Part shown: positions 1-64,000 of the stretch, piece by piece
Numbering within the stretch: the stretch's first letter is position 1
Layout: every line of letters begins with the position of its first letter
DNA from: Cladosporium halotolerans
Lineage: Eukaryota
Reading direction: 5' to 3'
Length of the DNA: 64,000 bases
Assembly: GCF_011745625.1 (NCBI RefSeq)
Contig: NW_027191478.1
Span: 186,001-250,000 of the forward strand
Notes under the pieces: model-generated
Database searches by the model: none
Told to the model about the DNA's origin: nothing
The model's input: the letters and a program-made list of their open reading frames with translations, nothing else
Position numbers and translations under genes: made by a program

Positions 1-42
1 TGCAGCAGCATGCAGCCGTCGGCTGATGAGCTGTACCTCCAT
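1..42 (-). other. Possible start of a gene running off the left edge (MEVQLISRRLHAAA)
   Basis: GCCATGG start context with an open frame to the window edge. Too short to verify. Confidence 0.2.
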
Positions 43-620
43 GGCTGAGGCCACGGTACTACCGTGACTCACGATGAAGGCATTGCTTGTGAAGGTACTA
101 ATACAAAGTCCCGCTCAGGCAGGTCTCGAGTAGCTTCATCGGGTGTAGCTAGGCAGCATTGTGGCAGTGGTCTTGATCACACACCAACTCAGGCTCTTCT
201 TCCCGCAGCGGTTTGCCTTGACGCTTCATTGCTGCGGCTCACCGGCGGGTTGGGTACGCTGACCTGGCGAGTCTATTTGACATTTGCTCGACGCTCAGTC
301 ACATTTCACTTGCCAGCTGAGGCGAAGCAAGGCAATCAGGCAAAGCATGACCAGAGCGGCCTCTTGTTCGTCCCGCATCTGGCCAATAGCCAAGGTCTCC
401 ATGGACTGTGAGCATAGCAACGCCTTCCAGCCTGAGGCGAAACGTAGTCAGGTGGCGAACATGTTCTCTGGGTCGGCAGGACTACGCCTCTCCCGGTCAC
501 TAAGTCACTCTTCTGATCGCGCGAGATAGCAATGCACTATGAATACAGGAATGGCCTTACAGTAGGTCTTGGTGTCTGCGTAGCACCTCTTTTTGCCAAA
601 CACTTCCATACTCCTCGCAC

Positions 621-1747
621 ATGATGGCAGCAGCCATGACAACAATTTCCTATCATTTTGGCGTCGAGATTGAGATCATGGCGAAACCACATCAGATTCG
701 AGAGACACCCCTCAACCAGCTCCTCTATTGGGAGAAGCTAGGAAAGGCTCTTGAGAAACGTGGCATCAATGTAGAGGTTGACAAGCCACATGGGCCCTAC
801 CGTAAGAACAAAGAGCGCTATACCCGAGGATGGTGGATTACGAGAGACGGTTCGCTCGTCCGTCACCAAGATGAAAGTGTGTATGAATCCCGAAACGAAC
901 AAGACATGACCGAACAGTCAGCTGATGTTTGGATCGAAAGTCGCATTCGAAGCGGTATCTCCAATCCTGAACACTAGCAACGGGTGGGAGCACCAAATCG
1001 ACATGTTCTGGAAGGCCTACAGCAAAGTCTTCCATCAGCCTCGCTCCCAGTCAGAATCGTACTGTGGAGGCCATATCCACGTCTCGTCCTCATCACAGGA
1101 GTGGAGCACGGATCAGCTCAGGAACATCGCCTCTGGCATCTTCCACTTCGAGCATTTCATCGAAGACATGATTCCCGCCTCTCGTCAAAACAACCAGTTC
1201 TGCAAGAAGAACTCTGCGAACTCCAGATTCTTGAGGTCATGTCGGGGAAATCCCCGGAAGTTCTTCGAGAAAATCTCAGATGCAAGCCGCGGAGAGATCT
1301 GGGGGCTGATGCAGAATGATCGCAAGGTCCTTTGGAACTTCGCACACGTCGTCAAGGGCGGGACGGGCTCGATCGAGTTCCGTGGCGGCCGATGTTTCCG
1401 AGGCCCGCAACGAACCAAGGCCTGGATTGCATTCGCAGTTGGGTACATGCACTTGCTGCAGGGCATGGTGAGAAGTACCTCGGATGCAGATCGCATTACT
1501 TTGATGCTAACTTCTACAAGCCCTTCTGGGAGTACAAAGTGCACAGGCGTGAGGTCTACTCCACCGAAGTCCTGTATGAGAAGATCAAAGCATCCGCCAG
1601 CAAGTTCTACATGGACCAGTACCTCCCTCCTCGATATACTCAGTTGAACGAATCAGAAAGCTGGTCGGTCAGTCCCCGGTTGCGGCATGTTTGGTACCAT
1701 TTAGTATGCGAACTGACCTTATTCAGGAATAGGTGGGAAGCCTCTGA
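621..1747 (+). CDS. Putative amidoligase (Amidoligase_2 / COOH-NH2 ligase type 2 family), multi-exon; 3' end ambiguous (may continue into the MARVEL-like segment)
   Basis: Motifs FGVEIE, WWITRDGSL, FEAVSPIL, CGGHIHVS and WNF...GSIEFRGG lie across ORFs 621-977, 925-1647 and 1332-2045. Phase-consistent introns 877-940 (GTGTGT..AAG) and 1468-1520 (GTGAGA..GCTAAC..AAG) join them. Confidence 0.8.
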
Positions 1748-2318
1748 TGAAGAAGACACGTTGGATGCCGAAGATACGGGACGCGTAACACTTCTTCTGT
1801 CGCGCTTTTTGCAGTTCGCGTTCGGTATTGCGGTCGCGTGCGTTTACGGGATAGACAGATCTCGGTCGCTACACTCGGAGTCGCCGAGGGGCATCGAATG
1901 GCTCTTCGCCATGGTGGTGGCCATCATGTCCACGTCGACGGTGGGGGCTTACGGGTGTTTAGGAGTTTTGACAGATCGGTTTCACCAGCACCGAGGGTTT
2001 TTCTGGGATTGGGTCCTTTTGTGTGTTACCCTCGTGCCAATGTAACGTTTTCATCTCCGCATTAGCTGACTGACGTGTTCAAATAGCATCCTTTGGGCCG
2101 CAACATTCGTCAGATTCAGCGTCATCTCTCTCAACGAATCTACTTCGGGCAACAATAGGAGCATGAAGGCCTTCGTATGGGTCGATCTCGTGAACATGCT
2201 GCTGTGGTGTCTGACCGCTGCAGTATGTTCCATCAGAGCGTATGATTCGCATTGGCACACCCTCTCGAATCCTGGTAAGCACGGCCTTGCCGATATTGAG
2301 GCTCTACGACGAAGATGA
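1733..2318 (+). CDS. MARVEL-like four-helix membrane domain (C-terminal part of the amidoligase gene or a separate gene lacking an obvious ATG)
   Basis: LLLSRFLQFAFGIAVACVYG, then WLFAMVVAIMS, then FFWDWVL|FILWAATF after intron 2021-2086, then MKAFVWVDLVNMLLW, with TGA at 2316-2318. This resembles fungal MARVEL proteins. Confidence 0.65.
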
Positions 2319-2937
2319 CATTCTACTCGCGATGAGTATTGGAATGGAGAGAAGACTCGTTGTTTGATATGCAGATTTTGATCGCATATCCAAGACTTTG
2401 TGACAGACGCGCTGTCTGAGTACGCAATGGAAGGTTGGAACAGAAGGTAGCACGTTGCTTTGGTGTCGAATATTGAGTTGTATGCCACAGATCTCTGGAT
2501 GATTGGTAATAAACTCACCGGATCACACTTCTACGACGACCCCACTCAGCCCGTGTGACATTTGTGCTTGAGAACAAAGTACTTCTCGAGCCAGATCGTT
2601 CTTCCGGCTTCCGAACTCTTGCAACTAGTGCGAAGATAGAATCTCATTGCATCTATCGTACAAATCATCTTTGGCGCCAAGTGACCGTCGAGTCATGAAG
2701 AACATTAGCCGGGTACGAAAGTCAATCTGCACCAGTGGGTCGTCGTATTCGGTCTCACGCCGGTGTAGCCGAGTTGACAGCTGACGCATGAAGCGGTGCC
2801 TGGATGGTGTCGACAGCTCAGGCATCATTCGGCCATCTACACTCGGCCAGATCGATATATAGACTCGATGATAATGCCGTTGAGTTCTCTTTTGGACTCG
2901 AAACCATTCAGACCTGTGGCTACATCGCTCGCACAAG

Positions 2938-4132
2938 ATGCAGTGGATTAATAATGACGAGGATGACTACGAAAATGCAATCGATCTCTCTACACGGCCT
3001 CGTCCAGATTCGACTTACCATCAACGCCCGCGACTATCTCGCACGCACTCTGCTTATGAGCTACGATCACCTGGGTCTATCCTGCCCCAGATAGGGCCAC
3101 TGGCCCCTGCACCAAGGGATCCTTCATTCGGTCCCAGTCCACGAGAGCCGCTCCCACGGTCAAGGATGGACTCGCTGCCGGGACTCGCCAGCCTCCCAGA
3201 AAGAAGCGTACCTCGGGAGTCCCTCATCTCAGAGGAAAAGGTCGATCCAGCACATCTCGTGGAACAATACCAACATCTGGAGAACAGGATTAACACGCCT
3301 CCACCGATGAGTCTGGCCGCGCAAAGCGCAATTACTTGTGGAGACTGGCCGGATCAGGCTGAAGATGCAGCGAAGCTCATCATTTTCAATACCCAAACGA
3401 GCAGACACGACGAGAATTCTCCGAAGACGGCCAATCTCAACTTAGCTGCCACACAACGCTTCGTGTTGGCGAGGCTGCAAAGGAGGATCATTCATGCCGC
3501 AGCCAGGTTCTACCGTGGGCCGTCACGAGGCCACCTTACATCTGATGAGCTTGAACAGCTGATCTCTGAATACTGTAAGTATGCTTCCTCAGGATTGTCC
3601 CCGTACTCAGCCGTGCTAACACGGGTCTTATACAGGCAACGCCGTCCGCAATCTCGACTACATGCGGTGGCACGCCAGCAACCACGCGAAGGAGAACGAC
3701 GAAGGCGACATGTTCTACCTCCAATCATCCAAGCACTTCGTGCGGCTAGCCATGGAAGAAGGGGGTTTGGTGCCGGATCACGTTCTTCCCGCAGGACAGC
3801 TGCCAGTCGCCCGCGACCATGAAGACCCCCAACTTCCCGGGTTTCCGAAATCTGTTGCCAACAAGGAAGCCGATTCTGAACAATTCCTTATGAGGTTGAC
3901 CATGGCGTCTCATGGCGGTATGTTCGTGATCGTGCCGATGCTTATCATGGCCACGGTCCCTGGCAAAATCGCAAGTCTGGTGACGACGGTCGTTGCGATG
4001 CTCGCGTTCGCGGTTGGGATCACGTTCAAGACGCAGCTGAAAGCTGACCAGGTGCTGGCAGCTACCGCCGCTTATGCCGCCGTGCTCGTAGTTTTTGTTG
4101 GGACGAGTCTTTCTCCCTCGAATGGTATTTGA
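2938..4132 (+). CDS. DUF6594-like protein with C-terminal transmembrane helices
   Basis: ORF 2938 joins ORF 3662-4132 via intron ~3575-3635 (GTAAGT..GCTAAC..CAG). It reads NLNLAATQRFVLARLQ...EYCNAVRNLDYM, with a hydrophobic C-terminus RLTMASHGGMFVIVPMLIM...ATAAYAAVLVVFVG. A TATA-like TATATA lies at ~2854-2861. Confidence 0.65.
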
Positions 4133-4294
4133 GGTGTGATAAGAGGTATATATCTTTTGATCATCACATTCTATACAACACATTCCGTGGTTCATACGAC
4201 CACAGGTCAACTTCAACCTCACATGACAGCAGTCACCTGGATCAAGAATCCAACAATTCTATCCCGACTGAACGAAACCCTTGTCTAGATAAAG

Positions 4295-5462
4295 CTAACT
4301 ATACATCTTCACTTGGTCCTCAGACCAGTCCCAGTATTCCTTCCCGAGGCGTGCTTCTGCCAAATCCTCACGAATTGGTTCCTTCTTACCGAAAGGCGAA
4401 ACTATGAAGGAACGATGATTAGTGACATTCAACAGGAGCGCTTTCCATACTTGACTTACTCCAACCCCCGTTGTCTGCTTTCGTGATAGACTTGTCCAAC
4501 CCTGCGTATAGCTCGGTATACGCCCCATTGATAGGTGGATGAGCTATCAATTTCTGTGTGAGAGACGTGCGAGTTAGCATACAGCGGTGGCGGTGGAAGA
4601 TAGAAACATTGATGAACATACAAACATTGCCAGTTGAATTCTGGGCATGTTATCTTGAAGGTTTGTGACAAAGTTGCCGGGGTTCAAGGACTGTTCGAGA
4701 AATGAGTCAATCATGCACACGTACGACGACATGGTCAAAACGAACCAGGCTGATGATTCCCGAGCCAGCCGTTTGTCTCGCGAATTCGGCGGCATGGATG
4801 ACAGAGCCAGCTTTACTCCGACAATACTTCGACCAAATGCCTTCTTCTTCATGGTAGTCCATGTTGCCAAAGTCAATGGCGGGCTTCGGTGCACTGTCCG
4901 CGGCGCTAGAGGACACCCAAATCACTCTGACGGAGTTCTCATCTGCCTTCTTAGCAGTCTCAATCAGCGTCGGGCGTAGGAGCTTGGTTAAGAGATAATG
5001 TCCAAGATTGTTGACGCCAATCTGCAGCTCATAGCCCTGCTTCGACTTCGAGCCTTGCGGGGGCACCATAACGCCAGCGTTGTTCCATAGCACATCCAGG
5101 CGACTTTCATAGGCGAGAAATCGATCCACCGAAGCTTTGATCGTAGACAGGTCGTCGAGAACCAAGGGGATGAAGATCAAGTCCCCATGCGATGCCGGAT
5201 GCGCCTCACGAATCCGACTAGCAGTCTCCTTGGCCTTTTCCTCGGATCTCGCTGCGAGATAGACCTTGCCGTTACGCTGGTAGAGTATCTTTGCGAGCTC
5301 CTCGCCCAGACCACTGGTGGCGCCGGTGATCATGAATACCTACATTAGTCAGGGGTCGATCCTCCGACGACAGCGGGACCATCTCACCTTGCCACTCTGA
5401 TCGGGCAGATTCTCCGCTGTAAGCGGAGCTGGCGCAGGACAAAAGGTGGTCATTCGAACCAT
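4295..5462 (-). CDS. Short-chain dehydrogenase/reductase (retinol-DH/WWOX-like), 5 exons
   Basis: Exon 1 MVRMTTFCPAPAPLTAENLPDQSGK (5462-5388), followed by TGATSGLG, WNNAG and catalytic YCRSK. Later exons read SLNPG, GAYTELYAGL and YWDWSEDQV-stop. Confidence 0.9.
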
Positions 5463-5686
5463 GGCTGCGTCTTGTGAACGGACAAGGTGATATGCGAGAG
5501 AACAGCAAGGTTTTGTCAAGGAGTAACGAAGATAGGGATGGAGAGATGTATGGTGAAATTGCTCCTACGTACCTGTGCTTTATACCTACTCTGTCCCCTG
5601 GCCATCACTGAGTCCTCACGTGTTTTTCTGTGTGATCTGGTTCTGTCAGCACATTGCCATGGCTCGAGTTACCGACAAGCGGTAGC

Positions 5687-5875
5687 ACTAGCGGAGATCT
5701 GCACTGTAGTCGGTAGAAGACATTGCGTGCAGATAGATACTAGCGGGCGAGAGCCCTATGCGGTGCATGGCACTTGGGCTGCCTTCGGAGGCTGGCTATT
5801 GGCCACTGAGTGCCTCAGGCGAGCGCTAGCGGGTGCTAGCGGGTGCTAGCGGGTCTCCAGCGGTCGCACTAGCGC
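5687..5875. promoter_or_regulatory. Array of CTAGCG(G) motifs upstream of the SDR, including a 10-bp tandem GCTAGCGGGT x3
   Basis: Copies start at 5688, 5740, 5826, 5836, 5846 and 5869, plus CCAGCGG at 5857. Confidence 0.5.
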
Positions 5876-6412
5876 ACAGCAGTGCCTCCGCGAGCGTGAA
5901 TAATAATAAAATGCAGCCGACGCCGATTGCGTACCGAGAGAATGGTCTAGAATACCTCAAGTCCGCTGTCGACATGGCCGTAAAAGCCGCTTTCTCCGGG
6001 AGAAACTCAGATACACATGATGTACATGAACGTCTCCTACGCGTCTCCCAACCAACCCACGCTCAACTCCAACAGTTGTCCAGCAAATACACCATATGTC
6101 ACACACCATCCGCGTGGGCGCCACTGGCCACATTGGCTCAGCAGTCAAGAGCAAGACGGAGAATGCGCTGATGAAGCTTGGCTGAGGGGCGGTTGGTCCC
6201 AGCGTATACATCGATCATATCGACCGAGGCCCTGGCAAGGGCTTGCATGGGTTTGGCAACCGGAGATGGGAAGCCTCTGCCACAGACAGATGGCGTTAAG
6301 ACGGAAGAGAGGCTAGTGCGAAATGCTGCGCCAGGAAAATTACGGAGCAATCGATTCAGCAGTAAAAAGAGTCAGCCAGGCGTACCTGGTACTCTTCTCA
6401 CACGCCGTGGTC

Positions 6413-8192
6413 CTATGTTGTGATCTTGACGGTATCGTACTGCATCCTTTCAAGCGCGCAGTATTCTGTGCCCAATCGCCACCGACAACCAAATCCTCGT
6501 AAGCATCTTTTGGAATCCTCTAAGCAGATGCGTGCATTTTCATCGCCACTCTCGTGGTACAGCCACTGGAAGGTCATCGCTGCGCAATAAAGCGCATCAA
6601 ACCCGATTGGACTGATGTCATGTGGCTCGGTCATTCTAGCCAGATACAATATCTCTGCGCTGGCCTTATGCAGACTGTCGACAGCTTTTCGCTGGAGCGA
6701 TAGCTGGTCGTCTAGTTCAGAGTCCATTGACGAGTCCAGTGACGGGTAAGGAGAGGAATCCGTTGTTGATTCGGACCTCTCCGGACACGAAAGCTTGTCC
6801 AACAGAGCGAATAGCGCTGAACAGGCCAGTCCGCGTGAAGCGAACAACTTTCCGTCTCGACTGCCGTCCAGCTGCTCAACGAAAGAATGCAACACGTCGG
6901 CCAGAGCCATCGTGTCAGCGGTTGCAGCCACGGTACCCAAGGTTTGCTTCTTTGCGCAAGCCGCGGCGCGTGAGGCAAGAACTGCAGACTGACAAAGGCG
7001 AGCAAACGGGGACTGGGGGATTCGATGAGGCGCTGCAACTGAGTGATAAACGACCTCTAGTGGGTTACCGGCGTCCTATTGAAAGACTTAGTTAGACGCT
7101 TGTAGGTATGTGTGCTGCCTGCTACCCTTGGTGCAAACTCACCCACATGCTGTCATTTGCGGGCAGAAAGTTGGTGGCAGTGGGCTCAGCCATGGTGCGC
7201 TGCTTTTTACTTGTGAGGGCAATGATTTGATCAAAGATGAAAATAGCCCACCATGCCCTCCGTCGCTCCTCGCGTTCGGTCCACGAAGTCTACGTCCGTC
7301 AGAATAGCAATCTACTCAGGATTTGAGGGAACATACAACTTTGGGGAGCGTGCCTGCAGATTCACCCCCTGCGGTTAATCCCAATAAATCGGCATATCGT
7401 GAGCAAGCGCCAATAGTGAACCATGCTGCTGGATATACGGCATGGCCGTATTCATACAGCGCGACGAGAATCATCGCCTGCAAGCAACAGAAAGACAGAT
7501 ATCCGGCCTCCTGCAGGATGACGAGGAAACCCTTGGCCTCGGCGTACGTTTCTTGTGTATCATCACTGCCGAACGGCGACACAACAAGCTACATTGCTAG
7601 GAAAAGCATTGCAAGATCTGGCCCGCCGTTGTGAAGTGTGGCACCTAGGTCGATTCGCTTCTTAGAAATGAAAGGAAGCCAACGATGGACAGTTTTAAAA
7701 TACGCATCCGATGCATCTACGGCGGTGTTGCCGCGATTGAGGATTGCCAGTGTTTTCTGGAAGCAGCTATCATTAGCGTTTGCCGATCCCAAGGGGATGT
7801 GAGGCTCTGTTCACCATAGGGATATTGATAGAGGGTTGAGAAAGCTGCAGACCCATTCGATGAAAGCAGTCGACATCGAGTAGCAAAGCAGAAGGAAAAG
7901 ATCCATTACTTGAAGCGCGAACAGGCTGCAAAGCAAGACCTCTTCGAGGTGAGACCGTCGGCGGAGTGTAAGTGAGAGCGTGCTCATGATAAAATGGACT
8001 TGCCCCAGGCTCAAAGTGTCCGCGGTTTTCTATACTGGCAATGGAGGCAATGGACCGGGCCGGCGCAAGGCCGGGATCGACGTATGCACAAAAACCGCCA
8101 GTCCTCGTACAAAGTCCGCATTGTGGCAGAGCTTTATCACACTTCCGCTTCTTACTCTTACACGCTACGCAAGCTGAATCGGCAGAAGCCAT
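6413..8192 (-). CDS. Zn(II)2Cys6 transcription factor with fungal-specific TF domain
   Basis: ACVACKSKKRKCDKALPQCGLCTRTGGFC binuclear cluster. Spliced exons give YFKTVHRWLPFISK, LQAMILVALYEYGH and EERRRAWWAIFIFD. Confidence 0.9.
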
Positions 8193-8687
8193 GGAAGCTA
8201 AATCAGCCGTAACACAGCCATAAGATAGGACGCTAGCCAACAATCAGCGTTACGGTGCACAAGTTTCCCAGGCGCGCAAGACCCCAGGTGCAAAAGACAG
8301 CAACAGCGCACGTCGCCTGGACTCACAAGACAGCAATAGCGCGAGATGCTTCGGGAAAACTTCAACGACAGCGTGAAACAATAGGAGAGCGACAGCGCAT
8401 GAGAGATTGATGACGGTGCACTTGAGACTGACAGCATGTAAGAGAACGCCGCTACCTGAGGTCCCGATCCCTGTAGCGGGGCCAGACAATGGGGTTCCAC
8501 ATCATGCTGTGACAGCCGGCCGGCATATCTACCGAATCGCCACCATTATTACATCAAGAATCCTGTGTTGCTACTCCGATACTGGTGTTATATCAGAAAT
8601 GTCATGTCAGGGGTAAACATTGCGAAGGGTATTTGTGGTAAAGACATATTAGATAATGCATATATTTTGCACAAAATATTGACTGGT

Positions 8688-8806
8688 ACATACGACCATA
8701 GGTCAGTGAAAACTGGGCATCCCGTCCGCTCTGCCATACATAAGCACTGAACCGGGCGACTAGTACTAGAGTGGGTGACCATCTGGGAATCCCGCCTGTT
8801 GTATGT
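8688..8806 (+). rRNA. 5S rRNA (dispersed copy)
   Basis: ACATACGACCATA...CCCGTCCGCTC...TAGTACTAGAGTGGGTGACCA...GTTGTATGT, 119 nt. The terminal helix pairs, a T-run follows, and a TATA-like element sits about 28 nt upstream. Confidence 0.97.
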
Positions 8807-9248
8807 TTTTGACTTTTTGCCGCTTTCGCCGTGGCGGACTGTGTTTTGCTCGGAGAATCATCGAGCATCTGATGCTGTTGTGGTAGGTCGCGAGAGCTAC
8901 TATAGTACGCCGCATGGCGTCGCTTGCTTACGCTCATTACTGTTTCTGCTTTTGTATGGTGCGAATCATAACCCCAACCCTAACCCTGTCAACCCTCAGT
9001 CACCATCACGTCCAGGCATGTTACACTCCAGTGGCAGGTGTTGGGGGCTCTCTCGAGCATTCTTAATTTCAGAAAAGCTTCACTCATGTTAAAGCGAAAA
9101 TGAAGATGTTCACGGGGCATTACTGACGACGCCAGATGAATGTGCTCCGCATGAGTAAGTGTCGTCAATCGAGACTTGGAAGCTTACTAGTAAGAAAGAA
9201 CACGCTTCGTACGCCAGTCAATTTTTCTATCTCGAGAGGCTGTCGTCT

Positions 9249-9282
9249 ACTTGCTCACACAGGAAACTTGCTCACACAGGAA
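9249..9282. repeat. Perfect 17-bp tandem duplication ACTTGCTCACACAGGAA x2
   Basis: Read directly in the intergenic region downstream of MSE1. Confidence 0.85.
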
Positions 9283-9442
9283 TAAGCCACTGGCTCGGAC
9301 AAAACGCCCGAAATTCACACCATAAAGTGTCCGAATGTCGAAAGCAACAATATACGTTGCTTCATGCACATTTGCACCGCGAGAACTATATTCTGATTCA
9401 TACTAAAGTACACATGCTATACTCATACAAACAACACCTCTC

Positions 9443-11603
<2,161 letters not shown>

Positions 11604-11739
11604 TCATCACTTGCACCACCACCTGCTGCCCTTGCAGTGAAACAATCCACCTTTGAATACTTCGAGACTCCCGTTCTCCTACGTACGACCTGAGGACCTG
11701 TGAATTTGCCCATACACATAAACCACATCGACCGCCAAG

Positions 11740-13156
11740 ATGGCCGAAGAGCGGGATCTCTACGGTACGTCGGATTGCGCCAGACCACTTTTCATGCCCA
11801 TGGCTAACAAGCATAGAGGTCTTGAACATCGAGCGCTCGGCGACCAAGGCTGAGATCAAGAAAGCATACCACAAGGTAAGCAAACTCAAATCAGTCCCTC
11901 CACATCAAACCAACCCAGAACTAACACCACCACCTTAGGCCGCACTCGCCTCGCACCCCGACAAAGTCCCCGACGAGCAGCGCGAAGAAGCCGACGAGAA
12001 ATTCAAAGCCGTCTCGCAAGCCTACGAGATCCTCAGCGATGAGCAATCCCGCGACCTGTACGACGAGCACGGCATGGCGGCTTTCGAGAAAGGCGGGATG
12101 GGTGGCGGCGCCGGGCCCGACCTGGACGATATCCTCGCGCAGATGTTTGGCGGCATGGGCGGCGGATTCGAGGGCATGCACGGCTCGTTCGGTGGCGGCG
12201 CCGGCGGGCCCAGGCAGCGCAGGGCGAAGGGCAGGCCCGAGATGCAGCAGTACGAGGTCTCGTTGGAGGAGTTGTACAAGGGCAAGACGACGAAGTTCGC
12301 CAGCACGAAGAACGTGCTGTGCTCGCATTGCAGCGGGACTGGTGGTAAAGAGAGGGCGAAGGCGAAGACGTGCGACACTTGCAAGGGCCGGGGGACTTCG
12401 ACGAGGATGAGGCCTGTTGGGCCTGGCCTGGTGACACAGGAAACGGTCAACTGCTCGACGTGTGCTGGAAGGGGCAAGTTCTACGCGGACAAGGACAAGT
12501 GCAAGCGCTGCAAGGGCGAGAGGACGATCAAGCAGAAGAAGATCCTGGAGCTCTACATTCCGCCCGGCAGCCGGGAGGGTGAGAAGATCGTGCTGGCTGG
12601 CGAGGCGGATCACGACCCTGACGACGAAGAGGCCGGCGATATTGTCTTCGACCTCGTGGAGGAGCCGCACGCCGTCTTCCACCGCGCAGGAGCGGACTTG
12701 CAGGCCGAGATCGAGATCACTCTTGCCGAGGCTCTTACTGGTTTCAACCGAACAGTGGTCAGGCATCTGGATGGCCGCGGCATCGCTTTGAACATCCAGC
12801 AGCCAGCTGGCAAGGTCCTCCGTCCCGAGCAGATCATCAAGGTTCCCGGAGAGGGCATGCCGCTGAAGCGCTCCGACCACAAGGGCGACCTGTATCTCGT
12901 CATCAACGTCAAGTTCCCTGAAGACGGCTGGTTGAAGGACGACGCCGCTGTCCAGAAGGTCAGAGACGTCCTTCCCAAAACTCAGCACAAGGAGGCCAAG
13001 CCTGGTGAGACGCCTGAGATCGTTGACGAGGTGGAGTTCGAGACAGTGCCGAACCTCGATGGCTTCGGTGCCGGCAGCGACGACCCGCGCGGCGGTGGAG
13101 ACTGGGAAGATGACGACGAGGATGGCCCTGCAGGCGCACAGTGCGCGCAGCAGTAG
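11740..13156 (+). CDS. XDJ1: Type I DnaJ/Hsp40 co-chaperone (Xdj1/Ydj1 family)
   Basis: J-domain with SHPDK across two introns (11765-11816, 11876-11938), a G/F region, four CxxCxGxG-type repeats and a C-terminal CaaX (CAQQ). Assignment to Xdj1 rather than Ydj1 is by impression. Confidence 0.85.
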
Positions 13157-13660
13157 ACGACATTGATAGCGGATCACGATACCTGGAGCGGAGAAAAGAG
13201 CATAGCACGGCGTCTGGGGAGATGATTATAGAGGACGAGGGTTCTCAGCTCACGTTGATTGCGCGCTGAATTGACCTGTGCATAGACATGACTTGCGTTT
13301 AATTTTCGCGGTTGGAACACATGATAAAGAACAAAATCGAAAGTCGATACGGCAATTTGGATCCTTAGAAAGATGAGGTTAAAACCTCTGGCTCACGTTA
13401 TAGACCCCAGGGCCCGAGTATTGGGGCATATCAGAAAGCAGGAATAAGGCTGGCGATCTTGGTGAAAGGATTGTACGTCGGAGCTATCTATTTGCTATCG
13501 ACCGGGTATCGGAGCCACATCGCGCCTTTGTACGCCGCGGAGCCATCAAAAGAGAGTTATTCGTAGAAGAGAGGAGAAAGAAAAGGAAAAGGAAACGCCC
13601 ATCGCCATCAAAAATCGCTCACGAACGCTTTGCAAATCTCAAAATCCCCCTTTGGCAGAC

Positions 13661-15525
13661 CTAAGCCGTCTCGCCGTCCTCGCCCTGGAAAGCAGGCATC
13701 GCCCAGCGCTGTTTGTCGTCCTTCATCTTCTTCTTGAACAGATCCAGATCCTTCATCAGCTCGTCCATATCGTCCTGGAACGCTCCGTGGTCGAAGTCGC
13801 CCTCATCGTCAGACCCACTATCTCCGACGCCGCTGTCCGAGCCCTCCTCGTACTCGTCGTCCGTGGCATCGTAGTTCTCCGTTTGCAGCTCGCGCGGCAG
13901 CACAATCGGATTCTTCAGCTCGCCGACGGCAAGCGCCAAGTGCCTGCGCAGGGACTCAATCTCGACCTGCAGGGCGACGTTCGCGGGCCTCAGCTCGTCG
14001 ACCTCCATGGTGAGCGCGCGGATCTTGACCTCGGAGACGGCGCGCGACTCCTCCATGGCACGCTGCATCTTGGTGACCTGGCGCTGGTAGTCCTCGAGCT
14101 CGTCGCGGGCGCGGTCCGCCTCGTCGCGCTTGCGCACCGTCGCCGCGTTGACGGACATCTGCAGGTTCTTGATCGTCTCCTGCATCTCCATGATCTTGGC
14201 GTCGCGCTCGGCGGCCGAGACGGCGTCCTGGTTGACGTGGGCTTTGGTGCGGATGCGCTTGGCTTGGTCGGCGTAGCGTAGGGTCGAGAGCGTTTCCTCG
14301 TAGTCTGTTGGCGAGATGCAGGCCACCATGGCCGTCTTGGAGTTGCCTCCCAGGCTGTCTTTGAGCAGCCAGGTGAGGACTGAGTCGCGGTAGGGGACCA
14401 TTTCGGCGCGGCGGCGGGACTGATTTTGGGGCATGCTTCTGCGGCTCGCCGCCTGTCTCTTAGGGTCCGAGAGAGCGGCGATGACTCGTCCGAGAGTGCT
14501 CAACGACTGATTGATGTTGCTACCTTCGCGGAGACGTTGGCCTGTCGCTTCAGTGCGTCCGGCACGCTCAGAGCCTGCCAAATCGACGAGTCGCATGCGG
14601 GCAAGGCGTTCAATGGTGCTATCAGAGCTGAGGTCGTGCTGGATTTGCTTGAGCGTGAGGGTAAAGACGGCGTGAGAGCGGGAAGAGGTGTCGTTCATCT
14701 TTGTGCTGGCTGTCGTCCGGTTCATGTCGCCAACTTTCATGAGACGCACAATATCCTCGTAGTTCCGCACAGGCTCGTCGGTGAGGTTCTGCACGTACAC
14801 GCCGTCGCTCTTGGATTCGCGGATCTTCAGGTAGTTCGGGGAGTTGCTCTTCGGTGTGAGCAGGTCCTTGACGTGCTCGTTGTAGATCTCGAAGTAGGAG
14901 ACGTGAACCTTGTATGTTATAGCACTGTTCTGCTCCATTTCGATTCGCTCGAACAAGCCGCTGCAGGTTCGAGGTATAAGGCCAGGCTCGTCCGGAGTGC
15001 CCATCATGGTGTATGACTTTCCGCTGCCAGTTTGGCCATAGGCGAAGATGCACGTGTGGTATCCATCGAAGTTGTGGTCCAAAAACTCCTCGCCGAATGA
15101 ACCATAGACATCGGCCTGGCCGGAGAAGTGTGGATCCTCCTCGTTATGTGACCAGAACGACTTGTCGAAAGTGAATGACTTCTCCTCGTACGTCTTCCTG
15201 CTGTTTTTGGAGTCCTCGACGGCAAACTCTGGCGGGAGCAGCTTTGTCTCCTGCGTCTCTGGGACCATGCGTACGATACATTTTGATTGCTTCTCGATGT
15301 CTGTAAACAAAGATCAGAAACAGTCCACTTCAACTCCCTGGTACTGTCCTCACCTCTCTTTATGAACTTCCGCACTCTCACCACGACCTTGACATTGCCA
15401 GCATCGCCGTCCGAAGACCGTGGCCTGTCCATGATCTCCACGCCTCTATTGCTCCTCAAGCTCGGCGCACTCGCAGTGCTCTGGTAGTTCTGCAAGTCCG
15501 GGGTGGTCAAGGATCGGTCGGTCAT
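13661..15525 (-). CDS. Short fungal kinesin-3 (UncB/NKIN3-like)
   Basis: NVKVVVRVR, FTFDKSFWS, P-loop GQTGSGKS, SSRSHAVF, LVDLAGSER and LSTLRYADQAK. Short coiled-coil tail without FHA/PH domains. Intron at ~15301-15352. Confidence 0.9.
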
Positions 15526-16367
15526 CTCGTCCGCGTCGAGGTCGGAGTCGGCGGCGTCGGCGAGAAAAAGCAGCAGGAGTTGTAGCAAGGCAGTGCTCGC
15601 GAGGAAGGCGCTGCAGGTGTCCTCCAGTGCAGCCTCAGAGCGCAGGCGCAAGGAAGCGAACATCGAACATGATTGATCGGCCTGCTATGCGCTGTCGGTG
15701 CTCAGTGCGTTGGCGCTACGCATGCAACGGGCGAGGGCCGTTTGGATGGCATTGGGCGCCCGCGTTTGGCGTTGTTTTGCGGAGAGAAATCGCCGGCTGG
15801 CATGGCAACCGCGCTGCCGGGGACGTCATTTCGTGAACTTTTGAGCTGCGGTTGGGAAATGTCGATACCTACTGTAGGTATGCAACAAGAATATTAATCG
15901 CACAACATACTCTGCTGCTGATCCACGAGCTTGTGTTTCATCAATGCTTCGTAACAGAATCGTTTCTGAAGGGCGTGAGGAGATGATGGCACACTGCTAT
16001 TACCTTTGCGAATCAGGGCGCTCCTCGCCTTGCAACATCTACTTCCAAGTGGATTAACGATCCTAGTGAGGAGACCGCTATGTCCGAACATTCCAAACAA
16101 ACGGTTCTGCGCTACAGTGAAAACGGATTGAGAGTAGGTCGTGTATTGCGATTCTCCCGTGTCAGGTCTATATTGCTAATTTACAATTCCACATCCACCA
16201 TCACAACATTGTAAGGACTGACTGCCTAGCTGAAGGCTGCATCGTTACCGTGCGGAAAACATATAGGTTATTAAAAGAAATGTGGTTATCGAAGGAGAGT
16301 CTCCATCAGATCCCGGATGCGCTGCTCACGGGGTCGGTCGTCGTGTTGCTCACACTGTGAGGGTCGT

Positions 16368-17366
16368 TCAGCCGGAGAAGGCAGAGGAGGTCAGGTTCTC
16401 CTTGGTCGGCACAGCAGGAGGCGTGATCATGGTGGGCAGAGGGGCGATGGCAGTAGCCTTGTCAAGACCAGGAAGCTCCTCGCCCTCGGAGTCCTCCGGC
16501 ATCTCCGGAAGATCGGTCAGGTCCTGACCAACGAGGTCCTCAAGATCCTGCCTCTTGCCGAGACCACCAGAAGACAGCGATGGGAAGCCACCGAGGCCGC
16601 CGCTGCCGCCACCGAGGCCACCGCTGCTGCCGCCGAGGCCAGAGCCGAAAGAGGGGAGACCGCTACCGCTGCCACCAGACAGGCCACCAAGGCCGCCAGT
16701 GGGCAGAGAAGGCAGACCGCTTCCGCCGCCGAGGCCGGAGCCAAAGGAGGGCAGACCGCCGCCGCTGCCACCAGAGAGACCTCCGAGGCCGCCAGTGGGC
16801 AGAGAACCAGCGCCGCCGCCGAGAAGGGAAGAGAAGTCTCCCAAACCTTCACCGCCTCCAAGGCCGCCAGCGGCAGAAGACTCGGTGGTAGTCGGGGACG
16901 AGGACGACTCGGTCGCGTTGGAGCCCGAGCTGGCGGAGCCTGAGCTAGACGAACCAGAGGAGCCCGAGGAGCCAGAGGAGCCCGAGAAGCCAGAGGAGCC
17001 TCCGAGTCCGCCAAGGCCACCTCCACCAAGGGAGCCCAGGTCGGGAAGGCCTTGCCTCTTGAAGTTGGATGCAGAGCCAGTCTCAGCCGGCGCAGCAGCG
17101 CTCGCCTTGGCGATCAAAGAAGAGATGGCATCTTCGATGCCGCCAGATGACTTGGCGTCGGCGAGGAGGGAGGTAAGCGATGCTTCCCAGTCGACAGAGC
17201 CGCTGGGCAGAGCGGCAGGGATGCCAGAAGCGCCAGACTTGCCAGATGCGCTGGCTGAGCCCGAGGTGTCGGCTCCTCCAGAGGCGCCAGCGCCAAGGTT
17301 GGGGATGCCCTGAGGAAGAGCGGCGGCCGCGGCCACGAGGAGAGACAAAGTCGCGAAGTTCTTCAT
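16368..17366 (-). CDS. Secreted Gly/Ser-rich repeat protein with two KR-Q (Kex2-type) sites
   Basis: Signal peptide MKNFATLSLLVAAAAA, strong GC3 codon bias, a 96-nt internal duplication and a GTATAAAG TATA element at ~17476-17483. Confidence 0.8.
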   Translation of the reverse strand: MKNFATLSLLVAAAAALPQGIPNLGAGASGGADTSGSASASGKSGASGIPAALPSGSVDWEASLTSLLADAKSSGGIEDAISSLIAKASAAAPAETGSASNFKRQGLPDLGSLGGGGLGGLGGSSGFSGSSGSSGSSGSSSSGSASSGSNATESSSSPTTTESSAAGGLGGGEGLGDFSSLLGGGAGSLPTGGLGGLSGGSGGGLPSFGSGLGGGSGLPSLPTGGLGGLSGGSGSGLPSFGSGLGGSSGGLGGGSGGLGGFPSLSSGGLGKRQDLEDLVGQDLTDLPEMPEDSEGEELPGLDKATAIAPLPTMITPPAVPTKENLTSSAFSG

Positions 17367-19216
17367 GGTGGCTTTGTGGAAGGTTGTCTGCGTTGGGGGT
17401 AAAGACTGTTGATCGGTAGAGAGTGAGGAGTGATCTGAGGGATGAAGAACACAATCTGGGAGCGATAGGCGCCTCCTTTATACCTACTTCCCGAAGACCT
17501 TGTCGTGCTATGGCATTTTGCTCAAGCGGACGTTTTGCAGCATGCGGCGAAGGGACGACATGACGGCGCCGAGCTTAGACTGAAGATGAGACGCCCCAGC
17601 ATCTTGATGGCCCGGGAGAGTGTGTGGAGTTGGAGGATCTGCCTTACAAGGAACTAACACGTCGTAAGGCTGTGGATCCGGGTCCTGCGATTGGTATAAG
17701 CCCCTACCTGTAGCGTCTGGAGCGACGCGGACCTGACTTGTGGTACCACTCCCATCCGGGCCATCAACCAAGATAATGGTGTGATCGACGTGAAGATCAT
17801 TGGTATCTGATCTGCCGAGGGAAACAGACGCACTCGGTATATGGGCGCGGTTTGGTGCCTCCAGCGTTTCCCGGCCCGTTCGCGTGAAGGGCCCAATGCA
17901 TCGAGCCATACCGGGCGAGAGGATGCTGGAAATCGCGCTTCTGGCCGTGCCTTCAAGACGTGTATGCGCCTTCACACGGTAGGTCCAGTCTCCCAGATGA
18001 GGGAACGGGGCAGTATCCGCCTTCTGTACCAAACTCTGAGCATCGATCGGCTCATCGTGAAGATACCGTTTCGCGCTCAGACGCGCAAGTTCCAGCATGT
18101 CGATCCCCACGAAGCCATGGTTTGGGCAAGACTAGTTCGTCGTGATGCAAGACGTGACCAGAAATCACTGGTCTGCAGTAGCGATGTGACAATGATGCTC
18201 TGCCTCGGTAGTTCAAGGATAGGGACAAGGCGTGCAGCTCCGGTTTCGGTAGGCTTGAAACCAGAGGGTGATGGTGCGACGGACGGCGAAGATGATCTTC
18301 GGCGCCAGGATTTTGGCTCCGGGGCAAATTCCTGGGAACACACGAGAGACCGCGGGACGTGAACGTTGGACGGGGACATAACACCGCACTTTTCGACACA
18401 TGTGGAAGAATCAATGGTCTTCTTGATAATGAATCCAGCTTTTGAAATCGCCAAGCCCAGTGAAATCTCGCGATCTCCCACATGAGAGATGCAGAAGAGC
18501 TGGGAGTCGCAAGGCTGACGTTGAGACAAGAAACGGGTTAAGGTACGGGGTGAAGAGCGCCGAATGATCCGAAGCCTTGCCGACAGCCGACAGCACGCCA
18601 TGATCACCAGCGGACCGAGACTCATCCTTGACATCTGGAGCACGGGGGAAATGCCAAATGAGTCGCACCACACGACTCGCACAGCCGCCCACACGTGCGC
18701 CGACTGCGCAGATCATCAAGGTCCTTTTATGTGACAGAATCATTCGACTGATGCAGATCACACATCTTGTAATCTCGGACAAGAGGATCGACCGACGATG
18801 TTGGTCTGTCCATGTGCATCATTGCTGTGACAAGGCCAATTCAGCGAGAGACGATCCCACGAGATGAGCACGGCAGATGTTACAGCGGCAAGGCTGAGTT
18901 GCTCCAGGTGTTGATTTGAGGGACACCTAATCAACCGCTCTTGTCATCGGCCATACCACTTCAAAAATAAAACCTTCAACTATCACAATGCATTCATACT
19001 CATGTAAGTCCGCGGCTGTCAAGATAACGTCGATGTTGATAACTAGATTACTGTAATAAAGTATCTGATCGACTATAGAAAGGAGAGTGTATGGGAAGCT
19101 CTTGTCCCCTGCCGAACGCCCTGATTGCATTCCATTCGTGTGTAAGCTCATCTTCTTCTCAAGACGTTATGAGAAGCGGCACTATTGTGATGCTCTCCGT
19201 TAGGAGCTCAAGCCCT

Positions 19217-20719
19217 TTAGAAGACACGGACAGTCCTGCGGTAGGCCTTGCCAGACTCCTTGGCCTTGCTCTCATGGTCGTGCTTGGAGTACTTGCCCTC
19301 CTGGCCGTTTCCCCAGGCTTTGCCCTGGCCCCCGTGGGAAGCCTGACCAGACTGACCCTTGTGTGCGTACTGACCTTTCTGGTACGCCTGGCCGCTCTTT
19401 GCAGCATCCTGCTTCTGCTTCCCAGCCTCCTTGTCTTGCTCATTATCGTCATCCTCATCGTCATCGTCGTCATCGTCATTTTCGGCATCATCATCATCCT
19501 CCTCCTCGTCTTTCTCGTCATCATTCTCATCGTCGTCCTCATCGTCTACATCCTCCTTGTCGTCCTCCTTGTCGTCGTCCTCCTTGTCGTCGTCCTTACC
19601 ATTCTGGTTCTGACCGTTCTTGTAGCCATGGTCCTTCTTCTGGCCGTCGACACCTTGGCCGGCGTCCTCTTGCTTCTGGCCGGCGACCTTGCCCGCACCA
19701 GAGCTACCGTCGTGGTTTGCACCCTTCTGCTCAACGTCGACATCATCGTCATCGTCCTCATCGTTGTCATCGCCGCCAGCGGCCTTCTCAGCCTCCTTCT
19801 CTGCGTCGCTCTTCTTCTTGTCGTCGTTGTCATCGTTATCATCGTGATCATCTTCGCCCTCCTGACCGGGAGCAGCCGGGGCCTTGGGGTCCTTGGGAGC
19901 CTGGCCGTTGGGAGGGGGCACTGGCTTCACACCGCCAGCTCCAGGGGCGGGCTTCGGGGGCTTGCCAGCGCCATGAGCACCGTTCGGGGCCTTTGGCGCA
20001 GCAGAGTCGTCGCCGTTGCCATTGGACTTGGAGTGACCGGCCTTGCCATTGCCGTTCTGCCAGTCGTTGCCGTCGTTGTCTTGGCCGTTGCCGTTGGATT
20101 TGGAGTGGCCGCCCTTGCCGTTGCCGTTCTGGCCGTTGTGCCAGTCATTGTCGTTGTCGTCGTCGTCTTGATCGTCGTCGTGAGACTTGGAGTGGCCGGA
20201 CTTCCTACCGCCGTTGCTGTTTTGCCAGTCGTTGTTTTCATCATCATCGTCATCGTTGTTCTGGGACTTGGAGTGACCAGCCTTGCCCGCACCGTGACCG
20301 TTCTTCCAGTCGCCGCCGTCGGCAGCATCGTGGCTGTCCTTGCGCCCGCCACCGTTAACAGCACCGTGGCCGTTCTTCCAGTCGCCGCCACTGACAGCAC
20401 CGTTGCCGTGGCCAGAAGAGTAAGCCCCAGCCGGCTTGGGAGCAGCAGCACCGTCATTAGGACCCTTCTTCTGGTCCTCGCCAGAGGGGCCAGAGGACTT
20501 CACGGAGATCGTGTCACCCTTGATCTTGCTTGCGCCAGCATCGATCTTGTTCGAGTCGGCACTAGAAAGAGAGCCGAGTCCGAGGCGGTCGGTGGCGTAG
20601 GCGGCGCCCTGGGCGGCCTTGTGGTCGACCTCACCGTTGCCCTTATGCTCAGCATCCTTGAGGGTGGGAGCTGCGGCTGCGAGAGCCAGGAGGGCCGAGA
20701 AGGTGTATCCGGTCTTCAT
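19217..20719 (-). CDS. Secreted low-complexity protein with DW(K/Q/H)N..GHSKS repeats and Asp/Glu-rich tracts
   Basis: 500-aa ORF with signal peptide MKTGYTFSALLALAAA, biased codon usage and a GTATAAAG TATA element at ~20852-20859. Confidence 0.85.
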   Translation of the reverse strand: MKTGYTFSALLALAAAAPTLKDAEHKGNGEVDHKAAQGAAYATDRLGLGSLSSADSNKIDAGASKIKGDTISVKSSGPSGEDQKKGPNDGAAAPKPAGAYSSGHGNGAVSGGDWKNGHGAVNGGGRKDSHDAADGGDWKNGHGAGKAGHSKSQNNDDDDDENNDWQNSNGGRKSGHSKSHDDDQDDDDNDNDWHNGQNGNGKGGHSKSNGNGQDNDGNDWQNGNGKAGHSKSNGNGDDSAAPKAPNGAHGAGKPPKPAPGAGGVKPVPPPNGQAPKDPKAPAAPGQEGEDDHDDNDDNDDKKKSDAEKEAEKAAGGDDNDEDDDDDVDVEQKGANHDGSSGAGKVAGQKQEDAGQGVDGQKKDHGYKNGQNQNGKDDDKEDDDKEDDKEDVDDEDDDENDDEKDEEEDDDDAENDDDDDDDEDDDNEQDKEAGKQKQDAAKSGQAYQKGQYAHKGQSGQASHGGQGKAWGNGQEGKYSKHDHESKAKESGKAYRRTVRVF

Positions 20720-22092
20720 TATAGCGATTGATGTCCTATTATAGCGATCTGGAAATTATAACGAGTAGTAATTGGTATTGATTGTTAGTTGCTGGGAGTT
20801 GTGGGATGAGATGTGTGGAATTGATCAATCCAGACGGATGGATTGGCAAGTCTTTATACACATCGTGGTGGTCCTCCTCGGCAGGACGTCAACACTGCGT
20901 TCACACAGCCTCAAGAGCTTCTTGTCCCAGCCGTGTGGTCGATACCGCATTGAGCGACGGGATGTCCTTCCAATGGCAGCGGGAATAAACTGATTTGCTG
21001 CGCGCCACGGCTCGTCAGGCGCGGCACGGATGATCTACATCGTGCGTGGACGACCTCCAGTTTCGATGGAGTGTACCTGCCGCTCATAGCTTTTGGAGCC
21101 GATGGAGCTCTTGCAGCCCGTTGCCACATCATTGATGGTGAAGTTCTGATAGCTGATGCTCTTTTCCACGTGCCAGCGTGGAGCCGATTGCATTGTGAGA
21201 ACGCCCAAATATGCAACACGTTATCGAAACGATTGATTGAACGACTCGATCACGACCAACTTGATGTCCAAATCAGTGGCAATGCTCGTGGTCCACCCTG
21301 GAGCTCTCCAGAGATGACGTTCGTAGCCTTCCAAAGTTGCCCAGAATCACTAAACCCAATACACTGCGGCGTCGTCTCCGTAGAACAACACACCTACATA
21401 CCGAGCCGCACAGCGCGCAGCAGAATGTCGTTCCCACAGCCATAGTGGAAAGCCAATGAGACGGGCCTGGACGCTTCGGCCTCGAATCCAGCCGTCTCCC
21501 AAGAGCAGGATCGAGACTCCGGCAGACTCCGGCACCTTCCCACATGCTTTCCATCAGTTCGAAGTACCAATTCGCCGTACCTGCATCGGTTTGACTAAGA
21601 AAAGTAGCATGATGTGCAAGTAGCACGCTTGGCCTCTTGGCTACACGGCACCAATGACGATTCGGAGTGCGGTTCCGGGAGATCCTCCACGCAAAGACCC
21701 GCTTATATTGGAGACAAACAGGTTGCAGGCCTACTTTCGAGGAATTGCGTTTTTGGCAATTCGAGAAGGATGACACCGCCAATGCGCGACATTCTCGAAA
21801 GTCCATTCCGCTCGCCAAGTGCCACGACGGAGATGGATGGCATTCGCTGACGCGGCTGGAGACATAGATGGCAACGACCCACAAGAGCTTGCCTATAGGT
21901 GAGTGGGAGAAAGAGGATCTAAAAAAGGACCTCGATGGATTCGGTTCCCATGGCTCGTTGCGGGGTGGAATTACAGATAGCTCGAAAGGTAGTTTTCAGA
22001 CGTACCCGTAAGTTGGTCACTCTCACGTCCTGCCCTCTCCCGCATAGCTTTAGCTGGATACGAACGTGCCGCGATGAGTGGCCTCCCATTCG

Positions 22093-23231
22093 CTACTCCA
22101 ACTTGCTAGCCACTGAATGTAAGAGCCCGCGTAGCTTGGATCCTTTGCTCTCATGCTTCCCAACGTTATGTCCATCAGAGAACTTGCTCAAGTCTCTGGT
22201 ATACGGACCCACGGTATAGTTCATGAAAGGTCCATCTTCATTAAAGATCACCCTCTGCATCCGACATTTCCTGTTCCCATGCCCATCATTAGGCATATCA
22301 GTTGCATGAAAAACAGCCATTGTCTCATCGCCGATATGGACAAAGTTACCATGGCCAGGCCCAAACGGGCCCTTGTCGTGGCCCGCGTTCTGCAGCAGAG
22401 GTCGCGGAGACTTCTTCCAGGAGCTGGGCTGCAAAGGGTCGCCTCCGAGGAACTGGAGCGTGTTCATCTTGTAGTCCTTCGTCCAGCTTCCAGCGCACGA
22501 GTACACGATGCCGCGCCAAGTCCGCCCGCCGTCCTGGGAAGCAAGCCATTGCGGGCCCTCGTTGATGCCGGCGTCGCCGGATCGTTCCCAAGGTTCGTGT
22601 GGGTGCGAAATCATAACGGGCGGGCTGGCGGCCGTGACGGGGTCTTGCAGCCGCATAATGAATAGCTGCTGGGTTCGCTCATCGTAATCATCCCATGGTC
22701 TGTCGAGCGGCCAGCCGGAATATGCGAAGTAGAGCGTGCCATCGATCGTCAGGACCGTTCCGTCAATGGCCCATTGCCGCTGGTTCATGTTGCGAATCGG
22801 GCCCAGGAACTCCCAGGGGCCGGCATGAGGGTCTTGGGAGTCTGGCGGGCCCCCGAGGACGTACATTCTGTGGGATCTGTTGCCTTCGTGGTGGCTGGCG
22901 GCTGCGACGTAGACGTACCATCTTCCTCTCAAGGCGTGTAGTTCTGGTGCCCAGAGGTGCGCGGAATGGTTGGTGTCTGGCGGTGGTGTCCTGAACGCAG
23001 AGTAAGCTCATTCGATTATTCGTGATCGACGCAAGTCAAGTAGCCCTACCATACAGGTCCCTTCTTAAACCTCCCCTCTTCCCAGAAATCTGTTATGCTG
23101 TCTGCTTCCCAGAGAGGCACACGGTTGCCCGCTGTGAACATGAAATAGAATTTGCCCCTTGCATACGTTATGAATGGATCAGGCGTGACCTGAGATGTGA
23201 TCCCAAGACAGGTATTGTTGTAATGAGACAT
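22093..23231 (-). CDS. Glycoside hydrolase family 43 (arabinofuranosidase-like), no signal peptide
   Basis: TPDPFI, then after an intron (~22993-23049) LWAPELH, WYVYVAA, WAIDGT, INEGP and GPGHGNF. Confidence 0.88.
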
Positions 23232-23874
23232 GTTGGTAGGTTTGGGGCGTAAGACGAATTCAACGATTGAAGCAGTGAGCAAGGCTAACAGGAATATTAG
23301 AGTTCCAATTATCTCGACAGCGCGATGAAGGGTATATAAGGGCATCGAGAGGGCCCGACGTTTTACGAGAATGGCTCTTTGGTTTCTCGATGTTGATGCA
23401 GGCGCGATCGTCATAGGGAGACGGATACACGCGTTCAATGGCCGATGCATATGTTTGCCTGAGGCATCCAAATAGTTCCTCATCAACTTTCTTGTTCGCC
23501 AACACAAGTACCTTCTGTAAATTGCTTTTAGCATCATAAACTTCATGATGCACATGCGCACAGTTGTGCTATGAGAAGAGAGTCTTGCCGTTTCTTCGCT
23601 AAGGCCAGGGGTATGGAGATATCTACATTTACAGAACGCCGGGCTATGCACTGGACATCCTGTCCTTTTTCCGTCTCCAAACACCTCTCGTCTAAAGTAC
23701 AGGTAAAACATGTGGGGAATGCGAGCCAGGTGCTGGCATCGGTATCAACTCTTTTCATCGTACAATGTTCCTCCCCATCGACTCGTCCTGTACCTCTCCA
23801 CGTGACGTGGGATGTGAGCGGCACATCATCTGTCGTCTCCTCTCTTGGTTCATCATACAGAGCACATTGCGCGC

Positions 23875-25268
23875 TTACTCAATGACTCGAGTGACCAGAC
23901 CAGTGGCCACAGTCCTGCCACCCTCACGGATGTTGAAGCGCTGACCCTGCTCGAGAGCGATGGGCTTGTGAATCTCGCAGATCATCTCGACGTTGTCACC
24001 GGGCATGACCATCTTGCCATCCTCGGTACCCTCAGGCCAGGTGAGGGTCGCAGCCTCATCGGCAGTACGGATGAACATCTGGGGCTTGTAGTTGTTGGCG
24101 AAGCCAGTGTGGCGGCCACCCTCCTCCTTGGTCAGGACGTACATGGAGGCGAGGAACTTCTTGTGGGCCTTGGTAGAGCCGGGGGCAGCGATGACCATAC
24201 CACGGAGGACGTCGTCACGCTTGACACCACGGAGGAGGAGACCAGAGTTGTCACCAGCGCGCGACTCGTCGCAAGACTTCTTGAAGGTCTCAATGTCGGT
24301 GACCTTGGTCTTGATCGGGACCTTGTTCTTGCCGACAAGCTCAACCTCAGAGTCCTTCTTCAGGACACCACGCTCGACACGGCCAGAGGCGACGGTACCA
24401 CGGCCAGGAATGGAGAAAACGTCCTCGACAGACATCAGGAAAGGCTTGGAGATCTCGCGCTCCGGGGTGGGGATCCAGGTGTCGACGTGCTCGAGGAGCT
24501 CGTCGATCCTGTCAACACCGATGTCGTTCTGGCGGTTCTCAATGGCACAGAGAGCAGAGCCCATGACGATGGGAGTCTCGTCACCCTCAAAGCCGTAGGA
24601 AGACAGCAGCTCGCGCATCTCCATCTCGACCAGCTCCAACATCTCCTTGTCCTCAATAGCATCGACCTTGTTGACGAAAACGACAATGCGCTTGACACCG
24701 ACCTGGCGGGCCAGAAGCAAGTGCTCCCTGGTCTGGGGCATCTGTCCGTCACTGGCAGCGACGACGATGATGGCGCCATCCATGGACGCGGCACCAGTAA
24801 TCATGTTCTTGATGTAATCGGCGTGACCAGGGCAGTCGACGTGGGCGTAATGCCTGTTATCGGTGGCGTACTCGATGTGTGCGGTGGAGATGGTGATACC
24901 ACGCTTGCGCTCCTCGGGAGCCTTGTCAATGGAGCCATACTCGAGGTAGGAGGCGTAGCCCTTCTCGGCCTGACGCTTGGTGATGGCGGCTGTGAGGGTG
25001 GTCTTTGCAGGTCAGCGAATGTTTCGTCTGGAGTAGGCGGCTTGAGACGAAAGCTTGTCGCGCAAATGGAACTCACCTTGCCGTGATCGACGTGACCGAT
25101 GGTACCAATGTTGACGTGAGGCTTGCTGCGCTCGAAGGCAGTGGCGTAGCTCCTGGCGGAGTTGACGAACTGTGTCTGGCCCCTGGCACCCAGAGCAGGC
25201 TGGATGGGGTTTGTGGACTGCTGGCGCAGAGCGCGCGAGGTGCGGAGGAGAGTCCTAGCGAAAGACAT
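23875..25268 (-). CDS. TUF1: Mitochondrial elongation factor Tu
   Basis: [18 protein letters not shown] across one intron, MITGAA, NKVD and [10 protein letters not shown]. Presequence [15 protein letters not shown]. Confidence 0.98.
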
Positions 25269-25732
25269 GATGAACAGACGCCGGCAGAACAATGAACGAA
25301 AATGAGAGGAGAGGTGGAGAGGATGGAGGAGTGGTCGTGGTACTGGGCGGCGACTTGCGGGCAGACTTGGGCACCGGGTGCCAGAAAATCTACCGCGTCA
25401 CGTGAGCATGGTCAGCTTCAGCGGGCGCGGAGGATTCGAAGCATTCGCCGCACGTCAGGGCCAGCGGAAGATGCGAGCAGCGAGCCGGGCATAGCTGTTG
25501 CTGCCATTGCCAACACCACCTCCGTCTGAGCCGCGCTCCTCTCTCTGGCGCTCACTTTAGTTGCTTGCCGCTTCAGGTTCGCTCCGATACAAGACTCGAA
25601 ACGCACCCGAAAGTCGCCTCGTCCAAAGCTATTCGCGCCTTAGCCGAGGTCCTCTCGTGCTGCTCCGAATGACACCATAGCCTGGCTGCACCCTCTCACT
25701 GACTACCCGACAACTCTGCGTACCACACCCCA

Positions 25733-27348
25733 ATGCTATTTCAAACATCCTGCAGACGGTTCGCCGCGCGACCGATCAGCATGCCTCTTCGCGCCAAAAT
25801 CACAAACCCTGCCATGCTCGGCAATGCCTCAAGAAATGTATGTTTTCCTGCCGCAAGACCGCCGAGTCCTGGCAGCTAACTGACGCAAGCCTTTGTAGTT
25901 CGCATCTGCCACGGACATCAAGGAGCTGCCAGGCGATGAGCCCGATGATGTTGTTTTTAGCAACAAGTATGGTGTGCGGACCGTCACCCTCAACCGACCG
26001 AAGAAACTCAACTCTCTCAATGCGAGTATGGCGCGCAAGATCGTGCCACGACTTCAAGAATGGGAAAAAAGCCAGATGGCGAATGTGATCGTCGTCAAGG
26101 GTGAGGGACGAGCTCTTTGCGCAGGCGGCGACGTCGCAGCTCTCGCTCAGGCAAACCAGACTGGCAAGGAAGGCCAGCAGTCGTCAAAGGACTACTTTGC
26201 GCTCGAATACAAGCTCGATCATCTGATCGCGACATACCCTAAGCCTTATGTGGCCTTTATGGATGGTATCACCATGGGCGGTGGAGTCGGTCTTTCCGTT
26301 CACGCACCTTTCCGCATTGCTACCGAGAACACCGTCTTCGCCATGCCCGAGACTACAATCGGTTTCTTCCCCGACGTTGGAGCGAGCTTTTTTTTGCCCA
26401 GACTGGATGGTGCGCTTGGTACCTACCTTGCTCTTACCAGCGAACAGATCAAGGGTGTCAATGTATTGTAAGTTTTGCTGCAAAAGCACCTGGGCGAGAA
26501 CTTTACTGACCCAACCTAGCTACTCCGGCATTGCTACCCACTACCTCCACTCCTCATCCCTGCCCGACCTCGAGGCCCGTCTCGGTGAGCTGCATTTCAA
26601 GGACAGCGCAACTCTTCTGGAACGTCTGACTATCATCAACTCCACCATCGAGGAGTTTACTACCGGCCTGCCTCACGATCAGCCCATCTCGGCGCCTGTT
26701 GGTGGCCTCATTCGCGGAACCATTGACTACTGTTTCGCTCCCCAACGTGACCTGGACGGCGTTCTTGACACCCTCGAGGGCGTCCATACCGGCGAGGAGA
26801 ACGAGCCTTTTATCCGAGAATGGGCTGAGAAGACCAGGGCGACCATCTTGCAACGTTCGCCCACATCCGTTCGTGTTGCTCATGAGCAGCTCCGCCGCGG
26901 ATCAGACTGGTCTATCGCCGAGACGTTCCGCCGTGAGCACGCCATGGCAGGCAAATTCATGGAGCACCCCGACTTCGTCGAAGGTGTCTCTTCTCTCCTC
27001 ATCCGCAAGCCCAGAACGACGCCTCAATGGCAGCCCTCTGAACTGAGCAAGGTCTCGAACTCGCAAGTGAGCGCTTTTTTCAACGCTGAGCCGACGCTTG
27101 AGCTCTTAAGCACTGCGGATTACATGGAGTACCCTCATGCATGGATCGGTCTGCCGAGGGAGAGCCAGGTCGAGTCTTTCGTCAACCAGAAGGGCAATGT
27201 GAGCAAAGCGGAGGTCCTTGAGCACTTCGCCAGCACCACTAACGGAAAGCTTGGTACCAAGGAGAAGGTATCGGAGATCCTGAACCGCAAGGCCAGAGAG
27301 GTGAACGGTAAGCTGTATTGGGGACAGGAAACAGAGCAATCCATCTAG
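25733..27348 (+). CDS. EHD3: 3-hydroxyisobutyryl-CoA hydrolase (HIBCH/Ehd3, crotonase fold)
   Basis: LNRPKKLNSLN, ALCAGGDV, MDGITMGGGVGL, AMPETTIGFFPDVG and DFVEGV. Introns at ~25838-25898 and ~26468-26519. In-frame ATGs at 25733 and 25781. Confidence 0.93.
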
Positions 27349-27772
27349 GAGGGTAGAGAGATTCTTGTATAGATATCTACATGTACATTGAACAAACATC
27401 GCATGCATTGAAGTACAAGAAAGAAGGATCTAGCCTAGCATTCAGCTGTCTACCAAGCAGGGCCATGGGTTTTGCCACAAAACACTCATTGACCCAAAGA
27501 CGATTCATCTGAAGACAGCAATAGTTTCGAAGCGATCTGAAAGCCAGAATTTATGTCGAGACGATACCTCGGCGAAGCAGGATACAATGTGTTTTACCCT
27601 GCGATGCTTTCGGGCCGTTCGGCAGCGTCGGACTTGAGACGCGACGTCAGCGGCCAGAATCCGCGACGCGGCAAATGTTCACGGCGCCCTGATTAAGGTT
27701 GGGAGTTTCAGCATTATTATCCGCAGAAAGAACGTGCTTGCTATCCGTCTGTGGCAATGCGTGATCTGGATC

Positions 27773-30700
27773 ATGTCACAAACAGTGGAGCAAGACGAAG
27801 AAAAGGCTAAGCCTAACAGGCCGGCAGACGGCGGTGCTCTTCTCAACACCAACACTTTCAGCGGCTCTAGCAACAACACGAAAAGAGAAAAAGATGGCGA
27901 GACCAAACCTGAAAAGAAGCGGACGCTTCTGGAGCGAGGGAAAGGGCTTTGGGCGAAGACGGGGATCACCTGGCCGATTTTCAAGCTCATGTTCAAAGGT
28001 GCGCTCGCTCCGACTATTGCAGTGGCACTCTTTCAGGCAGACGACTTCGCGAGCCACTTCTCAACCGTCGGATACTTGATCGGAATCACCTCTATCTTGT
28101 CAATGGTGATCCAGCCTCGGTCCAAGTTTCTCCAAACGATGCTGGTGAACGTCGTCTTCGTGTGCTTCGCAGCAGCCTGCGTGACGCTGGCACTGTATTG
28201 CTGCGTCCAGGCGCGCATACATTCTGGCGAGTCTGGTGCACCATCTCAAGGCGGAGCTGCGACGAGCGGTCTTGCGGCACAGGGGGCGCAGACTGCGCCG
28301 TATAATTCTTCTGCGGCTGCTGTTGCGGGCATCTGGCTAATGGTCATGGTGTACGCAATGGCAACGGTCAGGGCCGCGAAACCTCAGTTCATGATCCCGG
28401 CTATATCTGGCGCAATCATCGGGAACGTCGGCATGGTATATGCACCGCAGTTCTCTGCCTTCGTTCAGGCGGAAGCGTTCATCAAGAAGCTCCTCGAAGC
28501 TTTCCTGACCGGATTTGGCATTGGAACTGGAGTTTGTCTACTAATTTTTCCACTGACAAGTCGCACCGTCGTTTTCAATGACATGTCGGCATACATAACA
28601 GCTCTGCGATCAGCCCTAAAAGCCAACATGGACTACGTGCACAGCTTGGAGGACAACGACATGTTCACTTTTGGCCGCACTGACACCATACGCCATCGTA
28701 TCATGCACAGCCCTGAGGCGCAAGTCGTGAAGGGCAAAATGCAGGCTCTACAAGGCGCGGCTGCAAAGCTGAACACCGACCTGCCTTTCGCGAAAAGAGA
28801 AATAGCCTTGGGTAATCTTGGGCCCGGTGATCTGCAAAGCATCACCAAGCTACTGCGCCTTATCATGCTGCCCATGGTTGGACTCAGCTGTATCTCAGAT
28901 ATCTTCGAGAGGATTGCTGAAGATCGGGGTTGGGTGTCGGTACCTTTCGACGACAGCGTTCCTTTGAGTGGTACAACCTTGGGAGATCTTACGAAAAGGC
29001 GCGCAGTCTTGGAATGGCATGAGCTCATGAGAGCCCTGCGAGAGCCCTTCCAGGAAATGGCCGATATCATCGATGAAGGTCTAGAGCATGCCATCATCGA
29101 TCTACGGTTGTCCAAGCAAAAGAAAACAACGGCGAACGACTCGGAGTCAAAGGGTGATCGACCTAAGCCTGGCGAGGCTGGATTCGCCGAGTACCTCAAC
29201 CAGCGAACGAAATCATTCCACGGACGTAGACAGGAAATGCTCCGTGCTTGGTGCCGCGTAAGAGGGATCGAACTCCCAGACGACTTTTTCACCAATCCCG
29301 AGGCGATGAAGAATTTCCAGGACCCGGACTGGCTCAAGCTAGATTTCGATCCTGCGCTTAGAGCACGCAGCCGGCGTCAGCTCTACATCTGTCTGTATAT
29401 GGACTACCTGTTATGGTCCATTGGTCGGAGGGTCTACGATCTCGTCGCGTTCGCTGAGACTGCTCGAGTGACAGGCAAGCTGCAGAAGAAACGATTGATC
29501 GTGCCTGGCTCTAAGACACTCAAGAAATGGATCTTCAGCTTCTTTCAGCCGGATGCAGACGCCTCTGAGAACCACCAGATGGAGGGCAGTGACCAGATGA
29601 CTAAGGTCCATCTAGGCTCCGCATTTTCGAAAAGAAAAGACCCAATGCATCTTCCTCCACAAAATGCCTGGGAGCGCATTGGCGAGCGTATCCGCAAGCT
29701 GGCGCAATTCTTCAGTTCTCCAGAGTCGGTATTCGGCGCTCGTGTCGCAATTGCAACCATGTGCATCGCAGTGGTTGCATTTTTACATGATACGCAGGTG
29801 TTCTACACACGCAACAGGATCTTTTGGGCTCAAATCATGACTTCAATAGGGATGCAACCTTCGGCCGGGCAAAGTCTACGGACTTCGTTCTTTCGCATCA
29901 TCGGCACTGCTCTTTTCATGGTTGCAGCCTACATATGCTGGTATATTGTCGACGGAGAGGTGCCTGGAGTGATAGTCTTCTATTTCATATTCCTGCATAT
30001 CGGACCTTGGATCATTCTGAAGCATCCCCCTTATACAACGCTGGGAGTCATTGGACCAATCACTATGACCCTCATTCTCGGCTACGAACTTCAAGTGCTG
30101 AAGATCGGCGTCGAAGTGGCTCAGTCAAATGGGCAAGCATATCAGCCTGTCTACCTCTTGGGCCCAATTCGTCTTGCCACGGTCATCGGCGGCCTCTTCC
30201 TCGGCTGGATTTGGACCATCTTCCCATACCCAGTCTCGGAACACGCAGAGCTCCGCAAGAGTCTGGGGTCATCGCTGTACCTCCTTGCAAATTATTACTC
30301 GGTCATGCACGAAACGGTCCGCGCACGCATCCGTGGCATCGAAGACGACCCTACCTCTAAAGGCTCCGTGAGCCAACGCCTCGAGAAAGCCCGCCGCACC
30401 ATTTTCGGCAAATGCAACCTTCTTCTTTCGGGAATGCGCACCAGAACCGGCTTCATCAAATTCGACATCCCACTGGGCGGAAAGTTCCCGAAGGAAAAGT
30501 ACAAGACCATCATTGAGGAGATGCAGAGCATGCTAAACTTCATGGCGCTGGTCAGCTACGCCTCGACTTCTTTCCAAGACCTTCAAAGCCAGCCAGGCGA
30601 TAGCGAGCACCAGCTAGAATGGCTGAACACGTTCCGGAAACTGATCGGCGAGACGAACGTGACGTCCCAAGCGATTTCATCATTACTGACGCTCATGTCT

Positions 30701-31030
30701 TCGTCGGTCGCAAACGGCCAGCCTCTGCCGCCTTACCTCCGTGTGCCTGAGCCATTCCGCTACACGGAAAGGCTGGACGAAATGGACAAGGACTTGCTCA
30801 GTGTGAAGCACATAGCAGAGCCGGGCTATGCTAGTTTTGCCGTCACGCAATTGGGCACGAAGTGCGTGATTGACGACTTGAAGAAGCTGTTGGAAGACGT
30901 GAAAGACTTAGTCGGCGAGCTGGACTTTTCGTACCATGTTGTGTCAACTGCTGATTCTCAAGAGTCCGAGGAGACACTGACCTACGGCGCGAATGACGGA
31001 ACCGCAAGCGGCGCAAAGAAAACAGATTGA
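27773..31030 (+). CDS. Large ArAE/FUSC-like membrane transporter (fungal ER-transporter 6TM type)
   Basis: Intronless ORF of about 1085 aa with two hydrophobic clusters (MFKGALAPTIA...; FGARVAIAT...RIIGT...WTIFPYP) and motifs KDPMHLPPQNAWER and GGKFPKEKY. Confidence 0.8.
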   Translation: MSQTVEQDEEKAKPNRPADGGALLNTNTFSGSSNNTKREKDGETKPEKKRTLLERGKGLWAKTGITWPIFKLMFKGALAPTIAVALFQADDFASHFSTVGYLIGITSILSMVIQPRSKFLQTMLVNVVFVCFAAACVTLALYCCVQARIHSGESGAPSQGGAATSGLAAQGAQTAPYNSSAAAVAGIWLMVMVYAMATVRAAKPQFMIPAISGAIIGNVGMVYAPQFSAFVQAEAFIKKLLEAFLTGFGIGTGVCLLIFPLTSRTVVFNDMSAYITALRSALKANMDYVHSLEDNDMFTFGRTDTIRHRIMHSPEAQVVKGKMQALQGAAAKLNTDLPFAKREIALGNLGPGDLQSITKLLRLIMLPMVGLSCISDIFERIAEDRGWVSVPFDDSVPLSGTTLGDLTKRRAVLEWHELMRALREPFQEMADIIDEGLEHAIIDLRLSKQKKTTANDSESKGDRPKPGEAGFAEYLNQRTKSFHGRRQEMLRAWCRVRGIELPDDFFTNPEAMKNFQDPDWLKLDFDPALRARSRRQLYICLYMDYLLWSIGRRVYDLVAFAETARVTGKLQKKRLIVPGSKTLKKWIFSFFQPDADASENHQMEGSDQMTKVHLGSAFSKRKDPMHLPPQNAWERIGERIRKLAQFFSSPESVFGARVAIATMCIAVVAFLHDTQVFYTRNRIFWAQIMTSIGMQPSAGQSLRTSFFRIIGTALFMVAAYICWYIVDGEVPGVIVFYFIFLHIGPWIILKHPPYTTLGVIGPITMTLILGYELQVLKIGVEVAQSNGQAYQPVYLLGPIRLATVIGGLFLGWIWTIFPYPVSEHAELRKSLGSSLYLLANYYSVMHETVRARIRGIEDDPTSKGSVSQRLEKARRTIFGKCNLLLSGMRTRTGFIKFDIPLGGKFPKEKYKTIIEEMQSMLNFMALVSYASTSFQDLQSQPGDSEHQLEWLNTFRKLIGETNVTSQAISSLLTLMSSSVANGQPLPPYLRVPEPFRYTERLDEMDKDLLSVKHIAEPGYASFAVTQLGTKCVIDDLKKLLEDVKDLVGELDFSYHVVSTADSQESEETLTYGANDGTASGAKKTD

Positions 31031-31151
31031 TTGATCGGCTCACGTGGCGCATCCGATCTGTAAAATACATGACAATTAGCATGTATCGATTTAGCGATCT
31101 TTAAGCGTCTTCCAATACCAACACCCGACGATCCAGGCGTCACAGGGATAT

Positions 31152-32150
31152 TTATTCTTTCGTCTTATCATCCAACCCTGTCTCGACTTTCATGACTCCT
31201 TCTGCGATATCAAAGTCTGCCAAATCAATCTCCCCACCGTCTTGCCTCTCCAGGGCAGTATCAACAGCCGCTCCAGGTTTCTGCAACTCTTGAATCGCCT
31301 TCTGCACAATTTCCGTTATCAACACGCACAGCTCATCGACGCCCATCTTGATCAAGGTGTTACTTGGCATCGGCGTGTTACCATCCACCTGACTCTGATA
31401 GCCGGCCATACGAGCGTGCGGGACAATCCCCGCCAGCGGTGTTCCGAGCGCTGGATCGACGGCCTCAGGAGCAGGCGTGCAGACTCTGGAGCTCACGAAC
31501 TGTGGCTCAGTTGGCAATATCTGCATCGACCGGGATTGTACGTGCTGGCCTGGCGGTGGTGTGGGGGCCACCATGAAGTTCGGGGCACTGGTTGGTGGGT
31601 GCTGCATGGTGGCATGCCTGAAGTGGAATCGGTGTTGAGGCGGTGGCACGTGGTGTAGAGAGCGTTCGTAGGGCCGAACGCGGCTCTGCTTGATCCTTTT
31701 ACTGCCTCTTGGTGCTCCGAGTTTGTGGCCGTCGCGGTGGAAGAACATCGGTACGTCTGGTTGTGGCATTTGATGCAAAAAGGAAAGGTCTGGTGGCTCT
31801 GAGACTGAGCGACGACGACAATCCTGGAACCCAAGTGGAGATGGGATGTATGGCGGATTCATAGGATGCTCGATTGACTCGAAGTAAGGAGATACTGGCG
31901 TAGAGCTCGGGTCGGCAGGATAGACGTCGGGGTTGTAGTTCGGCGTGAGAGGTGGGCCAGGGATGAAGGACGGCGAGCCGGCCTTGCTGAGGTTCTGTGG
32001 GTCAACACAGCTCTCGTCCAGGTTTTCGAACGTTGAATTAAATTCTGAGATGGCTGACAGGTCGACATCGTCACCGCCGTCAGCTTCGATGTCGAAGGGA
32101 CCTGAAATTCTGGTGTCGGAGAGCGGGAAATGCGCAACATCACAAGTCAT
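31152..32150 (-). CDS. Hypothetical Pro/Ser-rich, probably disordered protein
   Basis: 332-aa ORF with ACCATG start context and RRRSVSEP phosphosite-like motif. No recognisable domain. Confidence 0.6.
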   Translation of the reverse strand: MTCDVAHFPLSDTRISGPFDIEADGGDDVDLSAISEFNSTFENLDESCVDPQNLSKAGSPSFIPGPPLTPNYNPDVYPADPSSTPVSPYFESIEHPMNPPYIPSPLGFQDCRRRSVSEPPDLSFLHQMPQPDVPMFFHRDGHKLGAPRGSKRIKQSRVRPYERSLHHVPPPQHRFHFRHATMQHPPTSAPNFMVAPTPPPGQHVQSRSMQILPTEPQFVSSRVCTPAPEAVDPALGTPLAGIVPHARMAGYQSQVDGNTPMPSNTLIKMGVDELCVLITEIVQKAIQELQKPGAAVDTALERQDGGEIDLADFDIAEGVMKVETGLDDKTKE

Positions 32151-32731
32151 GGTGATAGAAGTGAGTGGGATGAGGACGATGCTGTCGATTCGGATCTTGT
32201 GTTACCTGAAAGCAGTAGATTACAGTATTATACATAGTGTGCGAACAGTCGTTCGCAGGGGCGTTCGCAGCACACCGCTGCGCAGATTCTCATGCTTGCA
32301 CAGCTGGCGTGAGACATGCTTGAATGCAGACTTCCAAGATGCATGCCGATGAAACGGATGAGTGGTGCCTTGCGGGAAACTAGTCGGTCGCAGAAAGGCC
32401 CGACAAGTGGTGTCGCTCCGGCCAATGGTAGCACAGAGCCGTGGCAGACGGAAGCCTGCATGGCGCGAACTGCAGTTCAGAAGCGAGACACGCAGATGTT
32501 CGCATACATGAAGGTGAGGTGTGCCTGCTTTCCCGAGATTTGGGCATCCGTGTGTTCCAGTAGTGGTGTAGGTCCCCAAAAGCCTCAGTGTCGGGGCTTC
32601 GTTTGTATCTTGTCCAACTCGCATTTAGAAGAACATGCAGATCATTATCCGACATTGCGGTGCTCCGCCAAAATACACCGTGTAAGCTTGCTGTTCTAAT
32701 GGTGCAGCAATTCTAAGCGACGTGAATCTTG

Positions 32732-33247
32732 TCACTCGTCGTCATCCGTGTTCTTTCTCCAATGCCACACCTCATAGATCTGATCCATGATGATGTCCGC
32801 AAAGCCCTTGCCAACGTCAAGAGCATCTTGAGTCTCTCTATTCCTCTCCTGAGCCCATTTGGCCTGTGTGCTAGCTTCAACCTGATCAGCAATGCCGGCC
32901 CTCTCTTTCTGCGCTCTCAGCGCCTCCTGTCTCTCCATTCGGACAGCATCCGAGACCCGCATCTGCGACTCATCCGTTTGCATGCTCTCTTTCGTCAGAA
33001 CAGGCGGTCTGTAGCCCGTGACATGCTGCTGGATCGAGCGGCCAGTGTATTCGCGGACAAGGTAGTTCGTGGAGAAGAGCGTGGTTATGCCTAAGCCCGC
33101 AGTGAAGAAGTCTAATTTCCTAGGAGGAGCCAGTGCGAGCAGAGGACATGCTACCGCCGTGAGTAATGCAGTGTTGTGGAGTGTCTTCGCATAGTTGACG
33201 GTTTCGGTAGCAGTGGGCTTTCTCTGCGGCTCTTGTGGGTGGGACAT
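32732..33247 (-). CDS. Small hypothetical membrane protein
   Basis: 171-aa ORF with a hydrophobic hairpin around APPRKLD, a helical C-terminus and IIMDQIYEVW. Confidence 0.7.
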   Translation of the reverse strand: MSHPQEPQRKPTATETVNYAKTLHNTALLTAVACPLLALAPPRKLDFFTAGLGITTLFSTNYLVREYTGRSIQQHVTGYRPPVLTKESMQTDESQMRVSDAVRMERQEALRAQKERAGIADQVEASTQAKWAQERNRETQDALDVGKGFADIIMDQIYEVWHWRKNTDDDE

Positions 33248-33717
33248 CGTGGATGGTGTGACAGAACTGCAGAAATGAATTCCGGACAGATGAACACGAC
33301 AATGCGTGATGTGTCGTCTCGCCGGAGGTGTTTCTCCTGAAGAGACGCGTATTACTCCAGATGAACGCCGTCGCGATCAGCGCTCAATGCCCATATCGAA
33401 GTCGTCTCCATGGCGTCACGAAAAAGGTCGCGGAGCGGGCGTCGGGCATGCCTCCCCGATATTTGTGGCCACCTCCTCTCTGAATAATCTTATGTCAAGC
33501 TCGTAATATTCATCGGAAGCGCATGTTCGGGTCAAAAGTCAATGCATTCGAATCTTCTTTGCCTCGCAAGTTCGAATCATCAACCATTCCAGACCTCTTT
33601 CAGACCTCAGATATTCAGTCCTGGCAATTACCCCATTTGATCTCTTCTTAAATTTGATAGTTATATATTATACAATCTTGCCCCTGACATCATCCAAGTC
33701 AAGAAATGGCTCGTTTC

Positions 33718-33818
33718 GGCGTTGTAACAAAGTGGTTACTGTGTTTGACTCGAACGGCTGGAAACATGCCCGATATCAAATCCCTTCGGGGGCGCAGGTT
33801 CGAATCCTGCCAGCGTCG
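33718..33818 (+). tRNA. tRNA-Ser(CGA) with 20-nt intron (33755-33774)
   Basis: Acceptor stem GGCGTTG/CAGCGTC, anticodon stem TTTGA/TCAAA with CGA at 33751-33753, long variable arm CCCTTCGGGG, T arm GCAGG-TTCGAAT-CCTGC, discriminator G and a T-run terminator. Confidence 0.93.
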
Positions 33819-34268
33819 TTTTTTTTTTCTGCGTGCAATCTGAAGCAATTTCCGGGTCTTGGACCTATCTCAAAACTCATTCTAATACAAAAGGTGGTCA
33901 GACGTACTTTTTTCCGACTACAGCAGTTTCCGAGCAGTCTCCTGAGAGATTCGACAACGCAGTAGCATTTCATTTCTAGCATCAGCATGAACGTTCAGCG
34001 ACTTTGGTCTTCATTTTAAGGGATATTTTACATTTTCCATGGCCAAAACAACTGTCTGCCCTCGGTGTGCTTCTAAAGTGAGATCGTCTGGTCTTCACAA
34101 AGAAAGTCGTCAGGTCTAAAGTCTATGACTACTGATTATTGATGGCAACATGCCGGGAAACAATAATCACAAAATACCAAGCTGGCAATGGACCTTGTTA
34201 AACGGATATGCGAGGATATGTGCTATTTGTTCGCTTCCGAGCGCTTTCACGTCCATGAAACACAGCGA

Positions 34269-35494
34269 TTAGTTTAGGCCAAAGTCACGCCTGACCGTAC
34301 GACCTTCCGCTTTAATCGAGACCTTGAACACCTTGTAGCCATTGAAGATGTAGATTCCGCCGGGGACGAAAGCAAGGTTGTTGCTGCCCCCAGACACGGC
34401 GAACTTGCCAATCAGCACGCCCTCCGGATTCCATCTGAGGGGAGGTCAGCTATAGGCTCAGAGAAACAATGATGATGCGAGGGAACAAAGGAAGACTTAC
34501 ACATCAACACCATCTCCGCTTCCACAGGACGAGTACACGTTGCCCATCGTGTCCGTGTGGATTCCATCCGGGAAGCCTCTGGAGGCGTACGCGAAGACCT
34601 GGCGGTTCTTTAGCCTCTTGCCGTCTTCGGTAATGTCGAAGCGGTAGATGGTGGCCGGGTCTGTTTGGTTGTCTTTGCCGGGGAAGGTGTGGACGCCCGT
34701 GTCTGTGACGTAGACGTGCTTGAAGTCAGGGCTGCATGAAAGGGTTAGTATCGAATGATGGTTTATTGGCCTCTAAGGGCAACATACCTGAACTCGATGC
34801 CGTTGGGCGCAATGAAATCGTCCGCGACAGCCTGGACTACACCAGTCTTCGGCTCAAATCTGTATACTTGCGGCCGGATCACTGGTTCCGGGCGGAAGTA
34901 CTGCCAGTAGCCGTAGCGGGCATCGGTGAACCACAGGTCGCCGGTATGGTAGTGCTGCGTGACATCGTTGAGACTGGAGAAGTTGCGGCCGTAGAAGCTG
35001 TTCAAAAGCACGCGGCTTTCGTTTGTCGCTGGGTTCGCCAACGTGAGTCTAGAAGCGTTGTAGAAGTCGCCCTCATCGGCAAAGACAATCTGCTGGCCCT
35101 CGCTGCTGTTGGGCGATGAGCCCACAGGGTAGAAGGCTGCGCCACCGTTGGCTTCTGCGAGGTTGGGGTAGCGGATGGATGTGATTTCATTGTCTCGGTT
35201 GATATCGATTGCGGTGACATTGATCGGGTTGTCGAAAGAGCCATTCCAGTTGCTGGTAGCGTAGAGCAGCCCTGTCTCGATGTTGTAGACGCCAGCCTCG
35301 TGGAATGCTTCCCAGGATGTCTCGGCGACTAATTGCTGAGAGGCGTTGTGGCCTAGGACGCCATTCAAGAACTCATCGGAATAGGAGATGAAGGAGACAT
35401 GGTCGCTCGATGCATTGGCGATGGCAGTAAGCTCGTTTGCATAAGGGATGCTGGCCGCCAGGCTCAGGACATCCACATGTGTGATGTTGACCAT
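34269..35494 (-). CDS. SMP-30/gluconolactonase/LRE family beta-propeller protein
   Basis: FHEAGVY, FSSLNDV, LWFTD, APNGIEF|SPD, GFPDGIHTDTMGNVY and WNPEGVLIGK across two introns. The start is uncertain. Confidence 0.85.
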
Positions 35495-35986
35495 GAAGGG
35501 AGAGAAAACGAGTCGATTTGGGATCTAACAGCCCGAGTAATAATGTATGAGAAGGTCGACGGGATGAATATTGCCAATGGCTCCTCATGCACCGGCTATT
35601 AGCAATATATACCTTACCATTTCTCAAAACCTACCGGCAACATCGGCGTTTGCGACGGTCTACAAAATTCTCACCGCGTCATCTCATAGACGGTGCTGGT
35701 TTAGCCAGGTACGGTCTACCTCGATCAGGTAGATGTTGGACATGGTGCGGAGAGCCTCGAAGCTTGAAAAGTGGAGTCTCCACGCTTCGGCAGAGTCAAG
35801 TGAGGAGATCGGGCCTGCATTCTCCCTAGTGGCTTTCACTGGGCATGGGCCCTTCCTAGGAGCATGGCAAGGCGCATACGCGGATGTCATCTGAAGAGCC
35901 ACGCAAGTCTTGTAATAATGATTGAGATCGTTTCTATGTGATTTTGTATCTACACTTCGGGGTATCATTCGCCGAATCTGACCTGC

Positions 35987-37207
35987 TCAACTGGAATAGC
36001 TAATCTCCAACCCAACATTCCCCAGCACCTGATCCTTCTTCCTGAGATTGAATCCAGCCCCGACGCCAACAAGCAGCTCCTTCACCCTCGTCTCCCATAA
36101 CACGGTAGCCTTGCCATCGATCCCGAGACGAGCCTTCAGCACACCTTGAGCGTCGTCCTGCCGTTCGACAAAGTCGCTGCTTATGAAGCCATTGTCATCG
36201 ACCACAGGCGCAACCTTGGTCTGCCACTCACGCCGAAGCATGCTCCTCGCCCAAGCAGTGTCTAGATCGCGCTTCCAGAGCTCAAGGCCGACAGACACAT
36301 CGCTTTCGTAGCTGTAGACATTGAAGTCGAAGCGTGAGCACAGGGCAAGGTTTCTCCCTGCTTTGACCGCGTAACTCGAGTTCAAGCTTCCCATCAGCGG
36401 GTTGACCGTCAAAGTCATGGTGTACGGGAAGCCGGTGTGAACGGGCAGCGTGGTGAAACGGAGCCCGGTGCTCAGCCCCCCGCTCTTGTTGACTGGGCTG
36501 AAGTACAACTCGCCTCCCACGCTCAAGCGACCGCTCTGGTGGTCCCAGGGATGGGAAGGCGGTCTGGTTGAAGGCTGATGTTCAGGATATCGAGGATCGT
36601 ACCCGAAGTTGTAGAGTCCACGGAAACCGAACAAAGCAGCATCGGTGGAGAATAGATACTCGGTTGAGTACTTGCCGTAATCGTTTTGCAGCTGGGAGAG
36701 TGCTGTACCACCGCTAGGTAATGACGAATCCAAGACAGTATTCAGCCGGAAGAGGCGAGTCGGACTGATGCGACGGAGATAGAGTGCTTCCAAGGTGCTT
36801 GTAGGGAGGTAGAACCTGCCGTAGAGCAGCGTGTCGCGAGTATCAATCCGCTTGCCACGGTGCCATATCTCCCATTGCCAACCTTCCTCCGGCTTTTGTA
36901 GCTCCTGGAGATGCCTGTACCCTCTCACCAAGTGACCCAGCGGCAGATCGTTGCTTTTGCTGGCGACTTGCAAGCCCAGACTGGAGAAGAGGAAGCTGAA
37001 TGATCCATCTACCACACCCTTACTCCCGAGGGTATAGCTCGTCGCGAAGTTCGGGCTCGAGAGTGAAGAGACATGAAGACGGACACCATGCGGAGTGCGG
37101 AAGTCAAGCAGGTTGTTGGATGTGGTCAAGGACGCGTAGCTGTTGTCTACGTTCCAGCGCGACGCGGCGTAGAAGGCGGACTGGACGTAGTCCATGAACT
37201 CCAGCAT
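35987..37207 (-). CDS. MDM10: Mitochondrial distribution and morphology protein 10 (ERMES/SAM beta-barrel)
   Basis: MLEFMDYVQSAFYAASRWNVDNSY, TLLYGRFYLP, CSRFDFNVYSYES and C-terminal GLEISYSS. Confidence 0.95.
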   Translation of the reverse strand: MLEFMDYVQSAFYAASRWNVDNSYASLTTSNNLLDFRTPHGVRLHVSSLSSPNFATSYTLGSKGVVDGSFSFLFSSLGLQVASKSNDLPLGHLVRGYRHLQELQKPEEGWQWEIWHRGKRIDTRDTLLYGRFYLPTSTLEALYLRRISPTRLFRLNTVLDSSLPSGGTALSQLQNDYGKYSTEYLFSTDAALFGFRGLYNFGYDPRYPEHQPSTRPPSHPWDHQSGRLSVGGELYFSPVNKSGGLSTGLRFTTLPVHTGFPYTMTLTVNPLMGSLNSSYAVKAGRNLALCSRFDFNVYSYESDVSVGLELWKRDLDTAWARSMLRREWQTKVAPVVDDNGFISSDFVERQDDAQGVLKARLGIDGKATVLWETRVKELLVGVGAGFNLRKKDQVLGNVGLEISYSS

Positions 37208-37538
37208 CGTGTATGAGATCCTGCCATGTTCACCGTTGCATTTTTGGAAGGGCTCCCGCTCGAGGCAGGAAATCAAGGCTCGTGTTTCACGCGATTGCCG
37301 ACTGGCAGCCAAAGCCACAACTCTCCCACGCTCCGGCCGGCTTTCGCGAGGCCAGGACCCTGGGCCTGGGAGTGGGGCGGATCACTTTCCGCGCGCATCT
37401 GCAAGCGCAAGCCGACCTGAGCCCAAATTTCTTTGCGACCAGCCAGACGGTCGATATCTTTTTTCCGGGACCAATTCAGCACTACTCTCAAATACACCGC
37501 CAACACAGCTAGTCGACAGCTAGCACACCACCGCAACC

Positions 37539-38261
37539 ATGCCGAAATCCAAGCGCTCAAAGGTCGTGCACACCTCGCAGGTACAGAAGAAGCCGGCGAA
37601 AGAAATCAACGCGGCGCTGTTCGAGCTCGTGCAGGAAGCCGTCGACGCCTACCAGCACATCTTCGTCTTCAGCGTCGACAACATGCGCAACACCTATCTG
37701 AAGGAGGTGCGCCAGCACTTCTCCGACTCGCGCATGTTCTTCGGCAAAACCAAGGTCATGGCGAAGGCGCTCGGCCTGACGGACGCTGAGGAGCACGCGC
37801 CTGGCCTGCACAAGCTCAGCAAGTACCTGCAGGGCAGCGTCGGCCTGCTCTGCTCGAACAGGGAACCCAAGGAGGTTCTGGAGTACTTTGAGGGATTTGT
37901 GGAGGTGGACTTTGCGCGCGCTGGCATGGATGCCACGAGGACCTTCACAGTACCCGCCGGCGTGGTATACAGCACGGGCGGCGAGCAGCCTGCAGAGCAG
38001 GATGTGCCTATGCCCCATTCTCTGGAGGCGACGGTTCGCAAGTGGGGAATGCCGACAAAGCTCGACAAGGGCAAGGTTATCTGCTTGGAGGACTACGCAG
38101 TGTGCAAGGAGGGCAAGCCCATGAACAGTGACCAGACCGCGCTGCTGAAGCTGTTCGGCATCGCGACTGCGGAGTTCAAGGTTCAGGTTTTGGCTTACTG
38201 GAGCGCGGCCTCGGGTGAGGTCGAGGAAATAGAGGGTGCCGACGCAGTGATGTCAAATTAG
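37539..38261 (+). CDS. MRT4: Ribosome assembly factor Mrt4
   Basis: MPKSKRSKVV, NMRNTYLK, FFGKTKVMAKALG and DFARAG. Confidence 0.95.
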   Translation: MPKSKRSKVVHTSQVQKKPAKEINAALFELVQEAVDAYQHIFVFSVDNMRNTYLKEVRQHFSDSRMFFGKTKVMAKALGLTDAEEHAPGLHKLSKYLQGSVGLLCSNREPKEVLEYFEGFVEVDFARAGMDATRTFTVPAGVVYSTGGEQPAEQDVPMPHSLEATVRKWGMPTKLDKGKVICLEDYAVCKEGKPMNSDQTALLKLFGIATAEFKVQVLAYWSAASGEVEEIEGADAVMSN

Positions 38262-38518
38262 ATCTAAGGAACGGCGCAGATGGCATGGAAAAGGGCTAGA
38301 TTATTGGCTGCTGGTTTGGCGCATATGCGGTTTCTGTTTTACTAGGACGTCGATATCATTCTGCATGAATACAGCGAGGCGTTGGTGGGTTCATGGCTTT
38401 TTGTCCGGCCTCTTTTCATTTAGGCTAGCTAGCTGCGAGAAATGCACACTCGTCTAAAGCCGATGCAAACGCCCCATTTCATCCCAGCCATTCATTCGCC
38501 AACCGCAAATACACACGC

Positions 38519-39121
38519 TTAAGCCTCAGTAGAAAGCTTGGCCTTGCCGTTGGTGACCTTGACACCGAGCTCCTTGGCGCGGGAGACAATCTCTATCCTC
38601 TTCTTGGCAGAGACGGCGTGGGCAATCCTGGATTGATGTTAGTTTCATGTTGCGGCGGCTGAGAATCATGGCGTTGATTGTCCAAATATCAGAGAGTCTT
38701 ACTCGGCGGCGTAGGTCTTGTTGTGCATGAGGAGGAGGTCGAGGTCACGGGTGTTGTTGACGAGGAAAGCCTTGTGGCCGGAGGGCATCATGTGGCGGGT
38801 CTTCTTGTTGCTGCCGTAGCCGATCTGTCAAGAGATCCAATATCAGCATTTGTCCCATGTAGTTTCATGTCGGAGTTTTCGCATCGCAATATTTCCTCCA
38901 TCTTGACTTTTTTTTCGCAATTCCTCTCCGATCTTCCTGGCGGGGTCTCAACGCACCTTGGGCATAACGGCCTGGCCCTTGAAGCGTCTCCTCACGGCAT
39001 TGTCGATACCCTTGGGCTTCCTCCAGCTCTCGCCAACGCACTTGAAGCGGTCACTCTGGTGACGCTTGAACTGCGCAGTGCGCTTCTTGACGATCGGGAC
39101 GTGCTTCTTTGCGGCAACCAT
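38519..39121 (-). CDS. RPL32: 60S ribosomal protein L32 (eL32), 3 coding exons plus a 5'UTR intron
   Basis: [43 protein letters not shown], then [12 protein letters not shown], then [10 protein letters not shown]... Confidence 0.96.
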
Positions 39122-40443
39122 CTGTGCGGTATTCTGTTAGTGATGCTCGGAGGCGGGTGTGGGCTTCGTTTGTCGGCGGAAAAACTCGAGTCGAAAATCG
39201 TGGGCACGTTCTGCTCGAGCGTCTCGGACGGCGGTGGGACGTACTTTGTCGGTGTTGGCGGTGTCGTCGGTCGGGGTCGCTGGTCGATTCGCGGTCGTCG
39301 TGAAGTCTCGCTTCCTCAATTGTGTGGGCTGCAAATTCGCTACCGCAGCTGGGCCGTGCAGGGCTTCAATCTTGGCGCCCGGCTTTCCTTCCGCGTACAC
39401 TTGCAGGCGCAACTTGACCTCCGCTTGCGAGGACCCGTAGTTGCGGGCGGTGCCATCAATAACTGGCAGCAAAAATACAGCATAGGGCAGACTCATAAAG
39501 TCGCGTACACACGGCGACGTTCCGCATGAGATGAACTAGGCTCACAATGTACCCTGCCGTCCATGGTCTACTCTCCATTGGAAAGCAATGCAAAATAAAG
39601 TCCATCCACAACTGATTGCACTCCAAGCCAGTCTTCATCAACCAGATTGTGAGTGTTGGTGTAGATGGGACGTCGCGCACAGAACTCTTGGGAGAATGCT
39701 TCTGCCTTAAAGTTCTATTGCATGGTCCTCCAAATCGGACTTTCCAACTTCATGAACTCTGGGAGAGCGCCTCAAAGCCAAACGATTTTCGTCATTAGCT
39801 CTCAGTCGAGATCAGGTATCATTCACATCGGCTCCAGATATCCTCGCCTAGCAGCAGCTATTGGGCTTGATCACGTTCCCCGAGGATTCTGATCTGGATG
39901 TCGACAGCAGGTCATCAAAGGAGCACCAAACCTGATCGGCAACGATGTTCCCTCCAAGTGATGCTTTACGCTGTAGATTTCATCTCCAGCCGCGCAATAC
40001 GTAAGGTATCGTTCTAAACAAAGATGCGTTGAATTCGACATGCAGCATGCGTCTTCCGATCAGACGAGTCGCGAGCATCACTTCCACTGTTGAGAGCCTC
40101 CGGAGGTAGGTCGGTCCCTCGTAAGCCTGTCCACAGCTATACATACTGGGCGCCATAGGATGGACAAATCATAGGTGCTAATCCACGTCGGGAAATACTC
40201 GCAAATCTACAAATATGGGACGTGGCGGGATTCAATGACGACTCCCATACTTTTACGTCACTCACGATAGAGCTCTGGGGATTGGGCGCAGCAACATCCG
40301 GTCATGTCTTGAAGGGAAAGAAAATGCTTCACAGAGGCAAAGTGCAAACGAGGAACGAGGAACCGCAGCGGAGCGCAGAAAGATGATCCAACATTATCGA
40401 TTATATCACCACATTTACACCCCATCCATATCCAGCAATCCGT

Positions 40444-40890
40444 TTAGAAAACAAGCGAGGCCGCCTTGGCCGTCAAACCCGCCAGCACAACACTGCTAGC
40501 CGAGAACAGCGAGAACCTGACCATGATATTGTTGACGGTAGCCTGCACAATCGAGTGCGCAATCCTCAACCCAACGTATCCCCAAGCCGCCGCCAGCGTG
40601 ACATTGTCGTTCACACCCAGGTACGTCAGCGTCAGGATCGTGCCGACGAAGTACGTCGGCTGCTCGTGCAGGTGGTTGAAGTTCTGCGCCGGCCACTGGA
40701 TCTCGGGCGGCAGCATGGCCTCCATCTTGGCCTGGGACAGCGAGGAGTCCATGTTGACCTTGTGCCGCGAGAGGGCCGGCAGGCGTTTGCTGTACATCCA
40801 GGTCTGCATGACGAGGGTCCAGGCGTTGAGGGTGACGAGGGGCGCGAGGAGGGGCGCGGCGGTACCGACGGGGGTGTTGATGAAAGACAT
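40444..40890 (-). CDS. MAPEG family membrane protein
   Basis: WMYSKRLPAL, NFNHLHEQPTYF and AWGYVGLRIAHS, with 3-4 hydrophobic helices. Confidence 0.85.
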   Translation of the reverse strand: MSFINTPVGTAAPLLAPLVTLNAWTLVMQTWMYSKRLPALSRHKVNMDSSLSQAKMEAMLPPEIQWPAQNFNHLHEQPTYFVGTILTLTYLGVNDNVTLAAAWGYVGLRIAHSIVQATVNNIMVRFSLFSASSVVLAGLTAKAASLVF

Positions 40891-41615
40891 TGTTGGGTCG
40901 GTGTTTTGCTTTTATTCTTGGCTGGTTTGTTTATTGAGCGCGTTTATGTGATGCGGTTCGCTAGATTCGAGTCGATGGCGTTCTGCGCGACCTGGTGGTA
41001 AGAGATACTGGGCAAATAAAAATACCTTGCAGCCGCCTGCTCCCGGGATCAGAAGAGCGGGCGCGAACTATATAACAACCCAACGGCGGGCACGCGAACC
41101 CCCTTCGCGAAGAGAGGGCGTGGCACCGTGGTGGGTGGCTGGAAGCCTGGAAGCTTGCCCCTCAATCTAGTTCCCGCGTCGATCATATCGCTAGGTTGCC
41201 GAGGCGGTGCTGGCGTAGCTTATCGACCACACATGCATGAGCAGCTTGGGCCTGAGATCGCAGCAGCGATCGATCGTACGACCGGTTGAATCGACCCGAA
41301 TTTGGATTGAATGAATGGTTTGCTGGATTTGCGGCGTTGTGCGCCGCTTTCGACAGGTCGACACATCGTAGCGAACATGGCTCGCTTCGCTCGTGCGTCG
41401 ACCGTTGCGCGAGGTCTATGCTAAACGTCTGTATCGTCATCCGCCCCGGCTAAGGAAATCAAATCACTCCATCACACCATCGCACCGTTCCATGCCCAAG
41501 CCCGTCGTCAACACAAGAAAAAACAATGCGTCCCGATACCTTGATGACACAAAATGAAAACTCCATGTCCGCAAAGCGCCCACCTCTTTATGTTCACAAA
41601 ATGCCAAAGCTCCCA

Positions 41616-44600
41616 TCAACCCCGATCCTGCTTCAAATGCAACCCGCACTTCTGGCAGACGAGCCGCACGCCCTCCGCGCCCCGCCTGGCCGAAAAGCCT
41701 AGCCCTCCGCAGCGCCGGCACGTCATGCGCTTCTCCGGACCTTCCTCCTCGGCGTCGCCAAAGACGTCGTCGTCGCTCACGTCGCTTCGCTCGATACTAA
41801 GCTTGCTAACGAGACTGGCGCGCGAGGGCCGGCGCGGCGCGTCGAGCTGCTCGCGCTCAGCTCTAAGCTGGCGCTGGCGCTCGAGAGGTTCCCGGAAGCG
41901 CGCCGGGTTCCAGAAGTAATCGGAGTGGCCGGCGGCATCGAGAGCCATGTCGTCGCCAGCGGCCTGGCGGTGTTCGATGTCGGCTTTGAGGGAGATGACG
42001 CCGGCTTCGTCGGTGTTGCTGTGGCCTTCGGCGACGTCGAGGGAGGTTGGAGCTGTGGATGAGGCGCTTTCTTCTTCTGCTTGCGTGGTCATCGTAGGTG
42101 CGTTGGAGCGCAGGTTTGAATCAGGCCGTGATGACGTCCGCTCGAGCGACTTGTGTGGCGATATACTCCGGCTGGTGGTTTTGCTTTGTTGTGCGCCGTC
42201 GTTGCTGTTGATGTTTGGCGTACTCGCAATGCCCTGACGCCAGGATAGAATGCGATCGGAGGGGGCGACATGCGATGCCGCAGAGGTTCGGCCATCATGC
42301 AAGCTGCGCTGGCTGGCTTTTGTGGCGATGGACGCTCCAGCAATTGAGTTGGTGCGACTTGATGTCCCTCTCTTGCCGAAGATGGAAGCCCTGTCCCACT
42401 CTTCGCCCTTTCTCTTCGCCCAAGCGCAATCCTGTCGAAAGACCTTGATCGTGCCCGTGTAATCAGCCGTGACGATGATGCCCCCATCTCTATGTATAGC
42501 CTTCGACGAGTTCAAGATCGACTCTCGAGACCTGTCGAGACTGCTGCGGCCTCCCAAAGAATGTTGCGCAAAACTGCCATTCTCTGTCGGTGGTCGCGAA
42601 GAAGCTCGACTTTCTGTTCGCTCTCGCTGGATCAGGCGGTTGAGTGTAGGCGGGTTGCACAGATCGTACACCGGATCTTCGCTCTTGCCTAGAAGATGTC
42701 GCGTCTTTGCTGGCGCAAAGCAAGCCACCGTGGTCGGCGAGTCGTGCGCTTCAAAATTCTCGACGGGTTGTTTATCGTGCGCGTCGTTTCCAATGCCAGC
42801 CAAGGACCAAATGAACGCCTTGCGGTCCTCGCTTCCGCACACCACATAGCGGCCGTCGTCGCTCAGCGTGGCTCGAATCTGCGAAGAGTTGTTCTGCACG
42901 CCCTTGAATTTGAGCTCTAAACTCTTGTCCCTAAAATTGTATAATCGGACTCGTGAGTCGTTGCTTGTAATCAGGAGCTTCACATCCCCACTTGCTCCAT
43001 GATACGACTGAATAGCAGTGATCTTGCTGCCACGTGCATTTGGGCCTTTGGCCGAGCGAACGTGGATCTGCGTCTGGTACTTCAGGCCGTCGGTTTCGTA
43101 GAATAGACATTGTCCATCTAAGCAACCTGCCATAGCATACTTTCCGTCCGGCGTGAATCCCACGGCCGTGATCATGTCCGGCGCTTGCGCGGTAAACGCC
43201 ACGCTTTTGTCCGGGATACTCCAGAGTCGCAGTTTCGCATCCAGCGATCCAGCCAAGAAGAACCGGTCATCTTTCGGGTGAAATGAAATCGACGGGACGA
43301 AGTCGTTGTGCTTGAACGTGCAGAGGCACTCTTTTCGAGAAATGTGCCACAGGCGCACCGTCTTATCCATCGAAGAAGATAGCAGGAAATTGTTCTTACT
43401 CCAGCTGAGATCCAGAATCGTAGAGCCGTGGCCGCTCCATTCGCGGACCGGTTGTGGGTGGAAGACCGGCGCATTCAAACGCTCTGCCGGGCCGTTCTCA
43501 CCAAACGACGCAGAACTTGGCGTTTCGGCCTTTTGGCGGTCCTCAGGGCTCGATAAAACCTGCCAAACCCGTACGACCATGTCCGCCCCAGCAGCAGCGA
43601 GGTACTTCCCGTCCTTGCTGAACTCCATCGCCCAAACAGTATCCGACGAATCGATCGCCGCCGAGCTCTTCCTCCGCAACTTGTTACTCTCCGTCCTCAC
43701 CATCCTCCTCCGCACTCCGCAAAGCAGCTCCTGCGCCAGGAACAAGCGGTCGAAATCTCGCTTCGCCTTAAACTTCGAGCGCACCTTGATATACGCCGGC
43801 GGCTGCGGGTGCCTGGGGTTGAAATCGACATTGTCGAGCGGCTGCGCGAAGACGTGCGCCTCGGTGCCCTCAGGCCGGGGCTCGACGTCGTCGTCGTCCA
43901 CGACAGCCTGGTCCGTAGCCTTCTTCTTGTTGCCGCCCATTAATCGTCCGAGGAAAGTGACGGCCTTGACGCTCTTCTTCAGCTCTTTGCGCGCGCCGTC
44001 GCCCGTGTCGGAGCGTTGGAGAGGCGCCTGCACGGGCGGCGCGGCATGCTGGTTCGACTCGGCGGCGTGAATGGTCGTGCTACCTGAGGTCGTCGGGCGC
44101 AGGACGTGCGACTGTGGCTGGTGGAGCGGTGTTCCCGTCGTGCGCGCGAGGATTTGCTGATGTCACGGTTGGGTGTTAGCGGGAGGTGCTCCGAGAGTAG
44201 GGTCGTGGAATGGAGGGTCTTCTTACCTGTGAGAGCGGGTCGATGGGCGAGCGCACGTCTTGTCTGAGACCCGCATCGCGGGCTGGGCTTGCGCCCCTGC
44301 TGGGCGACGAATTGGTGTTTGACAGCGTCTTGCGCAGTCGACCCGGCGACGGACGACTGGACGAGGGCGTGTCCGGTCTACCTACCGGCATGGTCAGCTC
44401 GGCGTGCGCGCATGCGCGGGAGAGCAGGTCGCGTGTTCGCTGCGGCGTTGCACGTGGGCAGGCCGGGCAGAGACAAAGAAACGCCGGGGCATGGCGTTGC
44501 GCGGTGTTTCGTCTTTACTCGTTTGGCTGCTGCGCCGCGTGCTCGCGATCGCATGGGCGGGTGACATACCAGTTCCATCTCCCACGCTCGAGGCCGTGCC

Positions 44601-44744
44601 GGGCCGGGCGGCTGGTCTGTCAAACTCAAAGCTTGTGTTGCTGTCAACTCTCTTGACGGGGCTCGCTGGGCTCATTGGCGCCGACATCTCCGAGTGCTTG
44701 TTGTAGGGATCGGTGAGGGTGAAGGCTGGGAGCGCGTCGGCCAT
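41616..44744 (-). CDS. WD40 repeat protein, WDR44/Dgr2 family
   Basis: VWAMEFSKDGKYLAAAG, ILDLSWSKNNFLLSSSMDKTVRLWH, FHPKDDRFFLAGSLD and LITSNDSRVRLY. Phase-consistent introns 44569-44382 and 44226-44157. Confidence 0.9.
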
Positions 44745-45618
44745 GGCGAGCGTGCGCGGGACTGCGTGCGCAGCATCTCAGCGCCCCGGAGCTGCGATCT
44801 GACCTGCAGTAGTTGTAGTCGTTCGGTCGTGCTTTAAAAGCATGGGAGACTCGCAGAGCGGGAACGGGCATGCAGCGCAGCGCAGCGTGGATCCCGGTCG
44901 GGTCTAGAAGGACAAGCGTTTGCGGGCCGGGTCAGACCCAACACCGAACTCTAGTCAGCCCTCACATCGGCAACCGGGGCTCGCGCATGATTTGCGCAGG
45001 TGTGAGTGGAGATGTGCCTGTCAGCCGCGTGAGCCGGAGAATATTGCGAAGCATCTCTGCTGCCGACGGCTCGATATCCGTCCACTCGCGCCTCTTCTTG
45101 TGATCGCTCCACCTCACCGGATGCTCTCGCTTACGATACTAGTCTAGTTTCTGCATTCTCACCTCATGCGGCGTGCATAGGACTGGGTCAGCCCTGGTTG
45201 TGTGCGTCATAGCGTCTGTGCGTACGATCCCCTGCACCAAACCGCTGGAGTGCCGTTTGACTCGCTACAGCGCGCCGGCAATTAGGGCATGGCGCGTCGC
45301 GGTGCATCATGCACGCGCAACGTAGATGCAGGCGTGCACGCAGCTCAAGCACTGTTGTGACGGTGCAATAGGAGGGGTACAGTGAGGTACATGCCACGAA
45401 GAGGAAGTACCTAGTCTGTGATCAAATATCTGGAGTCGAATTTCTGCGTGCTGTGCTAACTAACTAATTGCCACCCACACCCTAAGCCAACGCCTCTCTT
45501 GATGCATCTATATTCGAGACGCGAAGGTATCATAAAAGTGCAAACCCAGAACGCCATACCGTGCCTTGTCGGGACAAGTTGCCCACCATCCATTAGCCGT
45601 ACATGAATTGTCGCTCGT

Positions 45619-47012
45619 CTAGAAGTCCTCATCAAAGGAGAAGTCGCCGTTCATGACCGGCGCGGGCGTGCTGGCACCGCTGCCGTCCTTGGTGGCCTGG
45701 TTCTTCTTGAGGGACTCCATGACACCGGCCTTCTGGTAGTCACCAACACGCTTCTCGAAGAAGTTGGTCTTGCCACCGAGGGAGATGTTCTCCATGAAAT
45801 CGAAGGGGTTGGTGGCGTTGTAGTACTTGCTGTTGCCGAGGGCAAGGAGCAGACGGTCGGCGACGAACTCAATGTACTGGCACATGAGGGTGGCGTTCAT
45901 GCCGAGCAGAGCGCAAGGCAGGGCGTCAGTGAGGAACTCCTGCTCAATCTTGACGGCCTCGGTGATGATGCTCTCGACGAGGCTGGGGGCAGGCTTGTGC
46001 TTGAGCTGGGAGAAGAGCAAGCAAGCGAAGTCGGTGTGCATGCCCTCATCACGGGAGATGAGCTCGTTGGAGAAGGTGAGGCCGGCCATGAGACCACGCT
46101 TCTTCAGCCAGAAGATGGAGGCGAAAGAGCCAGAGAAGAAGATACCCTCGACGGCAGCGAAGGCAATGAGACGGCAAGCGAAGGTGGACTTCTCGTCGCT
46201 GATCCATCGAAGGGCCCAGTCGGCCTTCTTGCGGATGCAAGGAATGTTGTCAATGGCGTTAAAGAGGTACTGGCGCTGACGGACGTCGCTGATGTAAGTG
46301 TCGATGAGGAGCGAGTAGGTCTCAGAGTGGATGTTCTCCATCATGATCTGGAAGCCGTAGAAGCAGCGAGCCTCAGGGATCTGGACCTCAGAGCTGAAGC
46401 GCTCCACGAGGTTCTCGTTGACGATGCCGTCAGAGGCGGCGAAGAAGGCGAGGACGTGGGAAATGAAGAAACGCTCGTCATCGGTGAGGCGCTTGTTCCA
46501 GTCGTGAAGGTCCTTAGAGAGATCGATCTCCTCTGCTGTCCAGAAAGAGGCCTCGGCCTTCTTGTACATCTGCCAGATCTGTCGCGTGGTGTTAGCGTGT
46601 TTCATCCCACTTTACGCGTCTGTGACGCGATTGTCGGGACGCGTGCATACCTCGTGGTACTTGATGGGAAACAGCACGAAGCGGTTTGGGTTCTCCTGCA
46701 GCAAAGGCTCGTCTGCCTCTTCGGGCTTGACAGTCGATGCAATCTCTGGCTTCTTCTCGGGTTCCTGCTCGAGCATGGGAATGCCCTTGATGGGGACGGC
46801 GACCTCGTCCGAGTCGTAGCGGGTGTCAACCTCCTCTTTCACGTTTTCCTTGTCTGCCTGTGCGTTGAACTGAGGCTGCTTGACGGGCGACTCCATCTTG
46901 AAGTTCTCAATGGCGGACGCGGCCTGCATGCGAGTTAGTTGACGAGGTTCGAGGTTTTCAGCGCGACGACGTCATGACCAACCTTCTTTGATGGTGTCGT
47001 CTCGAAGCTCAT
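45619..47012 (-). CDS. RNR2: Ribonucleotide reductase small subunit
   Basis: [59 protein letters not shown] and C-terminal FDEDF. Two introns. Confidence 0.98.
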
Positions 47013-47134
47013 TGTGAATGCAGTAATTGGAGTATGAAGTGCTCAAGGGTATAATTGCAAAAAGGCAGAGCAGCGTGGATGATGGGTAGAGGACGAGACG
47101 AAGATGGTCGTGAAATGGAGAGGACTTAAGTGCT

Positions 47135-47316
47135 CACGAAACGCGCTTTCTCGCGTTTGCCGCCTTACCATTTGCAGACTAGCGCGGCATAACAAAGACA
47201 TCATGCAAGCAGGCTCCAGCCGTGCCAGCCTCCCTTTTTGCGCCGAGGTCGGAATTATCAGATCGTCCCGCGCGTTATCTGATCATGATTCGTGACAAAG
47301 GACGCGTTCGACGCGT
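47135..47316. promoter_or_regulatory. MCB/SCB-like G1/S elements upstream of RNR2
   Basis: ACGCGT at 47302-47307 and 47311-47316, CACGAAA at 47135-47141, and further CGCG cores. Confidence 0.6.
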
Positions 47317-48464
47317 TTGCTCGCAAAATTAGCCGGACGTGCACAGTTTCACAGGACAACGACGCTCTCGGCCCCTCGACTATGTGGTCCTTGAGTCTCC
47401 TTCACATTTGTACGGCTCACCAAGATGCCTGTGCTCTTCTTGAAGCCCACGTTGTTTTCTCCTCCGGTTTCCGACACGGACGTCATCCCTACGAGGCTAT
47501 GTGGTGGAGGAGCGACGCAGATTCCTCAATAGCGTGCAAAGCACTGTCAAGGAAAAGACTTACCTCGTGCAGGAGTATTTTCAGCCTGTGTGCCGTCGAA
47601 AAACTCTTGCTGGCTTTCTGTTGCTGCCAGTGGCGCATGCATAGGATGCAAGAGACGGCGGACTGTGTTGCTGGCCCTCATTGATCATCAGGAACAGATC
47701 GTATCCCAAATCATTGAACTTCAAGGAAAGAACGTAACGCATTTTGCTACATCGTAAGGGACCATAAACTCCATGCTCATATTTCATAAGCCTGATACTG
47801 CGATGCGTTTCGGGCCACTAACTCTCTGATCGGGAGCTCTTTGTCTAGACCGCTGATTTGGGCCTCTTCGTAAGTCACATCGTAGTAAAGATCGTTCTAC
47901 CGCCGTCTTTATCAAGCAGGATTACCTCTGATATTGATCTTTAGATAACAGCTCTACCGTCAATCCCCATATGTGACTTATCCAAGCATGTTCTCAGTGC
48001 AAATTGTCTCCGTCCGAAGCAACCGCGCAATCTCATCTCTGCGACGCCTTTCCCTCTCTGCGACCCAGAGGATCTTCAAGTCTCCTAAGACCAACCGCTT
48101 GTCGCCGTAGAAAATGTGAGGATCGGCTTTCATCGACACAGTCTCCCTCACCGGGGTGATTGTCAACAGCGTGACAACGTTGGTTCAATCTCGTGAAAGC
48201 AAAGTCGCGCATTGATGCTTCGCGGTGTAAAAGATGCCTTCTGAGGTTCGTTCGGAGTGAGGTGTGAGTTGTTTGCACGTGCGGCGGGCTGCCATCGCGC
48301 CTTCCCTCCCATCACTCACACGCTCCTTCCCTAGCAACCTCCTCGCCGCTGAACTTTTCTCTCGCCGGTTGCTTCGCCGCGCCCAACACAGACAACACAC
48401 TCCAGCCTCAGCCCATCGAATACTCATCATCTTCCATCAGCTCGACCGTGTCATCCTCGCGAAG

Positions 48465-50620
48465 ATGGATGTTGCACCCTCTCCTCGGGCCCTAAAGGAT
48501 GGCGGACGTCGCCCACCAACCGATCCGATTTGGCCGATGATAGACCAAAACAACCGCCGTCAAGCCGAACATGAAAAGCTCATCCACTCCGCAATGTTCC
48601 AGGCTGCCACACTCGACGATGAAGTCAAGTCTCAGCAAACTCGTTTGGATTCGATTGAGCACAAAGTCAAGGTTTGCGAGACTCGACACCAGAATGACCG
48701 CAGCATCTCACTCAAAGGCTGTACGTGACGCAAAAACAATCGACTAAGCTGCCATAACACACATGAATGAAGCTGACTTCCACAGTGAGCGCAATCAATG
48801 ACGTTCTCTCTTCGCCAGCCATCTCCAACAACCCCAAATCCATTCAAAAATGCGCCACGAGGCTCGGGGATGAGTTCGAGCAGGAAGCCATCTCGGTTGA
48901 GGATCAGATATCTCTCTTAGGCGCGATCATGGCATCTCAGATTACTCCAATGAAGGCTTTCGAGAACAAGATTCAGGAGCTGGAGACCAAGAATCAGAGC
49001 ATGTCTCAAGACCTTGCAGAGGCAAAGAACCGCATCTTCAAGCTTGAGGATCTGGTTCGTGCGCTGACCTTGCAGAAATCAACCGCGGATCCTCCAACGA
49101 AGATGGCTCAGCAGCTCTCAATTTCTACCAACGATGGTCAGATGCTCGATTTGAGTGTGCCTAGAGGGTCGCCCCTGGTGTCGCTCAAAGATAGGCGTGG
49201 GCCGTCGCGGACTTCCACCCCGGCAGGAATCGCCAGCACAAGTGGAACAATCCGATCGGCAGCTTCCTCGAATGCAAGCAACAGCAGGGCTCTGACTTCG
49301 GGCAATGGAGAAGCAGCTACCGCCTCCCGCTCTGCTGCGAGTGCCGATGGTGAGGCCAAGGGCCACGCTCCGGCGCCGAACGCTCAAGACTTGGGAATGA
49401 AGCCGCTTCCACCTGTTCCGGCAACTCTTTCCTCTACAAGCCTTACATCGACGCGGAAGACAATGCACAGCAGAGAGAATTCAAGGGCTTCCAACATCGC
49501 ATCATCATCCACGCCTATGGAGCAGACCGCTAGCAAGGTAATTCTCAGCAAGCCCCCGGTGTCACAGTCTGTCAGCGCTCACGTGCCGAAGCCATCCATG
49601 ACAGTGCCCAGGACTTCGTCGGTGATCGATTTTGCCGCTTCTTTCGGCAGGACTCAGGCACCACTTTCTTCTCACCCCTACACTGGTGCTACAGTGGGAG
49701 CTCCGCTCAACATGCCCGCTGCAGAAGTTGGCAAGCCAAAGCTTGTAGCCGGTCCGGCATCCAGAGGTCGTACGCTTGAGCGGACTCCCATGAGTCCATC
49801 TGACACTCCTCATACCTACACAACGACTCAGGCGACACACACGAAGAAGGTCCTCGAAGGGAACAAGAAGCCTGATGCACATGGACTATCCACTCAGTCG
49901 GAGTCGGCTCGTGGAAAGCAGGCTATCGAAGAGGACAAGGCACCCAGTGTCCAGTCGCTTCCCGCCTCGGTGTTCTCGGCTAGTCCTACGAGGAAGAAGA
50001 AGAATAAGAAGGGTCCTCTTGAGCCGAATTATGTAATCAGTACGGCATCCAAAGCCAGCAATGCGAACGAAGGCAATACGGAGCCCAGAGTCACCCCTTC
50101 TGTTCCAGCCTATGCACCGGCTTTTGCCGCCAGTGTTGAAACTCCCATCACTCCTGACGCCAGCAAGGATTCTCAGGCTCCTGGACCAAGACGCCTTGCA
50201 AAGGGATCTGCTTTCAAGATGGTCTCTCTTCTTGCTACCAACTCTACAGACAGCAGCGCGCCCTTGGCCAACGCGCAGGTCGTGGCTTCTCCAAAGCTTG
50301 CTCCAGTTGCTCCGCCGCAATCTCCATCAACTGCCAAACCCTCTCATCCGCCGGCCACTAAGATCGAGCCTTCTACCCCTGCGTTCAAGGTTGCGCCCTG
50401 GCCGGAGAGGCCGCACGTCCCGTCCACGCCTACTCAAGGCACCCGCTCAAGCAACCTGGGCGCCTCTATGAGAGCCAGCGCACCTGCTTTCAGTCCATCT
50501 TCTGCACCCGAACCGCAGACGGCTCCCGCCGGCCTGCCGATGTCCCCTTCTGTTCTGTCGCACCTGACCCCGGAAATGGCGGCTATGTTCCGGGCGAAGC
50601 TTCAATGGAGCGCTCGCTGA
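48465..50620 (+). CDS. Hypothetical protein: N-terminal coiled coil plus long Ser/Pro/Thr-rich disordered tail with a PAM2-like motif
   Basis: Exon 48465-48720 and intron 48721-48785 (GTACGT..GCTGAC..CAG, phase-consistent) join the 617-aa ORF. Confidence 0.7.
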
Positions 50621-51527
50621 GTGGAAACATCTTTTTTCAGGAACCGGTGATCAAAACAGAGCCCATGCGGTGCTCACGGCGAAGGTTGGCCGTTAGTGTG
50701 AGGAGGGTTCTGGGTCTGCCTCTGATGTCCCAATACTGCACAAGGCGACGACTCGGTGTTCTGGCGTTTTTGCTTTCCGTTCAAAGCGTTTTCTCGAGGG
50801 ATTTGGTTTGTTGAGCGTTTGTTGCGTTTAGTCTGTTTGGAATCGACGGTGATAATAATCGAAAGCAACAAGGGTTCTGGTGGAGGAACACTTTGGTTGG
50901 TGCTTTGCTTTGGGTTTTGCTACTGTTTGCGGAAATTGCTTCCTTTCTCTCCTCTTCTTGCTCAGCGGCCACAGCACACTTCTTCATTTGAAGTCGTTGA
51001 TGTGTGGCTGCTGCTTTTGGCTTGTTTTGATGTCAGCGACGGTAATAATGGGTAATCAGAATGGAATGAAAACGACTTGAAAATCAATCGTGAAGCTCCG
51101 CCACCTCATTGTAGATAACAACACATGATACCGTCACCTGCACAGAAACGACAAAAAGCCCAGCCGAAGAAGTGTCTTCATTTACTATGCCCAAGAATAA
51201 CAAGCCTGATGCCTCATCCCAAACATCATGCCAAAGTAACGAATCTATCTACCTCAAAAAAAGAACAAAATCCCCAAGTCCCCAAGAAATGTCTTCATGA
51301 AAAGGAGGGTATATGACAGCAAGTAATCTTCGTGTATCAGGGGGAAACAAAAAAAGGCCAAACAAAAAGAGTTCCCAAAATCATGCGTCGCGTGGCCTCC
51401 CCCCTCCTCCGACGAAGGAAGGACCGGCCCATATTATCATACGATCATCACACACAGACAACCTCGTCCCTCCCGAGACGCGCAGCGTCCCTTCGCACCC
51501 ACCTCTTCCTCAAACATCATCACATCA

Positions 51528-54500
51528 TCACGTGAACACCACGCCCTTCCTCCCCAAAAAGCTCCCCAGCAACCCGTCCAGCTCGCCCATCATGCCCTCG
51601 AGCCCCTTGCGCTCCTGCTCGAACAAGCCGCGCATAGCCGGGTGCTCGGCGACCTGCTCGCGCTCGCCGTCGGCGTCGGCGTCGTGCGCGCTGTGCTGCA
51701 CGATGGAAAGCAGGTCTTTGACGTCGTCGGCGTCGAACCAGGCGCGCAGGTTCGCGTCGTCCCAGTGCGCTGCGCCGCCGTTGCCGGTTGGCTGCCGCGG
51801 GGAAGACGAGATGGGTGTGGAAGCTGTGGCGGGGGAGGAGCGGCCGTCGTCGGCGAAGGGGTCGGCGGTGGAGGGGAGGGAGTCGGGGGAGGGCGCGCTG
51901 CGGGTCGGGGGTTGGGGCGTTTGGGCGGTGGGGGTTGCGTCGCTGTCGGAGAGGTCTTTGGGTTTTGTTGTTGTTGTTGCGGAGTCGGGGCCTGAGGCTG
52001 CGGCGGCAGGGTCTGTGGGTTTCTCGATGAGGCTGGGGTCCGTGGAGGCGGATTTGTCGCCGTCGGTGTCGAGGGAGCCGGAGTCGTCGCCTTCTTCCTC
52101 TGAGTCGGAGTCTGAGGCGTTCATCTGCGGGATGTGCACGAGCTCGGTGCCGTGCATGAAAGTGCCTGCGCCGGGCGATTGGACTTGGACGGGGCTGGAG
52201 GAGAGGCGGTCGGAGTCTTGGCTGCCGTTGCGCGTGCGCTCTTCTTGCTCGAGGAAAGGGTTGGGGCCTTGCTCGTCTTCGTCGGGCGAGTCGAAGTCGT
52301 CGAGTTCGACGCGCTGCTTTGAGCGTTTGGCTTTCTTGGGTTTCGGGTCGCCCATGCTGTTGGATCTGAGCATGGCTGCGATCGGGGAGAGCGGACCGCT
52401 CTTTTCTTGGATGGGCGGCGGGATCTCCAGCTCGGTCGGTTTCGGGAGGTTCTCCTCGTCTCCAGTCGCCATTTCGTACGCTGTCTGCGAGCCTTCCAAT
52501 TCTGCAACAAAGCCATCGCCTGCCGGGGGTTGGTACTGTTGTGCCTGAGGGATTTGCTGAGGTTCGTCTTGAATGGGACTCATGATCCTGGAGTTATCAG
52601 TGGGCGGCGCCTTCTGCAGCTTGGCTCTGGCCTGGTTCCTGGTGTCCGCGGACGTCGGACTTGTCATCATCTGCTCGATGGGCGATACTGCGCCAGACGG
52701 ACCCGTGCTACTCTGTCCGCTGCGTGACATCTCAGCAGACACCTTCTCCATGTCGCTGAGCTCGCCCTCGTCCCTGCTGGCGGACTTCTTGTCCTTCTTC
52801 TTGCTCTTGAAGAGACCAGAGAGCATGCCGCCTTGCTTCTTGTCTGACTTCTTATCTTTCTTCTTCTCCTTGCTGTCTCTCTTGGTTCTCTCTTCTTGCG
52901 GAGAAGGAGTTTTGACAAGAGTTTCGAAGCTGTTATTATTGCGAGAGCTCTCCGTTGAGCTGCTTTTTGAGGCGGTGTCATCACGTAGCAGGCCGGGTGT
53001 AAGGGAGATCTTGCGGGTCTCAATGCTCTCATCCTTGAGGAAAGAGTCGGCATTGCGAGGCGTTCCTTTGCGTGATTTGAGTGGTGCAGCCTCTGTGGGG
53101 GATGATTAGTACCGGTCATGCGTAAAACATCGAGGATATTCAACGTACCTGAACGATCAACGAGCCTCGGGCTGAGTTGAGGGTCGTCGACGGATGATCG
53201 TTTACTGTCCATACTGGCTTTTCCACCGGCCGAATCAAAGGAACCCTTGCCACTGCCACCTATCGAGTCGCTGCTGAAGCGGCGTGTGGCGTGCACATTG
53301 GCTTCTTCCGGTGCATTACGCTCCTCAACCTCAGCTGGCTGGCCACGGTCGGACAGCTGTTCTTGCTGTTGAGGCTCCGTGGCGCCGGAGTAAGGATCGA
53401 TCATGCCATCCTCATCTTCCGTTGAATAGTCGTAGTCAGAAGCTTCGACGTAAGTGGGAGCAGCAAATTGAACTGTTTTCGCTGTTCGCCGGCGCATGGC
53501 TTTCTTGAGCGGGTTTCTTGTCTTCTCTGGGTTGTCACCAAGCATAGTTTGTGAGAGCTGTGAGAAGTCAGCGGGCAAATATCACCAGTCGAGGCTCAAG
53601 AGCAAACAAACGTCAATGTTGCGATGTTTGTTCAAGCGCGCCAAGCGCTCAGTGGGTGTCTCGATGTGTTCTGCAGGCAGGTAACCTAGTGTGACCATGT
53701 GAGCAGAAATTCGTGTTTGCTTGTCGAGTTGTACGCACCAATGCTGCTGTCTTTGACGACTCGGACGAGCCACCAATATGAATTGCTATCATCCAAAAGT
53801 ACCATTGTATCTCCCTTTGTGGCATTTGCTTGACCTTCGACAGTCGCAACGAACGTGTGCAATGCATAGACAAATTCGAAATCGATGTCCTCTGTTTCTT
53901 GTAAGCATTCGTCTTCCCAGCTGGAATCAATAAGACCATTATCATCATAAAAGAAAGTGTCTGCATCATCGTCTTGGATATTTAGTTTCGTGATAGGTTC
54001 AGAGAATCTGGTTTCGTTGGGAGGCCCATTGTCCGGATGTGACGATCGTGGAAAGCGGTCTTGTACTAGAGATCTTCGTGACTGCACATTGATCGCTCTT
54101 ACGTCGACAAAGTCGTGGCTTCGCATTGCCTCCTTGAAAGCAACGTCTTCTGCCTGTTGCTGAGCGAATGCATTTCCACGAACTTCATTCGGTGTCGCCA
54201 CCTGGTCAAGAGCCCGATCGCATGGCGAGTCGGCCAACACTTCCGACAGGTCCGTCGCACACTCAAAGTTTCCTTCAGAAGTTCCTCTCGTGTCCAGTAT
54301 CCAGTTCTTTCCAGTGTCATACTTACCCTTCAGACGATGATGCTCAGACGTTGCGGGAAAGAAACGACCAAAAGTTACTGGGGTAACCATTGGTGACGTT
54401 TCGGGTGTGCGAATAGAGGGCGACAGACTCTCCACCTGCGTGAGTTCCGGCAGTTCTTCGCTATGAGGATAGAGACTATCCAATCGCAAAGGTAAATGCC

Positions 54501-55008
54501 GCGGTATCTCAACAAAAGGCGAAGAGTTTGGGTCAGATGTGGGCGACTGGTTGAAAGTCGCCCGTTCATGATCGGCATGTTGAGGTGTACCATGTCCTTC
54601 CAAAGACATATTCGCAATCGCAAGGAGATGTTCTGCAGACGTACCATCTTCGATACTCGGGCTCGAGGACATGCGGTCCATCATGTCGTCGTCGTCGTCT
54701 CCGTCGGTGTCCTCCTCCGTCTCGCCGTTCGCAGTGTCCGTTCCGTCCGTCTTCTTCTCTGCAGCCTCGCCATTCGCCTGGCCATTGGTTGCTTGCCCTT
54801 CCACATTTTGTCCGGCCATGTTCCAAGCGTCGGCCAGGGTCTCTTCCTCCGAGCGGCGTTCCTCTTGTACGTGTTGGAATTGCGCGGCCTGGTGAGGCGC
54901 AATGGCGTCGGAGTCGGGGTGCTTGCTGTGTTCCGAGGCGGTGGGCGCGTCCTGGTCCTGCAGGTCGAGCGTGTCGGCGCGCACCATGTTGGGCCTGCCG
55001 ACAGCCAT
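51528..55008 (-). CDS. tea4: SH3-domain polarity protein, Tea4/TeaC/Bud14 family
   Basis: EDIDFEFVYALHTFVATVEGQ..LLDDSNSYWWLVRV..GYLPAEHIETPTERLARLN (SH3) and PP1-docking-like KTVQF. Introns near 53687-53740, 53560-53611 and 53094-53148, plus candidate 53892-54644. Confidence 0.88.
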
Positions 55009-55839
55009 GGCTCGCTAGGATATCGCTGTCGAGGGCGTTTCGGCTGGTCCGACCAAGGTCGCGCACGGGATGTCAGACTTCGCACGACGCAATTATGGTC
55101 TAGTCCAAGAATTGGTGAGACGGTTCAAGAGCGGGAGGATGGGCGTAGAGCGAAGGCAGAGCGATGCGACTTCGCGTGCCGCACGAGCGTCGCAGGGAGG
55201 CCGAGTTGGCGCACGGGGGAGTGGCTGGTCGCGCAGATAGCGGCAGCTGTTCGGCGGCAGTCGCTTCCAGCACGACGGCGCACGCGGTAGCCGGCTCGGT
55301 GTAGTAGGTGGTGCTGCGCGGTCGACAATGGATAGTCGGGGCGTAACGGTCGTAGACAACAGTGCGGTCACGGTGGGAGCAGACGACCGCCGGGGCTCTA
55401 CTCTCTCGCTCTTCAGGCCGGAAAGTCGCAAGGTGTGAGAGGTGCCCTCCTGTGTTTCACATCAAGGCCCGCACGCGCGCTAGCGCTTTTGGGGCCGGCA
55501 ATGCTGGCTGATCAAGGCTCGAGGGGCGGCGCGTGCCGCGTCTTCGGTCTACGGGTCCGCCCATTACCTTAATTGACCTTATTCACGTCCTTGCACATTG
55601 GATACCCTCCTCCCTCGCGTTGACACTGAATGCTTGACGAATGCGTCTAATGACATGACCTGTCGTCGGGCTATACAACCAGACCACCAACACATCATCT
55701 ACTCAACCGCCACGATTGATCTCACACGGTATTCTGTAGGTCTTGCACTAGCCGTTGCTGCCGGACCCTTTTCAACCGTTGGAGCAATTTCCCACACTGG
55801 ACGGGATGGCAATGGCTTAAAGCATCTTGAACGAGTGAG

Positions 55840-56433
55840 TTGAGGGTGCTGAAGACCCGGCTACCGAAACTCACTCCGTGGATTAGTCACCTGGCCAATA
55901 GCCACAACACGGAAGAGTTGCTCACCTTACCAGCAAGCGGACGCTTCGAAGGCTTTCGCATCAGCTATGACTCGCAATCCCCAATTTCAGTGAATGTCGT
56001 ATGCCCGATCTGTGGTCTGACACTTCAAGACTTTGAAGCTTTCAAGCAGCACTTCTGGACACGCCACCTTTGCTCCGAAGGAGAAGCAGAACACTTCCGA
56101 CATTGGTGCTCTACATTGGATCAGTATGTGCGCAAACCCATGAAAAGCGAGCGCAACAGACACTTACCCTGGGAAACAATGTCGAGTTGGTGGTTTCTGT
56201 GCAGCGCAATTGTAAAATGCCGATCATGCTCACTTTTGTCCGACCTCGAAACTCATCATCTCAGCCTTCTGCGACCGACCAAAGAGGTCATCGTTGAGCT
56301 CTTCCCATACCGCACGCAGATCGTCAGGCTTTACCCAGACTTTGCGAAGCACCCAGTCTTCGCAGACCTGGGCTGGAGACGTGGCGAGCACTACGACTTT
56401 GTCACGAGCCTCGCTTCCGCCAGCCTCTCGTAG
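55840..56433 (+). CDS. Hypothetical C2H2-like zinc-finger protein (5' end unresolved, possibly a pseudogene)
   Basis: CPICGLTLQDFEAFKQHFWTRH within a 197-codon frame that starts at TTG. No convincing ATG or splice join found. Confidence 0.4.
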   Translation: MRVLKTRLPKLTPWISHLANSHNTEELLTLPASGRFEGFRISYDSQSPISVNVVCPICGLTLQDFEAFKQHFWTRHLCSEGEAEHFRHWCSTLDQYVRKPMKSERNRHLPWETMSSWWFLCSAIVKCRSCSLLSDLETHHLSLLRPTKEVIVELFPYRTQIVRLYPDFAKHPVFADLGWRRGEHYDFVTSLASASLS

Positions 56434-57522
56434 TAAGCCCATGCGGTCTTCTGACCAAGACGAAGGTCAATGCTGTCCGCAAACCCGACGAAGAACGAAG
56501 ACAAGACGACACCCAGACTGACAGGAACTCCCACGGCCTCTATTTCTTTCGGCTAACTCTCTACTCACTGCAACGACACTTCCACCACAACAATCCAAAT
56601 CCACCACATTCTTTAGCAACCACGGCCTATTCCCTTCTCGGTCATTCTCGGTTCCGGCGCTAAGCGCCCTTTCGGTTTTTGTTCTTCTGCTTCTGGCGTT
56701 GCTTCTCGTAGTCTTTTCAGGCAGTCTCCATAATCAAATTGTAGTTGTTTCCCTACCTTCTATCCCCTGATATTCAGACCTCACAATGATCCTGACAAGA
56801 TATTGCTCAATTGTCGTGTCCTCTTCGCAAAGCGGAAACTGCTTATCGGTGCTTTGAAGAACGAGGACTAGAGTAATAACGCGTCGTATTTGTCCTACGG
56901 TGCATCATGGGAGTCGCCCAAAGTCAGCCAACAGCCCTGGTTGGCCACCTTTCATCGGGAGCGAACACCCATACTCAACACCCAGCATCCTCATCCACCC
57001 TGCCACTGATTCTCTGACGCTCTCACGAATGATCGATTCCATCGATCAATCCACCGCCCCCTTCAACTCCACCATTGCACCCCACAATTATCAGACCTCA
57101 TCACACCTCATCACACCTCACGCGAACACGCCCTCAGAAATTAATGAGCGCATTGCACGAAGATCTCCAAAATGTCCATTTCATCTCTGCGCCAATCAAT
57201 ACCTATCAAACAGCAAACAGCAACAGCAATAGTAGTAGTAATAACATTAACAAACACCGAACATGCAACCCGCTCGCTCGCCCGCTAGCTATCCAGCCAG
57301 CTCGCCAGCCTTGTCCTGCCACTGCGTACCGTTGATCCCGTGCTGTGCCCCTGCCCGTATCATAACATAAAAAGCCAAAAAAAAAAGACAAAAACCAGAC
57401 GCAAAAAGCCCCTCCAGCTGCAAGCACACATCACATCACATCGCATAAAAAGCAGCCACTCCGCACTCCGCACTCCGACCCTAAACCCCTCAGCGTTCTC
57501 TCAGCCCATTACATTTCACCCA

Positions 57523-59376
57523 TCACGCTTCCCCCCTCCCCTCCCCCGTCCCCTGCCCATCCAACAAAAACGGCCCGGCGCCATTCCTCGGCGTCCCCGG
57601 GCCCTCGGCCTCGCTGACCAGACTCGCGGCTAGCGCAAAAGGCGTCGTGCTCCTCGGCGTCGCGGAGCGGGCGCTCAGGAGGTCTGGTGGGGGCGGGGCG
57701 CGGGATTTCGAGGGCGTGATGGTTATGGGGTTTGAGGATGGTGTTGGGTCGGCTGTGGTTGATGTTGTGGTGGAGGATGTGGTGGTGGGAGGGGGTTGCT
57801 GGAGGGAGAGGTGGGCGAGTTCGTCGGTGGGGATGGCGGATGTGTGGGATTGGTGATTCAGGGTTTGGTTCTGTTGTTGGGTTGTGGAGGGTTGTTCCTG
57901 AGGTCCCTGATTTTGTTGGTCTTGATCTTGATCTTGATTTTGATCTTGCGTCTCCGGATTCGCGGGCGTCGTCGGCTCCTCGACACCCTCCGCCGCATCG
58001 TCCGACGACCCGCCCGTCTCGCCGCTCTGGTCCAGCTCCGCGCTCTCGTCCAGCTCGACGGCCGCCTGCGTCGCCTCGAATTCCACTTCCTCCACTTCCT
58101 CTTCCTCCTCTTCCTCTTCCAGCGGTTCCACGTCGGCCTCCAAATCCGCCACGAAGCGGCAGTTGGGACACAGGAAGTTGGGCCAGTTGGGCCCGTGGAT
58201 GAGGTTGCGCACGCACTTGTAGTGCCAGACGTGGCTGCAGGGGGCGACGAAGAGCGCCTGGCAGGGCGCGACGGGGTTGAGGCAGATGCTGCACTCCGAG
58301 GAATTGACGCTCGCGGCGTCGGAGTCGCGGTTCTTGCTCTTCCCTCCGACGCCGGCGCTTTTGAGCAGCCGCTTGTGCGTCGACGTGTTGAAGTTGTTCA
58401 GGCTCTTCTGCCAGCCGCGGTTGCACTCGACGCGGATCTTGACGCAGCGGAAAATGACCTCCTCGCCGCCCTTGAAGTCGATCCCGAGCTGCACGACGTC
58501 GCCGTCGTTGACGGGGTACGGCCTGCTCTCGACGCCGGGGCTGGACAGGCGCACGTGGTTGAGGAAGGTCCCCGAGCTGGACTTGACGTCCTTGACGTAC
58601 CACTGCCCGCTCGTGCACCAGAACTCGCAGTGCCGGCGCGAGACGACCTTGGACTTGAAGCCGACGGGCAGCGAGTTCTCCTCCGCCTTGTCCGAGTCGC
58701 GCTCGCTGTAGCGGCCGACGCGCACGACGGTGCTGGCGTTCTTGAGCGTGCGCGAGACGGCGGAGAAGTGCAGCGAGGGCCGCGTGGAGCGCACCTCGAC
58801 GTGCGGGATGAATCTGATCGTCGGCTGGGCCTCTTTCGCCGCCGCCGCGGGCGCGCTGCTGGAGGGTTCCGCGGTGCTCAAGGGCGCGACGGCCGTCGCG
58901 GCGCGGCTCCTGGTCATGGCGTTGGGGCTCTGGCTCGTCTCGCGCTGGACGGGGTGGGTGTCGGTGCTGGTGAGGTCGATGGCTTGCCTACTCAGCCCGC
59001 TGCGGCCCTGAACCGTTGGCACCCAGCCGTTCTCGCCGCTCTGGATGCCGGACTGCGAGCCCGAGCGGCGCGGCTCGACGGGGGTGTTGCTCGATTCGCC
59101 GGGAGAGCTGATGCTTCGTCGGCCGAGGCCTGGTCGCTGCTCGCGTTTGGGTTCTTGCTGTGGCTGTTGTTGTGCTTGTTGTGCTTGTGCTTGCGCCTGT
59201 TGTTGCTGTGCCTGCTGTTCGGCCCTCTGCGACGAGGAGCCGTGCAAGTGGCTGTGCGTGTAGTTCCTCAGATAGCTCAGGCCGCGCAGTCTGCTGGGGC
59301 GGGTGGGCGAGGTGGGTGTGGCGCTGGAAGTGGTCGTGTGCAGGGTAGCCGTGGCCGGCGAGGAGGAGCCCAGCAT
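57523..59376 (-). CDS. DMA1: FHA-RING E3 ubiquitin ligase Dma1 (CHFR-like)
   Basis: FHA domain RVGRYS..FKSKVVSRRHC..DVKSSSGTFLN and RING CSIC..APCSHVWHYKC..FLCPNCR. Confidence 0.95.
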   Translation of the reverse strand: MLGSSSPATATLHTTTSSATPTSPTRPSRLRGLSYLRNYTHSHLHGSSSQRAEQQAQQQQAQAQAQQAQQQPQQEPKREQRPGLGRRSISSPGESSNTPVEPRRSGSQSGIQSGENGWVPTVQGRSGLSRQAIDLTSTDTHPVQRETSQSPNAMTRSRAATAVAPLSTAEPSSSAPAAAAKEAQPTIRFIPHVEVRSTRPSLHFSAVSRTLKNASTVVRVGRYSERDSDKAEENSLPVGFKSKVVSRRHCEFWCTSGQWYVKDVKSSSGTFLNHVRLSSPGVESRPYPVNDGDVVQLGIDFKGGEEVIFRCVKIRVECNRGWQKSLNNFNTSTHKRLLKSAGVGGKSKNRDSDAASVNSSECSICLNPVAPCQALFVAPCSHVWHYKCVRNLIHGPNWPNFLCPNCRFVADLEADVEPLEEEEEEEEVEEVEFEATQAAVELDESAELDQSGETGGSSDDAAEGVEEPTTPANPETQDQNQDQDQDQQNQGPQEQPSTTQQQNQTLNHQSHTSAIPTDELAHLSLQQPPPTTTSSTTTSTTADPTPSSNPITITPSKSRAPPPPDLLSARSATPRSTTPFALAASLVSEAEGPGTPRNGAGPFLLDGQGTGEGRGEA

Positions 59377-60709
59377 TCTCTGTTCGGCGGTGGCAGAGAG
59401 GGGGGGAGGGAGAGGGCCAGAGGGTGTCAGGTGTCGCGTGCCGGTGGTGTGTCGAGACAGAAGCAGAGACAGGTGCAGGTGCAGCCGTCGCAAGACCGCA
59501 GCAAAACACGCGGCGCACGACAAGCGCTGGGCGAGAGAGATGGGTGGACGAGCGGCGTGCGGTCCCTGGCCGCCGTTTCCTCCCTCGCAGCAGCAGCAGC
59601 TTGCAAGGCTGCCAGGCCGGGTGGCTGTTGGCTGCTGGCTGGCTGGGCGGGCGCAGGAGGAGGGCTGGGATACGTCACGTTGCACGGCACGGCAGAGGGC
59701 GCGGGTGGTGGTTTGATTGATTGATTGACGAGTGGTGGAGCGCTGCGGCGGTGGAGTCTTGGAGGTGTTGCGCGCGGCGGGAGCGGTAGGGCCGACTGGC
59801 GCGGCGAGCCAATCTTTATGCTTGATTATTAGCAGCGTCTGTGAGGAGCGTTGCGCAAACCGTTCTGAGAGTGGGAGCAGAAAAGGACAGGAACAATGCA
59901 GGTCAGGCAGGCGAGGCGCAAGGCACACTGCTAGTATGTATACATCTATAACGCGGCGTGCCTTGATACCTAGTCTCGTGGCCCTTATTAGTCTCGCAGG
60001 CGACTAGGCCCCCCCGTCCCCTCGCCGCCGCCCGCGCTCTGGGCGTGGGAGCGAGTGGCTTTCGCAGCTCCGCTTCGGCAAATGCGCGCAATCGATAGAG
60101 CAGCCAGCAACAATCCCGTAGGATTCCCGAGATCACCTCGTCCACAATAACCTGCCTCTGCCGCTCTCCGATCGCCACACCTCGCAAACCTCGCGTGTCT
60201 AACGACAACCGCAAATCGTTATCAGCGTTGCCCCGAAGCGGCCTGACGGGCAAGACAACGCAAGACAAGTCAAGACACGCAGGGCCAGGACCGCAGGGCG
60301 AGACAACAGCCGTTGCGAGCGTTTTGCTGGCTCTCGGCTGGCGTCGTGCTGCCCGGATCTCGGCTGCCGCTAGTACTGCAGTGCGGCAGGGGGAATAATG
60401 TGATGGGATGGTTTGTTAAGACATGGGAGGGTCGATAGTACGTACCTACTTGAGACTGGTCTGGTCTATTGGTCTTCAATAATAATACATTTTTCTTGCT
60501 TGATCGCGCGCGACAGCGAGCAAGCAAGTAGTCTACACGCTCAGGAGTAAAGTAAGGTAGGTAGTAAGCAATATGCACATCGTACAAAGATCCCCGTTCT
60601 TCCCATCAAAGGGCTTCCATCGTGTCCCCAAAACACCGAGCAAATGCATCATCAACAACAACAAATCAGGCGAACAGACTCGTGCGCGGAACAGTCACAC
60701 GACACCCGC

Positions 60710-62443
60710 TCACCGTCTCCCCAGCCCCCAGCGCGCAATGCGATCCTGGATCTCCGTCCACGGGATCTCGCGCATCTTGACCCCCTCCTCCTCGCCCTGC
60801 TGCAGCACGACCGTCGGCGCGCCGCTCCCGCCCCCAGCATTCTTGACCTCGCCGCCGAAGACCTGCTTCGCGACGCGGCGCAGGTCCGCGATGCTGACCC
60901 TCTCGATGTTGGCCACCATCTCCCTGACCGGCACGCGGCGGCCGTGCACCTGCACCTGGCGGCCCAGGTCCTCGAGCTCGACCATGCGCGACTCGAGGTT
61001 CATGAGCAGCGAGGAGCGCAGCTGGTTCTTGGCGCGCTTGACCTCCGTCTCGCTGAGGCGGCCCAGGCCCGTCTCCGCGCTGAGCAGCGAGAGCTCGCGC
61101 GCCATCGTGTCGAGCATGCGCGGCACGTACTGCGTCGCGCACGCGGCGCTGATGCCGAACAGGCCGGAGTCCGTGTACGCGTGGTTGAAGGCCATGCAGT
61201 TCTCCACCCAGCCGTATTGGTTGAGGACGTTGGTGTAGAGGCGAGAGTACATGCCCTTGCCGGGGCCGCCGGCGGAGAAGGAGCCGCCGCCGCCGAGGAG
61301 GGTCTGGAGGGTTGCGAGGGCGTAGATGTCCGGTGAGTCGATGGGGAGCGATTCGAAGGCCAGGTGGATGTGGGAGACGCGGGGGAGCATCGGGTTCGGA
61401 GGGATGGGCAAAGGCGGGAGCGAGAGGAAGCCACCGGTGTAGTGACTAGGCTGCTTGTAGTCCACGGGGTCCGCGAAGGGGTCGGTGATAATTTGTTGCT
61501 GGGAAACAGACGCGTTCTGCGATGCCGATGTCGAAAGGTTCTTGAAGAATGGGATCTTCGACATCAGCCGTGAGTCCTGCTGCGAAGCCGTCTGTGATGT
61601 CGGGTAAGGAGGCTGGACCTGGCCAGCGCCCGCCGTCTCTTGTGCCGCCGCAGTCCCAACTGAAGCCGTCGTCATGTCCCCAAAGTACTGCTCCGCCAAC
61701 CGCACCGCCTCCGTGTGCTTCACGCCCGCAAACGCAATCACCGTCCTCTCCGGCCTGAAAAACGCACTCCTGTACGCCTCCACCGTCCTGCTATCAATCT
61801 CCCCCAACCGCTCCTGCGGACACAGCAGCGGGTGGCCCAGCGTATTATCCTTGTAAGCCGCCATGTGCACCAGCTCCGGCAGGATCAACTCCGGCTTGCT
61901 CCAGATCTCTCCAATCTCGTACTCCGCCGTCTCCAGCTGGCGCGCGACCTCGTCATCCGTAATCTTGGGGTCCCGGATCGTCTCCGCCAGCAAGCCCACG
62001 GCGTCCGGCACGGCCGAGTTGAACGTCGCGGACTGGTACATCAGGCTCTCCCGGCTGGAGGCGCACTGGATGTTGCCGCCCAGCTTGTCGATCGCCTCGA
62101 GCATCTCGTCCGCGCCGCGCGCGTTCGTCGACTTGAACGCCAGCCGGTCAATGATGTGCGAGACGCCGCGCAGGCTGGCGTTCTCGTACCGCGAGCCCGC
62201 ATCGACGTACACGCCGATGCCGCTGAAGTGGCCCGGCAGGGCCTCCGTCGCGACGCGGATGCCGTTCGGGAGCGTTGTGATCTGGTCGAGGTCCGTGGGC
62301 TCGATTTCGGAGGGGTGGCTGTTGGAGGTTGTTGCGTAGGATTTTCGTAATCGGCCGGCCGCGGCGCTGGTGGGTTTTGTGAGGGTGCGCGAGAGGCGCG
62401 AGGGGAGGCTGAGCGCTTTGCTCATTGTGGGTGTGCGTAGCAT
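60710..62443 (-). CDS. MAS2: Mitochondrial processing peptidase alpha subunit
   Basis: LPNGIRVATE, DAGSRYE, glycine-rich loop LLGGGGSFSAGGPGKGMYSRLY and LMNLESR..EDLGRQ. Confidence 0.97.
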   Translation of the reverse strand: MLRTPTMSKALSLPSRLSRTLTKPTSAAAGRLRKSYATTSNSHPSEIEPTDLDQITTLPNGIRVATEALPGHFSGIGVYVDAGSRYENASLRGVSHIIDRLAFKSTNARGADEMLEAIDKLGGNIQCASSRESLMYQSATFNSAVPDAVGLLAETIRDPKITDDEVARQLETAEYEIGEIWSKPELILPELVHMAAYKDNTLGHPLLCPQERLGEIDSRTVEAYRSAFFRPERTVIAFAGVKHTEAVRLAEQYFGDMTTASVGTAAAQETAGAGQVQPPYPTSQTASQQDSRLMSKIPFFKNLSTSASQNASVSQQQIITDPFADPVDYKQPSHYTGGFLSLPPLPIPPNPMLPRVSHIHLAFESLPIDSPDIYALATLQTLLGGGGSFSAGGPGKGMYSRLYTNVLNQYGWVENCMAFNHAYTDSGLFGISAACATQYVPRMLDTMARELSLLSAETGLGRLSETEVKRAKNQLRSSLLMNLESRMVELEDLGRQVQVHGRRVPVREMVANIERVSIADLRRVAKQVFGGEVKNAGGGSGAPTVVLQQGEEEGVKMREIPWTEIQDRIARWGLGRR

Positions 62444-62868
62444 CTTTTGTGGGAGATGGGTGGTTGTGTGAGGTTGGTCAAGACGTCACGCTCTCACTTT
62501 CCTAGATGCGAAGCGCTGGAAAGTCCGCGAGCATCCCCGAGGTGAGGCGCCGCCGGAATTGCGTCCGCTGTCGGACCCTGGTCTTGAGGCGATGCCGTCG
62601 ATCTGCGAACATATAATTCTATGCGTACACGTAGATTATGGCGATATCAGATGCGAAGTCTGGCTGGAGAAGACCTCGTCATTTCAATCGAGTTCTTTAA
62701 ATCGAGCGTCGAAAGATCGTACACATATGTAGACCACACTCTTTCGCAGTCCCTTCAGCCATGTATGATCGATCGAACATTTCCAATCCAATTCGAGCAT
62801 GGCTATCTTCCGTGGAAACAAGACTGCCGCCATTGTTCGCACAACACGCATTCATCCTACCGTCCTCC

Positions 62869-63579
62869 TCAAGCTATCTCCATCGACCCATTAGCATACT
62901 TTGTATGATCGTTCTCTGTCGTCATCTAGCCCACCAACACACGTTAGCAAAACCACCCTTCTCCCTCCCCCAAATCCCAAACCAAAACCAAAAAATACGT
63001 GCACTCACATGCCAAACATCAATCCTCAACCAAAACGTCCCCTCCTCCACCTCCTCCCCCCCATCAACATTACTCAGCACCCCCACAGCAACAACCTCAT
63101 TTAACCAATACAGCTCCCCAACCCCGACCTCAAAAAGCGCCCTCAGCTGCAACCCACCCCCCGGCTGCGCGGGCCCGCTCGTGCGAACAAAGATATCCGT
63201 CCCGTCGTCCGTCCTGAGATTATACCTTGTGTCGGCGCTGAAGACGCCCGTGCGCGGGTCCGTGAGGCCCCAGTCGGCGCCGAGGGGGAGGATGGTTCCT
63301 GGCATGGGGTTAGTAGGGTTAGGGTTGGGGCACCCGGGTTGATTGAGGGGGGTGTGCAGTACCGCTCAGGCGGGGCCCGGTGAAGTTGCCGCCTATGATG
63401 GGGATTGCGGTGCGGGTGCCGAGGGGGCCGGGGGAGCGGTAGAGGGCGTCGCGGCAGTGGACGTAGCTTGTGTAGAGGAAGGTGAGGGGTGGGGCGGGGG
63501 GTTCGGGGAGGGCGGTGGTGTTTTGGGCTGTGGGGAGGAGGGGGAAGGAGAGGAGGGGCAGTAGGGTGGAGAGGTGCAT
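62869..63579 (-). CDS. DUF3237 (UPF0311) family protein with predicted signal peptide
   Basis: MHLSTLLPLLSFPLL.., GPLGTRTAIPIIGGNFTGPRLSG|TILPLGADWG, DTRYNLRTDDG and YWLNEVVAVG. Two introns. Confidence 0.85.
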
Positions 63580-64000
63580 GCTGTTGGACGTGGGTTGGGT
63601 TTGGGATTGATGGGATGTGAGTGTGGGTAGGAGAGTGCTGGGGATCTTTAGTGGAAGTTGATAGAGTGTGTTGGTTGAACAGTAGGCGGCGATATTACGG
63701 CGGCGATGAGACTTATGGAGCACGCCAACTGTCGTGCTGATCTGTTTGAAGCATATTGCTGGGTATATACCTCTATAGCCGACGGGCCGATGTTTTCATC
63801 TAACAACATGACCGGTAGTTGAAGTGCGAAACGTCTGCGGGGTGGGGGTGAACGATCAACCGGCAATTCAAGCGGCTTCGAAATGCGAACAACCTCGCTG
63901 TGCAGATCATCGACCCTTCTGCAGTTGCGCGATCATACGGTCAATGTCCAGAGCAGAATTGCCTGTTGCCTTCGTTCTGAGGTCCTCCAACATATTACGA

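Follow-up and report, generated by a model that had tools for sequence, protein, structure and literature searches.

A 753-nt segment upstream of the SH3 domain of a Tea4/TeaC/Bud14 orthologue in Cladosporium halotolerans is most probably an ancient, frame-preserving alternative intron (exitron), and the evidence suggests that one gene makes two protein forms. The gene lies on the minus strand of the window, i.e. the whole stretch of 64,000 nucleotides that was analysed (contig NW_027191478.1, positions 186,001 to 250,000), and its features are collected in the table below. Spliceosomal removal of the segment at G/GTACGT...ACAG/ joins the conserved N-terminal region to the SH3 domain and would yield a protein of 854 aa. 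Without removal, the mRNA would read through and add a 251-residue linker with conserved short motifs, giving a protein of 1105 aa. The initial annotation had proposed an exitron candidate, i.e. a real in-frame intron with optional retention; this proposal is supported by junction contigs and by the frame kept across species.

Features of the Tea4-type locus (positions in the window)
Feature	Position	Strand	Basis or remark
Tea4/TeaC/Bud14-type gene, CDS	51528..55008	minus	ATG at 55008, stop ends at 51528; model built from sequence
Exon part 1a, conserved N-terminal region, residues 1-121	54645..55008	minus	ends ...DDDMMDRMSSSPSIED plus first base of the following codon
753-nt frame-preserving alternative intron (probable exitron)	53892..54644	minus	junction and read-through contigs; open frame; homologous coding segment
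5' splice site GTACGT, codons GGT ACG T.. after GAT	54639..54644	minus	used in X1 and X6
Conserved island of the linker, SSPF..P.HLPL, residues 162-174	54487..54525	minus	alignment A1; inside the segment
Conserved island adjoining SH3, residues 361-369	53902..53928	minus	family consensus DSGWGGECL; window DSSWEDECL
Branch-site-like TGCTTAC, codons TGC TTA C..	53901..53907	minus	putative branch A at 53902
3' splice site CAG, spanning the two final bases of one codon and the G of the Glu codon after it	53892..53894	minus	used in X1 and X6
Exon part 1b, with EDIDFEF... and the greater part of the SH3 domain	53739..53891	minus	Pfam SH3_1; residues invariant among relatives
Constitutive intron A, 53 nt	53686..53738	minus	skipped in X1 contig 1
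Constitutive intron B, 54 nt	53558..53611	minus	skipped in X1 contig 1
KTVQF, RVxF-type PP1-docking pattern (putative), downstream of SH3	53465..53479	minus	read from sequence; columns nearly invariant in A1
Constitutive intron C, 56 nt	53093..53148	minus	skipped in X1 and X6 contigs

The Tea4-type gene and the borders of the segment

The Tea4-type product has 1076 homologues at E ≤ 1e-3, which are named in their sources 'Tip elongation aberrant protein Tea4', 'protein phosphatase regulator' or 'SH3 domain-containing protein', these names being the sources' own labels and not tested functions. The Pfam SH3_1 model matched residues 382-417 of the exon-1 translation (E = 2.4e-4) with a score of 21.1 bits, which is below the cut-off of 22.9 because intron A splits the domain. 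The SH3 domain is located in the N-terminal half of the protein, and the block is near-identical in homologues, some of which carry a precomputed PF00018 match. In exon part 1a, residues D107, D108, D111, S114-I119 and D121 are invariant in alignment A1. Intron A measures 45-64 nt in 55 orthologous loci and is absent in 2. Downstream of the SH3 domain, the KTVQF pattern, a putative PP1-docking motif that fits the RVxF consensus, lies outside the segment and is kept in both forms. No Rfam match at E ≤ 1 was found within 53400-55400.

On the minus strand, the upstream exon ends with ...ATC GAA GAT G at 54645, GTACGT begins at 54644 and GCTTAC..ACAG ends at 53892. The segment enclosed, in the frame of the ORF 53686..55014, contains 251 codons and 0 stops, and its splicing joins ...SSSPSIED to EDIDFEF... 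in frame, in phase 1. The donor at 54644, the acceptor at 53892, the length of exactly 753 nt and the absence of stops given by the initial annotation were thus exact, as was the in-frame junction after SSSPSIED. Its claim that the open frame goes beyond chance also holds: with the segment's own base composition the probability of a stop-free segment is 4.4e-6, and none of 20,000 mononucleotide shuffles was stop-free (mean of 12.1 stops), while the other two frames in the window contain 5 and 18 stops. The segment is likewise far longer than usual introns, as had been noticed, since the three others of this gene have 53, 54 and 56 nt.

Composition was less informative. The drop in GC3 that had been described is present (0.30-0.57 in the segment vs 0.60-0.93 upstream); its reading as intron-like did not stand, because low GC3 continues into the undoubted SH3 coding part (0.53, 0.40). 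The overall GC content is 0.493 in the segment, 0.472, 0.500 and 0.464 in the short introns and 0.451 in the adjacent SH3 exon part, and both GC and GC3 were rejected as intron marks. The description of the encoded residues as low-complexity and S/T-P-rich was overstated, Ser, Thr and Pro together accounting for 63 of the 251 residues (25%).

RNA-type contigs and protein products

Of 24 runs, none of them on record as RNA, the contig sets of four (X1, X5, X6 and X22) were compared with the locus, X1 and X6 being labelled 'RNA?'. X1 behaves as RNA: none of the three short introns is present in its contig 1 (2052 nt). A 59-nt contig of this run joins 54645 to 53886, the 5 intervening letters being 53887-53891 with two synonymous changes, and from the identity of these 5 letters the junction is 54645^53891. 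X1 contig 4 stops exactly at 54645, and an 812-nt contig of the same run reads through 53863-54674 without a gap. The X6 set, which comes from another study under another organism label, joins 53891^54645, skipping 753 nt bounded by GT..AG on the gene strand, in a contig with 52 letters on its shorter side; X6 also skips intron C. The junction is thus present in contigs of two runs from two studies and the read-through contig in X1, an outcome in favour of the candidate proposed in the initial annotation.

The X1 contig depth is 103.4 for the junction and 14.1 for the read-through, and as contig depth is no measure of level, these values give only a hint that the spliced form is the commoner one in this run. 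The read-through contig could be an unspliced precursor rather than a mature mRNA. No X1 contig retains the short introns, and since contigs drop rare variants, absence of such molecules is not implied. In X6, no contig lies inside the segment, a gap that carries no weight as evidence. The X5 and X22 contigs, with no joint at the segment nor at the short introns, look like DNA. A net loss of 1 nt at 54514 in one X5 contig, from a close relative, would disrupt the frame of the retained form.

Among the protein products in databases, the segment is encoded in 114 of 120 homologous gene models and the spliced junction appears in none of the 120. Of the representative proteins with both motifs (n = 54), 44 keep the segment and 10 show the junction SSSPSI[DES]D-EDIDF. 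Among the latter are models from Peltaster fructicola and Emericellopsis cladophorae, and the members of two spliced-junction clusters comprise Dothideomycetidae sp. 11243 and seven Penicillium entries. The spliced group also contains Hortaea-like transcript products, which match Hortaea werneckii P0100 at 93% (residues 1-122) and 98% (residues 407-783), skipping residues 123-406 (284 residues). The predominance of retained models says little either way, because ab initio gene prediction is biased towards long ORFs. Annotated homologues of lesser length (742-907 aa) were considered as spliced models and rejected; they are N-terminally truncated and still contain the pre-SH3 island.

An open segment with coding homologues, treated as coding in the annotation of most relatives, would be expected of a plain coding exon with junction contigs arising as artefacts of template switching or assembly error. 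We consider this explanation extremely improbable, since the junction has canonical GT..AG borders with 0-1 ambiguous letters and no repeat, comes from two studies and from contigs in which other introns of the gene are missing as well, equals independent database products residue for residue, and falls on signals under nucleotide-level selection. A plain exon with a chance GT..AG, which had been considered because homologues encode the segment and the donor and branch site lie in codons of invariant residues, was likewise dropped after the spliced contigs and the invariance at synonymous sites were found.

Splice signals and coding constraint in orthologous DNA

The orthologue survey covered 81 sources (80 loci and the window), 75 of which have both flanking motifs and provide 61 distinct segment sequences. 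The nearest named relatives of the loci belong to five Pezizomycotina classes, the Dothideo-, Sordario-, Leotio-, Lecanoro- and Eurotiomycetes. The segment length, ranging from 420 to 882 nt, is a multiple of 3 in 61/61 sequences, and 57/61 are stop-free in a frame whose two alternatives carry 8-24 and 0-9 stops. This answers the comparison across species that had been suggested along with the candidate: the frame is kept in spite of the length range and of saturated synonymous divergence. Of the 6 sources that lack the upstream motif, 3 have a frame that stays open up to the beginning of the contig and 3 have an in-frame stop upstream (L029, L033 and L040), and all 6 still show TGCTTAC..YAG.

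The remaining 4 of the 61 segments contain an in-frame TAG; L055, L058 and L061 share one. An alternative acceptor at the TAG of this clade was rejected, since the resulting 248 or 245 nt would not keep the frame. A short intron nested at the TAG was also rejected, no in-frame GT codon being present within 60 nt upstream (L058 and L061, by hand).

In the donor, G+1, T+2, R+3 and T+6 are present in all 61 sequences and G+5 in 56. The codons that contain it show the same restriction: Gly is GGT in 61/61, the preceding Asp is GAT in 60/61 and the following Gly, where present, is GGG in 36/36. In the branch-like site, Cys is TGC in 61/61, Leu is TTA in 61/61 and the next codon begins with C in 61/61, and in 61/61 the distance from the putative branch A to the intron end is exactly 10 nt. 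Elsewhere in these genes, 9.3% of the Leu codons are TTA. We infer that the A of TGCTTAC may serve as branch point. At the acceptor, the codon before Glu is NYA in 61/61, which gives YAG at the intron end, while the residue that it encodes varies (T 38, I 11, S 5, A 5, V 2). As a control, TTA fills 25 of the 244 cells in four invariant Leu columns of the SH3 domain, and 3-4 codons occur in invariant Gly columns. In this sequence set all three signals (donor, branch-like GCTTAC, acceptor) are fixed where the protein would permit change.

The signals look suboptimal, with a non-consensus CTTAC, no pyrimidine tract, uncommon donors and a length 10-15 times that of the neighbouring introns. The CTTAC form of the branch-like site is found in only 4 of 59 copies of the constitutive intron A, the pyrimidine fraction before the acceptor is 0.30 vs 0.65-0.70 in ordinary introns, and the donor hexamers GTGGGT and GTGCGT, common in the segment, occur in only 4 of 57 intron-A donors.

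The donor hexamer of the window, GTACGT, is unique among the 61 sequences, which together with the 114 gene models that encode the segment and the lack of a spliced junction in all 120 would fit a recent, lineage-specific intronization of what is a plain exon outside this clade. This is very unlikely, given that the three signals are fixed synonymously in 61 sequences from five classes and that spliced-junction products are found in distant genera and in the Hortaea-like transcripts.

A homologous coding segment could be aligned in 23/23 relatives (A1). In the SSPF..P.HLPL island, P169 is invariant and S162, S163, P164, H171, P173 and L174 are at least 90% conserved. In the DSGWGGECL island, W is present in 61/61 and the flanking Gly residues in 58-60 of 61, using 3-4 codons, i.e. 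with free synonymous change; the window has lost three of these conserved Gly, with S, E and D where at least 58/61 have G. For the interior of the segment, the 20 pairs whose dS is finite and > 0.05 give dN/dS values of 0.18-0.64, compared to 0.90-1.07 in the wrong-frame control, and dN of the SH3 domain is about 0 in all 26 pairs. In view of this purifying selection, the retained form is presumably translated. Between the window and X1, 20 of the 41 listed differences fall in the segment, 8 synonymous and 12 nonsynonymous, vs about 27% synonymous under random change (binomial p = 0.21) and 19:1 in the flanking exons; for the window's own lineage, these data do not demonstrate coding constraint on the segment.

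The linker is probably disordered, judging from its composition. An AlphaFold2 model of Cladosporium fusiforme P0001, made with alignment A3, had a mean pLDDT of 41, and its low confidence at residues 113-369 is unusable as evidence of disorder because the model failed even on the SH3 domain, which was itself not folded.

These data also bear on whether the segment is an ordinary constitutive intron, long and slow, whose read-through is precursor and whose open frame is kept only so that leaky mRNA is harmless and escapes decay. The X1 junction depth far above the read-through, the junction as sole form in X6, the near-neutral 8:12 substitutions of the window lineage, the decay of the DSGWGGECL island in the window and the 1-nt deletion in the close relative all agree with such an intron. 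A merely harmless frame, however, would not conserve residues, and the conserved motifs with free synonymous change (the W and Gly, and SSPF..P.HLPL), a dN/dS of 0.18-0.64 vs about 1 in the wrong frame and 61/61 lengths in multiples of 3 over 420-882 nt make this explanation unlikely, though it is the least improbable of the three alternatives. The frame-preserving alternative intron accounts for both kinds of constraint: orthologues in at least five Pezizomycotina classes keep the coding capacity and the three splice signals together, and the suboptimal signals would let the ratio of the two forms be set or regulated.

Comparison with known systems and meaning

Exitrons have been described as lying inside a coding exon, being themselves coding, and having canonical sites with weaker signals than ordinary introns; in the Arabidopsis and human sets the transcripts with the exitron are the predominant isoforms, and exitron GC content is above that of ordinary introns and below that of exons (Marquez et al. 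2015, PMC4484396). As far as that description goes, the Tea4 segment resembles them in several ways. It lies within a coding exon, is itself coding with coding sequence on both sides, and has a frame open from the ATG through the SH3 domain; its canonical GT..AG is actually used (54645^53891); being free of stops and divisible by 3 in length, it leaves an internally deleted protein when spliced. It is also longer than ordinary introns, with signals that may be weak, and its splicing removes a motif-bearing region, probably disordered by composition, that is coding sequence in orthologues. In contrast to those exitrons, the host is a fungus, the junction form is apparently the commoner one in X1, the sole run with both forms and judged by contig depth only, and the GC content of 0.493 is not above the 0.46-0.50 of the neighbouring introns. 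The Tea4 event is, as a separate observation, kept across classes with frozen synonymous sites.

Intron retention is the usual form of fungal alternative splicing, and retained fungal introns usually bring stops or frameshifts. To our knowledge, fungal alternative splicing that gives two conserved protein forms is rare. The Tea4 segment is similar to fungal intron retention in that one intron is removed or kept in mature-looking transcripts, and differs from the usual retention in keeping the frame and encoding conserved residues.

The gene shares with S. cerevisiae Bud14, S. pombe Tea4 and A. nidulans TeaC an N-terminal region, the SH3 domain and an RVxF-type motif. Proteins of this family bind Tea1/TeaA, formin and PP1 and reside at cell ends. 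In Bud14, as reported in the sources cited, a formin-regulatory motif at aa 135-150 lies upstream of the SH3 domain at aa 262-318 (PMC8577847, PMC4803308), and F379 is needed for Glc7 binding (PMC8577847). The position of the segment corresponds to the pre-SH3 region, where Bud14 has its formin-regulatory motif. Among the titles and abstract openings that came up, no report of alternative splicing of Bud14, Tea4 or TeaC and no fungal exitron was found.

We infer that the isoform ratio may be regulated and relevant to polarity; that the two isoforms tune hyphal polarity, as the initial annotation had imagined, is a conjecture one step further. As a wider and tentative proposal, for which we would give somewhat less than even chances, the Tea4/TeaC exitron may be among the oldest conserved ones known, predating the split of the five classes, with both isoforms functional; the linker of the long form would possibly carry a counterpart of the Bud14 formin-regulatory motif, and the splicing ratio would be a post-transcriptional switch on the engagement of formin and PP1 by a cell-end marker.

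For annotation, the 44 retained and 10 spliced models would reflect a real alternative event and not an error. If the exitron reading is true, the Gly after SSSPSI-D/E-D and the Cys-Leu before the SH3 domain are conserved as RNA donor and branch site, and not for the protein. Residue importance deduced from conservation would then mislead at both segment borders, where the constraint is on the RNA. Splicing should be lost when three codons are changed synonymously, with the protein unchanged, which would make isoform-locked alleles easy to obtain in model fungi. A polarity-factor event whose frame and splice signals are kept in five classes may thus provide a testable model of functional isoform splicing in fungi.

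Layout and coding potential of the segment

The Tea4/TeaC/Bud14-type gene contains a minus-strand ORF running from an ATG at 55008 through 53686, within which the initial annotation had placed a stop-free intron of 753 nt. The donor and acceptor do enclose 251 codons, in which we counted 0 stops. Such an open frame lies beyond chance, as claimed (P = 4.4e-6 for 251 stop-free codons, given the segment's own base composition); none of 20,000 shuffles of the segment was stop-free (mean 12.1 stops), and its other two frames contain 5 and 18 stops. The intron is in phase 1 and its removal fuses ...SSSPSI-D/E-D to EDIDFEF..., giving a product of 854 aa instead of 1105 aa. An SH3 domain directly follows the segment (Pfam, E = 2.4e-4), and the homologues are named by their sources Tea4, 'protein phosphatase regulator' or 'SH3 domain-containing protein'. 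Low GC3, taken by the initial annotation as an intron mark, is not one: the segment shows 0.30-0.57, but the SH3 coding part is also low, at 0.53 and 0.40. The overall GC of the segment, 0.493, is on par with the short introns and the SH3 exon part.

Features of the gene (a slash marks the splice border)
Feature	Position	Context or length	Strand	Source
Donor	GT at 54644	...ATC GAA GAT G/GTACGT	minus	read from sequence
Acceptor	CAG ending 53892	...GAA TGC TTA CAA GAA ACA G/AG GAC ATC GAT	minus	read from sequence
Short intron A	53686..53738	53 nt	minus	gene model
Short intron B	53558..53611	54 nt	minus	gene model
Short intron C	53093..53148	56 nt	minus	gene model

Upstream of the gene, on the opposite strand, positions 55831-56433 (+) hold an open frame of 200 codons with a C..C...H...H spacing that we take to resemble a C2H2 zinc finger, and a GTAAGT-type intron-like site lies on the minus strand at about 56150-56200.

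Used as a protein query, residues 110-423 of translated exon 1 matched 1076 proteins, the top one, from Cladosporium fusiforme, with 53% identity across 98% of these residues. In a protein alignment of the window and 23 relatives (A1), the segment is encoded at the same place in 23/23 relatives, with conserved islands SSPF..P.HLPL, HH..GEY, an acidic run and, adjoining the SH3 domain, DSGWGGECL. The donor GT falls in the codon of an invariant Gly and the branch-like site in the codons of an invariant Cys-Leu. Because the relatives encode the segment and both sites sit in codons of invariant residues, a plain coding exon was at first very strongly favoured; this reading was overturned by spliced contigs and by invariance at synonymous sites.

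Spliced and retained forms in contigs and protein databases

Contigs of four public sequencing runs (X1, X5, X6 and X22), none on record as RNA, were mapped to 52900-55200. X1 behaves as RNA, since a 2052-nt contig lacks all three short introns, with GT..AG borders. Its assembly forks at the segment, the flanking contigs stopping exactly at 54645 and 53886, and a 59-nt contig (depth 103.4) joins these two positions with five letters between. As the five letters equal 53887-53891 apart from two synonymous changes (GAG to GAA, GAC to GAT), the junction is exactly 54645^53891. An 812-nt X1 contig (depth 14.1) spans 53863-54674 through the segment, with 41 differences from the window and no gaps. 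Contig depth, which does not measure RNA level, hints that the spliced form is the commoner one in X1, and the read-through contig could be precursor RNA. In X6, which has a separate study and organism label, a contig with 52 letters on its shorter side joins 53891^54645, skipping 753 nt, and a second contig skips intron C; the junction predicted by the initial annotation was thus found in both RNA-type sets. X5 and X22 showed no joints at any intron of the gene and cover the segment, as expected for DNA of relatives.

Queried with the 121 N-terminal residues, a set of 1.84 billion representative proteins returned 119 matches, 54 of them with both flanking motifs: 44 retain the segment and 10 (nine found by pattern, one by eye) show the junction SSSPSI[DES]D-EDIDF. 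By exact look-up, cluster representatives with this junction are gene models of Sphaerulina musiva, Peltaster fructicola and Emericellopsis cladophorae, and the members of two of these clusters include Dothideomycetidae sp. 11243 and seven Penicillium entries. In these gene models the junction may reflect either splicing or genomic absence of the segment. The other entries are contigs from assembled sequencing runs and products labelled 'merc', presumably a marine metatranscriptome catalogue. One 'merc' product, P0244, aligns with gene model P0100 of Hortaea werneckii at 93% over 1-122 and 98% over 407-783, and skips P0100 residues 123-406 exactly at the conserved borders; from this comparison, the Hortaea segment is present in the genome and lost in transcripts.

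In the Sphaerulina musiva model (P0130) the junction, ...SSPSIED-A-EDIDF, has one residue more than in the other products. From the protein alone, this would fit splicing at the upstream AG where the acceptor is a tandem AAG CAG; the DNA of one metagenome locus, L046, shows a tandem acceptor GAAGCAG/AG. P0122, a 203-aa protein from an assembled public run with 71% identity to the window N-terminus, has the junction predicted for the window, DRMSSSPSIED-EDIDFEF. It also lacks intron A, and past ...KHRNID its residues are unrelated, as if intron B were kept or the contig ended within it.

Conservation of the frame and of the splice signals

A scan of metagenome contigs with alignment A1 yielded 80 loci (81 sources with the window), whose nearest named proteins are from Dothideomycetes, Sordariomycetes, Leotiomycetes, Lecanoromycetes and Eurotiomycetes. 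Of the 81 sources, 75 carry the two flanking motifs; the upstream motif is absent in the other six, of which three have a frame open back to the contig start and three an in-frame stop upstream, and TGCTTAC..YAG is still present in all six. Frame and codon counts were based on the 61 distinct segment sequences. The cross-species frame check proposed in the initial annotation gave lengths of 420-882 nt, a multiple of 3 in 61/61, and a stop-free retained frame in 57/61, the other frames containing 8-24 and 0-9 stops. Nei-Gojobori dN/dS of the segment interior was 0.18-0.64 (20 pairs with finite dS > 0.05), dN of the SH3 block was about 0 in all 26 pairs, and a wrong-frame control, one base out, gave 0.90-1.07 with 4-5 stops. 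As the values lie below this control, we infer from purifying selection that the segment is translated and under selection in most lineages.

At the 5' border, Asp is GAT in 60 of the 61 sequences and Gly is GGT in all; the codon after GGT, if Gly, is always GGG (36/36), and the third codon of the donor region always starts with T, which gives the combined spelling G/GTRNGT. The donor hexamers (n = 61) are GTGGGT (36), GTGCGT (16), GTAATT (3), GTGTGT (2), GTAAAT (2), GTACGT (1) and GTAGGT (1). At the 3' border, Cys is TGC, Leu is TTA and the next codon is C-initial in 61/61, producing TGCTTAC, whose A is exactly 10 nt from the intron end throughout; in the neighbouring constitutive intron, all copies but one have branch-like CTNAY motifs at 9-17 nt from the 3' end. 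The codon preceding Glu is NYA in 61/61 despite a varying residue (T 38, I 11, S 5, A 5, V 2), and with the G of Glu it forms the YAG/ acceptor. As controls, four invariant SH3 Leu columns use 4-6 codons (TTA in 25/244 cells), invariant Gly columns use 3-4, and the codons directly past the acceptor vary freely (GAR, GAY, ATY, GAY). Background usage in these genes is TTA 9.3%, GGT 28.8%, GGG 11.1%, TGC 63.6% and GAT 45.3%. Between most of the 61 sequences, synonymous sites are saturated or nearly so; since the sequences are related, exact p-values overstate the invariance. On these codon comparisons, conservation of the splice signals is at the nucleotide level and not at the amino-acid level.

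These signals look suboptimal. The CTTAC form of the putative branch site occurs in 4/59 neighbouring constitutive introns, the 3' end is purine-rich (pyrimidine fraction 0.30 vs 0.65-0.70), and the donor hexamers are rare in the neighbouring intron (4/57). The length is 10-15 times the local norm, and the roughly tenfold contrast first noted holds within the gene itself (753 nt vs 53, 54 and 56 nt). Suboptimal signals would fit a splice site of settable or regulated efficiency.

Irregular lineages, exitrons and the pre-SH3 linker

Within the lineage of the window itself, constraint on the linker looks weak or absent. The window-X1 differences that were classified (20/41 in the segment, 20/30 in flanking exons) are 8 synonymous and 12 non-synonymous in the segment and 19 and 1 in the exons (Fisher p = 4e-4); the 8:12 split among those 20/41 shows no departure from random change (p = 0.21). 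The window reads DSSWEDECL, against Gly at three positions in at least 58 of the 61 sequences. In a close relative, one X5 contig has lost a net 1 nt at 54514, within the retained frame, which would break the long isoform there unless compensated past the contig end. The Cladosporium-like group has dN/dS of 0.35-0.64, above other groups, and a drift of the event towards a plain intron may be under way in this clade.

Two other X5 contigs carry paired +1/-1 changes a few bases apart (54472/54476; 53991/53994). Window-X1 divergence, compared over 54645-55200 against 52900-53886, is very uneven. The 5' UTR and exon part 1a (54645..55008; GC3 up to 0.93) contain 4 differences in 556 nt, the segment shows 41 differences across 812 nt, and the downstream exons have 30 across 823 nt, where 19/20 classified are synonymous.

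Three loci nearest Vermiconidia calcicola (L055, L058, L061) share an in-frame TAG (TAG GAG) about 82 codons into the segment, also found in L033, which is cut by the contig end; the window has no counterpart. Past it the frame stays open and under constraint, with pN/pS of 0.37-0.44 over 165-178 codons vs 0.90-1.07 in the wrong frame. Neither an alternative acceptor nor, in L058 and L061, a nested intron explains this TAG; translational read-through may account for it. In L059 one TAG GAG occurs at a different position. L040 and L029 have a stop near the contig start, shortly upstream of the expected SSSPSI position or in the 5' part of the segment, possibly owing to a further intron, contig chimerism or truncation of the gene.

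By the exitron definition of Marquez et al. 2015 (PMC4484396), the segment resembles exitrons in lying inside a coding exon, using canonical sites, being stop-free and a multiple of 3, and being coding in orthologues; unlike those described there, its GC does not exceed that of ordinary introns and its read-through form is apparently not the major one in X1, judged by contig depth, which is no measure of level. The segment has the core defining features of an exitron, both forms in X1 being contigs, of which the read-through may be precursor. A literature search of titles and abstract openings returned no fungal exitron and no account of Tea4, TeaC or Bud14 splicing. Both isoforms are already public as rival gene models; the data are public, and the interpretation apparently is not.

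Removal of the segment deletes a linker of 140-294 residues, leaving the N-terminal region, the SH3 domain and the downstream KTVQF (RVxF-type) motif untouched. Because frame and signals are doubly conserved, we infer that both forms would be made as protein and that their ratio would matter. In S. cerevisiae Bud14, according to two reports, the SH3 domain (aa 262-318) is preceded by a formin-regulatory motif (aa 135-150) and followed by the PP1 contact F379 (PMC8577847, PMC4803308). Since that motif is located upstream of SH3, the pre-SH3 region would, by analogy, be a plausible site for a switchable interaction module.
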